Part shown: piece after piece, positions 1-64,000 of the stretch
How the letters are laid out: every line of letters begins with the position of its first letter
Numbering within the stretch: position 1 is the stretch's first letter
Assembly: GCA_001662655.1 (NCBI GenBank)
Contig: KV460208.1
Source of the DNA: Pseudogymnoascus verrucosus
Lineage: Eukaryota
Length of the DNA: 64,000 bases
Reading direction: 5' to 3' (one strand)
The notes under the pieces: model-generated
What the model saw: the letters and a program-made list of their open reading frames with translations, nothing else
Told to the model about the DNA's origin: nothing
Databases searched by the model: none
Translations under genes and position numbers: made by a program

Positions 1-579
1 CGCGATTTCCTCACCCTCTCACACCTCACCCTCGCCCCCGTTGAAGCAAAACCCCTCCCCCACCTCCCCTCAGACGCATGTCCCTCAATGGTCGCCTCGC
101 CCCTCCACGTCCTCCCCCAACCCCTCTCCTTCGACGAGAGGATGAATCCCAAATCCCACTTCTCCATCGACAGCATCGCCACAAGCTTCGCCTCGCTCGC
201 GGGGAGCCAGTTTGATAGTTCGAGTCCGTCGGCGTATGATTCGACTGATGAGTATGTGGTTACGGATGATGGGTTCGATTTTGGGTTTTCGACGCCGAAA
301 CCACCTGTTGTTCTTGAGGGGGCGGAGAGGGACGCGCAGGCGGGGAGCTTTTATGGGTATAGTCTCCCGTTTGGATCGGCTGATGAGGGGATGGAGAAAC
401 ATAATCGTTCCGATAGTCTGGCAACTGTTACGCTTGAGGAAGGAGGCGCGAGGTCTTCGTTTGGGTCGCCGGTGTTCCAGAGTAACTCCCCTTCATCACC
501 GGATAACAGGACTGTTACGGCTCTTGATGAGCTTCTTGATGAACTGGGGTATCTTGGGGATTTTATCTCCGGAGACTGA
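1..579 (+). CDS. 3' part of a hypothetical protein (5' end outside the window)
   Basis: The frame is open from base 1 to TGA at 577-579. The product is Ser/Asp-rich and ends ...LDELLDELGYLGDFISGD. No family recognised. Confidence 0.6.
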   Translation, partial: RDFLTLSHLTLAPVEAKPLPHLPSDACPSMVASPLHVLPQPLSFDERMNPKSHFSIDSIATSFASLAGSQFDSSSPSAYDSTDEYVVTDDGFDFGFSTPKPPVVLEGAERDAQAGSFYGYSLPFGSADEGMEKHNRSDSLATVTLEEGGARSSFGSPVFQSNSPSSPDNRTVTALDELLDELGYLGDFISGD

Positions 580-1309
580 TCGAATCACTGGCTGTCATAC
601 AACACCTTTGGGCTTGCGAGCCCATTGTACCGATCTTGTAATACGGTAGATAAGGCTCTACCTTGATGTATATATTTTACTTTGCTTTCAATTCGGAACG
701 GCGCCAGGAAACTGTCTATATTCGATAGATAGAAGGGGGGAAGGAGTCAAAGGGTAAACAGCAGCGCTATCAGGCGAACTGCATATGACATAATGATACC
801 AGGAGATGTACATAGAACATACCAACGAATGCTTATAAGGCTTCCACAGACAAATTATAACAAACAATTGAATAAACTTCCCTGTTTGCACAAATTGAAG
901 CATTCCCCCTCTATATAAACAACTCACATCACGTGATACATGTACAACCTCCGACCCCTGCCGCAGATAAGCGCAATCTGCGTTATCGGATCGGTCCAGG
1001 GTCCAATCCCGCAAATATTTCGAAAACCGAAAGGCTTCAGAGTCACCGATTTTGTGCCCTTGCAACCATTGTCCCTTATAATTCACCGGAGTGAAGGTAC
1101 CGAAGGCTGCGCGATTATACTCCTGTGCCTGGGAAAATCGATTGAGCAGAATCGCGAAAGAAGGCGCGTGTAGCGGTGTGCGCGACTAGCGGTGCAGGGA
1201 CGGTCGAGTCACAAGAGGTGAGATAGCTATTCTTCCGATATACAAGAGGGAAACTAATATATGCCCAGGCCTTTTTTTCGAGTAATTTTCTACAGAGAAG
1301 CGATTCAAG

Positions 1310-2613
1310 ATGTCGGCAGCGCTCCCGGGGAACAGGGCACTCCCCGCCTCGCAATATGATCTCGCCACCTACTGGGGCCGCGTGAAGCACGCCGCTGAGA
1401 TTTCAGATCCTAGGTGAGAACAAAAACACAAAACGGGGAAAGGGTTGGGGGGGAGGAGGGCGGATTGTACGTGGTTTTTCATGGACAATAAACCCCTGGC
1501 CAAGGACGAGGGGGCTTTGGAGTCAGGAAACTATGGACGGCCGAGGGGAGAAACATTGGCTAACCAAGCGCGTTATCTAGGATGCTGTTGATATCGAAGA
1601 AGGGATTGGAAGACTCGAAGGAGTTGATTGCGAGTTACAAATTGGGCAAGATTGCGCAGATGTCCCCGGAGCTATGGCATGCGAAGAAAGTGGTGGACGC
1701 GACTATACATCCTGGTGCGTTGCCTCTTTCTCTACTCGTTCCTACACCGCTGGGGAGAATATACTGACAAGAACCAGATACGGGTGAAGCAGTAATGCTA
1801 CCCTTCCGCATGTCCTCCTTCGTCCTCTCCAACTTGATCGTCACAGCCGGCATGCTAACCCCCGGCCTCGGTGTACGTCCCTCCTCCTCCCCCCCCTTTC
1901 TATTCCAACCCATAACTAACCCCCACCCCCTATAGACGACCGGCACACTCCTCTGGCAAATAACCAACCAATCCCTCAACGTCGCCATCAACAACGCCAA
2001 CGCCAACAAATCCACCCCCCTCTCCACCTCCAAGATCGTGCAATCCTACCTCCTCGCCGTCGGCGCCTCCTGCTCCGTCGCCCTGGGTCTGAATGCTCTC
2101 GTTCCCCGCCTAAAACGCGTTTCTCCAGGCACCAAAATGGTCCTGGGACGTCTTGTGCCTTTCGCTGCTGTTGCGAGCGCGGGAGCGCTGAATGTGTTCC
2201 TCATGCGAGGTGAGGAAATCAGGATGGGCATCGACGTCTACCCCGCCCTATCCGCTGAGGACAAAGCCGCCGGGAAATCCGAGTCCGACGTCCCCTCTCT
2301 CGGAAAAAGCAGGAAAGCCGCAACGATAGCAGTCAGCGAGACAGCGTTATCTCGCGTGCTCAACAGCTCACCCGTGATGGTTATACCGGCCCTGGCACTG
2401 GTGAGATTGCAGAAGATGAATTGGTTGAAGAATAGCCCGCGCTTGGTGTTGCCGGTGAATCTGGGCTTGATTCTGACGACGAGTTTGGCGGCGTTGCCGT
2501 TTGCGTTGGGGGCGTTTCCGCAGAGGGAGATGGTGAGGGATGGGACGTTGGAGGAGGAGTTTCATGGGAGGGGGGGTGCGGGGGGGATGGTGGTGTTTAA
2601 TCGGGGGATTTAG
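1310..2613 (+). CDS. FSF1: Sideroflexin (mitochondrial Mtc/SFXN family carrier), 4 exons
   Basis: Exons 1310-1413, 1581-1714, 1778-1872, 1936-2613, with GT..CTRAC..AG introns. The spliced product has YDLATYWGRVKH, HPDTGEAVMLPFRMS, WQITNQSLNVAINNANAN, RLVPFAAVASAG and the terminal FNRGI, all typical of sideroflexins. Confidence 0.93.
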
Positions 2614-2712
2614 AAGGTAGAAAGGGGGGGGGGATAGGAGAGGGGAGAGAAAGGAGAGGAGAGAGAAAGGAGAGGGGGGAAGAAAGGGGAGGGGAGAGAA
2701 AGGATGGGGGGG
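2614..2712 (+). repeat. Polypurine (G/A) low-complexity tract directly after the FSF1 stop
   Basis: About 100 nt made almost entirely of G and A. Confidence 0.8.
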
Positions 2713-4100
2713 TATAGATCATGCATTGGAAGTTTGATTGTGGGGACGGAATGAGAGATGGGGAAGAGGGTAGATCATGCATTGGGAGTCTTCTTGGGGG
2801 GGTTTAAGATCACAATTAGATCTTCAGAATATAGATCATGCTTTAGAAAGAAAAACACAGAAATAAGATCACACCAACACCTACAGATCACACCTCACAC
2901 CTCACAAGTGATAAAAACAACCCACAAGTGGAACCAACCCACCACCATATCATGTGCCTTCCCCCCAATCACGTGTCAACCCAACATCCTCACTTCCCCA
3001 AAATAGGGGGTCCAATTCGCCACTACGGCACTCCATTTACCGGTCTGCTGGCCATCTCATAATACAAATCAGACATAGACGGCAAGGAGCGAACAAAACC
3101 TGGTGTGGAAATTTGAGGCGACTTCGATATCTTTCGATGCCGCGATCTGGCCCGGTGGCGAGTTAAGCCACACAACCCACTCCAACCCACTCCACGACGG
3201 TAGACGGTAAACGGGAGATGGTAGACGGGTTCGTTCTTATCCCCCAGCGGAACGGCTTCCATGCAGGCAGGACTTCTTGGCCAAGATGGAGACTGGTAAG
3301 CGGCGTTGTGTGGTGGGAGATCGGGGTGTGGTGTGTGTGGTGGTGGAGACGGAATCTGTCGTGCTGCCTGCTGCAGTGTGCTGGGATGGGCTGTACTGTA
3401 CGGTGGTGGGTTGGTGGTACTGACCCATCCGGCAGGAGTTACTCTAGGGGGGGTGAGGGGCGAGGGCGAGGGGGAAGGAGTGGGAGCGATGGGTGCCGAG
3501 AGTTTGTATGCACCTACTACTACTGTACATAACATACGTAGATGTGTTTGTATCGGTTTCTTCCTCAAAGGATCAGGGAGTCTCGCCGAATGATGTATCT
3601 ACCACCGCCGCTGTTATCGATCACTTGCGGAGTCCGTAGGCAACGTTGACGTGACTACTCTACCGCTACCGGCGATGGATAAGGGCACACTCACCACCAC
3701 GCCACGACAGTATGAGATGGAGTGGACGGAGGCAGGCCTGTCGCCTGGCCGGGTAAGTACTGGATGTGACATTTGTTGCCGCGGGGCGAGGGCGGGATGG
3801 GTTGGGGTTGGATTGTAAGTACTTCCTCACAGTACAGTAGAGTACAGTACACCTACAAGTATCGTAGTCAGCCAACCCAACTGTAGACTGCTGGAGCGCG
3901 GTGGTGGTGGTAGGGTGGAGATGGATGGGATGGGATGGATGGCACGCCCCCTTCTAGGTCTCACAACGGACAGCGGTAGTAGGAGGTGGTGGTGGTGGGT
4001 GACACCGAACACCGAGTGAGCGTTGGTTTGTTGGGATTAACTTTTTATATGTTTTGTAGTTTGTAGGGTAGCACTGTATTACTATATTATTATATTACCA

Positions 4101-4121
4101 TAGTAGTAGTAGTAGTAGTAG
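4101..4121. repeat. (TAG)7 microsatellite
   Basis: Read directly from the sequence. Confidence 0.85.
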
Positions 4122-4585
4122 ACGTTGTTGTGTCCACGGTGATAGATTCATAGAGTGGGAGTAGGACAGTAGAATATACAAAAGTGTAGAGTGTAGAGTA
4201 CCTCACCACAGATAGCGATAACGAGCAGAACCGGCGTAATTGAACACGGTCTGTCTGTCGGTCGCGTCCAAGCGAGTCCAGTCCAGCGACCATTCCTTCC
4301 CCATCATTCCCCCATACAAGCCATTCGGACATTCGGACACAGGGTCCAATAATCGTATGTTAATGGCTCAGGACAAAGAGTCGTTACATGCAGACAGATA
4401 TACTAACGGTAAATATTTATATTACAACCCATCTTCCTGCACATACATATATATACCCATAACACAGCCATACGACCATATCATACAACCATACCATATA
4501 ACCATCCTAACGAACAGAGTTACAAGCCCAATAAATCGTCCGTTGAGCGGGGAGGGGGTGAGTGTTGTACCATATCACCCATATC

Positions 4586-4613
4586 ACTGTACTGTACTGT
4601 ACTGTACTGTACT
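4586..4613. repeat. (ACTGT)5 pentanucleotide microsatellite
   Basis: Read directly. Related TACAGTA/CTGTAC units are scattered through 3390-4730. Confidence 0.85.
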
Positions 4614-5410
4614 CCAACGCACTCTATGAGGAGAAGTACACTAAAACCACACTACACTGCAGTAGACTGACTAACTGACTACTTTATAGTGCAATACATC
4701 ACACCTGCACTACATTACAGTCTATACTCATGTACCCCGTAACTGCGCTGTGTACGCTAGATTATACGCTTATTCCACTACTACCACCCTCTACTACCAC
4801 TACTGCCACTACTAACATCAGAAGAACCCCCAGCTGGTCAATAATTTACTCTACACTGTATCATCCCCCCAAATCATGAATCTGAACTAGAGTTACAATA
4901 ATCCTAATATCCTAAAAACTAACTCTACTACACGATAACCTCTCCTCCTCTCCCCGTAAACCGTTTAAATGGCCTTTGCCCATTAATTGCGAGCATCTTT
5001 TTGAATCTTTGCGTTCATTTTAAGAGTAAAAAACCCTGGAGAGTACTTTGCTACCCACCCCTCCCTCCCAAAATATCGATGACCCGAGTCTGTTCTGGTC
5101 AAATCGATTTGCCCTCCCTCGCCATCTCGCCAACGCGCTCCCTCGCTCGCCCGCCCGGCCTAGGGTAAGACCACCACGAAACAAACCTCAATCCTTCATT
5201 CTACCCCCCCAAAGGGCTTCCCATAACATATCTTTGGCTACGCTTCTTCTTGGCTATCAAATGCTGCACTCTTGACGCCGCAGCCTCGAGGCTACCTGCT
5301 GAATCTCAACTCGAGCCCCGGCAACATCTGGCTCTCCCTTCTCCGCACCGCACCCAACACTCGGTTTCACTCGCTATATCAGCGAGAGCGCCAGTGCCCA
5401 CGACACTGCA

Positions 5411-7799
5411 ATGACGACGCCCTCAGCGACGACTGCTGTTCTACCTCAGTCCGATGTCCATTTCGGCTACTCTCACCATCAAAACTACCAGCCAAATTCC
5501 GCGTCCTTTCGAGCCAACGGCAACCTGGTCAAGGCCACCGCTCGTCGGGGTCCAGCATACAAGTTCCCTCCCCCATCGAGCAATCTCACCGCGCCCGCTC
5601 TGGACGTGGCCGCTCTGCCTCACGTAGAAGAGTCCCACAGACCTCACTTATACGAGGAGGACGATCAGACTCCGATCATGCCACAGGTGCAGACCGCCAC
5701 CACACTGCAGACCCCCAAGAAGCGGCCGCGCTCTCGCGAGCCCGACTGGAGAAATTTCTACAAGAATGGACTGCCCAAGGAAATCATCGTGATCGATGAC
5801 TCCCCGCCGCCTCGAGCCTCAGCATCGGTCGAGGCCGTGGCCAGCGGTCCTCGATCCGACAATAATGGCGCCAATGCGGCGGCGGCTTTGAGGCACGCTG
5901 CTAAAAAACGGAAACGTGACGACATGTACGATCCGATATACCATATCAAGGCTGGGCCTTCACAGACGCGAAGTCCGCACTACAAAGGCTCGAATGCGAG
6001 TTCGACCATATCTACCGATCGCACGACGTCAGCGATACAGACTACGGCCGCGACGTCGCTGGGGTCGCAATATTCGAATAATGGCTCGCGAGCGTACCCG
6101 GTCGACGACACGACGCAGCCGGGTCAGAAGAGGAAGAGGGTCGCGACACGACAACAGCTGGCTAACGAGGCGAAGAGGAGAGAGATTGAAATTAATGGCG
6201 ATGCTTTCACAAATTATAGGCCTCCGCCGAGGCCACCGATAAAGGCCCCCGAGGTCAATGTCAAGGTTATGCAAGATGTAGGTTGCCTGCTTTTCGGGAA
6301 TTGTCAACATACTGACTCGTTATAGAACTCGCATACCAAGAACAGCAAAGTGGATGATGAGGATGGACATTATATCGTGGTTCCTGATACGGATCTCACG
6401 GAGAGATGTGAGTATCATTTACTGCTATTATTCTGAATTTAGGCTGACATTTTGAAAGACGAAGTACAGAAGCTTCTCGGCCAAGGCACATTCGGCAAAG
6501 TCGTTCAGGCCCGGGACCGCAGGAGAGGCGGCTCTTTAGTTGCCATTAAGATTATTCGATCCGTCCAGAAATACCGAGACGCTTCCCGAATAGAGCTGCG
6601 AGTATTGTCTACTCTGAAAGCCAACGACACTGAGAACCGGAACAGGTGTATACATTTCCGCGACTGTTTTGACTACCGCGGACATATCTGTATCGTCATG
6701 GATCTGATGGGACAGTCGGTATTCGATTTCCTCAAGGGAAACAGCTTTACGCCGTTTCCCAACAGTCAGATCCAGAGCTTTGCTCGTCAGTTATTCACAA
6801 GTGTTGCCTGTGAGTACCATCCATTCCCCCCAAAAAACGTTTGCACATATACTAACACCCAAAAAGTTCTTCACGACCTGAATCTGATACACACGGATCT
6901 CAAACCCGAAAACATCCTCCTCTGCGAGAACGCATACCAGACCTTCACATACAACCGCAAAATCCCCTCCTCCTCGACGCAAATCAACCGCCAAGCGGGA
7001 CAGCGGAAAGTATTACTCGACACCGAAATCCGACTCATCGACTTCGGGTCTGCGACTTTCCAGGACGAGTACCACTCCTCTGTCGTCTCCACGCGGCATT
7101 ACCGCGCGCCGGAGATTATCCTGGGGCTGGGCTGGTCGTATCCTTGTGATATCTGGAGTATTGGGTGCATACTTGTTGAGTTCTTCACGGGTGATGCGCT
7201 GTTCCAGACGCATGATAATTTGGAGCACTTGGCTATGATGGAGAGTGTGGTGGATGCGAAGATGGATCCGCATCTCATCCAGCAGGTCAATAAGATGAGC
7301 CAGAGGAGTAGTGGGGGAAATGGGACTGCGGTTGCAAAGTAAGTTATTCCATCTTTCGACAGTTTCGAACATAACTAACACAAACTTAGATATTTCAAAC
7401 GCATGAAGCTCGACTATCCAACCACAGAAACAACCCGAGCATCAAAACGATTCGTCAAAGCCATGAAAAAGCTAGAGGTAATTCCCATTCCTCCCTCCCT
7501 CCCCTTCCCTCCCTCCTCTCCATTGGCCTTCAACTAACACCACCCCCCAGGACATCATCCCCCGGAACAACGACTTCTGCACTCACTTCCTCGACCTCCT
7601 CAACCGCATCTTCGTCTACGACCCCAGCGACCGCATCACCGCCAAGCAAGCCCTCCAACACCCGTGGTTCAAAGAAGTCGCCACCCCCGACGACGGCACG
7701 GAAGCCATCAAGATCAAACTCCAGCGCGAGAAGGAGAGGGATGAACGGCATAGGGCGAATGGGACGGGGGCCGGGGTGGGGGTGCATCATTATCAATGA
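5411..7799 (+). CDS. lkh1: LAMMER/CLK dual-specificity protein kinase (Lkh1/Kns1), 6 exons
   Basis: Introns 6278-6325, 6408-6458, 6810-6866, 7339-7389, 7478-7550. Motifs: DDEDGHY, LGQGTFGKV, VAIKII, HTDLKPEN, IDFGSAT, STRHYRAPE, the LAMMER motif EHLAMMESV, and ALQHPWF. Stop TGA at 7797-7799. Confidence 0.95.
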
Positions 7800-8660
7800 C
7801 ATGACACCTTGCCTTGAGAGTCGTGGGATGGGATAGGAGTAAAAAATGGAAATAGGAAATGGGGAATGATCATTGTGTGTTAATGGGGGGGGCCAACGGA
7901 AATAGTGTGCCCCGGATGTGCGATGATTTACAACCCCCACAGCCGCATCGCCGCCGTGCTGCTACCGTCTAGCTCCATATGGTGCTGGGTGGGTGAGTGG
8001 GCAGACGACAATGGTGGGAGGGGTGAGTTATTTTAATGACGGACTGGTGGGCGTTTTCGGGGAGACGGGGGGAACAAGGGCGCAATATGTATGTGGAACG
8101 GTGGATGGATGGATGGATGGGGGGGGGGGAGTAATGAATGTTGGGGGTATCTTGTCTATATAGGTGTATGTCCTTTCGTTCTATACACTTCTTGGATTGG
8201 AGATAAGTGCTTTGTTGTTGTGATATCCTCGACGGGCGTGTTGTCTGTTTGGATGGGTGGTGATTGGGCTTTGGTAGATGTCTGTTTGGTGATGGACATG
8301 CCTTGGATAGAACCTGTGCAGGAGGACTGGTGTGCGGTGCATAGTGTCAATCTATCACGGAAAGAAGAGGGACACAGGAATAGGCACAGGTTATATATAA
8401 CAGATAACGGACACGAAAAGTTTCCAAAAGGACTTGAGAAAAGCTGAGGCCTCAAATATCAAATATTCACCACCATACCTATCTATCATACACTATATAA
8501 TACACCACAAAAACCACAACACAACATAACCAAAGCCTCATTCATAACACTTGTGCCCATTCCATTCATTATGAATCATACCATACCTCCCCACCAACGC
8601 CCGCTAATCTACCAGCAATCACCATCATCTCCCTCCCTCCCCCAATGCATATCTACATAT

Positions 8661-11600
8661 TCATCTCCCCTCGCGTTCATCATCATCCCGCCCCTGCGGC
8701 TCCGCAGGCGTCTGCGCCCCAATAACCCATCCAATCCCTCCAATCATCGTACTCATCGCCGCGCTCCTGAGCTGATCCCTCTTCCGCACTGTAGACTGCT
8801 TTACCCCATCCTCCGCCTCCTCTGCCACCCCACCCACACCTCCATCTCCGCCCCACCCTCCCTTCTCCGCATACGCACCCGCACCAGAACCCCCACCACC
8901 ACCCTTCACACTCGTCAACGCCGCAATCGACCTCTGAGCTTGCGCCGCACTCGCGCGCGTCAAATCAAGGAGGGACATCGGCGCCTCCGCCCCAGTACGG
9001 GATTTGGCACTACTCATTGGCGCGCTGGCCCTGGAGAGGGTGGCTGGGGGCGGATCAATCCCAAACCGACCAGGCATAGCCGTATCATCACCCTGCTCAT
9101 CCCACGCATCCTCCTGCTCCGCCTCCTGTCTAATCTTCGCATCTAGCTCCTCCTCGCATCGTCTGAATACATTGAGGATTTCTTGGAGTGCGGGGGGAGG
9201 AGCGATAAGGAGGGCTTGGGAGAGACATTCCATCCGTTGCTCTAGATGGCGGATCTCGGGGTTGGCGCTGGAGTTGCCGACGTGGCTGGGCTTGAGGGTG
9301 TGCGCGTTGAGACGGTATTTACCGGTTTGGAAGGCCGCTTTCCAGGAGTAGTTGTCGAGGACCTTTAGGGGGGGGTGGGCGACTGCTCCGCCCTTTGGGA
9401 GGGGGGTGGAGGAGGGAGAGGAGGGGGGTTTAGAGTAAGCGTCCCCGCTGATGGAGGGGAGGCGATTAACGACGTACGAGTAAGCCGTCTCGAAATCGTT
9501 CTCGGAGAGCGCGGCATCGATACACATACTCGTGATACGCCACCTCGCAATAGCCATTTGCTCATCCACCTGCTCGGGCGACATCTGGGATCGCCCCTCG
9601 AGATCCCGGACTGTGAGGCCCGCGAGCACGATCTTGGAGCCGAAGGAGAGGAAGTTGTCGATGTCAGTGTATGTGCGTGTGTTTTGTGCGAGGACCTTCT
9701 CGACCAGCGCGATGGGGTCGCCGTGCGTGTGGATCACGGAGGGGCGGTAGGGGGAGCCGGAGTTGAGGACGAGGCGGTAGTTGGCAAAGTGGTTGGCGGC
9801 GTCGGAGAGATGGAGGATGCGGTCGCGGGGGAGGGAGGTGCGGAGGGTGTCGGGGAAGGCGTTGAGGCTGGTAGGGATTATGAGGGGTGTTGTGTGGGTA
9901 GCTGGGGATTGGGGGACTTACATGTCGAGACATTTTTTGACGCCGCCGCGGGTTTTGTTGGGGTTGTTGGCATTGTTGAAGGCGTGCATTGCTGAGGCAA
10001 TAATTGTGGAGGATAGTTCTTCTTTGGATAGAGGGGGTTCTGGGGAGTTTTCATATAGAGATCGAGCAGTAGCGTAGCCTGGTCATGAAGGTTTAGTCAA
10101 ATATGCATATGGTACAACAAACGGGATTCACTTACGACCATGAGTCAAAAGAGCAGTCAGTATCTCTTTTTCCACCGCACCTCGGAGTATTTGACCCAAA
10201 ACACCACGGCCTCTTTGGGTAGTTGCACCTTCCGAAGATGGGGGTTTGCCCCAATCATGCAGCCACAATACCTCTTTCCTTGCGCTTACCCAGAGCTTGT
10301 CATCAGCACCTGCGGAGCCTCCTAACTTATTCAGATATTCTTTTAAGACTGTATGCTGATACGACTCGGGTTGGTTATGAAGCATAGATCCGGTCTTCTC
10401 AATAGAAGTGTGAGCCCCAGCTTTGAGGAGCAAGTACGAGCTTGTGATAAGGGCTTGAAGCAGGTCAACGGCTGCCTGCGTCGGAGCCGAGAAATCTTGC
10501 TCGTCATTCTTTAGGAAGGAGAGTAGCTCTTCGATATGTTCCCTTACTGGCTTCCCATCTTCTGACAGGTCGGGAACAGGGGCTAGCCGACCCGCGGCTG
10601 TTTCCAGTGAACTTATTGATGGCAGCTTCAAACGAGTGATGACGTTACGCAAAATGCGGTGAGCCTCTGACAATGCCGGCATGGAGTCTCCAGGCATACG
10701 AAAGGAGGCAGTGAGAGCACAGTGTCCATAGCGTTCGTTGATTTGACGGCGGTCTTCTTGGGAAAGCATTGCGTCCGAGTCCCCATAGCTACCAAGATCT
10801 ACATCAGCTGATCCTCCCCATTGCTCGATGGCATCTGAAACTGCGATATACGAGGCGGGATTCTGGTTTATGATCCAAGCAAATACCGCATCCCAATCTT
10901 GATATTGTGAGCCTTGTGAAGGCACAGCGCCTTTCAAGGGCACAACAGTTTGCGCTCCCATTGCTGATAACGACATCTTCCGACGCTTCCATTGATTATT
11001 TCCATAAAGCCACGGTCCAGCCAGGCAGCGAAGATCACGAGCCAATGTGCTGTCCTTCAGCTCGTTCCCATTGTCGGTACGCATGGTTTTCGAGAATAGA
11101 AAGTCCACGGCTTCGACTGTGCCTAAACTTTCGAACCATTCTAGGGACTGCGTCTCGGTTTCTGCGGGGTGGTATTCGTAGTTGCGCCGTAAGAGCGGGA
11201 GGACAGTTGCAAGCACCCAGTCCCTGAGATAATCGGACCGTTCCAGAAATGGGGCCAGGAGCTCTGGCAACTGAGCAATCAAGCCAGTTTGTTGATCAAT
11301 CCTATAGGCTCGGTGCAGAAGGAATAGAATTAACGGGTCGTCGGGCGCATCGTCGTGGGTCTGGTCCATTCGCAAAGACAGAAGTCTAAGCTTCCGGACC
11401 TTCTTGCTGGCAGCTGCATTGCTGAGGCCCACGATGGGGGTCGTATCTATGACAGTTTCGTCTCCTGATATATGGCCGGAATCGTATTCGACAAGGAGCT
11501 GGACATATTCTGAGCTGTCGAGACTCTCAGGGAGATAGGTGAGGAGGATTCGCAAAATCAAGTCATGTAGCGTCTTTGGGTGGGTAGCTAGCAAGGCGTG

Positions 11601-11687
11601 AAGTGTCCTGATATCTGCTCTGATGGCCGCTTGAACGGCGAGCAGAATAACTTTCGCTGGGGGGAGGTCCAAAGTCGCCATACTCAT
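8661..11687 (-). CDS. SEC39: Sec39 domain protein (Dsl1 tethering complex), 3 exons
   Basis: Introns 10135-10079 and 9921-9868 join ORFs 10128-11693 and 8661-9737 in frame. The spliced middle exon contains AFNNANNPNKTRGGVKKC, followed by CIDAALSENDFETAYSY, matching fungal Sec39 as I recall it. Confidence 0.8.
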
Positions 11688-11935
11688 TTGCAACCATGTA
11701 GATATTTGGCGGATTGCTCAGAGAAGGCATCTGAAATATTATATAATATTCATGAGAGCTCTCACATACCCCAAAGTTTACAGATACGTAGCTGGTCCAA
11801 GCAGTATAAGGTTTCAGGCCATAAGGCACCCATGCATGGATTGTTCCGCTGCGGCAACGACGACGCTCGCGGGATCACGAACAACCAGAGTAACGAGAGC
11901 GAAGATACCAAAGAATTGGCAATTGACCACCCAAG

Positions 11936-12410
11936 ATGTCGTCAGGATATGGACTTAATGGAGGTATGTCAATTGAACGCACAATGCCTTGCCATTGGCA
12001 TCATTTGCGCTCCCTGGCGACCCTGAGCCAACACTTACTAAATCAATAAATAGGTTCATCCCGATGCTTCCCATTCTGGCAAGAAGTTCTAGCTTGCTAC
12101 GTCGTCAACACAAACTCAGATGATACCTCTGGAAAGAGGAAGTGCCAGCCCATCCTTGAGGATTACTACGAGTGTCTACACCACAAGAAAGAGGTACGGC
12201 CAGACCCAGCGACACCCAGATAGTCAGAATCGTCAGTTATTGCAGGTGCTAACCTCAACCTAATAGGCACACCGTGTTGGTGTGATACAGACGGCATACC
12301 GCAAGCACCAAGCAGCAAACCCTCGGGAGGACGCACCCAAGGCGGGAGAAGTGAGGAACTTGGGATTATTAGATAAGGACGACGATACGACGGCCCCAGG
12401 AAGAAAATAA
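11936..12410 (+). CDS. NADH:ubiquinone oxidoreductase NDUFS5-like small subunit (twin CX9C), 3 exons; not in the ORF track
   Basis: Exons 11936-11963, 12054-12193, 12267-12410 give MSSGYGLNGGSSRCFPFWQEVLACYVVNTNSDDTSGKRKCQPILEDYYECLHHKKEAHRV...GRK*. Two CX9C motifs and the EDYYECLHH signature are present. Confidence 0.9.
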
Positions 12411-13031
12411 GACAGCAGTTGAGGAGAATTGGGAGCGAATTGTACATAAGACCGGTTATGAGTTAGGTTGTTTGTCAACTATCTGAACCTATATTACCTG
12501 AACAGCTTTGTTTTGACTTTCTTTACTTCTATTGTGAACGGCTATTCCTCGAAATGCCCTCTGAGTAGAGAGCTTAACCACGGACAAGGCGACGTTACCC
12601 GAGTCTCCCATTGGCTACATACAGCGCACAGCATCAAGCAGTGCTTCCCAGTGTGAATGTCTTTGATCTTAGAGGGTACCTTTCAGGCAATAGTATTCAA
12701 AGTTATTGAATTATTACTCCTGGCCCCTTAGGATCCCTCCAGCCCCATTGAAGGAGGAGAGGAAACTTGCGTAAACACATACGTATAAGTCAAAGGAAGT
12801 GTGGTTTCATTAAGTTCAATACAATTGTAAGCCAGGTCATGACTGTCCGGCTTAACGCTGTGAAATGTCGAATGCCTGCCCCGTATTTCCTGTTGCCAGT
12901 TACTATGGAGGGAGCAGAAGCGCTTGTTGTGAATTCACCTCTGAACACAACCTTCAATTTCTCTTCACGACAACACCTTCCTTGGTGGCCACTCACGTGA
13001 ACGGTTTTGGAACAAAGACATCGCCGTCAAT

Positions 13032-14983
13032 ATGCCATCCTGCCGTGGTATAACGTTGTCGATAACGTCGGCTTCGGATTCGAAAGTATATCCAGAGTTC
13101 CCTCACCCAGAAACCTCCCAGTTCCAAAACAGCGAATCATTTGCTCTACCAGGTAACAATACCAAGGCGACGTCGTCATTGCCTAGCAAAGAGAAACCAG
13201 GAAACAATGCTCCCGACTCATCCAACCCCTATGCTTCCGTCTACATTCCATCCTTGCCTGGTAAGCATAACGTCGTTCTATGTTTTAAGCGTTCCTACCT
13301 AACACCCTTCACAAGGAACCCGATTTGTTGTGCAGTATTCCATAGACCCACCACATACAGACGGCATAAACGTTTTCCTTAAGCTGTTTATGAACGGTCG
13401 ACACGTCACGTCATGGGGAATAGATCCCAGAACCATGCCGGTGGGACGGGCTATGTTGGGCCTTTTCGAAGCCGACAAGAAGCTGAAGTCGAAAGCATTG
13501 ATACCTAATCCAGCAGAAACCAAACCGTTCTATTTCAATGATCAGAAGCAAGACGTTTCGGCAGCTGAGAATGGTGGTGTAATTGAAGTCAGGGTCTTCA
13601 GAGCTTGTGGAAAAAGGCGTCGGGGTGCAATCCTTGACGTATTCAGAGGTGGTCAGGATAAGTATGGAATTGAGTAAGTTTATGCAGCAAGTTCGTTTTA
13701 ATTTTGAGTACTTACATAAATTCAGGTTCAAGTCCTCTGGGCTTCTTGAAAAGAGCAGGTACAAGTATTTCGACTGGCTCTTGGAGGACCCAAAAGATGA
13801 CCCCTTTGTGACGTTCCGCTTCCACTACCGCAGCTGGGACTCTCTCGAAGCCTTACAGCTTGTTCCTGGGATGTGCAACCGTGAATTATTGCCAGCATTC
13901 TCCATAAAGAACAGCCTCAGCACACCCAACCTCTCTGGAGCTAACCCCACCCTAACTGGCTCTGGAGTTATCAGTAGATTCAACAAAGCCACAACTAACA
14001 ATGGACCAGAGCACCGCAACCGCTCACGGAGTCCGGGTGCTTCATTGCCAAATAAAAAGATTGAGAACACCATCTTTGGTCAAATGGTCGCCAAAGACAC
14101 TGCTCTTTCACAGGTCCAGTCCAAGCAGGCGACACAGCCAGATGTTAATAAGCTAAAGAAGAAGTTACAGATTCCCACATCGATATTTTCCACCGCAAAC
14201 AAAGAAAAGTGGATAAGCCAGGAGAATCTCCAGCTGGACGTAAGGCCTCTCCCAGAGCCTCCCGCAGGACAGTCTCATGGTAGAAACCTTTCTGCGTCTT
14301 CAATGGCATTCTCCATTGCGCCGTCTTTACGGTCTTGGGCAGATGGTGATTGGAGTGAATCCCCTGAACCAGTATTATGTGTTGCAGCCGAACTACAAGT
14401 CCTCCACAGCCTCCAGCTTAACCAGTATGGGCGCAAAAAGTCAATCTTCGATGATGATAGTACTACCTCCAGTGCTAGCGATCACGATGATGCGTACGGC
14501 GATATTGACCAATCCTTTCAACTTTCTCTTTCTGCACCACCGGTCTATCCGAAGAATAATATGTCTCCGGTTAAAAGGTCTCCAGTCAAAAAGCCAACAG
14601 CTCGCGGTCTCCCTCTTTCGACCAGTGCTATCTTTCCTCCTCCAGCCATGAGACGGGATAGAATGCGGCGCATCCGTTTCAAGGACCAAAAGCGAGGTTC
14701 CAACTCCCCTACGGAAGGCTATGAAGCTGACCATGAAAGCCTCCCTAAATATCGTGGCTCAGGTCGTCCTAGCACCAGCGGTCTGCCTGCCAACATGAAA
14801 TTATCTCAGGTTCCACCTCGGCTACTTGCTGTCAACTCTGGTTTCAGCTTCGAGTTCAACAACCCCTGTGAAGCTGATGGAAGTAGCGAAGGTAATGAGG
14901 ACGCCACTCTCAGAATCAAAAGCGGAAAACCTGAAGAGCGCAGCGGTGAAGGCCCCAGAAACCAAAACAGAGAAAGGAAATGA
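13032..14983 (+). CDS. Hypothetical fungal protein: globular N-terminal domain plus disordered Ser/Pro-rich tail, 3 exons
   Basis: Introns 13261-13315 and 13674-13725 join three ORF-track segments in frame (PEFPHPE, SVYIPSLPG, FLKLFMNGRHVTSWG, GGVIEVRVFRA, FRFHYRSW). Confidence 0.7.
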
Positions 14984-15514
14984 AGATAACTATAAATCCC
15001 CAGGCACTCATGGTTCCCGTTAACTAGTTTCTGCTGTTTCAGCCAGTAACACTAGTTGTTCTACGTGAGAAATACGGGCATGCTTATCGTGTTTCGCTAC
15101 GATGCAACAGCAAGGTTTTGTGAGAGTACTATTTGCCGATTGCTATACCACTGCCGTCAAGTGAATTGGATTTTTCAGATACTACCCAGCTCCATTCTTC
15201 ACGCGATTCTGTACTACTATTGATTTCTAGGCCACGGCAAGGCAGATAGCTTCTCGTTTGTTTTTCAGGTTGGCAACTGCGCCAGTGTATAATAGAATCC
15301 CAATACCGAATGACCAGGTTCTATTACTCATGCTGCCCAAAAGTGTTCGTAGAGCTTGTACATGGCAATGAACAAAATATTGGCAATTATACGTGTTAAC
15401 AGATAATCGAGATCTTTGATAATACTACTCGGCACAGTGACTATGAAAACTCTCAAGCAGCACAAGAACTAGGCATTCAGATTCGTCATGTTCCCTTTTA
15501 ACAGATAATCCTAC

Positions 15515-16317
15515 TTAAATCTTATTCTTCGATGCGTCTTCCTTCATACCCTGTTGAACCCAGGCCCTGGTCTCCTCTGCCTGCTTCCTCTTCTCTTCAG
15601 GGGTGGTAGCAATTTTGGGCTTTGGGACTGGTACATCGCTCCCCTTTTTGACTGCTGGTCTGGCTTGCATCTTGTCACGCCACGCCTTTAGAGTTGGGAA
15701 ATCGTCGATCTCGATTCCCGCCCAGGCCGCAGACGACTACAAATCATTAGCTCTTTCACTACAAATGAAATTATACTCACAATCCAGCCAATGTGAGCAA
15801 TGTCAGCAATGGTGCATCGGTCACCAACAAGGTATCCCGACGACGACTTCTCTAGGTGCTTGTCCAATACGCCATACAGACGACGGGTCTCGTTCTGGTA
15901 TCGATTTATTCCATATTCGATAGTCTCGGGGGCATAATTGGTGAAGTGGTTCGATTGCCCTTGCATAGGACCAACGCCAGCATTCAAGAAAAATAACCAG
16001 TTGTTGGTCTCATAATACTCTCTTGTACCTTTCGGATACGAGATCTTGTGCTCTTTATCATACTCATCAACTAAGTACTGCTGGATGCTGCCGGATTCAA
16101 AGAGGTTGATTGTCTCGCCATCAGTGAACTTATCCGTGAGAGCGGGGATCCGACCATTCGGGTTTATTGCTAGAAAGGAGTCGGTTTTTTGCTCCATCTT
16201 TCCCAAGGCAACATGTGTGACTTTGTACGGGAGCCCGAGCTCTTCGAGGGTTATAGAGATCTTGACTCCATTGGGAGTTTGGGATGTATAGAGATGGATA
16301 TCTGGAGTGGGCGCCAT
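15515..16317 (-). CDS. Glutathione S-transferase, Ure2p-like/Nu class, 2 exons
   Basis: Motifs TPNG, NPNGRIPAL, LFESGSI, GPMQGQ, RYQNETRRLYGVL and TIADIA. A 44-nt intron (15780-15737) restores the C-terminus DDFPTLKAWRDKMQARPAVKKG; stop TAA at 15517-15515. Confidence 0.92.
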
Positions 16318-16883
16318 TTTTAAAGACTTGTGGAGGAGAAAGACGAGAGTGGAAAGATTTGTGAAGAGAAAATGATGTATCAGTCTGGCTAGCGGAAATT
16401 CGATGGGGAGAGAGCCTCTTCTTATAGTTCTGAGCCACCGTTCTCCTTTGATATTCCTTCCTGCTCAATAACTCTTCTAGCTTACATGATCTAGAGACGT
16501 CATTACCCCTCCCTCGGCATTATCAACACTGATTAGAAATCAACTAATAATCCTACTGCATCCTACCACATACGCGGACGGGGTCTCTATTGGACCGATT
16601 ATGACCATCATGTTGTAGAACTGAAGATTATATCTCTAAGCCAAGGTTTCAAGCTTGCATGTCGAGTATATAATGTTTATTGTGCTTAGTTTAGTACTGC
16701 CGTCAGCATTTAACACAATACGTCACGTGATGATCGGCCATGTATGCGGGCGCGGCGACGCTAGCAGCACTAATGGCTTCATGGTATTTCTAAAAAGCTT
16801 CGCCTTCCATCCTGAACCCATAATCTAACTTTATCCAACTTCATCACTACGTCTCTATCCTCGAACGATATCGATAGCACAAG

Positions 16884-19130
16884 ATGGCGTGGCGTAACCA
16901 AGGCACAACAGGCTCAAACAACATTCCTTTGGGAACCAAACGACGCTTTGGAGATGACAATAGTCCGTCAGGTGGCAATCACGGGGACTATAACCAGCCG
17001 CCTTCGTCAGGCCATGGCGATGGCTACAGGCGTGGCCGTAGCCCGGAAAGACGTAAGTGTGAACTCGACTCCTGTTTTACAAACCCAAATCTAACTGTGC
17101 TTGAAGGCCCTGAGCCAAATAATGATGCAGGCAAACCGGTCCGCAAGAAGAGAAACCGCTGGGGCGATGCAACCGACAACAAAGCTGCAGGTCTGATGGG
17201 GCTTCCGACCGCCATCATGGCGAATATGACCAGCGAGCAGCTTGAAGCATATACGCTCCATCTTCGAATTGAGGAGATTAGCCAAAAGCTCAGAATCGAT
17301 GATGTCGTGCCAGCCGACGGCGACAGGTATATTTGTCCCACTTGCGGCATATCTGAACGAATAACTGACATGAAACAAAGATCACCGTCTCCAGCACCAC
17401 AATACGACAACTTCGGTCGCCGTGTTAATACCCGCGAGTACAGATACAGAAAGAAGCTGGAGGACGAGCGCCATAAGCTGATCGAGAAGGCCATGAAGGT
17501 CATTCCTAACTACCATCCGCCACAGGACTATCGCCGCCCAACTAAGACACAGGAAAAGGTCTATGTGCCAGTCAATGATTATCCAGAGATTAATTTCAGT
17601 ATGATTGCTAACCCTCTAACCTTTCTAACACTCTTAACCTCCATCCCCTCCCCCTTTTTCATTGCCGTGTGGCATTGCGTGCTGCATTCTAACCTCAGGG
17701 TGCGACGCCTTGCCATCACTAACCTGTCAACCACGTTTTGCTCTAAACTTTTGACCATAAACTAACACTTAGCTTTTTTTTCCTACTAAAGTTGGCTTAC
17801 TTATCGGCCCTCGTGGAAACACGTTGAAAAAGATGGAGACTGAATCGCAGGCTAAAATCGCCATCCGTGGCAAAGGATCCGTGAAGGAAGGAAAAGGCCG
17901 TTCGGACGCCGCCCACACCAGCAACCAGGAGGAGGATCTCCATTGTTTAATCATGGCAGACACCGAAGAGAAGGTGAACAAGGCCAAGAAGCTGATTCAC
18001 AACGTCATTGAAACTGTAAGTGTTGCCTCACATTTTTTTCCAATTCAGCATCTAACAGTTTATAGGCCGCATCTATTCCGGAAGGCCAAAACGAGCTTAA
18101 GCGCAACCAACTGCGTGAGCTTGCGGCCCTTAACGGTACGCTCCGTGACGACGAGAACCAAGCTTGCCAGAACTGTGGTCAGATCGGCCACAGGAAGTAC
18201 GACTGCCCTGAGCAGCGCAACTTCACTGCAAACATCATCTGCCGAGTCTGTGGCAACGCTGGTCACATGGCCAGAGACTGCCCGGACAGACAGCGTGGCG
18301 CAGATTGGCGCAACGGGCCTCCTGCCCCTGGAGGAGGCCCTGGCGGATTTGCTGGCCGTCCTGCAGCTGGCCGAATTGGCGCTGGCGATGCAGTTGATCG
18401 TGAATACGAGGTAAGTCAATTCTTGAATTTCCAGTATGCTTAGCAACAACTAACAAACCTTTAGCAACTTATGCAAGAATTATCTGGTGGTGCTCCTGCA
18501 CCGAATGGCGAAGCACCCCAACGTATCGAAGCTGGCCCAGGTAGTTATGACCAAGGACCTCCTGCTGATGCCGGCGATGTCAAGCCATGGCAGCGTGGCC
18601 CGACTGGTGCTGCCGCCCCATGGCAACAGCGGGGCCGCGGCGGCGATGATTACAACTCGCGTGACCAGGCACCTAGCGGCGGTGCGGCCCCATGGGCTCG
18701 GGATCGTGGCGGACGCTCTGATGACAGAGACCGCCGCGGTGGTGGTGACTACTATGGTGGCCATCATGACAACAGCTACGGCGCCCCGCCGCCACCACCA
18801 CCTGGTGGTGCTGCTCCTTGGCAGTCGGCTCCCCCACCTCCTGCTGCTGGCCCAGGCTACGGCGGATACGGTGGCTACGCAGCACCAGGACACGGCTCTG
18901 GTTACCCTCCTCAGCAAGCAATGGGTGCTCCTCCTGGGCTTGGCTCTTCAGGTGGTGCTCCACCACCACCAGGCGCTCCTCCTGGACTTAACGCTCTCTT
19001 AGCGCAATATGGTGGAAGCCCTCCTCCACCTCCTCCGTCTGGAAGCGCGCCACCCCCACCTCCTCCTGGTTCTGCTCCTCCGCCTCCTCCACCAAGCGAT
19101 CAACCACCGCCACCACCACCAAGCTATTAG
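16884..19130 (+). CDS. MSL5: Branchpoint-bridging protein / splicing factor 1 (KH-QUA2, two CCHC zinc knuckles, Pro-rich tail), 6 exons
   Basis: Introns 17053-17106, 17327-17380, 17599-17791, 18016-18065, 18411-18464. Motifs: [47 protein letters not shown]2 [16 protein letters not shown], and knuckles [14 protein letters not shown] and [14 protein letters not shown]. Confidence 0.97.
17607..17791 (+). promoter_or_regulatory. Array of branch-point (CTAAC) motifs in intron 3 of the BBP gene; putative autoregulatory element
   Basis: Six CTAAC copies plus one TTAAC in a 193-nt intron. The motifs are seen directly; the function is inferred. Confidence 0.6.
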
Positions 19131-20089
19131 ACTACAGACTAGTAGCTTGCGGGACAAAGGGACGACTAACACGTCGCATAGGTGATTAACACTGACAGAA
19201 AGACTGATTCTAACTGATGCAGCTCTGGCTTTAAGAGTTCAATGGATATTTTTGTTTCGCGTTGTTTCTAAATTAGTAGTAATTCGAATTCAACGTTGTA
19301 TTTTTATTTCTCGAAATAGCTCGATTTGCAGCTAAATATAAGCATAAATCACATCGTGACAGTGTAATATACAGTATGACAGGCTAATCTCACATGGTGC
19401 GAAGGCCAGGGAACACATCCACCAACATGCCAAGGATGGTGTAATCCAGAGAAATGTCTCCGTTTGTATCTGACCCTGATAGTCTAAATCCAAGACCTTT
19501 CGCTCCAGGTTTGAGCGTGTATGAGCGAAGCTGGAGTTGCTGTGATCGGCCGCCCTAGGATGATGGGGTACTATACAGTGCAGTAGTCCCCGAAACGGTC
19601 CCACCAGAATCAGTATACATTGCCCTGAATCCCTACTGTGATAATTTCTCAGACGAATCCCACAAGTTTTGTCTGATGTACATTATCCATAGATTGTTAA
19701 CAAGTATCATGATGGTTTAAAGACAGTCCGCATCTCTCCCAGGCTGTGGCTGGTGGCTCCTTCCTTGGAAGTTGCGGCTCCTCGGTAGGCTGTACCTTCC
19801 ATACTAGGGGTTTAAAGGCACGGAAGGCAACGCACCTTCCCACTTTCCCACTCCTTAGTACCATTCCATTACCCTTGTACTTACAAGTTCATTGGAAATA
19901 CAACGCGAATTGTTTGATACGGCGAGTTAAAGAAACACATAGATTCCGTTTCAAAGGCTCTGAGTCCCTGGAAACGGCTGCTTGCAGATCGCCCAGAGCC
20001 TCAACCGACGCGTTAATCCAGCCTCCCTCATCTTGGGCGGTCTGGGGCTGAGAACTAGGCTTCGTCGACACACCAACGGAGACGGATCC

Positions 20090-22154
20090 ATGAGTGAAGG
20101 AGAAGAGACACCTGCATTGCAGGTCATAGTCCTGGTGAGTCTAGTGCAATTGTTTGCTTTCAGCGTCTCTCCTGGTCTTGCTTCTCGATGGGAACCCTGC
20201 CTTGCATGTTGTCTCACGGCCAGCCCTATATGTGGGGAATGGCTAATTTGGTGAACTATCCGTTTGACCACATCCCGTCTTGTCTCAATCCTACTCTTGA
20301 TCTTAGTCCCCCTGCGTTTGCCTTCCAATATTGCGCTGCTCAATCCTGTTGTCGTTCCCATTCCAGTTGGCACGTGACTTGCCACCTGCCAGACGATGAT
20401 GGCTGTTGGTGTCGCCCCTGTTCAATCTTGACTTCAATCGCTCCATGAGATACCTCGAAATGATTTCTTATGGGCATCATGCTAATCCATCCACTTAGGG
20501 GTCCACAGGTGGTCCGCTAGAGGATAATACAACCGCATTCCTCGTGCGTTCCTTGTCTGAGGACTGGAAGAAGGGCTCCGTCTTAGCTGTTGATGCCGGA
20601 ACCCATCTGTCGAGCATCGCAAGAATCATAGAGGAGCATCTTCCAGGGCGAAAGCAGGTAGACGAAAAGTCCTTCCTTACCTCGGGAGCATTCTCTGGCC
20701 TTGAGCTGCCTCACATATCGGCAAAGGCGAATGCAGGCCATATAACCAAGGCCATCGTCGATACCTATCTCATCACTCATCCACATCTAGACCATATATC
20801 CGGCTTGGTTGTAAATACTGCAGCATTACCGGGTGTCAGGCCAAAGCGTATTGCAGCACTTCCTTCGACGATATCAGCGTTCAAGAATCACATATTCAAC
20901 AATGTCATCTGGCCCAACCTTTCAGACGAAAATGATGGCGCTGGACTCGTTACCTACATGCGTCTTGTGGAAGGAGGATCAGCAGCCCTTGGTAATGCGG
21001 AAAGTAGAGGCTATGTTGAGATATGCGAGGGACTGAGCATCAAGACTTGGTCAGTCAGTCATGGCCACTGTATGGAAAACCACTGGCATCGAGGTTCATC
21101 CGTCGGACATAGCCGCATTTCCCATGATAGCATTGATGGAACTGCTATGCAGCGATCTTCCTCAAACTCTACACCAGCGCCTCGCCAACAACAATACTCA
21201 TCGCATCCAGCCGGTCAAGACGGTATATGCGTTTATGACTCTTCGGCCTATTTCATCCGAGACATCAAGACCGGGCGTGAAGTATTGATTTTCGGCGATG
21301 TCGAACCTGACAGCATTTCTCTTTCGCCTCGCAATCACCAGGTCTGGACCGATGCCGCTCCAAAGATAGCAAATGGCACACTCAAGGCAATCTTTATTGA
21401 GTGCTCATACGCTGACTACCGGTCTGACGATACTCTTTTTGGGCACCTCGCACCCCGATTCCTGATAGAAGAACTTATAGCCTTAGCTAGCCACGTCGAC
21501 ATTGCTCGCACAGCGAGACTCTCGTCCGGCTCCCTTGGCGCAGCTCAATCCCCGAGCGATCTTCGTAAGCGGAAGCGTGTATCTCAGACCTTGTCGGCAG
21601 CAGGCTCATCCACAGGGTTGGAGGCAGATATGCCAAGTCCGGCGATGAAGCCGGAATTATGGACAGCAAGAGAGGTCATTCGCAAAGCCCACAGAAAGGA
21701 TGAGGCGAATGTGAGCCCTCACACCCAAGCCCTACCACACCCACCGAATGCTTCACTTATGCAACTGGATTCCTTCGAGTTAGATGCGCGTAGCCCACGA
21801 CCATCCGGACGGGATATATCTCAGCCACAGTCACCTTTTAGTCCTAAACATAAGCCATCCCAGCCCTCTCAGACCTCTCAGGCCTCTCAGACCCCATTAA
21901 CTTCTCTGGGAGGAGACATGGCCAACATGGCCCCTGAACTAAGCGGTAACGGCATGAAGACGCTCTTCGGGAAGCCTAACTTGGAGGGGATGTTAGAGGG
22001 GTTGAAGATTGTCATTATCCACGTCAAGGACAACTTAGACGACAATGAACCTGCTGAGGATACGATATTGAGAGAGATGAACGAGTATGAGCAGCAGGAG
22101 AAGCTGGGATGCCACTTTGAGATTGCAAGAGCTGGGATGAGTGTACTGCTCTGA
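20090..22154 (+). CDS. PDE1: Class II (low-affinity) cAMP phosphodiesterase, 2 exons
   Basis: Exon 1 (20090-20134, MSEGEETPALQVIVL), intron 20135-20498, then GSTGGPLEDNTTAFLV, AVDAGT, the class II signature ITHPHLDHISG, IFGDVEPD, IECSY, LFGHL and IIHVKD. Confidence 0.93.
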
Positions 22155-22769
22155 TTGAGCTGATTGTTATATTTGTAATGGAGTACACGGGGCGTTGGGA
22201 GAGAGGTATTTTGGCAAAGCGAGGTGGCGTGATGATGATGGTTTTTGCTATAGAGGGGGTTATTGTAAGACCGAAAGTTGGCAACATTGTTCGTACCAGA
22301 GAGGCTGGAGTGTTGTTTATTGATGCACAAAGTATTACATAGGAGTTTGCACAGGAGTTACGCCTAGTACTATACAACAACTGGTGCTGCTTGCGACCAA
22401 AGTCAACTTTTTACCATTGCTCGCACGCTTTATAAACCCTCGCTTTATTGTTCCAGAATCTGGAACTGGCGGGGTTTTAGATATATCACTTCCGTAGCAT
22501 ACAATACAACACGATATATACAGCACAGTAAACTTGATTTAGAGCAATTGATTTCGATATTTATTGGTATACGCCAATATCAATAGTCCCGCTCTACAAA
22601 AATGCACAGTTGTCCATAATCTCTTATTGGTATACATTTATCATACGAGTTTCCATCCTATCCATCACGCCAAAACCCCACCCTAGCAAAACAAAGCACT
22701 CCCCCACCCCGAAACCCCAACACCCCTAAAATGCACTATAATACCCACCTCTTACTAGCCCATCACACC

Positions 22770-25700
22770 CTAGGAAGACGGAGCCGTGCTTCTCCGTGCC
22801 AGTGGAGACGTAGAAACAAGCGGCGACCCAGGCGACTTCAACGGTGGGGTCACAGCTTCTGCCGGTGCCTTTCCTTGAGCGACTGTAGATGGAGCTTTCC
22901 TTCGTGGTCCTCTTGCACGGCCCTTAGTCATGTGGGTCAACTGTGGCCCGTCTTGCTTCTCAGGCCCCTTGGATGCCAACCGACTCGCAGTTTCCAAATT
23001 AGAGCTCACTTTTCTGCTTGACCCTGCTGGCTTTGGAGGCGGGCCCCTGGCCAGCATGCCAGCCAGGGCTGGGTTGAAACGCCCGGCAAGTTTGGCCCCC
23101 GCGTCAAGCTTTCCTTGGGATGCCGCAGGAGAACCAGGCCCTAGTGATATTTTGGGCTTCGGAGAATTGTAAGGTAGGTTGTTTTTTGATAGAGTGTCGG
23201 ATAAACCTTTGCCAGAAACAGTGTTGCCTTGGGTTCCAGGTGCTACAGTGTTGACCCTTCCCAGATTCGCCTTCTTGAGCAAGGCTTCGGGAAGCTGGGT
23301 CTGAACAGGGGGGAGTGTAGACTGTGTAGCACCGACGCCCCCTAGCTGTGCCTTCTTGCGCAAGGCTTCGGGAAGCTCAGCTTGAATTGGGGTCGTGGAC
23401 TTCGTAACTCCAGTCCCCTCTAATTGTGCTTTCTTGAAATCCTCCTTCTTTTTCAGGATAGCATCCTTAAATTCGTCCCTACGCTCGGCTTTCTTCGGGC
23501 CACCAGTTAAGCTTAGCCCTGCTTTCCCACGAAGTATATTGTCCTTGAGCTCATCAGGGGCGACATAATTTTGAGTCTTGGTGCGTCGAAGCTGGCCGAA
23601 CACATTCTTGAATTCCGGTTCATCTTTGCTGGGAGCAGGTGGAAGCACCTGTTTTGGCTTTGAATTCAAAATGAAGTCCTTTTTAGGCGGGGTTTGTGGT
23701 TTGGTTTTACCAATGACCGGCGATGAGGGTTTAATAGCTAGAGGCGCCGTAGGCTTGGTTTCGGTCTTTTTAGGAGTGGCTGTTTCTAAAGCTTCAAGCG
23801 ATGCCTTGCCTGACACGCCACCGTTGTCGGTCTTTGTTTTGGGAGTAGCATCCGATGCTTTGTTTACCTGGCTTATTGGAACAGTGCCGCTTGAGAACCC
23901 TGCTGGTAATCCTCCAACACTTAAAGGTTGCGCAATTCCTCCCATTGGTGGCGATCTCATCAAGCCTCCAATGCTCACCTGGTGTTTGTGGCCTAACGGC
24001 TTATTCGATGTTTCTCCTGTTGGAACCTTTTGTTTGGCTTTGCTAATTTCTGACATCCAACTAGGCTGTTGAGGAGGAGGGGCTGGCTTCGGCTTCGGAG
24101 AGTCTGGTTTGTTTAAAGCGCTTTCAAGCCAGCTAGACTTCGTGGGGCTCCATCTGCGCGTGTCTGTGGACTTGGGAGGGCTTGGAGGAGGGCTCACACT
24201 GAGTGCTGAGTTCTCTGGCCGATCAACCTGCCTCCCAGAATGTGCATCCGATGACGCTTGAAGTTGCGAAGCTGGTATACCTGGCTTTACAAAGTCCCCG
24301 TCTAGAATGACTTCCGATTCAGAGCCCCATTGAGCGCCTGGTCTTCCTTGGCGGGCGCCCTCAAGGCCGACTGTAGCATTGCTATGGCTAGAACTTGGCC
24401 TAGATATTGGAGTGTTCTCTCGACTCAAACTGCTGGGGCGTGCTTCTCGCGTGGGAGAATTCAAAATGTTTCCCAGTGGTGTCCTCGAAGAAAGATCCAC
24501 GCTATTCCGATTACTTGCGGTAGAGTTGCCGCGAGTCAAGCCGCCAGGTGACTGTACACTCCATCTTTTATTCACACTGTCAGATCTTTTCATCATTGCA
24601 CTCTGAACGAACCCTCCCATCCCTTTAGTGGGTGATATTGGCCGGTCCATCCTCTCTGGCGAGATGCGGCCCTGGGAAGGAGACATCGCGAGATTGCGAG
24701 TAGAAACTGGTTGGTCTATATTGCCCTCCGATGCAGTTATTGATCCTGGTTGAGGAAATCGTTGTGCACTGGTTGCGGGCATTGGTGACACAAATCCAGT
24801 CCGACTGGTCGTGGAGCTATATGCGCTGCTCTGCGTTATACTGTCTTTGGTAGATGAGCTAGCTCTCGAAGGTGAAGATGATCGATCGATATCCGCTTGT
24901 TTTGTTTCCTTGACATTAGAACTATCACTATACTCTCTCGTCGGAGTACGCGACATTCCTGGTAATCCCACGCGGTGGATGCTTGGTACGGCTTCGTCTG
25001 CGTCCTTAACCTCGACTTGCGTCTTTCGATATGCGGCAGAGCCTTGCCCTCTGTCAGAAGTTTGTCGGAACCATGTAGGATCTTTCGCCGCAAGCGATTG
25101 TGCTATTTCGTTCCGGTCCATTGGTGCGGCATCCCTCGACGGAGGTTCGGACTTCTCAATTGGAGAACGTGTCGTGGGTTCGGCTGCAATCATGGAAAAT
25201 GGTCGCGTGCTTGATCGAACCGGTGATTGTGAATTTGGCCTACGCTGCCACGAAAGAGTTGGGCTTCTTGACGGCATCGCGCTTGAGGGCGACGCCCTGA
25301 CAGATATGGTATGAACAACGTTCTTGTCTGGGACATCGCTGCTGCGACTAATTGGTGATGGGCCGTAATCTTTCGTAGGTGATTCTTCGCCAGTTAGGCG
25401 GCCCATGGTGTCGTCGAGCAGTTGCTCTCGATTTGATAATTGAGACGGGCGTTGAAGTTCTCGGGATGGAGTCAAGGCTGCTTTCGGCGATTGGGTGCGA
25501 GTTTCAGCGGAGGCAGGTTTATATGGCGGTGGGGTATTGGTAGGAGAGTCCTTTATTGGGGATATAGATCTAGCGCGTTCTGTGTTGTTGTGGTGTCAGT
25601 GAGACAGGACAAGACTATAGGTAACGTTGAGTGTGAATGCAAAGACAAGGGCAACACGAACCAGCCCGACGGGCTTGCCGTTCTTTTCGTCCCTGCAGAA

Positions 25701-25821
25701 TCTCCTCCTCCAGTTTTTTGTTCCGCTCTTCATCCTCCTGGTCGCGCTTGATGCCCAGTTCCTGTATACGCTTCAAGAAGTCATTTACATCCTCGGCATC
25801 GGTCTCTGCTGTCGAAGGCAT
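22770..25821 (-). CDS. DUF4045-family protein (largely disordered, Ser/Pro-rich), 2 exons
   Basis: Exon 1 (25821-25662) has DVNDFLKRIQELG..RDQEDEERNKKLEEEILQGRKERQARRA; after intron 25661-25580 comes ERARSISP. Also present: KDPTWFRQT, SPTKGMGGFVQSAMMKRSDSVNKRWS, SSWLESAL and LTHMTKGRARGPRRK. Confidence 0.8.
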
Positions 25822-26443
25822 GGTGGGAAAAGGTGACGGGTGTTTTGGTGACGTTCGTAACACATTCGCAGCTACAAAGCAATGCAGTTGAATACACAAA
25901 ATAGCAGGCTGTTCAAGTATGACGGCAGCGCTCGCTATAAGCTGAAGTCTTTCACAAAGTTGACAAGATGCGATCAAGAGCTGGAAGCAGCGGTCGGGTG
26001 TACTTGCTTCAATCTATTTAGGTTCGATTTAAGCGTCACTAATCGCAGGTCTTGGCAAAAGGCCGCCCGCAGGACACCGATCAGCATCCGACATAGGACT
26101 CGATCCAAGAATCGCGCACACAGGCAATATACAATATTTCTGTGTCCTGATACTATATTCACCAATATATCTCGTAAAATTGGTATTTTTTGTGCTCCAT
26201 TCCACCACCGACTCTGGTGTTCCTCAATTGTCTGAAATGCACCCCTCCATGTTTTGTTTATGTCTTGGCCATTTATCCCTTAGCGCGAGGGGAGTTGTTG
26301 CTGGCGCGTTGTCCCTGGACAACCCCCGAGATATTGTACGACTACGGAGCCGCTTGGCCTTATAGCTCCAGAGCCTGTTTCGTCCACTCCAGTGGATGTC
26401 GTCCGGGTAGCCATGACAACAAGAACTACTTGAATTATATGGC

Positions 26444-27268
26444 TCAGAACAAGAAAAGTCTGGCTTTGGCATCGTTAACCACCCAAGCTAGCCCTTCGTT
26501 GAGGTTTGTACCTGTAACGGCGCTGCAACGTATGATGTGCCATTTATGCGATCGGATCTCATCTAGCCGCAAGCCCTAACCATGATATTCTGTTAGCGGA
26601 TGACTTTCGACATACGAAATAAGTATCGTGCGCAAACCTCTTGGATTTCTGTCTCATCCATGCAGCCGTTGACATCTGTCTTGTTCGCGAAGACAAGGAG
26701 ACTCGCTCCAGAGAGTCTCTAGGAAAACAATGGTGTCAGCGTTGGCACGAACACGGGGTAAAAGGGGATCGCTGACGAACTTCCTCTTGCAACAGGCCTT
26801 GTAATTCGGTCCTGCAGTCTTCAACACGCAGACGATCAGTCGCATCAACTACCCAGATAAGGGCGTCGGTCTTTTCAAAGTAATTTCTCCAGTATGATCT
26901 CAAAGTTTTCTGGCCACCAACATCCCCTCAACGTCAAAGTTAGTGTTGGGACTGTTCACAAGAAGTGGGCTGGAAATCTAACAAATATTAAGTTTATATC
27001 TTATAACCAATGTCAGCAAAAATACAAGGGTTTTCCATCTCTTTTACTCACCCCTCATAATCTATGGTCTTAATAATGAAGCCAAGAGTTGGGCTGACGC
27101 TATTAACATCTTCTCCCATGATCTTCTTCACAATGGTCGTTTTCCCTGCATTGTCAAGACCACTACAAACGTCAGCATCTGGAAAGAAACAAAGCAAAAG
27201 TGTTCGTACAGCATCAATATGCGCATCTCTTTGTCCTTCAAACGCGCTTTTCTTAATATGGACAACAT
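26444..27268 (-). CDS. ARL2: ADP-ribosylation factor-like GTPase 2 (Alp41/Cin4 orthologue), 6 exons; not in the ORF track
   Basis: Exons 27268-27210, 27162-27052, 26999-26983, 26926-26781, 26718-26638, 26575-26444 give [29 protein letters not shown]...SPTLGF...[24 protein letters not shown]...FANKTD...CSAVTG...RLFLF*. Confidence 0.95.
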
Positions 27269-27848
27269 CGTTGTCGTCCGGTGGTTGAACCTTTTGAGTT
27301 AATAACTTTCATGCTCAGGAAGTTATTAACACAAGCGATGTGGTCACGTGGCACATGCTCAGTGCCTCAGCCGCGACCATTCAGTTACAGCAACTGTGCT
27401 AGAGTTATAATTCCACAGCGTCCATTTTTAAATGTTCATTGAAGAATCTCTAAGACAAGGCAATGATGTCATAAATGCAATTGTTATAATAATTTATTAT
27501 TTTTAACTTGTAATCTGTAAGAGTTGCTTTGTTCGATTGTAAATTTGCCAGCGGGCTATGATAACCAGCTCATCCTTGCCAGAAATTAATCAAAGTGAAT
27601 TTGAGTCTATCATGGTTATCGGGATTATCGCCGAGTGAATTTGGGTATACGGGAGTTATTGCTTGATTGGGGCGGCTTTTTCAAGTGATAGCGAATACCG
27701 CTACTTTCTTTGTCAACGAACTCAATCTGAGAACATTCAACCAACTTCTCCTTCACAAAGTTTTACGGTTTACAAACACTTATCACCACATACGAAGAAG
27801 CTCTTAATTTCTACACCACACTTTCCATACCGGAGCAATCCTGTTGCA

Positions 27849-28091
27849 ATGCATCCAAATCCAACACCGCCTCACTTAAGGCGACCGAATCCTACACAGA
27901 ATCAAGAAGTCTCAACACAAGCTGCCGCAATGAAGCTCAATCCAATACCGCCTCATTTAAGGCGAGCCAGTGCCGAACAGAATCAAGAAGTCTTGACAAG
28001 AGCCACGGTGGTGCAATCCAGTCCAATTCCGCCTCATCAAAGTCACCCCAGCACAGCGCATACCCAAGAAGTCTTGACAAACGCTCAGTGG
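27849..28091 (+). repeat. Three degenerate 81-nt (27-aa) tandem coding repeats
   Basis: MHPNPTPPHLRRPNPTQNQEVSTQAAA / MKLNPIPPHLRRASAEQNQEVLTRATV / VQSSPIPPHQSHPSTAHTQEVLTNAQW; CCGCCTCA and CAAGAAGTCT recur at the DNA level. Confidence 0.8.
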
Positions 28092-30705
28092 GTTCCACCT
28101 CACATGAGGAAACAGCGAAAGGATCAAAGTGTTTTGGAGGCGTCCCATCCCAAGCTGGACCGCAGTCAAGAATCACACGTTTCCGAAGTTGAAACTCTGG
28201 TAAAAGAGAACATCCTCACAGAGATCGAGACAACCGAACCAGTGGCGCAATCTACAAGAACGGATAGTACGGGGAGTATAGAGCCACAGACACCCGTAAT
28301 GGCTTCTACCAAGGTGCCTATACCCCATCCTCAAACAGAAACCAAGCTGGTTGTTGCTACTCCTGAAGTCGACTCCGAAGTGAAGTTGGCACAAACCCCA
28401 AACCATAAACTACCCCCTCACCTGCGAAGGGGAAATATGATCCAGACACCCAAATCTTCTACGGATAACAGACAGATCTTCAAACAAAGCCCAATCTCAC
28501 CACCGATAACCCCCCCTGGCGATGCCAATGTGTCTCAATTCAGCTCGGATCAGATACCAGTTCAACAGCAGAAAGGCTTGCCAAGCTCTATGGGAGATAC
28601 CGTCTCGCCAGGAGAACCAAAATGGCAAGGGAATGTTGTATCCTCAAGCAACAGTCCTCTCTCGGCAGTTGGATCCAGGGCATCGTCGAATAGACTGGCT
28701 TCTCCTATTGCAATCACTTCATCGAGCCCTAGTTCAGCTGGGTCACCAATTCATATTTTCCCATTCCATCTCAGGAAAACCCAAGTTTCAAGCTCTCTTG
28801 CCAATTCCAAAGTCACCATCAGGGAGGATTGTACGGAGATTTATGATAATCCTGGCCTTCATTCTCGAAATGAGTCAGGAGCGTCCCGAGCTGGTTTTGC
28901 TTCGATAAAATTGCCTCCCCATCTTCGACGAGAATATTCAATTCCGGTCGAAAGCACTGGGCTTCTTGCTGAACAGAAGGGCCCGACACCGCCCAATGCA
29001 AATACAGCCGCCTCTCAAGAAAACGGCTCCCAGCCGCTGAGAAAGGAAGCAAAGCCACATTATATCCCACCACATCTTCGAGGCAAGAAATCGCATACGC
29101 AACAGTCTTCTGATCTGAACAAGTCAACGGTTGCTTTGATTCCAAATGAGAGTACTTCGGGCCATTCTTCCAATACTGTAGGAGGTGTACCCCTGGGTGA
29201 TAATCAAAAGGCTTCAACAACGGCAAAAACCGAACTTGAGGCTGTTACAACGCAACCGCCCCAGCCAAGCTCCAATTCAGCTCAGTTAAATGTCTCTCAA
29301 GAAGAAGAGTACGACACTGGATTTTTTCTTCATACCGATGGCGGGCCTGCCAAAGACGTGGTACCCAGAGTTTATTCGGATGCTTCTATCAAAACTCACT
29401 CTGCCCAAAAAGACGGAAGTGATGCTTTGAGCGAGTGGGCAGATCTTCGAAAGCCCGGTCCGGTCAAGAGCCTGTGTATCAGCGATGACGATTTTGAAGA
29501 CGACGCTTCGGTGAAGAAGTTTATTGGCGCAGCGTTGGCCGAATGCCCTGGCGATGTTATTAGACTCAACAGTCTTAATGACAATTATATCTATACCACA
29601 GATTCCGCAGGCCAAGAATGGCATTTGGATGTCACGGAAGAGTTTCTGGACGCCTTTGTGAAGGTTTGGCAAAAGAAACTCCCGGAAGAAGTTATTGTTG
29701 TCGATGTCAAAGCGATGGGATTCACAGACAGCTTCCCAATTAACATCAATTCGTTTATGGATGTACTTGAACATCCTGAATCTTTTCCAAGTAAGTTCTT
29801 TTGCCATATATCGAGACTGTTTCTAATTCTTTCCAGATCCCTGTACAGATAATAAAGAGAAGCAAGAGAGATGGACTTCAAATACTGCAATGGAGCGAAG
29901 ACAGACGCGGAAGCTGGCTATCGCTCGGCGTCGCCAGCGGGGGAAGAACACATATTTTGTACCAAACATGCAACTGGGTGTCCAACCTTTCGACTGGGGA
30001 GAAGCTGCCGTCCCGGAAAAACCATATATCGCCATACACGTCCGCCCGGCAGAGATGAAAGACGTTCCTGGCATTACAGCAATTTACAATCAATGGGTCT
30101 TGAACTCTTTCATTCCTGAAGACCAGCAGCCGGTTACTGAAGAGGACATCAAGGCTGTCTTCGAGGCTACACGAAAATGTTCTTACCCGTTCATTGTCGC
30201 CATTCGAGGAGACCCTCCTGTCGGAAGCCGTGTCGCAAAGTCCAATGAGGTGGTTGGATTCGCCATGGTAGAAAGGTGTCTGGGATTCGGTGGTGCCTTC
30301 AATGGCCGATCCCGATCCACCGCGACGATTCAATTCTACGTCCATCGAGAATGCTTGCGACATGGAATCGGCGGGCACTTACTTGACCAGCTCTTGAGGC
30401 GTGTTTCTAGATTACACGTGCCGTTTTCTGACCGCAACCTTTGGATCAACCCCACCAGGGACGCTCTTTACGAACAGATCTCGAACAGATTCCACCAGAT
30501 TGTGGTCAATAGACCCGTCGACAAGCCAAATGACCCGGACTTCATGTGGTTTGACGCGTTCATGAAAAAATACAAGATTTGGGAGAGGCATCGTACTGTA
30601 TCTGTAGCTCAGAAGCCTCGTACAACTTCGGGGCCAAGTGCAACATTCCTCGACATTGTCACATATCAACATGAGGCAGAACTTGAAGTACGTGTGGAGG
30701 GTTAA
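27849..30705 (+). CDS. GNAT-family N-acetyltransferase domain protein with a long PPHLR-repeat N-terminus, 2 exons
   Basis: Intron 29791-29836 joins ORFs 27663-29852 and 29890-30705 in frame. The C-terminal VRPAEMKDVPGITAIYNQWV ... FYVHRECLRHGIGGHLLDQL resembles GNAT motif A. First ATG at 27849. Confidence 0.75.
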
Positions 30706-31260
30706 TCGACGTCTATGTTCAGAAAATCTTCCAATTGGGCAGAGCTATTCCGCGGTTGTCGGTGCCCAGCATCGATGCGTTACTTTCTGACTTTTCTTCC
30801 AGTCGGAACCTTGTCTCCGGCCTGGCTCTGCGCACAAAAACGCCGAGATGCTTGCTATATCTTATTCAGGAGGGTTTTGGATGGGGGTGAAGAATACGCT
30901 CGATAGAACTCCTCATGACCGTGGCTATGATGGCATGCGTGGCCACATTCAAGTTACTTGGTTCTCATACTCAAATTGCCTTAATGTACAACATATGAAT
31001 ACAGCCCTTTTAAATCCCATCGATTACTTGTCCCAAAATTTTAATAAAATCTTGATCGTCAATGCGATTGTGCTGTGGCAGTAGAGTATTTTGGGAGATG
31101 GAAGACCCCTGTATTATCATCCCATTTAATTGGTCGATGCCTTTTACCGCCTTTCGCAGCTACCATTTTCTGCCCGAAAAAGTCTCGACAACTAGAATTC
31201 ATCCAAGCCTGCACCTCATTTCTGCAAGGCCCGCCCAATAAATCCTCAATCTTCGACACA

Positions 31261-33682
31261 ATGGTTAGCGCTAAGAAGATAAAGGCTCAGGACGACTTCG
31301 TCCTGACTCTGTCCGATAACGAAGAGGATGCGAATCCCGAACTTGAAGTAGTCCCCGCATCCAGCGAATCGAAGAACAAGAAGCGCAAACGCGACAATGC
31401 TGCCGGTAGCAAAGACAAGTTAAAAAAGGCAAAGAAGGACAAGAATGTGGAAGTAGACGAAGAGGAGGAGGGAAATGACGGGGTTTGGGGCACCAAGGAG
31501 GATGATGATGGAGCTATGGATTCCGATTTCGAGTTTCAGCTTGAGGCAGCGGACGCAGCGGGCGAAATGGAGGAGTTCGAAGGGTGGGGGTTTGAGAGTG
31601 CTAAGAAGAGCTTTGCTGGTGGAGCGTCGAAGGCCGGCGACAAGAGGGCTGTTGATATTGACGAGATTATTGCCAGGAGGAAAGCCAAGAAGGGCGGCAA
31701 CGCTGAGGAGGTCGACGATGTTGAGAGCAACGATGAGGATGCTGTAATGCACAACGACGAAGACGAATTTATGGCGGAGGATGGCTTCGGTATGGGTGTT
31801 GCTTCAGATGAAGAAGAGAGTGGAGATGAGGCCGCAGAAGACGAGGATGAGAGCATGGGAGAGGCTGGTGACGATAATGGTGATGCCGACTCTGATGACG
31901 AGTCTGTCGCTTCTGCGCAACCACACCCAGACGATATTCAGGGAGCGTCATCGGATGAGGAGTCTGACGACGACGTAGAGGAGGCTGCCCGCAGAGATGC
32001 ATTTTTTGCACCAGAAGAGAAATCTGAAAAGACTGCGACGAAGGGCGAGGTTTTGTCCTTCCAGACCATGTCACTGTCAAGGCCTATCCATCGTGGTCTG
32101 GCAGCATGTGGATTTTCGGCGCCGACACCTATTCAAGCCAAGACCATTCCAGTTGCGTTACTTGGCAAGGATGTCGTCGGTGGTGCCGTGACAGGTTCCG
32201 GAAAGACCGCGGCGTTTATTGTTCCCCTCCTCGAACGTCTCCTCTACAGGCCCAAGAAAGTACCAACCAGCAGAGTCGCCATCCTCATGCCTACTCGTGA
32301 ATTGGCTATCCAATGTCACGCGGTCGCCACGAAGCTCGCTAGTTACACGGATATCAAGTTCTGTCTTGCTGTCGGTGGTCTTAGTTTGAAGATCCAAGAG
32401 GCTGAGCTGCGTCTTCGCCCAGATGTCATTATCGCTACCCCAGGTCGTTTCATCGATCACATGCGCAACTCCCCATCTTTCACCGTTGATACCCTCGAGA
32501 TTCTTGTTCTTGATGAGGCTGATCGCATGTTGGAAGATGGTTTCGCTGATGAGTTGAATGAGATTCTCACCACAATCCCGAAGTCGAGGCAAACCATGTT
32601 GTTCTCCGCCACCATGACATCGTCTGTTGATAAGCTCATTCGCGTGGGTCTTAACAGACCTGTTAGACTGATGGTTGATGCGCAAAGATCTACTGTCACC
32701 ACTTTAGTGCAGGAGTTTGTCCGTCTGCGTCCAGGCAGAGAGGACAAGCGTATGGGTTATCTGCTTTATCTGTGCCAGAAGGTGTTCCACAACAAAGTCA
32801 TTGTCTTCTTCAGGCAGAAGAAGGAGGCACACAGAGCGCGTGTTATCTTCGGTCTGTCTGGCATGAAGGCCGCTGAGCTCCACGGAAGTTTGTCACAAGA
32901 ACAGGTTCGTACAATTCAAATTGTCTCTTATGATCAAAGCTAACATTATCTCCAAGCGTATTGCATCCGTCGAAGCTTTCAGGGACGGCAAAGTCTCGTA
33001 TCTCCTTGCTACCGATCTCGCCTCCAGAGGTCTCGATATCAAGGGAGTCGACACAGTCATCAACTACGAAGCCCCGCAGTCGCTTGAGATCTACCTACAC
33101 AGAGTCGGTCGTACGGCTCGTGCCGGGCGCAGTGGTCGCGCGTGTACTCTTGCTGCCGAGCCCGACCGTAAGGTCGTCAAAGCCGCCGTCAAGACCGCGC
33201 GGAGCCAAGGAGCCAAGATCGCCTCGCGCGTCATCGAGTCTAACGACGCAGATGCATTTGCTGCTAAGGTAGACGGGATGGCCGAGGAGATCGAGGAGGT
33301 CCTGAAGGAAGAGAAGGAGGACAAGCAGTTGGCTCAGGCCGAGATGCAGCTCAAGAAGGGTGAGAATGTGATGGTGCATGAGGATGAGATTAAGTCTCGC
33401 CCGAAGCGAACTTGGTTCGAGAGTGAGGCGGATAAGCGGACTGCGAGGAAATCTGGGCGCGCTGAGTTGAACGGACCGGAGAGCATCTTGAAGAAGAGCA
33501 TTAAGGGGAAGATGAGCGGGAAGGATAGGAAGAAGTTGGATGACCATGAGTCAAGAACAGAAGGGAAGGTCTGGAAGAAGGGAAGGGCAGAGAGGGAAGG
33601 AAAGGGTGCATTAGCACCACAAAAGGGAAAGAAGAAGGTGGCAGGTGGGAAACCACCAGGGAAAGGAAAGCCGCGGAGGTAA
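31261..33682 (+). CDS. DRS1: DEAD-box RNA helicase Drs1/DDX27 (60S biogenesis), 2 exons
   Basis: Acidic N-terminus, [53 protein letters not shown] and the Drs1-type [10 protein letters not shown]. Intron 32905-32956. Confidence 0.95.
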
Positions 33683-33799
33683 ACAGGAGCTGTTGTGGGA
33701 ATGATTACTTATATTTTGAGAGGACTTTGTATAAACCTTCACGGATATGTCATGACGCTGTCCCTGCATTGTCTATGAATGTTCTTTCCCATTGCCTTA

Positions 33800-36491
33800 C
33801 TAATTCTTCAAGTCTTTTACCTTTGCCTCTCCCCCACCCTTTCCTGTCTTCCCCTTTCCGTCGGCTCCATTGTGACCTTCCACACCCATCTCCCTCATGG
33901 CATTCTGTACCAACTTCGTCGCCCGCTCTGCAACGTCATCCCCCTTCCGCCATTTTACCAGAGTCACTCCCTCTTTACCCAAAAGTTCGTTTGCCCTTGC
34001 CCACCTTCTATTCCATAACTCCAACTTCTTGTTGATCGGCGGAGTGCTAGGGCCAGTAGGAAGATCAGAATCTGAGCTGTCGGGGCGCCTAAGAGTCGAT
34101 GATACATCGACCCGAGATGAGCGGTAAGCGTTGATTCTGTTTGAAGCCGAAGTAGCGTAAGAAGCAGCCTTTGCAGTTAAGGCTTGGCGGGTAGACAAAT
34201 TTTCGGATGAAGAGTTGACCGATTGGGGCAGCGAAAGATCACTACCGAAAGGCATATACGACGAGACATTGGGCATAGCATTATATGCTTCTGCTGCTTT
34301 GGCAGATGCAGCAGAAATATAACTGTCGTCGCCAGATGGCGGCTGCTTTTTCTGTTTCTCTTCGTCTGGGAGAGGGTTGTTGGGCTTAGACGTGCGTTGG
34401 TAGGTTTGGTGAGATGGTTCTGCCGGCTTGCTTCCAACACGTGAATCATGTGGTGCGTTCTCGAATGATAAAGTCCTGCTTCTTAACGAGAGAGGCTTGA
34501 TAGGTCGTGGCGGTGGTGCTGGTGGTTTGGCTCCGTTTTCGGCAACGGTTTTCCTCTTGATCTGCGGAGACTCTAGTTCTGCAAGGTCTGCATTGAAGCG
34601 CGACGTGCCATTACTGGAAGGTTTGTGAGCCTCATCGGCTTCGTCACCAAAATCGATAAGGTCGCCCATTATTGGCCCTGTGCTTGAAGCTGCCCGTGCT
34701 GGCAACGGAGGCCGCTTGTCAGGCCGGTCTGATACATCAGGTTTTTTGGTTCGCGTATTGCTACCGTATTGCCCCTGATATTCAGGTTTCTCAGTCAATC
34801 TTCGAGAAACGTAAGACGCGCCGTAACTTTCGTCAAAAAATGGCTGCTCAATTGGCGTGGTTACGTCTCGAATAAAGACCCTATATCTCGTTAGCCAGAA
34901 TGCCAGAAGAATTTGGAGCTGTGGTGACATACCCAAGAATCCTGCCAGGATTCGCAAGCACAACATCCGTGTATACTTCCAAATCCGCTTCCCCGCTATC
35001 GCCCACAAGCAAGAACTTCCTCTCCGGGAAATCTCGAAGGATTCTTTCCAGTGTGCCTTTCTTTCGTTCCGCAACAGGCTCGAATATCCCTTGCAACATC
35101 CCACTATATTGCTTCAGATGGTAGCTTCCAGGCGGTAGTCCGGCAGTTTGAAAAAAGGTTGCTAATACAGGAAAAAGCTGCCACGGCGAGTTCGATACGT
35201 AGTGTATGCCAACGCCCATATCGTACATCTTATTATACCACTCTTTGACGCCATCAATGGTAAGGTCACTCAAGTCTCGAATGAAGGCATTTCTGAAGAT
35301 CGTCCGCGCTCCGCTGCTAATCGATGAGTGCTTAACAGTATCGTCCACATCGCTAATCACGCTGACGCCTTTCGGCTCTGTGATCTTGACCTCCTCTGTG
35401 GCTGATAGGTTTTCTGAAGCGATAACACGGATGTGTGTTGGTACAAAGTCTAAGGCGGCTCTCAAATCGAAGTGACCGGCTTCGTTCGTCGTTACAGTTT
35501 TCGATTGGGACGACTTGTTGTCGTAAAAGAAAACCGTTATTGGTGTCGATACAAGCGGATTCGTCAAAAATGGCATTATCCTAGTCATCAGATTCGTATT
35601 TGCTGCCTTCAGCTCCTCTGGACTCATATCCGCCGGTTGATTCCACGATGACCGTTTCGGAAGTTGGCCAGATCCCATCGGTTGCCCGGGAGTTCCTTCG
35701 CCATTGCCTACTTGCGATCGGCTACGGCTATCACGCATGCTGTCAACGCGGAGTCCCTGCCCGTGGCCTTCACTATAGCCTCCTCTCGCTGCAATCTCCG
35801 TTTCGTCTTCTCCTTTCCGCATAATTTCTTCGGCCTCCCGTGCGATCCTCTCCTCGTCTTTCTGAGCTTCATGAGCCTCGTGCCTAGCTTTCAGGGACGT
35901 ACGCTCAGGGCTACCCTCGCGACTCTCTGGTGTTTTAGGAGCAGGGACGCCACTCAGCTGTCGAGCAAGCCCTAGTAGCAGGCGGTTTTTGCGGTTCATT
36001 GGGCCTCTATGAGGCGTATAAACCCAGCCTCTTACGTCCACATCGACAATCGCCTTATCATCTTCATATTTTTCCCATTCTCCCTTCCACCACTCCGAAC
36101 CACTGTCCGTATTGTCACCGCTTCGAGTTTGCGTTAGATCATGGGGTGTCGGTTCCGAGTTGGGCTGTCGCTTTACGTGTCGTTTGCAATATGAAGGGAA
36201 CAGAATCAGCTCTTCATTCCCATGCCTAACAATCGATACATCAGGAAACGACCCAGGCATGGGGTCCTTATCTTCGTCTTCCTCTTTCCTTGCTTCCCAT
36301 TTTGCATTTGCAGCAGTTTGATATGACTGCCTCAATTCATTCGCCGCTTTAAGGTATCCTGCAATCTTCCGTCTCCTGCCTCCCCTCTCGGGGGCTTCGT
36401 TCACTTCTGCCCCCTCATTCCTTCCGTAGTCATGAGTTGTGCCGTATTCAAAGTCGCCGCTTCCTCGTCGAGGATATCTCGGTGTGGTCAT
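33800..36491 (-). CDS. APP1: App1-like phosphatidate phosphatase (actin patch protein, DUF2183), 2 exons; a non-AUG extension to about 36848 is possible
   Basis: Catalytic DxDxT in VISDVDDTVK, plus HYVSNSPWQL, LPPGSYHLK and LVGDSGEADLEVY. Intron 34932-34881. The first in-frame ATG is at 36491. Confidence 0.88.
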
Positions 36492-37213
36492 TGCAGTTCT
36501 TTTTACAGAGCTTGCATCCTTATCGATATATTTGCTTGTGCCAGTGATTCTTCTTTGGCGGCGGCCCCGGAGGTACTCGAGAATACCCCGACGTTTAGGG
36601 ACTCTTGCTAGCCGCTTTCTCTGGCGATCGACAAGAAATCTGTAGATGCGCGCTTGGGTGCGATGTTTGTAGTAGGGAAGGGTGTTGAAGCGGAAGTCGG
36701 CTTGGTGGTTTCGGACCTTGCGCCAGGTTTCTGGAAAGAGGTATCGCAAGAATGATGTTCGGTGGTGAAGCTGGGGACGCAGACTGTTCGTGAGGGACTT
36801 GGACGTCCGAACGCGAAAGGGCGCCAGCTTTGAAGAGGCAATTATCAAATCAAGACAGGCTGTTGCTCGTGTGCGAAATGGTTATTCGCCTCGTTGGAAA
36901 TCTATCTTCGTGGGCGGGGTTCAATAAGCCCGAGACGAACGCGCGATAGCTGTGGGAACCGCGCAACAATGAATCAAATATAGGCGTGTTTAGGAACCTC
37001 TTCGCAGGTGGAATAAAGAAGATTAAAACGCGAACGCGATCACGCTGAAATCTGTTCTTAATGACTGTGGGATTTGGTCGAGACTCGAGGAAATGGAGGT
37101 GGGGTGGACGTCATAAACAGGCCCGAAGGCCCCTGCTATTTTGGGGTTATATTGGCACGAGCGGCTTCCATGGTTGTTCCTCCGCTAAACGTCAGCTTCC
37201 CCATACCAACGCG

Positions 37214-37268
37214 TGAGAGCGGCACGGGTACAGTTTTTAAGGTAAATACTGTACCCGTGCCGCTCTCA
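37214..37268. repeat. Perfect 21-bp inverted repeat with a 13-nt AT-rich spacer
   Basis: TGAGAGCGGCACGGGTACAGT (37214-37234) is the exact reverse complement of 37248-37268. Confidence 0.95.
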
Positions 37269-37571
37269 TAAATCAAAAGCTCTCCCGTCTGCTTCAAGGG
37301 TCTCATGTGTGCTATTTAATCAGCTTCAAAATATATACAAATCAATGATTTCTTATTTTCGAGAACTATATGCTCCCTCAGTAAGAGGTAGAGCGTAATA
37401 TCTATTGCGCTTCATTGCCTCATGAGTTAAGCTCATCATCCCCACCTGAGCTGGTATAGAATCGCTCATAACTGGCTATATACACAAAACCATACCAAAA
37501 AAACTCCTCATATGCTATCCCAGATTCCCTCGGTGTCGTCTAACGCTAAGTCAAAGTCGTAAGCAGTAACT

Positions 37572-40500
37572 TTACTCCAAATCTCTATGTTGTCCAGCAA
37601 GATTCATATGCATCATCGCTTCCTGTCCCCAATCATCCTCTGTGGTGGGATTGGCAACTTTTAATATTCCTTCATTGCCCGATCCAGCGTGGGAGACTGG
37701 GCGCTGACTGGGCAATGTCCAGGTGTCCCTTTTACGCTCTCCCAAGGCAGGCAGCGGTGGTGGTGGGTAAGCTGGTGGTTTTGGACCTGGCTGTGGAGGC
37801 ATTGGTGATGGGTGGCGTTCTGGGCCACCGAATCTGGCCTCGCCATACTCCGCTGCTGACGAAGTCTCGGGGTTGCCACTCATACTAGCGTCTGGCCGTG
37901 CCTCTGTTGGTGTAGTTTCGCTCGGGCCAGCAGACGCAATACCTATCTCCCTGTACTCGCTGACCGGCATTTCCACAACTCCCGGCGGCGGTGAATATGT
38001 GGTATAGCTCTGACGTTGTGCATCTGCTTCACTCACTTCCATCAACTGAGGCGCAGTTTCAACGTTGCGAAGGCTGCTCGCAATGATACTGCTGTTCCGC
38101 ACGCTGGCTCCATCTGCACGCGGCTCGGCGCCTTCGTTGACATTGTCTAGGGCAGCATCGGCGTCTCGAATGCCAAACTGGGCCATTGTACGCATCTTTC
38201 GAGTAACCCACGATGCCAGGATCTTCCCACGCTGTTTCTCTCCAAGTCGTGAGCGAGGGAAGTCTCCCTTGTTGACAAAGGCAACAATGTCAACAATAAT
38301 TTGATGCTCGTTGAGGATCGCATTGACAATGACGGGGACAATAGATGCTAGATAGGCTTTTCGTGCAACTTCAACCAGGACAACAATTAGTCCACCAGCT
38401 TGGAAGACAGCACTGTTTCAAGAGTTAGCAACTGTACATAATTAAGTTTATGAAGGTAGTCTTACCTGCCACCCGAGACAACGCTTCGATGACACTTCTC
38501 GATCGAATACTCGATATCCATGGGGAAATGGCTCAAGCCATTGATCTCAAACGTCTCTCCAATACTTCCAAGTACAAATAGCACTTGCATGTCTACTTGA
38601 GCGCCATTGGGCCCAATCGGCCTGCTAACATTGTACAAGAATCCAAGATCTCCAGTCCGCACGTACTGGACGGTTGGATCTCCATCAATAGTTCTTCCGT
38701 CAAAGCGTTCCGAGTCAAACAGATCCTTTGACATATAGAAGGATTTCACGCAAGCCTCGGACACTACCCAGATTTCACCGAACTCGCCATCGTGGCACAA
38801 ATGGCGACTCTCTGGGTTGACAATCGCAATTTGCGTTGATACCGGGACCATGCCCGAGTCTTGCACCAGCAACGCTTTCGGGTCCGAGTCGGGGTCAACT
38901 GGGTAGATCAAACCTCTCCTCAATGCTCTCGTGTCGAGCCAAAGCTCAATGGGCTCGATGCACATATATGACCGCGATGCTATCATCGGATTTAAAATAT
39001 GCGAATAAATCGTGTTGATGGCTGTCCTATCCAACCCTGTGGCGGCGAAGTGTAAACGCACTTTCTGGAACACATCAACGCGTGGTCTCCCTTCGGCAGA
39101 AATCATCATGTTCTTCAGTTCATGCAGGGCGAATCCTTTCCCAGGCATCATAGCCATGGCATGGTCCAACATCTGAGGAGTCGCATATGTGTCCTTAATC
39201 TTATACCGAGATAAAGTCTGGAATAAGGATGCAGGGTTCTGCGCAAATTCTACTGGTGATAGAAGGTAAGTTGGCGCGCCAACAAAAATACCCATCAGGA
39301 TACTATGTATAAAGCCAAGGCCACTCGTACTACGCACACATCCCATAACGGGACGCGAGCTAGTCATTTGGCAAGTTTCCTTCTGCACTTTACAAACACC
39401 CATAATCGTATCATGGCCAAGTTGAACAGCCAGGCGACGTTGATCAGGCGTCCAGTATATCCACACAAGGGCAGGGAATCCTGGCTGAACCCATGCCGGT
39501 TGCATTGTTAGACCAAGATCTCTGCAACCACTGTTTTGCTTGGAGGGTTTTGTCGTATTATAAATAGGCGGCATGCTAATCTTTAGTGCCTGAGCAGACT
39601 GCTTCAGATGCTGAGAGACAACTTTCAGCTTTAGAAGGTGGTCCACCTCCTGATTGGCTATAATCGCCTTAACCTTGTATTCGGCAATTATATGGAGTAT
39701 TGCTGGCGCATCTTCACTGAGCCGGTTCTGATCAAGTGGTGCCATCGGTATAACCGTTACTCCAAGACAGAAGCAAGCATGAACTGCATATACGAAGTCT
39801 TCGGAGTGCGTATACATGAGCATCAAGCAATTACCTGCTCTGACCTTCACCTTGTTCTTGAGGTACATGGCCACAGCAGCAACCTTGGTGTCAAACTTCT
39901 TCCAAGTGATCCCCTTAGCTTCCTTGCCCCTGCTGTCAATGGTGCAGTAGGAAAGCTCCTCAGCCTGTCGGGCAACGCGCCATTGTGACAAATCAACAAT
40001 ACTGGTGAAGTTGTTCAACGGGGTCGAGGTCCTGTCATCGATAACTACTTCGCGAGGGTCGAACCCAGAGTATTGTTTCTCTCCTGGTAGGAGAATATCC
40101 TCTCGAGTCTGTGACGCCAAAGGAGACCATATGCCTCCCATCGGGTCAACGCCAACTGGAAGATTAAGAACAGCCCTTTCAACGCCAAATTTGACGTGCA
40201 CACAGGGCAGATTTCCAAGGTCAAACTCTTTCCGGCAAAGCATGTTTCCAATCTCCCGGCGGCCGTTCTTGAAAACCTTGGGTAGCGTGTTTGGTGCGGT
40301 TATCATGACGCAGTATACGCGAAGATGGTGTTCTTGCATGAGAACCTCCATGCATCTTTCGGACAATGAGTCGAGCAATGCAGTATCGAGCTGACGCGGC
40401 GGACCCCCTGAAGTGGTCGGTGCTGTTGAGGCGGACTGTGACTCCAGTAACACAATTGGAAGATGTTCGTCGTTAACAAATACGTCGAATGCTGAACAAT

Positions 40501-43500
40501 CGAAGATCTTTGGCACATTCTTCATAATGCTGACGATAATATGCTGGACGAAGAAGTAACGGAATTCGGCAATCTCATGGCCATGCTCAACCCATTCAAC
40601 CTTTTGTCGAAGGCGATCTTCGTACAATCCCAAGACAAATACTTTTCCCTCGATTACCGTGCCCAATAAGCCGGTACGGAGAAATTCTGGCTCAATTACC
40701 ATTGGCGTTGGGTCACCATGGGCGAATTTGTATGGTCGAGCATGGAATATTTGCTCCGTATGTTTTGGAAGTGCCCAGAAACCCCCTGAAAGAGACGGCG
40801 AGTCGACCCAGATCTCTCCAATAGTGTGAGGGGATGCTAATAATCCTGTCTCGGGGTCCACTACTGCCAAAGTTGCGTCTGGTATCGGGTAACCAAAGGC
40901 ACCAACGCGGACTGTGCCAGCCTCGTTTCCTCTCTTCTTAGCTTCGTCGCCAATCGCGATCACAACGACTTCATTCGTCTTCAAAGCCTCACGATCTAAG
41001 AGTGCCTCTCCAAGTTCAGTTCTTTCTTTCCTCTCCGTGGGTGTTGTTGTCGCACCTCCTCCAATGAGACTACCAAAACCGTTCTGGCCAGAAATTCTCT
41101 CTTTCTCTTTCTCTCCAGCCTTGTCTTTATGTCTCTCATCAATCGATGACGTTTCCGAGCCTACCTCCAGGCTCAAAGGGCAACCCATCCTCTCTTCTCC
41201 TCCAAGCCAATCCCTCATGCTGATCACCATGCCACCGTGTTCAGGTAGGCAAAGCATTGGAGCTACAAGTTCTCGTGCTCGAGGATTGCGCATAGGTTTC
41301 AGCCATCTATCGGCCAGAACTTCGTGGAATTCGCAGTCCACAGTGAGGGTATCAATCAAACAGAGCCTGACGTGCTGGAAATTCGGTTCCATGCCCTTCT
41401 TAAAATTTCGGGTCGTCATCGGATCTTGCTGGTAATTGTATGCCGCACGCTTCAGCCCCGGATAATCTGCTAGCATTAGGGTAGCTTTGTACTTGGTAAT
41501 TATGTGAGCATATAGCCCTGGCGTCTCAACCGCAGCCCGCTCTATCCAAACATTGGTGTGACCCCCGTATACAGTCAACAGCACACCCATTATCATCCCA
41601 ATACCATGTCGAGGATCCAAATATGATAATAATATGTCGCCCTTAGTTGACTTCGATCCTGACATTGGCCGTCCGCTTTTATCCCGTAGCGACGAGTTAA
41701 ATGTGTCGCCACCTGTGTTTGACGGGACAGTATCCAGTATCGCACTTAAACATGCCATTTGATGCATTATTGTTCGATGGCTCATAACCACTCCGCGCAA
41801 GTCTCCAGTCGGCGCCCGCGAGAACTCAATGTATGCCAGGTCAGGTACAGCCAATGGTGGAGTTTCGTCCTTCTTTTTGGGATGAAAGCTGCCGAATTCG
41901 TTTGTCTTCCACCATTCAACACCGCGAGGCCAGGTCAACTTCTGTGCTGTTATATCTCTTTGAAACGCCTTCAGGTTGTTATCGGTGGTAAGTGCCAAAT
42001 GTGCCTGGGTCGACGTAAGAATAGTGTTCAGCTTCACATAATCCTCGAGATCATTGATTGGAACTGCGACGACTCCGGCAATAAAACAGCCAAGGAGGGC
42101 AATGGCAAACTCTATGATCTCCGTGTCGCGGTATATTAAAGCTACGCGATCTCCGCGATAGAGTGAGCTCTTGTCTCGGATAACCTGTGCTACCTTCTCC
42201 GCTCTGCTGCTCAACTTATCCCAGGTTATAGACGATATCTCTTTTCCTTTGCTGTCCAGTACCCAGTACGCTGGTGCTCTTCCTGTGGTTCGGCTGCGAT
42301 GGCGTAACACCGCTGCTATGTTATCGAATTTCGACATAGGGGTAATTCCATCATGAGGATCGTATACCGCGAAGGGTACATCTCGCGGCTCGAGTGGCAT
42401 TTGGTAGTCAAGAGCCGCTGGAGGCGGGAGATCACTGGCTGTAAGCATTGGCGGGGCCACACCTGCCGTAGGAGAGAATGTTTCGCTAACTGAGTATCTA
42501 TGCATTCCACCGGCATAAGCATGTTGTTGTGGCTGGTTGTCATAAGCTTGTTGGCCTGCAAAGTCTGAAAAATAGACCTGCTGAGCATCAAGCATAGTTC
42601 CACCCTGGCTTTCGTCATACATTGTCCCCCTATGGGATTGATCGTACATCAGTGTTCCTGCCTGGCTCTGAATATATTGTTGGGGTTGTTGCTCCTGGTA
42701 CCCTTCTTGATGTTCTGCATTATAGGTATAGTTCGCACCAGACGCCATCGACATAGCTGACCCCTGAGAGGGCCCAGGTGAAAATGGATTCCCACCAACA
42801 TCCAGATACAGGGACTCTTGTGCCTGCATGGGTGGTCTGGGGATATTTAGCGAATCAATGGGTGTCATTCCCCGGGTTTCCGGGTTTGGTGAGAGCTCAG
42901 ACTTTATCTCTTCACTATATGGTTGGTAGGTGTTCGGGGGTGGCTCAAAGCGGCCAGAAGGGATTCTGGCAGGCGATTGAGCAGGTATATCGGGTGAATC
43001 GCTGTATGCGGTTGAATATCGCTGGTATCCCTCCGAGTCGCCGCCATTGGGCGCTGCGAGCGAAGCATGGCGAGAGCCGTCATTTGTGCGGCGGGGTGAA
43101 TCGTCTGGCGCATGGATTCGTAGACCCCTTGGTTCCGCCAAAGATGAAGGCCCTAGGTATTGAGCCAGTAATTGCGTTCGGCGCTTCTGGTATCTAAGAG
43201 ACGGGAAATGTCAGCAAATGCGCCATGCGATGGCTCCAAGCTAGCACTGGTTCGTGTGTCGCAAGCTTCGTTGAACAGGACCATACCCTTTTTGTGTGAT
43301 ATCCCCTTCCTATTGGTAACTATTAGCATGTACCAAATCAAATGTAATGTGCCAATGGTTTGAGTGAACAAAAGCTGAGTGGGAAACATTATACACATCC
43401 CCGCACTCAATAAGGCGGCTCGTGGCTCGTGGCTCTGGATTGAGCATGTTGTGAGACATACCTCTAGCTCGAGCTCAAGCTCCTCGAGTTTGGCGCGCAG

Positions 43501-43524
43501 CTCTGGGTTATCTTCTGCGTCCAT
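37572..43524 (-). CDS. DIP2: DIP2/CPS1/Cmr2 family protein: DMAP1-binding domain plus two AMP-binding (fatty acyl-AMP ligase-like) domains, 4 exons
   Basis: Exons 43524-43462, 43309-43287, 43193-38466, 38412-37572. The N-terminal LELELEEGDITQKGYQKRR is the DMAP1-binding signature. Two adenylation-like modules follow (LAYIEFS..LRGVV, FLRTGLLG; YVRTGDLGF), then FPRSRLGEKQRGKI. Confidence 0.93.
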
Positions 43525-44859
43525 TGTGGGTGGCCCTCGGTCGACTGTTTAGAAGCAGGTCATACGGAAACCGGCACCATTCACGAAGTCGCAAGTTGCG
43601 GTCCAAATGTAGCTCGCATGCAGGTGGGATGGCCCATGTGTTGCGCTCAATCTCAATAAATGGATAAAAAAGATCGATAAGCAGAGCTTAAAGAGGCACG
43701 GTGTAACAATAGAACAAGTTTGTTTCGGTAGAAGTGATAAATCTACTGTTCGTGCTCTGTCTCAGGAACGCTGACAAGTTAGCCTTGCCCGCGCGACCCA
43801 GGATAGATACGAGCCTGATGTGTGGATGCAACCTCGATAATCAGGCCGATAATGACGATCCATTGCGGGCCGCACGGCGCCTCTGGCCAAGGGATTACCT
43901 AAGCGCCAATGCGGATCAACAACAAAAGCTAAACCGCATATTTAAATCGTTTTTCAATTCCCAATCTTTACATACAAAAAAGCACGATGCGCTCGTCCTT
44001 GTTGTGTAGTAGCGGTCCCAACAGATTCGCCTCAGGTTGATGCACAACTGGCTCACTCAAACTGTAGGCAGCTTTTTCTTCGCTCTGATCAAGTTCATGT
44101 TGTACGCGTGTCGCAGTCAAAGCCCTCGAAGGGCCATCTTGTCGGTAAGTCGCACTTGTTTTCTATCCAAATGGGGCATCCCCGTGTATGGACTGCATTG
44201 GACAGCCTCTGACCAAATGATGAATACCATGCTGTAACTTCTCAAGGCCCTATGGGCTTGCTGATGACACACTTGGAGACCTTCTGATATCAAGTCGTCC
44301 AATAACGCGTTTTACTCTAAATTCATAATTATGATGGTTTTCTAACTTTCATTACAGGAAACCCTCCATTTGGTAAAAATAGCTTCTGATTCTGATACGG
44401 CCGCCTAAATACGGTATGGGCTCCAGGTTTGTGGGTGTGGCTTTACCAATGTCGTCGTGACTACAGCTACCTTTGTTCCTCATTGATGCTCTACCTTTCA
44501 TTCTCGTTGCTTGTCAAAGTGGCACAGCCAATGGATAAAACTATCTTTATTATGCATAGCCAATAGCTGTAGATACCGAATGGAGAGATAATTATAATTC
44601 CATTGTTACTTGCTTTGTCGTTGTCTTCGCTTTATTAATCTTCGAGCATTCCTCTTTGACCGTGAGACAATGGACGCTTTTCAAAGGCAAATATGTATAT
44701 AAGTTCGCATGTGCCTCTCATTTGCTTTGTTGTATATTTTTGCTCTGTTTTATGTTCTTACTGTGTTGCATATTCTTACTGCTCGTCGAAAATCCACGAC
44801 GATATACTCTTCTTCAAGTCAAAACAGGTTGCAAACTGGATTTCGCTGGTCGAAATTCA

Positions 44860-46983
44860 ATGGATTCTCCAAAGCAGCATATATTTGGACTTGGCCTCAC
44901 TTTGGAGGCAGATAGCGATGCAGCTCACGCGAATGACGATGGTTTGGGGCTGTTCGGCGATGCATGCGACGTTGGTGTAGGTTGCGGAAATACTGACCCA
45001 GAGCGCCAAGGTACGGAGGATGTGAGCTTCAACCAAGATATCTTTATTAATTCACAGATACAGCTGCTCATAAGAGATGAGACACCGAGGCTTCCTTCCA
45101 ATAACTCCCCGGATATTCAACAGCAGCCCGCCATAAGGAGCGAGTCACCAATATCTCCCCTCAATAACTCATCGGACATTCAACAGCATCCCATCATAAT
45201 ACAGGTACCACGGAGCCCTCCTTTCATCAAGTCCCCGGATATTCAACAGCAATCCGGCATAAGAAACGAGTCACCACAAATCCCATCCAATAACCCTTGG
45301 GGTGTTCAGCAGCAGCCCATCACAGGAAATGAGCCAACGGCGTCCCCCTTCAATAACTACGACTCCTGTGGCACTGAACAACAGCCTATCATAATAAAGG
45401 AGACGCCAGAGCTTCTTTCCGATAACTCTTGGGATAATCAGCAGCAGCACGTCGATGTTGTCAACGCGGCCAACAGTTCACAACCACTACTGGGAGATGT
45501 ATACAATGATGTATGGGACCTGCCATCGCCAAGCGACCCGATCTGGTCTCTATTTACCCAGGGTCCATTCCAGCCTCAGACGAGTAACGACGCCAGCAAT
45601 CATGAAACGATTCCCGGTGCCTATGGTGAACACATTCCACAACAGCACCCACTCCAGACTCAGGCGAACAACGGCACCAGCGATCAAACAAATCCCGGTG
45701 CCTATGTCGAGCACAATCCAGGACAGCCCTCATTCCAGAATCAGACGGACATCAGCAATAGCAATCATGAAACGAATCTCGGTGTCACTAATGAATACAA
45801 TCCAGGATTCGCTGAACATTCTCAAATTCCACAAGCACAAGCATCTTATATCAACCAAGACATACCACATACCACCCAGCCTCAACAAGGCAGCCCTCCT
45901 CCCATCAGCCAAGGTATATCAAGTGATACTATCAACGAGCTCTCCGAGCTCCATCCACTACGACAGTACCTTGCTCAATCTTCGCAGCAGCCCCAGGGAT
46001 CGCTCAAGCGAGTAGCAGAAGAGGAATATATCCCAGTGCCAAATTATGCCCCGATATTGCAGAAACCCTCAGCCAAACGCCTCAAGACCAACAACGGCAC
46101 CGCCGTTCCAGTTCCCCGGAAGGTCAAAGTCAACAATGGGGGAGTCAACGTCAACCCGCGCACAGCCAGGCGTATCGAGCTCGATCCGACACAGTACTAC
46201 CAACCCCTCGCACAAACACCACAGAGCTGGGGCACCATCAACCCCGATGGCAGGCACAGGTTCCGCTACAACGGTTTCGGCGAACTCAAACCCGGGATGA
46301 CGTTTACAAGCGAGGAGATGTTAGAATACCTAATCGTGAAATTCCCACGCACCGACAACCTAAAATCCAACAACCCAAGTCTCTTCATCCAATGCGTCCC
46401 CTCCGACTCAAACAGCCGCTACCCCACAACCATCTCCAACAAATGCCGATTCACAGACTGCCCCGTCAAAATGCGCACGATCCCCAGCGGGCATTTCCGC
46501 GTCGCTTTCGACGAGCAGAATAATGAAAATCTGGACCCGTATCATTGCGCTGGCTATGTGCATCTTTACTGCCTCGAACGCTTCTGTAGCTTCAGTTGCT
46601 TGGCGGAGTACTGCAATTTCGTCCCTGATACCAGGGAGTTGCGCGAGGGAAGGAATAGAATGTCTATTACGCGCGACCATTCCGAGTTTGCGCGCATGTG
46701 CATGGTGTACATGGAGAATTCCAGACAACTGGATCCCCACGCACTTGGCTGGGAATATAGGAATACCCTTTGTAGCTTGCTGACTGGGGAGTATCTTAGG
46801 CTTGAAGCTAGGGTGAGACGCGCTACGAGGGAGAGGCAGGGGGGAAATAATATTGGTGTCCATGGGAATGATATGGAGTTGTATGCTTGGGGTCAAGAGC
46901 ATAAAGTGCTATTGCGGGCGATGGCGGCTCAGAACAGGCCGAAGAAGAGGAAACGGTGCTTTGATGAAGAGGAGGAGGATTGA
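44860..46983 (+). CDS. Hypothetical protein: Q/N/P/S repeat N-terminus, basic NLS-like segments and a Cys/His-containing C-terminal domain
   Basis: Single long ORF. The likely start is ATG 44860, since the upstream part of the ORF looks like T-rich leader. Basic segments PSAKRLK and RPKKRKR. Confidence 0.75.
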   Translation: MDSPKQHIFGLGLTLEADSDAAHANDDGLGLFGDACDVGVGCGNTDPERQGTEDVSFNQDIFINSQIQLLIRDETPRLPSNNSPDIQQQPAIRSESPISPLNNSSDIQQHPIIIQVPRSPPFIKSPDIQQQSGIRNESPQIPSNNPWGVQQQPITGNEPTASPFNNYDSCGTEQQPIIIKETPELLSDNSWDNQQQHVDVVNAANSSQPLLGDVYNDVWDLPSPSDPIWSLFTQGPFQPQTSNDASNHETIPGAYGEHIPQQHPLQTQANNGTSDQTNPGAYVEHNPGQPSFQNQTDISNSNHETNLGVTNEYNPGFAEHSQIPQAQASYINQDIPHTTQPQQGSPPPISQGISSDTINELSELHPLRQYLAQSSQQPQGSLKRVAEEEYIPVPNYAPILQKPSAKRLKTNNGTAVPVPRKVKVNNGGVNVNPRTARRIELDPTQYYQPLAQTPQSWGTINPDGRHRFRYNGFGELKPGMTFTSEEMLEYLIVKFPRTDNLKSNNPSLFIQCVPSDSNSRYPTTISNKCRFTDCPVKMRTIPSGHFRVAFDEQNNENLDPYHCAGYVHLYCLERFCSFSCLAEYCNFVPDTRELREGRNRMSITRDHSEFARMCMVYMENSRQLDPHALGWEYRNTLCSLLTGEYLRLEARVRRATRERQGGNNIGVHGNDMELYAWGQEHKVLLRAMAAQNRPKKRKRCFDEEEED
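45058..45450 (+). repeat. About six degenerate 63-nt (21-aa) coding repeats
   Basis: Unit approximately DIQQQPxIRxExPxxPxNNSx; GGATATTCAACAGCA and CAATAACT recur. A second set of three ~27-aa repeats (HETxPGAYxEHxP) lies at about 45560-45810. Confidence 0.75.
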
Positions 46984-47753
46984 AACCAATGGTTATGAGT
47001 ACCTTTGGGATATATAATCTAGCAGACATTATATTGTTGCTTTTAATTAATGACACATGATAATATTTATACAATAAAGCCACTTCCTGGGGTTGGAGCC
47101 GCTGAATTTACCAGGGCGTGGTTGCTGCTTTACGCACCCACTACCTCACGCTAAATCTTCGAATCTGCCGGCACGTGATCACATCGGTTACGGACCCTTC
47201 AAGGTCCCCGTCCAGTTTCCTGTGTCTTACTTTCTCTTTCCGTTTCCCTCTTTTCTGCTCGTCCCAAGGTACCACTAGCCATCATGACCATGAGGGCCAT
47301 CACACAGGGGGGACCACTAATCCACTGATCTCAAGGTTATGTATGGCAGAGCGGACGAGATGCCTAGTTTTCTTGAGTCTATGGTCGATGTGACAGTTAC
47401 TTTCATAAACATCATTAAGACTCGCGTATGGCAGAGGGCACAGGATACTTCATTCTCGTTTGTGCTGAGGTCGCTCCTAACTTTTTCTGTTTTTAGGATT
47501 CCAGCTGTTGGTGTTTCGTATATGTTTCTGGCCCAACTAGGCCAACCACCAACTGGGCTAGTTAGCCAATGGGTCCAGTTGTTCGTGTTGGATTTGAGGC
47601 GCAGCTTCAGCCTTGCAGCACACGACACACCTAGAGTTATGAGAGATAGAGGAACTACATATGTTTCAATTCCCCAAAGATATAGTGCTTGAATGCTATA
47701 CTTTATTTCCTCATACATATATGCTATACAAAACTTGACGTGAAATCGATGCC

Positions 47754-49265
47754 ATGTCTTCGCGTATATGGGATCCCTACAGCGTCCTAAACATTATCGG
47801 CCGCAACAGCAACTCAGCGACTTGTGTCGGTAAAACGAAATTTAACAAACGATGCCGTTGGGACATTTCGGACGCAAACATTCGAGAGATTTGCATGATT
47901 CTAGATGAAAGGGAAACAAAGCGCCCGAAGTATGCTAAGAATCGTCTCAGAAAACTCGCAGAGCTAAGTCTTTGCAACGACTATCATCGAGGCCAAGCTA
48001 GTCAAGTTATGGAGGCGTGGGAAGACGCAATCGACGATGCTGAGGCGAACTTGGCCAATGACTCTCAAACTATCGACGACTTGAAGTTGAAGCTTCGAGA
48101 AAGAAAGAACAAAATCGCACAACAATCGAAAAATCTAGAACTAGCCGCTAAGAACGAGGATGTCTTACATAACAAGGTAGAGCAACAACGATCCCAGCTT
48201 GCTCGTCAAAGGAGAGACCTTGACCAGGCTATGCAAAAACTGGAAGGCTCCCTCGTCAGAATGGAGAAGCTAGAGGCAGAGGAATCAATTGCGCGCAAAA
48301 AGTCGGATAATCTAGAGCATGGTCTCGTCCAAGCAGCGGCGAGGCAAGCGTCACTATTACAAGAAGTAGCGTCCTTGCAGCAACATCACGCAATTGAGCT
48401 AGGAAACACTGCACATCTACGTAGCGAGTGTGACAACTTGAAGGCAGAGCTTTCCAACGCCCAAAATTCAATCCTACAGGCCCAGCTTAACCTTGCAAAG
48501 AGCCACAAAGCTAGGGACGCACAGAAGACTGAGCTTGATAGTCTCCGAGTTACACTCAAAGTAAACATGGCTAAGCTATCAGATAGCCACGTCGCCACCG
48601 AAAAACAGATTGCAAAGCTTAATAACGCCCAAAACAGAATCAAACAAGTTCAACTCGACCTTCAAACTCTCCGCAACGCTAATGTGGAACTGGAGGCAAA
48701 TCTTACAGCTGCCCTAAGTACACTCAAGCAAACCCGGCTCGATTTTGAAAACAATCTTCAAACTGCTGAGAAACAGCAGGCAGAGCTTGCTAACGTCCAA
48801 ACGACACTGGACCAGACTGTTGTTGAGCTTGTTAATAGCCGTAAGAGCAATGAAGAACAGGAGGTAGAGCTTTCTATTGTAAAGAAGTTACTCCAGCAAA
48901 CCGAGCTTGATCTCGAAACGAGCCGCAAGGTCGACAAGAATCAAAAAGCCGACCTCGAACACAACCTCAAGGCTAACGAAGAGCAGAATGCCGAGCTTGC
49001 TGGTGCTCAAGTCCTTCTAAAAGCCTCGCAGGTAGAGCTTGCGATTAGTCTTAAAATCGCTTTAGAGCAGAAAGAAACTGCCGATGCTGTGGTGACGCGG
49101 ATGCAGGCGCAGATCGTCGAGTTAGAGAAACAGCTGTCAAGAGGCTTCATGGACAGAGTGGTGTTGAGATTTAAGATGTGGTTTGCAACAGTGATGAGGG
49201 GAATAAGAGCGACAGCAGGAGGGCGAAGTGAACAAGGGGAAGAGGGTTCCCTAATGATGGTTTAA
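47754..49265 (+). CDS. Hypothetical coiled-coil protein with an N-terminal Cys/His motif
   Basis: Intronless 503-aa ORF. N-terminal CVGKTKFNKRCRW...LSLCNDYH, followed by about 370 aa of heptad-rich L/E/Q/K sequence. Confidence 0.8.
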   Translation: MSSRIWDPYSVLNIIGRNSNSATCVGKTKFNKRCRWDISDANIREICMILDERETKRPKYAKNRLRKLAELSLCNDYHRGQASQVMEAWEDAIDDAEANLANDSQTIDDLKLKLRERKNKIAQQSKNLELAAKNEDVLHNKVEQQRSQLARQRRDLDQAMQKLEGSLVRMEKLEAEESIARKKSDNLEHGLVQAAARQASLLQEVASLQQHHAIELGNTAHLRSECDNLKAELSNAQNSILQAQLNLAKSHKARDAQKTELDSLRVTLKVNMAKLSDSHVATEKQIAKLNNAQNRIKQVQLDLQTLRNANVELEANLTAALSTLKQTRLDFENNLQTAEKQQAELANVQTTLDQTVVELVNSRKSNEEQEVELSIVKKLLQQTELDLETSRKVDKNQKADLEHNLKANEEQNAELAGAQVLLKASQVELAISLKIALEQKETADAVVTRMQAQIVELEKQLSRGFMDRVVLRFKMWFATVMRGIRATAGGRSEQGEEGSLMMV

Positions 49266-49493
49266 ATGGGCTTTTTATTTTTTATTTGTTAGGTCTGGAT
49301 GGAAGGGCAAGAACGACCCATAGGCCAGATACAAACGGAAGGCGCTTCCCCTACGAGCCAAAAAATCACATCCAATACAAAAGCGTGCACCCATCTAGTT
49401 CAAATATATCAACATCGCCGCATATTATATAAATGAATATTAGAATTAAAAATATATATATACCCTGCCAAGTAACTCCTGATATAATTCAAA

Positions 49494-49590
49494 GGGGATA
49501 TGGTTTAGTGGTATAACGCTTCTTTAGCACCTGATCATCTGATCAAGTACGATTTAGAAGAGGTCCGGCGTTCGATTCGCCGTTTCTCCA
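49494..49590 (+). tRNA. tRNA-Ala(AGC) with a 25-nt intron (49530-49554)
   Basis: Acceptor GGGGATA/TTTCTCC-A with the G3:U70 alanine identity pair. D arm GGTTTAGTGGTATAAC; anticodon stem CTTCT/AGAAG with AGC at 49526-49528; T arm CGGCG-TTCGATT-CGCCG. Mature length 72 nt. Confidence 0.93.
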
Positions 49591-49602
49591 CATTTGTTGT
49601 CA

Positions 49603-49609
49603 TTTTTTT
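49603..49609 (+). terminator. RNA polymerase III T-run terminator of the tRNA gene
   Basis: T7 run beginning 13 nt downstream of the tRNA end. Confidence 0.7.
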
Positions 49610-50534
49610 GGCCTGTCAAATAAGCGACCTCACAAATCTTATATTATAACAAAGACTGAGAGAGACGCAATACCCATGCTACAGCATTTTTTTTTGGAGG
49701 GTGTCGGGAGGCCTTCGTTGCTAGTATTTTTTATAATATTTAATATATCTAACTCCCCATCCTCATCACAGGGAGCCATTATTTTTTAAATTACCCCCAT
49801 TGTCACCAACAGGAAGGAGCGACCCAGACCGCCGACTTCTCACAAAAGGAAGGCACGATGCTACGGACCTACAAGGGAAGGAACGAACGAGCCAATCAAT
49901 ACACGAGGGAAGGCACGAGGAGACCTTACGTTAACTTATCTCTAGCTGAAATCATGAAGAAGTGTCATTATTGACGGAAAGAGCGAACCAAAATACGTAA
50001 TTTCTCACAGTGGGGGAAGGTGCGAAGGACAGGCACATTCAACAACCGTCAATTGAGACTCTCAAAACTACAAAAACCACAAACAAGAAGATCAAAAAAG
50101 AATCAACAAGTCTGTCTAGTAACAGCAGTAAGATAAGATCCTCCAAACCCCATGGAGTAGCCCATATAACCTCATACAAAAAAATCCATTTGCGAAAATA
50201 AAACTCCAACACACAATAATAACCTCGTCAACACCAACCAACCACCCCTCTCATTTTGTTTTCATCCCACATTAAACTCAAAAAAAAAAAGCCAAAAGAA
50301 AACGAAAAAAGAGTTACTCCAAACAAAGAATCAAAAGAACCTCGTACATAAAATCAAACCCCCAACCCCAAATACCAAATCCAGTGATGAGCTCTTCACA
50401 CACTAGATCCCCCCTATACACCAAACCCACCCCCATCCCATGAAAGAGACATACATACGCCATATCAATACGCCCCATGCACAAACTTCAACAAACCCGT
50501 TCTGCTGCTGCCAATCCAATCTCTGCCAGCCAGC

Positions 50535-52727
50535 CTATCTCCTCGACTTCGGCATAGCAAGCATCTTAAGCCTACTCAAACTCAACCCCCCCGCCCTCCT
50601 CGCCGGACTCGGAATACTACTCTTCGGCGCCATCTGCTCCTTCACAATCTTCTTCGCCATCGTCTCCACCTCCCCCTCCATCACATTTCCCCTCCTCTTC
50701 TTCGGCGAGCGCTCCTCCTGCCCCTCATCAGCAGACTCCGCAACACGCGCCCTCTTCTTCTTCATCTCCGGCGCCGTCACATCCATCTCATCCGGCGACG
50801 CAGCGCGCGCACGCTTCTTATTCGCCAACCCGTGCGGAATGGCAGGTGCCTCGTTCTCCTTGTCTGCGTCAGGGAATGCGCCCGGCATGGCGGTGGGAGG
50901 GAGGATGCTGGAACGTACTTGGCGGATGCTTGATTGTCCTGGGGACGTGCCCAGGTTGCGCTGCTGTGGTGGCACGGGGGGAGTGCCGAATTTGATGGTC
51001 TGGCCGCTGGTGAAGGTGAAGACGCCTGGGACGGCGGGGATAGCTGGGACGACTGCGATGGGCTGCAGGGGCGTGCGTGAGAGGGTGGGGGAGGAGGGGA
51101 GTTGGGGCAGGGAGGGGTAGGTGATGGTGCTCTCGGGTTGCTTCTCGGTTGGGCGGGTAACAGATTTGGAGGCCGATGGGAGGGTGGGGTAGGCCACTGA
51201 GTTGAGGTTGGCGAAGGACTTTGAGCGGGGGATGTTGGACTTGAGTGGTGTAGGGGAGTGGTGGGGCTCGTTCTTCGTGGCAGTGGTGGGAGTGAAGTTG
51301 ACATGCTTAGTGCTCTTTGAACGAGGGAGGGTTTTGGCCGTAGGTGTTGCTGGTGCAGATGGAATCTCCTGACGAAGATTTGCCCTGCTAGGGCTCTTCA
51401 TCAATGATGGAATGGAGCTTGGCGGAGGCGGCATAGTATTATCCGCATGAGCGGTTGGACGACGAAGGATAGACTTCATCTTGTCGGTGAATTTGTGGGT
51501 AGATTCCGACCTGGAGAGGCTAGACAGGTTATTCATGGTAGCAGACTTGACGAGCCCGGGCGTCAAAGCGATCTTTGAAGGAGACCGACGCAAAACATTC
51601 TGAGGTGTACCATCCTGCTTAATGCCAGCAGCACGTGCAAGCGAAGACTGTGTTGGGGTAGAAAGCGAGTTCAAAAAGTTCGCGGTACGTCCAGTAGTCG
51701 GCGTTGATGGCTTGCTCGGCGGCTGCATGTTAGCATCCCTCGAGCTTGGTCTGGCAAATGACGTATCACGAGCACCCATTTGGCGAGCACGCTTTGCTGG
51801 AGCCTCATTATCGGGGCAAACCGATGGTCGAACCAACTTGATGGTCTGTTTGGCAGGGCTGGCATCTCGGTCAGCCAGGTTGGCCTTTGACTGGGTGCGC
51901 TTGAGGGTTTTGGCAAGTGGTGTGGTTTGCTTGGCAGGGTTGACATCTCGATCAGCCAGGTTTGCCTTCGACTGGGTTCGCTTGAGAGACTTTGCAACCG
52001 GTGTGATGCGTCCAGGCTGGGCTCTGAAAGCAGAAGGATGGGCAGCAATAGAATCCATCTTCTTAAACTCCGCCATATGGACATCACTATATCGACCAGC
52101 CTTGCCCTTCGGCTGCGCAAACTTTCGTCCAGAAAGTACGCCGAGGATGTCACCCCCATTCATAGCGATCTCCTCGTCTCTCTTAGCAGCAAGCTCTGCC
52201 TTGATGCGTCGAGCATCCTCACGGATCTCATCCATCATCTGCTGGGCCTCAGGACCCAGGGAAGGGGCTGGCTTCGCAAATCTGAACTCGAATTCCGACG
52301 ACGAATTTATGTTGAGCTTCGACGGTGTCTCCGGCTTTCTCGCCCCAATATCAGTGAAGCCATGTCTAATACCCTCGTCTTCCTTCTTTGTAGTGCTTTG
52401 CTGGTTCTTGCTCGGGTGCATCTCTTCGCGCGGAGGCTTGATACGTCCCGCCGTCGTCGGGGTGTTGGGAACTTGCGGTGAAGCTTCGACGACGTCGAAG
52501 GTCGAGCGAGCAGCAGCACCGCGGCTGGGGGTTCCCTCCTGCTCACCAATCGGTGCAAGGTTATTGGAGGTGGGTTCATTTCTCTGTGTGGCAGCACAGT
52601 TGGGTCAGCATGGTTGAAAGTGGAAACCGTGGTGCGTGAAAGGAAGGCCGCAAACGGATTTGCTTACCTTGTAAGGGGTGTTTTTGCTCCCCCGAATCCT
52701 CGACGAGCGGCGTCGAAGAGGGGACAT
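50535..52727 (-). CDS. Basic, disordered, TP/SP-rich hypothetical protein with a NuSAP-like motif and a KEN box, 2 exons
   Basis: Exon 1 (52727-52668, MSPLRRRSSRIRGSKNTPYK) and intron 52667-52584 lead in frame into ORF 50535-52421. Contains YSDVHMAEFKKMDSI and DKEN. Confidence 0.75.
51843..52004 (-). repeat. Tandem duplication of 81 nt (27 aa) inside the CDS
   Basis: TPVAKSLKRTQSKANLADRDVNPAKQT / TPLAKTLKRTQSKANLADRDASPAKQT. Confidence 0.9.
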
Positions 52728-55700
52728 GGCGAATTCTTTGCGATGGGTTCGGTTTGGTAAAAAGTTTGGATATTCTGGATAGGGACACACTTGCAGTGAT
52801 GGAAATAGAATTACCCTTCCCAGGCTATTCTTGGAAAGGTTTGGGAGTGGGGTTGTGGGATTAATTGGAGGAGTTAAGGTGTCCGAAGATAAGATTCGTC
52901 GGGGGGCTTGTTTGTTTACGTGTGGTCATAGCTCCTAGCGACAAGGGTGTTGGTGATAGCAGCCTCAGGCACCTACAACATTTTTCAAGGCGACAATAAA
53001 AATAAAAATAGAGTAAGGTACATTGAGTCTAGTACCACCATACAAACAAGAGCCGGTGAACTTTCCCCAGATACGTTCTAACTTTATGGCCCTGGCTATA
53101 TCGCATTTCGGCACTTTCAGGTATCACTATTCTATCTAAGAGCGAACACCTAGTGAACACCTCGCACATCATCAATCTCAATGCATGTAACCCCTGTGGT
53201 GCTCACTCTTGGCGGCTAAGCAAGAAGAACCATAGTATAGCGGGCCACAGAGAGGGTCTAGAGGGTCCTCAGTGTGCGACGGACTCTCGAGCGATGGCCG
53301 CATCGAGAGGGCCCGATCGAGTAGGTATGCGCACTGAACACTGCCGCCGACAGCAGATCCTGTGACAGCTATAGGGAGAAACCAGCACATAGCATTATGA
53401 GGGACGAGGGATGAGGAGGTCTGTCTGTCTGTCTTTCTCTCCAATGGCGGTGTTCCATCACACTTGCCAACGCCGTGTATGATCCCGCGGTTCTGGTCAG
53501 GAGGAGGGATCGTGCATACCTTCCTGTGCGTCCCCCATCTGATTCAAGTCATGCGGCTTTGAAAGCTTTGCAAAGGGCCTCGACCTCCTCAAACCGCAGA
53601 AGGCGAGTCGCAAACATGCCGTGTTCCCCCTCTCAGACCACGTGAGCTTGAGGTATAAACTAGAACTATAGTAGAATCCAACGTGACTGCCGACCCTGCC
53701 TATGGATGTGCAGGACCAGCAGGATCCCTTACATGGAGTACGTGCTTCTTGGTGCATGTTCTGTGAGGTGACGAATCTGGCTGGGCCTGCGGGCGGATGA
53801 ATGTTTGGGCGGGGAGGACCGGCATGGCGAATTCCGCTGGGCAGGGCAGGGAGGGAGCGTGAACCTGGATGGATGGTCTTGGTCTGGTCTGCTGATGTGA
53901 GGAGAGGCAGGGAAAGGAGGGCTTGGAATGGGATGGAATGGGAAGGGGGAGTTGGTTGAGTGAAAAACTCTTCCTTGCTCTCACACGATTTCAAAGAAGA
54001 AGAAAGCACGACATTATGGGTCGGTGGTGTGTCGTCTCCCTTTTAATACATGCGTAGTAGATATCAGATATATCAGATAAGGCACTAGAGATATCAACCC
54101 CCCCAAACCCCCAATGATCTGTAGTCCAGGATGCTTCAGATAAGGTTGTAGGGAGAGATAAGGATTGCTACAGGAGTTTGGTTGGAAAGATTGGAGAAAC
54201 GCCACTCGTGAGGCATAAGAAACGCCCATCCCCCACAGCCTGGCCGTCTCCGAGGAGATACTGAACTGCGCCTATTCTAAGAAACAAGGCGTCGTGGATC
54301 CAGCCGAATCAGTCTGCCTGGCGTATCCAATAATGCCCACTACCACGCCTAGTATGGAGTTTTCTCGGTGGAGGACGCAATCCCATCGCTCTTCACACCG
54401 GACTCTACAGTTCGTGCGTGCAGTTCGTGTGAAAGTTCGTATGTTCCACTACTCCAGCTTGCAGCATGCACGGAGCTCTTCCGTGTTAACCGAGCGAGTG
54501 AAGCAAGTCTCAAGCTGGCGAAACCTGTCGTCGAACCTGTCGTCGTCCCTGGCCTCAGCTTGAAGAATTCCAGAGACACCGGACTGCCGACATGTCACAT
54601 CCCATCGTATAAATTGACCCTGTAACTGTCTAATTAACCCCTCGCCGAACACCTACGGCAAGTTCCCCCTCCCCCGTGACTTCCGCCACAGAAACCAGAA
54701 GAGAAAGCGCCATTTACAGTTCGAAGTACGAAGGCGTGTTCAAAATCCCAGACTGTCTCCACATCTACCGCCAACGGACCCATAAACCACAGCGCAAAGC
54801 GAACGAACGAAAGAAAAAAAAGAGGGTCAGGATCGCATCCCACATCCCTTAGTAAGCTCCACCCCGCCGACCACGGCATCTCATTGCGCCGCACCGCCCA
54901 GCGCCAAAAACGCACTAGCCTTTGACCCCCTCCACCCCTCTTCCCAGCCAATAGCCGCCTCACGCAGTCCCGGGTAGCAAAAATCTCTTCGCGCAAATTA
55001 TGGCCAGGTGACGTCCTGAAGCGGGCAAGTGGTGGTGCTTGGCGATGGGGGCCCTTGGCGGTTCTTTTTTTGCACTTGCCAACGTCACTTTTTAGTGGGG
55101 GGGGGGTAAGGCAAGTCCGGAGGCGGGCACCATGATGGCTTGGGCTGGGTTGAGGGAGGAGGTGACGATTATGCTATTTCGGGCAGGTCGAAACGAAGGC
55201 GAGGAGTGGGAGAGGGATTGGACCCCACATTTCAGCCTGTATGGCTAGAATGGTGCAAAGGAAGCAAGTGTTGGGATCTTCCATATATAACGCGGGACGA
55301 ACGGTACTCTAGACCCCTAAAGTTCTGGCCATTAAGGTGGCTTTGCGATAACGGAGGCGGCTTTTGTTTACTGTGTAGTTTATTTCTGATGCCTCGAGTC
55401 TCCTTCTTGATTGACAGGCAGTGAGTGAGCGGGCAGGCGTGCCTTTCCTTTGAATGAAGACATCGTCGCCCTCTTGGACTTTGCCAAGTGAGTAGCAGTG
55501 GCCCAGGTACCGTGCGTTGGCGAGCCCATCCCGCCATCATGTCCGCGGTTGGTCCGAAGCATCAACGAAGTGGGTATATCGACGAAAGGAAGAGGGAAGG
55601 CTTTCTCCCCCCTCCCCCCACCCTATGCGTCCTACATCGGCGCCATGTCAAGGTGCATCGGATTAGTGGGAAAAGGCTACATGGCTTCCTTGTCTTACTT

Positions 55701-58428
55701 GTAAGAAATAGCGCTGGTTTCCTTCTTAGCCCGCTCATCATGCCCATGTCGACCGTCCGTCCGCTTCCTGGCCTGGCAAGGCAAGAACAGACGCCGATGA
55801 GGGGTGTGATGTGCGATGTGCGGTGCAGGACCTGGGAACGGACGCAGCGACTTGCGCGATTGCGCGCCCCTTGCCTGTCCTTGGGATGTGTGCGGGGAAA
55901 GCCAATCATGGGCGCGAGGGAAGGGCCCTGATGAGCATGGGTGATGGGATATGCATCGTACTAATACAGGAGGGTAGTGGGTAGTAGTGCTGTTACGCAC
56001 GAACTAGATAGGGTACCGGCAATCTTTGGTTGCATGATGATGGCGGCGTTTTTTTGCTTTTTTTCGCACAAGGGGGGCTTTTGGCGGCAGGCATGGGTTT
56101 GTTTGGAGCACGGATGGGATCGTGCTGCCTGGCTGGATGGGATGGCTGGCTAGATGGTTGTTGCAGGTGGTTGTTGCAGTTTTACAGGCAGAGTGCAGGG
56201 CAAGTGTGCAGGCGGGTACATGCTGCTCTCCCGAACAGCCACCCTTCGCCGAATGGGTACGACACGACGTGGGTGGTTTGGTGGTTGGAGGGAAGGAATG
56301 ACGGATGGTATGGAAAAGTCAAGCATACAGAAGCATTCAAGGAAGGAGGAGAGATGGGCACAAGTACATACACTAGAGTTCTCTTTGCTTCTACTGTGGA
56401 CATCATACTACAGATGTCCACAATTGAAGTACGAAGGCGATGCGAGTAAGGCTTGGAGAAGAAGTAAAGGGGATCCATAGCGAATGACGCAGCATCGTGG
56501 GCTTCTTTCTCCACGTACGTATATGTACGTCTCTAGGTCTCTACCATAGTACTACGCTCATCTCTGTGTCTGTCTGTACTCTAGCTTGGCGGAGTGGCGG
56601 ACTTGTTTCGATCCCCTCCCCTCCCATCCCATCCCATCCACATCATCCCTCGCATCATCATCCCTCGTTCTACTTCCAGTGCTCTCCTTTCCTCTCCTCT
56701 CCTCCGCGTCTCTTCCAAGCCAAGCCCCTCCAAGTCCGACCGCCATGGGGGCCCCCACTCCACTCTTATAACGGCGTCGGGCGCCGGGATCACCGACTAC
56801 TTGCAGCCAGCACCTGCAGCAAGCACCAGCACCACGGCCATCTTTTGCCAGCCCGTTCGCAAGGACATCAGTTCCCCATGAAGCAAGAAGTCAGTGCAGG
56901 AGTTGCAGCCAAGAGTCAAGTTGCAGGCCGTCTGTTCCTTGACCATACCACACACTATACTCCATACTAGAGTAACTTTGTATGGTGGTATGTGCTGTGC
57001 TGTGCTGTGCTGTGCCCTCAAATACAGTACTGCACGCGGAAACATAGACGCCAATATCCACCCACCTAGCCCAGCCCTTTTTACTTTCGTCTCCTCCTAT
57101 TCCTCTTTCGGGATACTAGCTCCGTGTCTGTGTTTCTGGTGTTTCTGCCTCGTCGCGGTGCTAGAAGGTGTCACAGTACCATTAGACGACTAGACGTACG
57201 TCCCATGTCCCACGTCCGCGTCCACATACATACATCGTTCATCGTACATCGTACATCACGCCGCTTACTCGAGTGTACTCTACTTACCAGTCAGTATAAC
57301 AGGCCTCCTAGTATAATATAGCCAGTCGTAGTCTCAGCCCATTAAGAACGTCTAGTCGTCTAGTCGTATAGTCCGTATAGTTAAACCATACCATACCACT
57401 TCGTACACTCTAGTAGGGGGAAAAAATGGCTACAAAAAAAAAGATGGGCTTGGCGGGTCTTTCTTTGCCCCAGCCTTTTATTCGAATAAACACAATTCAC
57501 TGGTCCCCCATCCATCCCCATCCATCCCCATCCGTTCCCTCCGTCCCCACGTAACCGCAGACCCCTGGTCTGGTCCCCTCCTCTAGGCCTTAACCCTTCT
57601 TTCCTAACAATTCTTCACCACCACTCCCATCATCCACCCTCTCCCAGTGCCAGTCAGTGGCACCCACCTTAACCACACCCACCCACCTACCACAACCACC
57701 CCCCAGTCCTTCACCATCAATCCATCCACCTCCTAAAAAAGACCCCTGCTCTTTCTATTCTTTCTGCTCCTTTGCCCCCCCCATCCATCCACCAACCCCC
57801 CCCCCTACTACCATCATAACCCCCTCCCCTCCACATATTCCCCTCCCCCTCCCAAAAAAACAACAACAGCTTTAAACTAACTCAATCGCCTTCTGCCACT
57901 TTTCCCCTCTTCTTTAACTCCTTCCCCCAACAATTCCTTTTTCGTGTTCCCCCCCCCTACACACATAAACCATCCGCTTTCACTACTACTACCACTACTA
58001 CTGCTACACTACTCTCGCCTCAAAGAATATCCTCTACTCCCACACCCATTATATGTTTTCATTACCCAACTCTTTACACACAGAAACACTTCTGCCTCCA
58101 GACGTTGCTGTTTCCTTACTCGATCCCAGCCTACTACGCTACACTTATCACATCTCATCGTCGCTACTACTACCATTACCGCTACTACGACCACCACCGC
58201 TGCCACTACCGCTTACCCCGGATATACGCGTCTAGATCAGGTACTCTGCACCTTGCCTGCAAACCCTTGGAATACTCCCCGTAGTAGACGCGCTCGAACA
58301 ACCTACCACACACCGCCGCTACTCTCACTACTCTACTCTTACCTTCTACCTCCCACGTAGACTCGCCGTCACCCTCTTGGCTAACGCAGCTTTGTCGTCT
58401 ACCCCCCAGACTACAAAGGTTTTGCCGT

Positions 58429-58467
58429 ATGGCGGTCGCGCAAAGGAGATTCCCAGTCAATCTTTGA
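58429..58467 (+). promoter_or_regulatory. 12-codon upstream ORF (MAVAQRRFPVNL*) in the bZIP leader
   Basis: ATG 58429 to TGA 58465-58467, in frame with the main ATG (58486) and ending 18 nt before it. Confidence 0.55.
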
Positions 58468-58485
58468 AGTCTGCCCCTCCTAGCA

Positions 58486-59816
58486 ATGGACGAGAAGATG
58501 TCGATCGACAAGAAAGAAGACATGAGAGAGGCTTCTGTGGACTCCATGGAGTCTACCCCCGAGGCCGACGCCGGACCGCCCAACCAGGAACATACCGAGC
58601 AGCCCAAGCGCAAGGGAGGCCGCAAGCCAGTATGTAACACCAGCCGGAGACACTGTGCCTGGCAAACAGTCGCTGACCTTTCTACTTAGATATACGCCAC
58701 CTCCGAGGAGCGCAAGCAGCGGAACCGACAGGCCCAGGCGGCTTTCCGTGAGCGCCGTACCGAGTACATCAAGCAGCTGGAGGAGACTATCCGAGTCCAT
58801 GAGACAAACCTCCACAGCCTCCAGACCGCCCATAGAAGCGCGGCGGACGAGTGCCTCATGCTCAGATACAAGAACTCCCTGCTGGAGCGGATCCTGCTCG
58901 AGAAGGGTACGTTATACGATATAAATTATAAGGCGGAGGTACTGACTTATTTACAGGAATCGACGTCCAGTCCGAATTGCGCGCAAAGACAGGCAGCCCT
59001 TCTCTTGGTCCCACTCATATGCCCCAGGGAATGGCCATGCCTCCAACGGTCCAACGGGCAATCATGAACCGTCACCACCAGGCACGACGATCGAACTCGA
59101 ACATCGCACCCAAGCTTGAGCCTGTGGTGCCTCTTGGTAACCCCTCACCACAATCTCGGCCAACACCCTCGTCCCACCACTCTTCGCCAACCTCGACATC
59201 TCCCGGGTTTGCGCAAGCAAACGTGTTGACACCTCCAGCGCCAGAAGCTCAGATTCAGCAGCAGCAGCGTGCTCACCAGCCGCTGAAGCCGCAGATGAAC
59301 CACGGGCTCGGTGTTTCGGTAGGACCGCAAAATGCTGGACTCGGACCGGCTTTGAAGGGAATACAGGCCGCCGCTGGGGCCGGAGATGCTCCTGCAGCGT
59401 ACTACCCCTCTTTCCAGAATCACATCGAACAACTAGGTAAGCTAGCCCAACCCCCCCTCTGGTTCGCTGGAGACAGCCCTGTCGAGTCTGGTCCTAACTC
59501 CGTGGCCACAGAACAAGAATACGACGCTCAGACCGACATCGTCTCCGACCAAGACCAACCCGAATCTGCCGGCCCAGGACCATACCCTACGCCATTCGCA
59601 CTTCCACCGATGATGAACCCCCAACAACAACAACAGCAACAACAACGCCAGCAGCCTCGGACAACACAGGCCGGCGAGCACGTACCCGGATTCAACTCGA
59701 TGACCCAGCAGCTGCTGGACCCTTACGACCCGATGCTGGACATGGACCCATTCGGCCTGTCGGCGAGCATGCACTTCCCCACCCAATTTACCTTTGACAC
59801 GAGTTCGATGCGCTGA
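58486..59816 (+). CDS. bZIP transcription factor (Yap-like basic region), 4 exons
   Basis: Introns 58630-58689, 58907-58956, 59437-59511. The spliced sequence is KRKGGRKPIYATSEERKQRNRQAQAAFRERRTEYIKQLE...LRYKNSLLERILLEKG, with poly-Q near the C-terminus. Confidence 0.9.
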
Positions 59817-61097
59817 GACCGGAAATGTTAATGATACCCTCGGAAATAAAAGTTTTTGTACCTTTTTTTGGAGTTCTCACACACACAAAATGGCATTGCA
59901 GGCGCAATTTGGGAGGGGAATTTTTGCTTGTTTATAGGGGTTTATTTTATTTTATTATCTCTGGGCTTCGGAAATGGGCATCCTGCTCTCGGATATGGCT
60001 ATTTTTGGGAAGGCCCGCCGGGAGGATAAATACAACGGAATGGTAAATAATAAATCATGAAAAACGATTGGACGCGGAGACGGAGTATAGGGCGGCTGGC
60101 AAAGGGCGGGGGGCATAACTGGGAGGCTGGACTGGGGCATTAAGGCAGAACTACTGTAGGGGATCAAATGGGTATCATCATTATCGAAGGCGACTTGAGT
60201 GTCGCTGGTCTCCGCGATGGCTACACAGTACACGGGAGCCGCTGCATTGCTGTAGTTAAGCTGGCTTTTCCCGAAGCTTCAAAAAAACATATCGAAAAAT
60301 GGAAGGGGGGGGAAGGAGGAGGAACGGAGGAAGGAGGGGCAAGAGGGGTCGTCGTCATGGGGAGGACGGGCGAGCTTTGAGCTTTTGAGCTATGTCGAAT
60401 GATATGTAGGAGGGTGGGGTCAGATGTACCTCTTAAAATAGCAAAAAATGCACAGCGGGCGTCGAGAGGAATTGTGTTTGGTTGGAGTCGTCATCGTTTG
60501 GAGTGTGTAAGCCAATTGTAGCGGGTGTAATTGAGTTTTAATTGATTGACGTTGAGGGGGTTGAAACTGGAATAGGAAGACTTCGTTTCGTCTCGTTTGT
60601 GCACTAGAATAATGGAATAAATAATGGATTTTCTTTTAAGATATTAATCGCCACAGTTATACTTATACTGTAGTACAATTCTCTATAAATGTAGTTTTTC
60701 TATAATGTAGTACAAATAGTAGAGTTAGAGTAACTAAACTATTCCATTAGACTAACTAACATAACTCCATACTTATTATAGCACTACGTAGTTGTTAATA
60801 GTACAGACAGTACTACTGGTCACTCTTTGCCCTACTTAAGCGAGAATGCAGCAAGGCGGAAATTTGAGGCATTACCGCATTTTGGCTACTACTGAAAGTT
60901 CTCGCCCTGCCAAACCGCTTTTGCCGTCTTCCATCGCACTTCAAGCCCAACCCAAGCTTCAGCAGCAACTTCACCATCTCGAGAGACAGGATCCTGATAT
61001 ATAGGATCTGTCCATCTCGAATCCCTCCAACCACCTACTCGAATTGTTTACTCGGTAGCAAGGCCTTCTTCGGAGGCACTTGAGCTAGGCGGACACG

Positions 61098-62555
61098 ATG
61101 ACTGACACCGTCGTTTCAAAGGTAAAGCGCAAAAATCCAATCCCCAAATCCCGATCAATTGCAGCTGCCGCGTCTGCGATTGCAGCAGCTGCGAAGACGG
61201 GCGAATGCGCGTGTTCTTTCGAGCTCGCGCAGTAAACATTGACCATGACTCGGATTGGAAGCTAACTCGTGTGATTTGCAGAACCTGTACGAGCTTCTCG
61301 GTATGACACCATCAACCCGTCGAAAAAACCCCACCGGAATTCTCGATGGCAAGCTACAAACGATGGGAATGGGAAGACTGACAGACGTGTCGTTTAGGAA
61401 ACAACCACGATGAGGACTCCGACAAGGAGCCCGAGCCACCTGTGAAGGTCATCGACAGGACTCCCGCTCGCACCGACAAGCGCAGCGCCCCCCGCGAGGC
61501 CCCAGGCGCCCCAGCGAACGTCGCCCCCCGTCGTGGACCCGGTGGCAACGAGGGAGGTTCGTAAACAATTCCCCGTGGCGCGAGTCAATTGAGCTTTCTG
61601 AGCTTTCCCCAGGCCAAATAGCGCTAGGATTTTTTAGCGCCAAGCAAGCTAACCTCGGTGTTTGATATACAGCTTACCGTGACCGCAACGCCGGCAGCGC
61701 CAACAACCGCACCAAGCCGACTGAGGACCGCACTGCTGGTACCTACGGTGGCCGTGGCGGCCGTGGTGGACCCCGTGGTGGACGTGGCGGACCTCGCCTG
61801 AACGACCGTCACTCCCGCGCTGTCGTCGGGTGAGCATCATCCCGTTCCCAATTGATACGCATGACCAAAAGCTAACTTCCCTTCCCAGTGACGCCGACAA
61901 GCAGGTTGCTCACGGCTGGGGCGGTGAGACCGGAGAGGCCGCCGGTGCCGACGAGGTCGCCGGTGAGGCCCTCGCCAAGGCCGACGGCAAGGTCGCTCTG
62001 ACCGAGGACGGCGACGCCGCCCCCGTCAACGCCGACGGCCGCACCCCCGAGGAGGAGGAGCAGGACAACAACGTGTCCTACGCCGACTACCTCATCGCTC
62101 AAGCCGAGAAGCTCTCCCTCTCCGCCTCCGCCACCCGCAAGGCCAACGAGGGCACCAAGGCGGACAAGAAGTGGGCCAGCGCCAGCGAGCTCAAGAAGGA
62201 GGAGGAGGAGGCCTTCATCGCCGCCGCCGCCACCAAGGCCAAGCGCGCCCGCGAGCGCAAGCAGAAGGAGGTCGTTGAGATTGACCAGCGCTTCGTCGAG
62301 CAGCCCAGCCGTGACTCCGGCCGTGGCGGCCGCGGACGCGGTGACGGACCCCGTCGCGGCGGTGATCGCGGCGAGCGCGGCAACTTCCGTGGCGAGCGCG
62401 GTGCCTTCCGTGGTCCTCGCGGTGATGGCGCCCCTCGTGGCGGACGTGGTGGTCCCCGTGGTGGTGCCCCGCGCACTGGTGGTGGTGCCCCCAGAGGCGG
62501 CGCTGCTCCCATCAACACTGAGGACCAGAAGGCTTTCCCCAGCCTGGGCGCTTAA
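61098..62555 (+). CDS. STM1: Stm1/SERBP1-like ribosome- and G4-associated RGG protein, 5 exons
   Basis: Exons 61098-61121, 61282-61300, 61398-61556, 61673-61829, 61889-62555 give MTDTVVSKNLYELLGN..., DRHSR, HGWG, SYADYL, RKANEG, RGG repeats and the terminal AFPSLGA. Strong C-ending codon bias suggests high expression. Confidence 0.9.
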
Positions 62556-63355
62556 GTGCTGCCTCACTGTTCATCGCAGTTACGCTGCTACTCTTTGCCA
62601 TCTTCGATTACTTAACCTCTTTTATGGGAACCTTTTTAATTAATGGATTCTGATCTGGGAGGGGGTGTTCGGGTGGTGTTTTTAGTTAGCAAGCAAGTTG
62701 GTTACTCCTCTCGCCAAAATAAATGAGAGGGGACGAATAGGTGGATGGTGGTGCGGGGGGGATGGATAAACTGGAAAATCTTTCTGTGTGTTGTTGTGGT
62801 TGTCTTATACTTTTTTTGTTTTGGCGTCCGTTCTCAACTGCGGATTGCTGGAGGAAAAGGGTTTTTATTAAAGAAATTAGGAAAAAATGTGAATTAGTAC
62901 TACTACTGCTTAATGCTTTGAACGTGTTGTGTTGAAGAGGATGTGATTTTTGATAGGAATGTTGGCTGGTGGACATATTGTTATCTTATATAATACTACT
63001 TATGTTAAAAGGATTTAAAATTTATAGTATTATTCTTATTACACTCGCAGATAACAAGCAAACGATCGTCGTTGATAAGTCGAGGCCCCCCTGATGTTAT
63101 CTGTCGTAAGCATTTGGCGAATACGCAGCCACAGCTTAGCCGCACATAAGAATTGAGTACGCAGTTACAAGAGAGGTGTCGGTACAGGGCTCAGGTGGAC
63201 TTAAAGGTTAAATTAATCTTCTAGCCTGTGTTGTGTTTCTCAATTCCAAATAATTCCTAAGCAAGTCGTACTGTTCTTCATCCAAATCCAAATCCAACCA
63301 CGTCATCATAACCAAACCTACAATAAAAATCCATCCCACATATTCGGATGGTGAC

Positions 63356-64000
63356 CTAAAATCCCGTCACACAGTACTCCTTGTCATCATTTCGATCCCA
63401 GTTTTGCGGCCTTGTATCCCGTCTCGTGACGATGCCGTTGTATCTCGGCGGTGGGCTGCTAGGGGTATTCTGCTGATATTGATACTGGTATGGCACCACC
63501 TGCTGCTCGAAACGGCCATAGTTGTCTGTAGTATACCGCTCATCGTGCGTCGGATCATGCCTATCCCTTGGATGAAACCGTTCGCCAGACAGTGCGCCGT
63601 CGTAAGAATAGTCCAGTTGCGGATCTTCTTGCCAATCATACACTTCTTCCGGATTCTGCCTCGTGCCATGCGGAGATCGAGGTTCACGAGAGGCGATGTC
63701 GGATGTAGGGTTGTTGACGATCATCAGATATAGCACATCTGAATTCGCCTCAATGCTCTTAATGGACTTCAAAAGGCCCTGGTCCTTCCTATTTGCTGTG
63801 GATGAGCCAGAGCCATTCACGATACCCCGCACACCTGATATAAGTCGAGGGCGCCCACGTCCAAAACTTCCGCCATGGCCGGACCTCTCCGCTAGATTTG
63901 AAACAAGTCCGTGTATAAGATGCCCACGTTCGTTTCCATTATCCTTTGGCCCTCTACGGCCTTCCCTTTGAGCGTTTCGTTCCTCTTTTCTCGATCTTTT
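63356..64000 (-). CDS. 3' part of a hypothetical protein (5' end outside the window)
   Basis: The frame is open from the window edge (64000) through ORF 63356-63832 and contains DVLYLMIVNNP. Family not identified. Confidence 0.55.
   Translation of the reverse strand, partial: KRSRKEERNAQREGRRGPKDNGNERGHLIHGLVSNLAERSGHGGSFGRGRPRLISGVRGIVNGSGSSTANRKDQGLLKSIKSIEANSDVLYLMIVNNPTSDIASREPRSPHGTRQNPEEVYDWQEDPQLDYSYDGALSGERFHPRDRHDPTHDERYTTDNYGRFEQQVVPYQYQYQQNTPSSPPPRYNGIVTRRDTRPQNWDRNDDKEYCVTGF

Follow-up and report, generated by a model that had tools for sequence, protein, structure and literature searches.

The BBP/SF1/Msl5 gene found in the window (the whole stretch of 64,000 nucleotides that was analyzed) contains one long intron, intron 3, which at the motif level carries repeated copies of the predicted recognition word of the encoded protein. 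The modules of this intron are conserved among lineages with saturated synonymous sites. In RNA-derived contigs the intron is selectively retained, and its retention introduces a premature stop codon. Regulated intron retention is the best reading of intron 3, which appears to be a self-regulating switch in splicing that has not been described so far. On balance, we lean towards the view that the regulated retention of this conserved intron sets the output of BBP, with BBP itself sensing its level in a negative feedback loop.

The host gene

The gene extends on the plus strand from its ATG to its stop codon (16884–19130) and, according to the exon translations, consists of six exons separated by five introns (17053–17106, 17327–17380, 17599–17791, 18016–18065 and 18411–18464, all on the plus strand). 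The splice joints of introns 2, 3 and 4 were seen in RNA-derived contigs. By sequence homology, the gene is a BBP/SF1/Msl5 orthologue. This assignment had been made in an earlier reading of the DNA letters (referred to below as the sequence-only reading), and both domain profiles and solved relatives agree with it. The SF1 helix-hairpin domain is present (PF16275 matches exon 2 at 1.5e-12 and exon 3 at 4e-24, the two jointly covering profile positions 2–114), a BBP-type KH domain is located on exon 4 (PF22675, KH-I_KHDC4-BBP; 3.1e-20), and two zf-CCHC stretches in exon 5 represent the CCHC zinc knuckles that follow KH-QUA2. The closest solved structures are those of yeast Msl5 (4WAL; 6e-21) and human SF1 (1K1G; 2e-19). 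These two structures show the branch-site word being bound by KH-QUA2, in SF1 as well as in Msl5, and homology to them predicts specific binding of UACUAAC branch sites by the encoded protein.

Anatomy of intron 3

Intron 3 (17599–17791, phase 1) splits the KH domain. It starts with GTATGA at 17599, ends with AAG at 17791 and joins ...INF to IGLLIGPRG. The corresponding spliced joint (17598^17792) was seen in X7, one of the sources of RNA-derived contigs, and the distal acceptor at 17791 is thus the productive one, as had been proposed. The length contrast with the remaining introns, pointed out in the sequence-only reading (193 versus 50–54 nt), was confirmed from the sequence: intron 3 has 193 nt and the other four have 54, 54, 50 and 54 nt. 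Its sense strand contains six copies of CTAAC (starting at 17608, 17616, 17625, 17689, 17719 and 17762) and one TTAAC. These correspond to the seven words listed previously, all of which were found in place: GCTAAC at 17607, TCTAAC at 17615, 17624 and 17688, CTTAAC at 17633, and ACTAAC at 17718 and 17761. AG dinucleotides, as had also been counted, number exactly three, their G residues being those at 17698, 17772 and 17791.

The elements of the intron, all on the plus strand, are arranged as follows. The weak 5′ splice site GTATGA (17599–17604) has A at position +6 and is preceded by A at exon position −1. From intron position +9 there follows a proximal array of GCTAAC, TCTAAC, TCTAAC and CTTAAC, spaced 8–9 nt apart (17607–17638), the words of which are too near the 5′ splice site to act as branch points. 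A pyrimidine tract is located directly behind the array (17639–17664), and the two together look like a 3′ splice-site region that lacks an AG. The words from +9/+10 onwards and the tract behind them are splice-signal-like elements that are not used productively. The middle of the intron is occupied by a hairpin (17667–17719), the 3′ arm of which ends in the central branch-site word and which encloses a lineage-specific TCTAAC with a CAG (17687–17698). The central ACTAAC (17718–17723) is placed approx. 70 nt ahead of the 3′ splice site, and is followed by a conserved TTTTGAYCAT box (17749–17758) and by a distal extended branch site, ACTAACACTTAGCT (17761–17774), which includes TAG at 17770–17772. 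This distal site is probably the working branch point, in which case the branch A would be that at 17765 and would precede the 3′ splice site by 26 nt. The acceptor used productively, which is the one seen in the spliced joint, lies inside a branch-like word, TACTAAAG (17784–17791). The sequence-only reading had overlooked this last word.

Retention of intron 3 in RNA

The RNA evidence consists of contigs assembled from two runs. The X1 contigs lack introns 2 and 4 and contain intron 3, which is colinear and as deeply covered as the exons. Contigs of X7 that retain intron 3 are likewise colinear there and free of introns 2 and 4; in this run, the depth is 16 for the retained as well as for the spliced form of intron 3, with exons at 39–46. 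The retained form is thus dominant in X1 and equal to the spliced form in X7, as far as can be read from contig depth, which is a poor measure of isoform ratios. Two of the metagenome contigs, L029 and L066, and probably a third, L028, resemble mRNA, in that removal of intron 3 alone leaves each with one continuous ORF; L043 is fully spliced.

When intron 3 of the window is retained, the reading frame first meets a stop at TAA 17763–17765, exactly where it had been placed before. An in-frame stop is present within the retained intron in 52 of 53 lineages; the exception, L020, has no such stop, and the length of its intron is not a multiple of 3. The unproductive retention that had been suggested is therefore supported both by RNA-derived contigs, in which intron 3 alone is retained, and by the near-universal stop. 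A different outcome was obtained for the two alternative acceptors put forward in the sequence-only reading, CAG 17698 and TAG 17772. Their predicted consequences are correct when followed by eye (the first leads to TGA at 17750–17752 and the second to TAA at 17785–17787), but neither acceptor is used in any RNA-derived contig, and that at 17698 is lineage-specific. As regards a nested or twin intron (stwintron), the RNA-derived contigs, from which rare forms are dropped, contain no splice joint internal to intron 3, and no AG|GT junction was recognized by eye.

Enrichment of the CTAAC word

The abundance of CTAAC was compared with that in the window, in flanking introns of the BBP gene (40–47 lineages), in shuffled sequences and in 80 loci. 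The whole window contains 76 copies on both strands, and a window scan found no other 193-nt stretch outside the BBP gene with more than three. Dinucleotide shuffles of intron 3 contained on average 0.66 copies (maximum 4), and none of 5000 reached six, which shows that the array noticed in the sequence-only reading is real and far above chance. The mean for the 53 orthologous introns is 4.64, compared with 0.50 after shuffling, and the observed count was reached in 24 of 10600 shuffles; the same introns contain no reverse-complement copy. When CTAAC pairs at most 8 nt apart were collected from 727 kb of strand sequence (the window and the 80 loci), 90 of the 92 fell in intron 3. A separate cluster of CTAAC at 13941–13999 of the window is probably due to chance, as this region reads, by eye, as coding sequence.

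Conservation among orthologues

The orthologues were the best 80 of 411 loci, all on metagenome contigs, with their taxonomic breadth inferred from sequence divergence alone; the counts given here refer to the 53 lineages represented. Third codon positions of these lineages are 0.40–0.66 identical to the window, with a mean pairwise identity of 0.52, by which measure synonymous sites are saturated. A long orthologous intron 3 is nevertheless present in 74 of 77 loci. Mean pairwise identity reaches 0.78 in the 5′ splice site with the array (17599–17620), 0.72 in the central site, 0.84 in the distal site and 0.67 in the 3′ splice-site word, compared with 0.22–0.33 in the spacers and about 0.56 in the TTTTGAYCAT box. 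The modules of intron 3 are conserved beyond the neutral level given by third codon positions.

The positions of the words are equally constant. In 52 of 53 lineages, the start of a CTAAC falls among the first 10 nt of the intron; at least two copies within 30 nt are found in 48, and at least three within 45 nt in 22. The 25 nt behind the array have an average pyrimidine content of 0.80 (at least 0.8 in 32 of 53), with 0.59 in the remaining intron, and the next AG downstream of the array region is a median of 43 nt further. Towards the other end, CTAAC occurs 55–100 nt from the intron end in 49 lineages and ACTAAC 20–37 nt from it in 50, and an AG follows within 9 nt of the distal branch A in 50 of 53. 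The distal site is exactly ACTAACACTTAG in 23 lineages. In 37 of 53 the 3′ splice site lies inside a branch-like word (ACTAAAG in 19, CTAACAG in 14 and ACTAAG in 4). Two parts of the window's intron are lineage-specific, with a per-column conservation of 0–0.2, namely TCTAAC 17688/CAG 17698 and the fourth word of the array, CTTAAC 17633, the TTAAC of which shows no conservation among the 53 lineages. A candidate covariation of the TTTTGAYCAT box with the 5′ splice site was discarded, as lineages with GTACGA keep GATCAT (by eye).

The hairpin is stable in the window (middle region, dG −22.8, z −3.2) and has z below −2 in 15 and below −1 in 31 of the 53 lineages; in 15 sequences of the window's clade, 5 of the 18 pairs of its stem show compensatory changes. 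Such a structure, together with the resemblance of the first three words to an 8–9-nt tandem repeat, might suggest that the long intron is kept because it harbors some other feature, be it a snoRNA, a hairpin giving rise to small RNA or an element acting at the DNA level, and that the additional CTAAC copies are debris of tandem duplication. We consider this very improbable. The sequence of the hairpin varies between clades, with the CTAAC words as the best-conserved columns; the words are strictly strand-specific and stand at fixed distances from both splice sites; and a search for a snoRNA or other ncRNA gave no Rfam match in 17599–17791, even at E = 1. Over the window as a whole, Rfam matched nothing but a tRNA at 49494.

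The 5′ splice site of intron 3 is suboptimal in every lineage: T is found at +6 in none of the 53, compared with 35 of 47 for intron 2 and 32 of 40 for intron 4. BBP bridges to the U1 snRNP in commitment complexes (Prp40), and because of this bridge the words near the weak 5′ splice site could aid splicing, by recruiting BBP and hence U1 snRNP, and so enable the removal of an intron that is unusually long for a fungus; retention would then be mere inefficiency. The hairpin, which brings the central site closer, and the existence of a spliced product would fit such a role. We nevertheless regard it as quite unlikely. It leaves unexplained why a weak, long intron has been kept for so long while its neighbors, which are short and unconserved, are often lost (intron 4 is absent in 13 of 53 representatives), and why the productive acceptor so often lies within a branch-like word. 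It is also difficult to reconcile with a retained form that equals the spliced one in X7 and dominates in X1, and a positive feedback loop would lack stability where the factor concerned is an essential one.

The orthologue alignment proposed with the sequence-only reading thus shows that the core of the array is kept across the 53 lineages. Among 56 lineages, intron 3 has been lost in one and is degenerate in one. L064 represents a clean loss, and L075, the only array-less orthologue, has a short version of the intron with the 5′ splice site GTAAGT; the element is therefore dispensable in some fungi. In L075 the same logic may have moved into a 3′UTR intron. No branch-site cluster or intron conserved in the 3′UTR of all orthologues was found, these UTRs being heterogeneous. 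Several apparent stop codons of the orthologues fall within a further, C-terminal intron.

A proposed model of BBP self-regulation

Regulated retention with BBP as the sensor could operate in the following manner. The weak 5′ splice site is followed immediately by a putative decoy resembling a 3′ splice site, in which between two and four branch-site words are combined with a pyrimidine tract but no usable AG. Downstream of it stand the hairpin, the central branch site and the strong distal branch site, and a further word of the branch-site type covers the productive 3′ splice site itself. As trans-factor, BBP is the most likely candidate, and its partner U2AF65/Mud2 would probably occupy the pyrimidine tract. 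BBP in excess would fill the decoy words beside both splice sites, so that U1 would be locked in a dead-end complex or the acceptor would be masked. Intron 3 would then stay in the transcript, the reading frame would end within it, and less BBP would be made. The retained transcripts would presumably be subject to NMD or nuclear detention. Judging from the motifs, it is plausible that BBP uses decoy branch sites to sense how much of it is present.

Only tentatively do we extend this model to a self-sensing circuit, made purely of core splice signals, that may hold BBP at a set level in filamentous ascomycetes. With a mock 3′ splice site placed 9 nt behind the weak 5′ splice site, and with the acceptor overlaid by a branch word, BBP and its U2AF partner would titrate the BBP pre-mRNA into a stable intron-retaining pool, which may be nuclear and may be spliced later, on demand.

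The sensor need not be BBP, because U2 snRNA recognizes the same branch-site word. Intron 3 could then be a general sensor of spliceosome capacity, in which the words act as decoys for U2 snRNP or another branch-site reader and retention reports early-spliceosome activity, not the level of BBP. CTAAC-type motifs are also U2 pairing sites; the strongly conserved distal site ACTAACACTTAGCT (0.84) exceeds in length the word that BBP is known to require; and decoy-bearing detained introns of other splicing-factor genes are reported to answer to general factors (PMC6097662, PMC12017769). We judge a general sensor unlikely, as the element resides in the BBP gene itself, close CTAAC pairs are nearly confined to its intron 3 (90 of 92), and a gene carrying the motif of its own product is the usual signature of autoregulation. 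BBP thus remains our preferred sensor.

Comparison with known systems

Autoregulatory unproductive splicing is known from SR and hnRNP splicing-factor genes. In Neurospora, the long intron 3 of srp2 is retained, and the retained form is stabilized in an NMD mutant (PMC4379411). The BBP gene is similar in being a splicing-factor gene with one unusually long, partly retained intron that has a conserved position and an in-frame stop (PMC4379411). According to the authors of the srp2 study, the retained intron shows no notable sequence conservation among Aspergillus, whereas the BBP intron has modules, conserved at the nucleotide level, of the encoded protein's own recognition word (PMC4379411). 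BBP is, moreover, a branch-site reader and not an SR protein, and the link to NMD described for srp2 has the status of a candidate here (PMC4379411).

The lncRNA Gomafu/MIAT contains tandem UACUAAC repeats, which SF1 binds better than single sites and which reduce the speed of splicing in vitro (PMC3116199). Both cases have clusters of branch-site words that take no part in branching, the SF1 binding and the slowing being those of Gomafu; the latter is, however, a vertebrate non-coding exon that acts as a sponge in trans (PMC3116199). The BBP words are placed in cis, in the SF1 gene's own intron and at fixed distances from both splice sites.

Intron 9 of caspase-2 has a decoy 3′ acceptor. Decoy splice sites or decoy exons are also present in the detained introns of SF3B1 and OGT (PMC6097662, PMC12017769). 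These systems share with intron 3 the presence of splice-site-like elements within the intron, although unproductive engagement of the early spliceosome with resulting retention has been described for those systems. The decoys of SF3B1 and OGT are whole cryptic exons or acceptors deep in long metazoan introns (PMC6097662, PMC12017769). In the BBP gene, by contrast, the module consists of branch-site words and pyrimidines without an AG and begins 9 nt behind the 5′ splice site, in a fungal intron of 190 nt whose real acceptor is covered by another branch-like word.

Intron-mediated autoregulation is known for yeast RPL30, RPL22 and YRA1, the products of which bind their own introns near the 5′ splice site and block splicing. 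The proposed control of the BBP intron by its own product, with predicted binding near the 5′ splice site, would be analogous. The yeast examples rely on protein-specific RNA structures and not on core splice-signal words, and the proteins involved are not spliceosome assembly factors.

Finally, SF1 and QKI compete at tandem ACUAAC branch sites (PMC11483029, PMC13004596). Closely spaced ACUAAC words are a common feature, the regulatory unit of two such words read by a STAR/KH protein being that of the SF1/QKI system (PMC11483029). Unlike in the BBP intron, QKI is a second protein, and the sites of competition are true branch points of a target gene, close to its 3′ splice site. The available text of the SF1/QKI paper (PMC11483029) contains no description of SF1 self-regulation.

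In the open literature searched, we found neither a description of BBP/SF1 self-regulation or of intron 3, nor an account of the control of the BBP/SF1 level. The branch site is first contacted by BBP/SF1. A cis-element composed of the protein's own target word, conserved at the nucleotide level in dozens of lineages with saturated synonymous sites and combined with selective retention, would constitute a directly testable homeostat of early spliceosome assembly in fungi. It would be a clean natural case in which core splice signals have been turned into regulatory decoys, in places where they are unable to function as signals, and could provide a compact module for engineering reporters responsive to splicing factors. 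In annotation, it accounts for intron 3 often being left unspliced in gene calls and transcript assemblies.

Structure of intron 3 in the BBP gene

The BBP gene, the BBP/SF1/Msl5 orthologue (16884–19130, plus strand), has six exons according to exon translations, in which the SF1 helix-hairpin domain, a BBP-type KH domain and two CCHC knuckles were matched; the nearest solved structures to the KH exon are those of yeast Msl5 (4WAL, 6e-21) and human SF1 (1K1G). Intron 3 (17599–17791, plus strand; 193 nt, phase 1) starts with GTATGA, ends with AAG and is flanked in the protein by ...EINF and IGLLIGPRG. The remaining four introns are 54, 54, 50 and 54 nt long. The sequence-only reading had described in intron 3 an array of CTAAC-type words just behind the 5′ splice site (seven motifs in the whole intron), only three AG dinucleotides and a stop at TAA 17763 upon retention. 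This observation is confirmed: the motif listing and the sequence place all seven motifs at the coordinates claimed, the AG count is exactly three, and this TAA ends the retained reading frame. A further branch-like word, TACTAAAG (17784–17791, plus strand), had been overlooked and covers the productive acceptor.

Introns 1 and 2 (54 nt each, a multiple of three) lack in-frame stops, and a single open frame therefore extends from upstream of the ATG into intron 3; gene-calling software of the prokaryotic type would list an ORF of 295 aa at 16878–17765.

The window contains 76 CTAAC words (both strands together), and no 193-nt stretch of it outside the BBP gene holds more than three. None of 5000 dinucleotide shuffles of intron 3 reached six (mean 0.66, maximum 4). 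The sole close CTAAC pair of the window outside the BBP intron lies at 13941–13999 (plus strand; three words in 59 nt), in sequence that looks coding by eye, and this cluster is therefore probably due to chance. It is very improbable that intron 3 merely hosts another element, since it has no Rfam match. The only Rfam match in the window is a tRNA gene (49494–49590; 97 nt, 48.9 bits), presumably intron-containing.

Conservation among orthologues

Metagenome contigs were scanned with the exon-4 peptide; 582 stretches matched, of which 411 could be confirmed, and the analysis used the best 80 of the 411. Exons 3 and 4 are both present in 77 of these 80 loci, the other three (L056, L061 and L065) ending too early for the comparison. 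A long CTAAC-bearing intron (137–264 nt, two to six CTAAC) occupies the same codon position in 74 of the 77 loci from the best 80 of 411; in L043 and L064 this position is intronless. Third-codon-position identity of exons 3 and 4 to the window is 0.40–0.66 (L003, whose exon 3 extends past the contig edge, was omitted), and the loci form 56 groups at ≥0.90 and 44 at ≥0.75 identity, which indicates many separate, deeply diverged lineages. In L003 (1–1068), exon 4 is followed by a second exon-3 copy (exon-3 matches at 1–102 and 835–1050), likely an assembly wrap-around or tandem artefact.

For the 53 representatives (one per 0.90 cluster, minus L064, without the intron, L075, with a short one, and L069, with N in it), intron 3 carries a mean of 4.64 CTAAC versus 0.50 after shuffling; the observed count was attained in 24 of 10600 shuffles, and the reverse-complement word is absent. 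Introns 2 and 4 of the orthologues (45–79 nt; missing from 3 and 13 of the 53, respectively) average 0.36 and 0.50 CTAAC. Throughout the 727 kb of strand sequence examined, 90 of 92 CTAAC pairs ≤8 nt apart lie in intron 3.

Several features of the intron are conserved. Its 5′ splice site is GTAYGR; T at +6 occurs in 0/53 cases, whereas in the same genes intron 2 has it in 35/47 and intron 4 in 32/40. In 52/53 the first CTAAC begins no more than 10 nt into the intron (at +9/+10 in 51); two or more fall in the first 30 nt in 48/53, and three or more in the first 45 nt in 22/53. The 25 nt behind the array are pyrimidine-rich (0.80 on average versus 0.59 elsewhere), and the next AG follows at a median of 43 nt. 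Behind the pyrimidine tract there is a hairpin whose 3′ arm adjoins the central word (z-score under −2 in 15 and under −1 in 31 of the 53; an 18-pair stem with five compensatory pairs in the window's clade). The central CTAAC lies 55–100 nt before the intron end in 49/53; a TTTTGAYCAT box precedes the extended distal site, whose ACTAAC lies 20–37 nt before the end in 50/53 and which reads exactly ACTAACACTTAG in 23/53. Of the 53 introns, 19 end with ACTAAAG, 14 with CTAACAG and 4 with ACTAAG.

Mean pairwise identity is 0.78 for the 5′ splice site plus array, 0.72 for the central site, 0.84 for the distal site and 0.67 for the acceptor word, compared with 0.22–0.33 for the spacers and 0.52 for third codon positions. 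The intron-3 element is a real, strongly selected cis-element. Two components named in the sequence-only reading, TCTAAC 17688 with CAG 17698 and the TTAAC word at 17633 in the array, proved lineage-specific by column conservation. The AG 6–7 nt past the distal branch A (17770–17772 in the window) is kept in 50/53 lineages, with the productive acceptor 13–21 nt downstream of it.

Retention of intron 3 in RNA

Contigs of sequencing run X1 are 99+% identical to the window and lack introns 2 and 4, which identifies X1 as RNA. Intron 3 is colinear in them at a depth of 13.4 versus 12.8 for the exons, depths from assembled contigs being rough, and no spliced 17598^17792 joint occurs among the X1 contigs listed. 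Run X7, a soil metatranscriptome, contains a relative 95–99% identical to the window; a retained contig (17569–17821) and a spliced-junction contig each have a depth of 16, with exon depths of 39–46, and introns 2 and 4 appear solely in spliced form. The retained contig differs at six intron positions, none within CTAAC words. With intron 3 alone removed, two metagenome loci each read as a single open frame, 584 aa long in L029 and 616 aa in L066; L028 lacks introns 2 and 4, both present in L080, whose intron 3 is very similar; and L043 is fully spliced and clusters with the intron-bearing L052. In RNA-derived contigs intron 3 is selectively retained, and retention introduces an in-frame stop in 52 of the 53 representatives. 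Acceptors 17698 and 17772 were used by none of the contigs examined, from which rare forms are dropped by assembly.

Two large raw-read RNA runs with the same species label as X1 (X23 and X24) had 0 reads on 17200–18100; the explanation is either another organism under that label or a gene that went unsampled.

A candidate autoregulatory circuit

Because lariats have a minimal size, none of the words from +9 to +40 is far enough from the 5′ splice site to serve as a branch point; the word at −7 to −2 touches its AG, and so cannot serve for branching to it. By position, therefore, the best-conserved extra words cannot be signals, but can occlude or trap them. The proximal array and pyrimidine tract are an imitation of a 3′ splice-site region without an AG. 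We consider it somewhat more likely than not that intron 3 mediates negative autoregulation of BBP through decoy words. When BBP is in excess it would, probably together with its partner U2AF65/Mud2, occupy the decoys beside the weak 5′ splice site and the one that covers the acceptor, causing intron 3 to be retained; translation would then end inside the intron and BBP output would drop. The element would fall under autoregulatory intron retention, with BBP as the candidate trans-factor and repression as the candidate direction. A sensor of U2 or of the general spliceosome is a doubtful alternative, and a splicing aid for a weak, long intron is an unlikely one.

The main texts of the full-text papers searched, which cover a minority of subscription journals, describe neither self-regulation of BBP/SF1 nor this intron. 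Among known systems, the nearest to it are unproductive splicing of splicing-factor genes, for instance Neurospora srp2 with its long retained intron (PMC4379411), the tandem UACUAAC repeats of Gomafu bound by SF1 (PMC3116199), detained introns with decoy exons (PMC6097662, PMC12017769) and competition of SF1 and QKI at tandem ACUAAC (PMC11483029). In contrast to intron 3, the retained srp2 sequence is described as not notably conserved among Aspergillus (PMC4379411).

Exceptional lineages and 3′UTR words

In L064 (1500–2800 of a 36-kb genomic contig), exons 3 and 4 are fused exactly, a clean loss of intron 3, with introns 1, 2 (about 102 nt) and 4 still present; the element has been deleted naturally in this lineage. 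L075 is the one lineage with a short, array-less version (97-nt consensus intron 3, GTAAGT, no CTAAC). In its 3′UTR (2900–3290), GTGAGA directly adjoins the stop codon, and behind it lie three acceptor-like modules with two branch-like words each (CTGACaCTGAC...cttag; ACTAACaagggCTGACttgctag; ACTAACaccggCTAACttgctag). The putative sensor may have been relocated to a 3′UTR intron in this lineage.

The BBP 3′UTR of the window (19131–19225) also contains branch-like words, GACTAACAC at about 19165 and TCTAACTGATGCAG at about 19209. A small 3′UTR intron could be marked by the GGTGAT in the same region.
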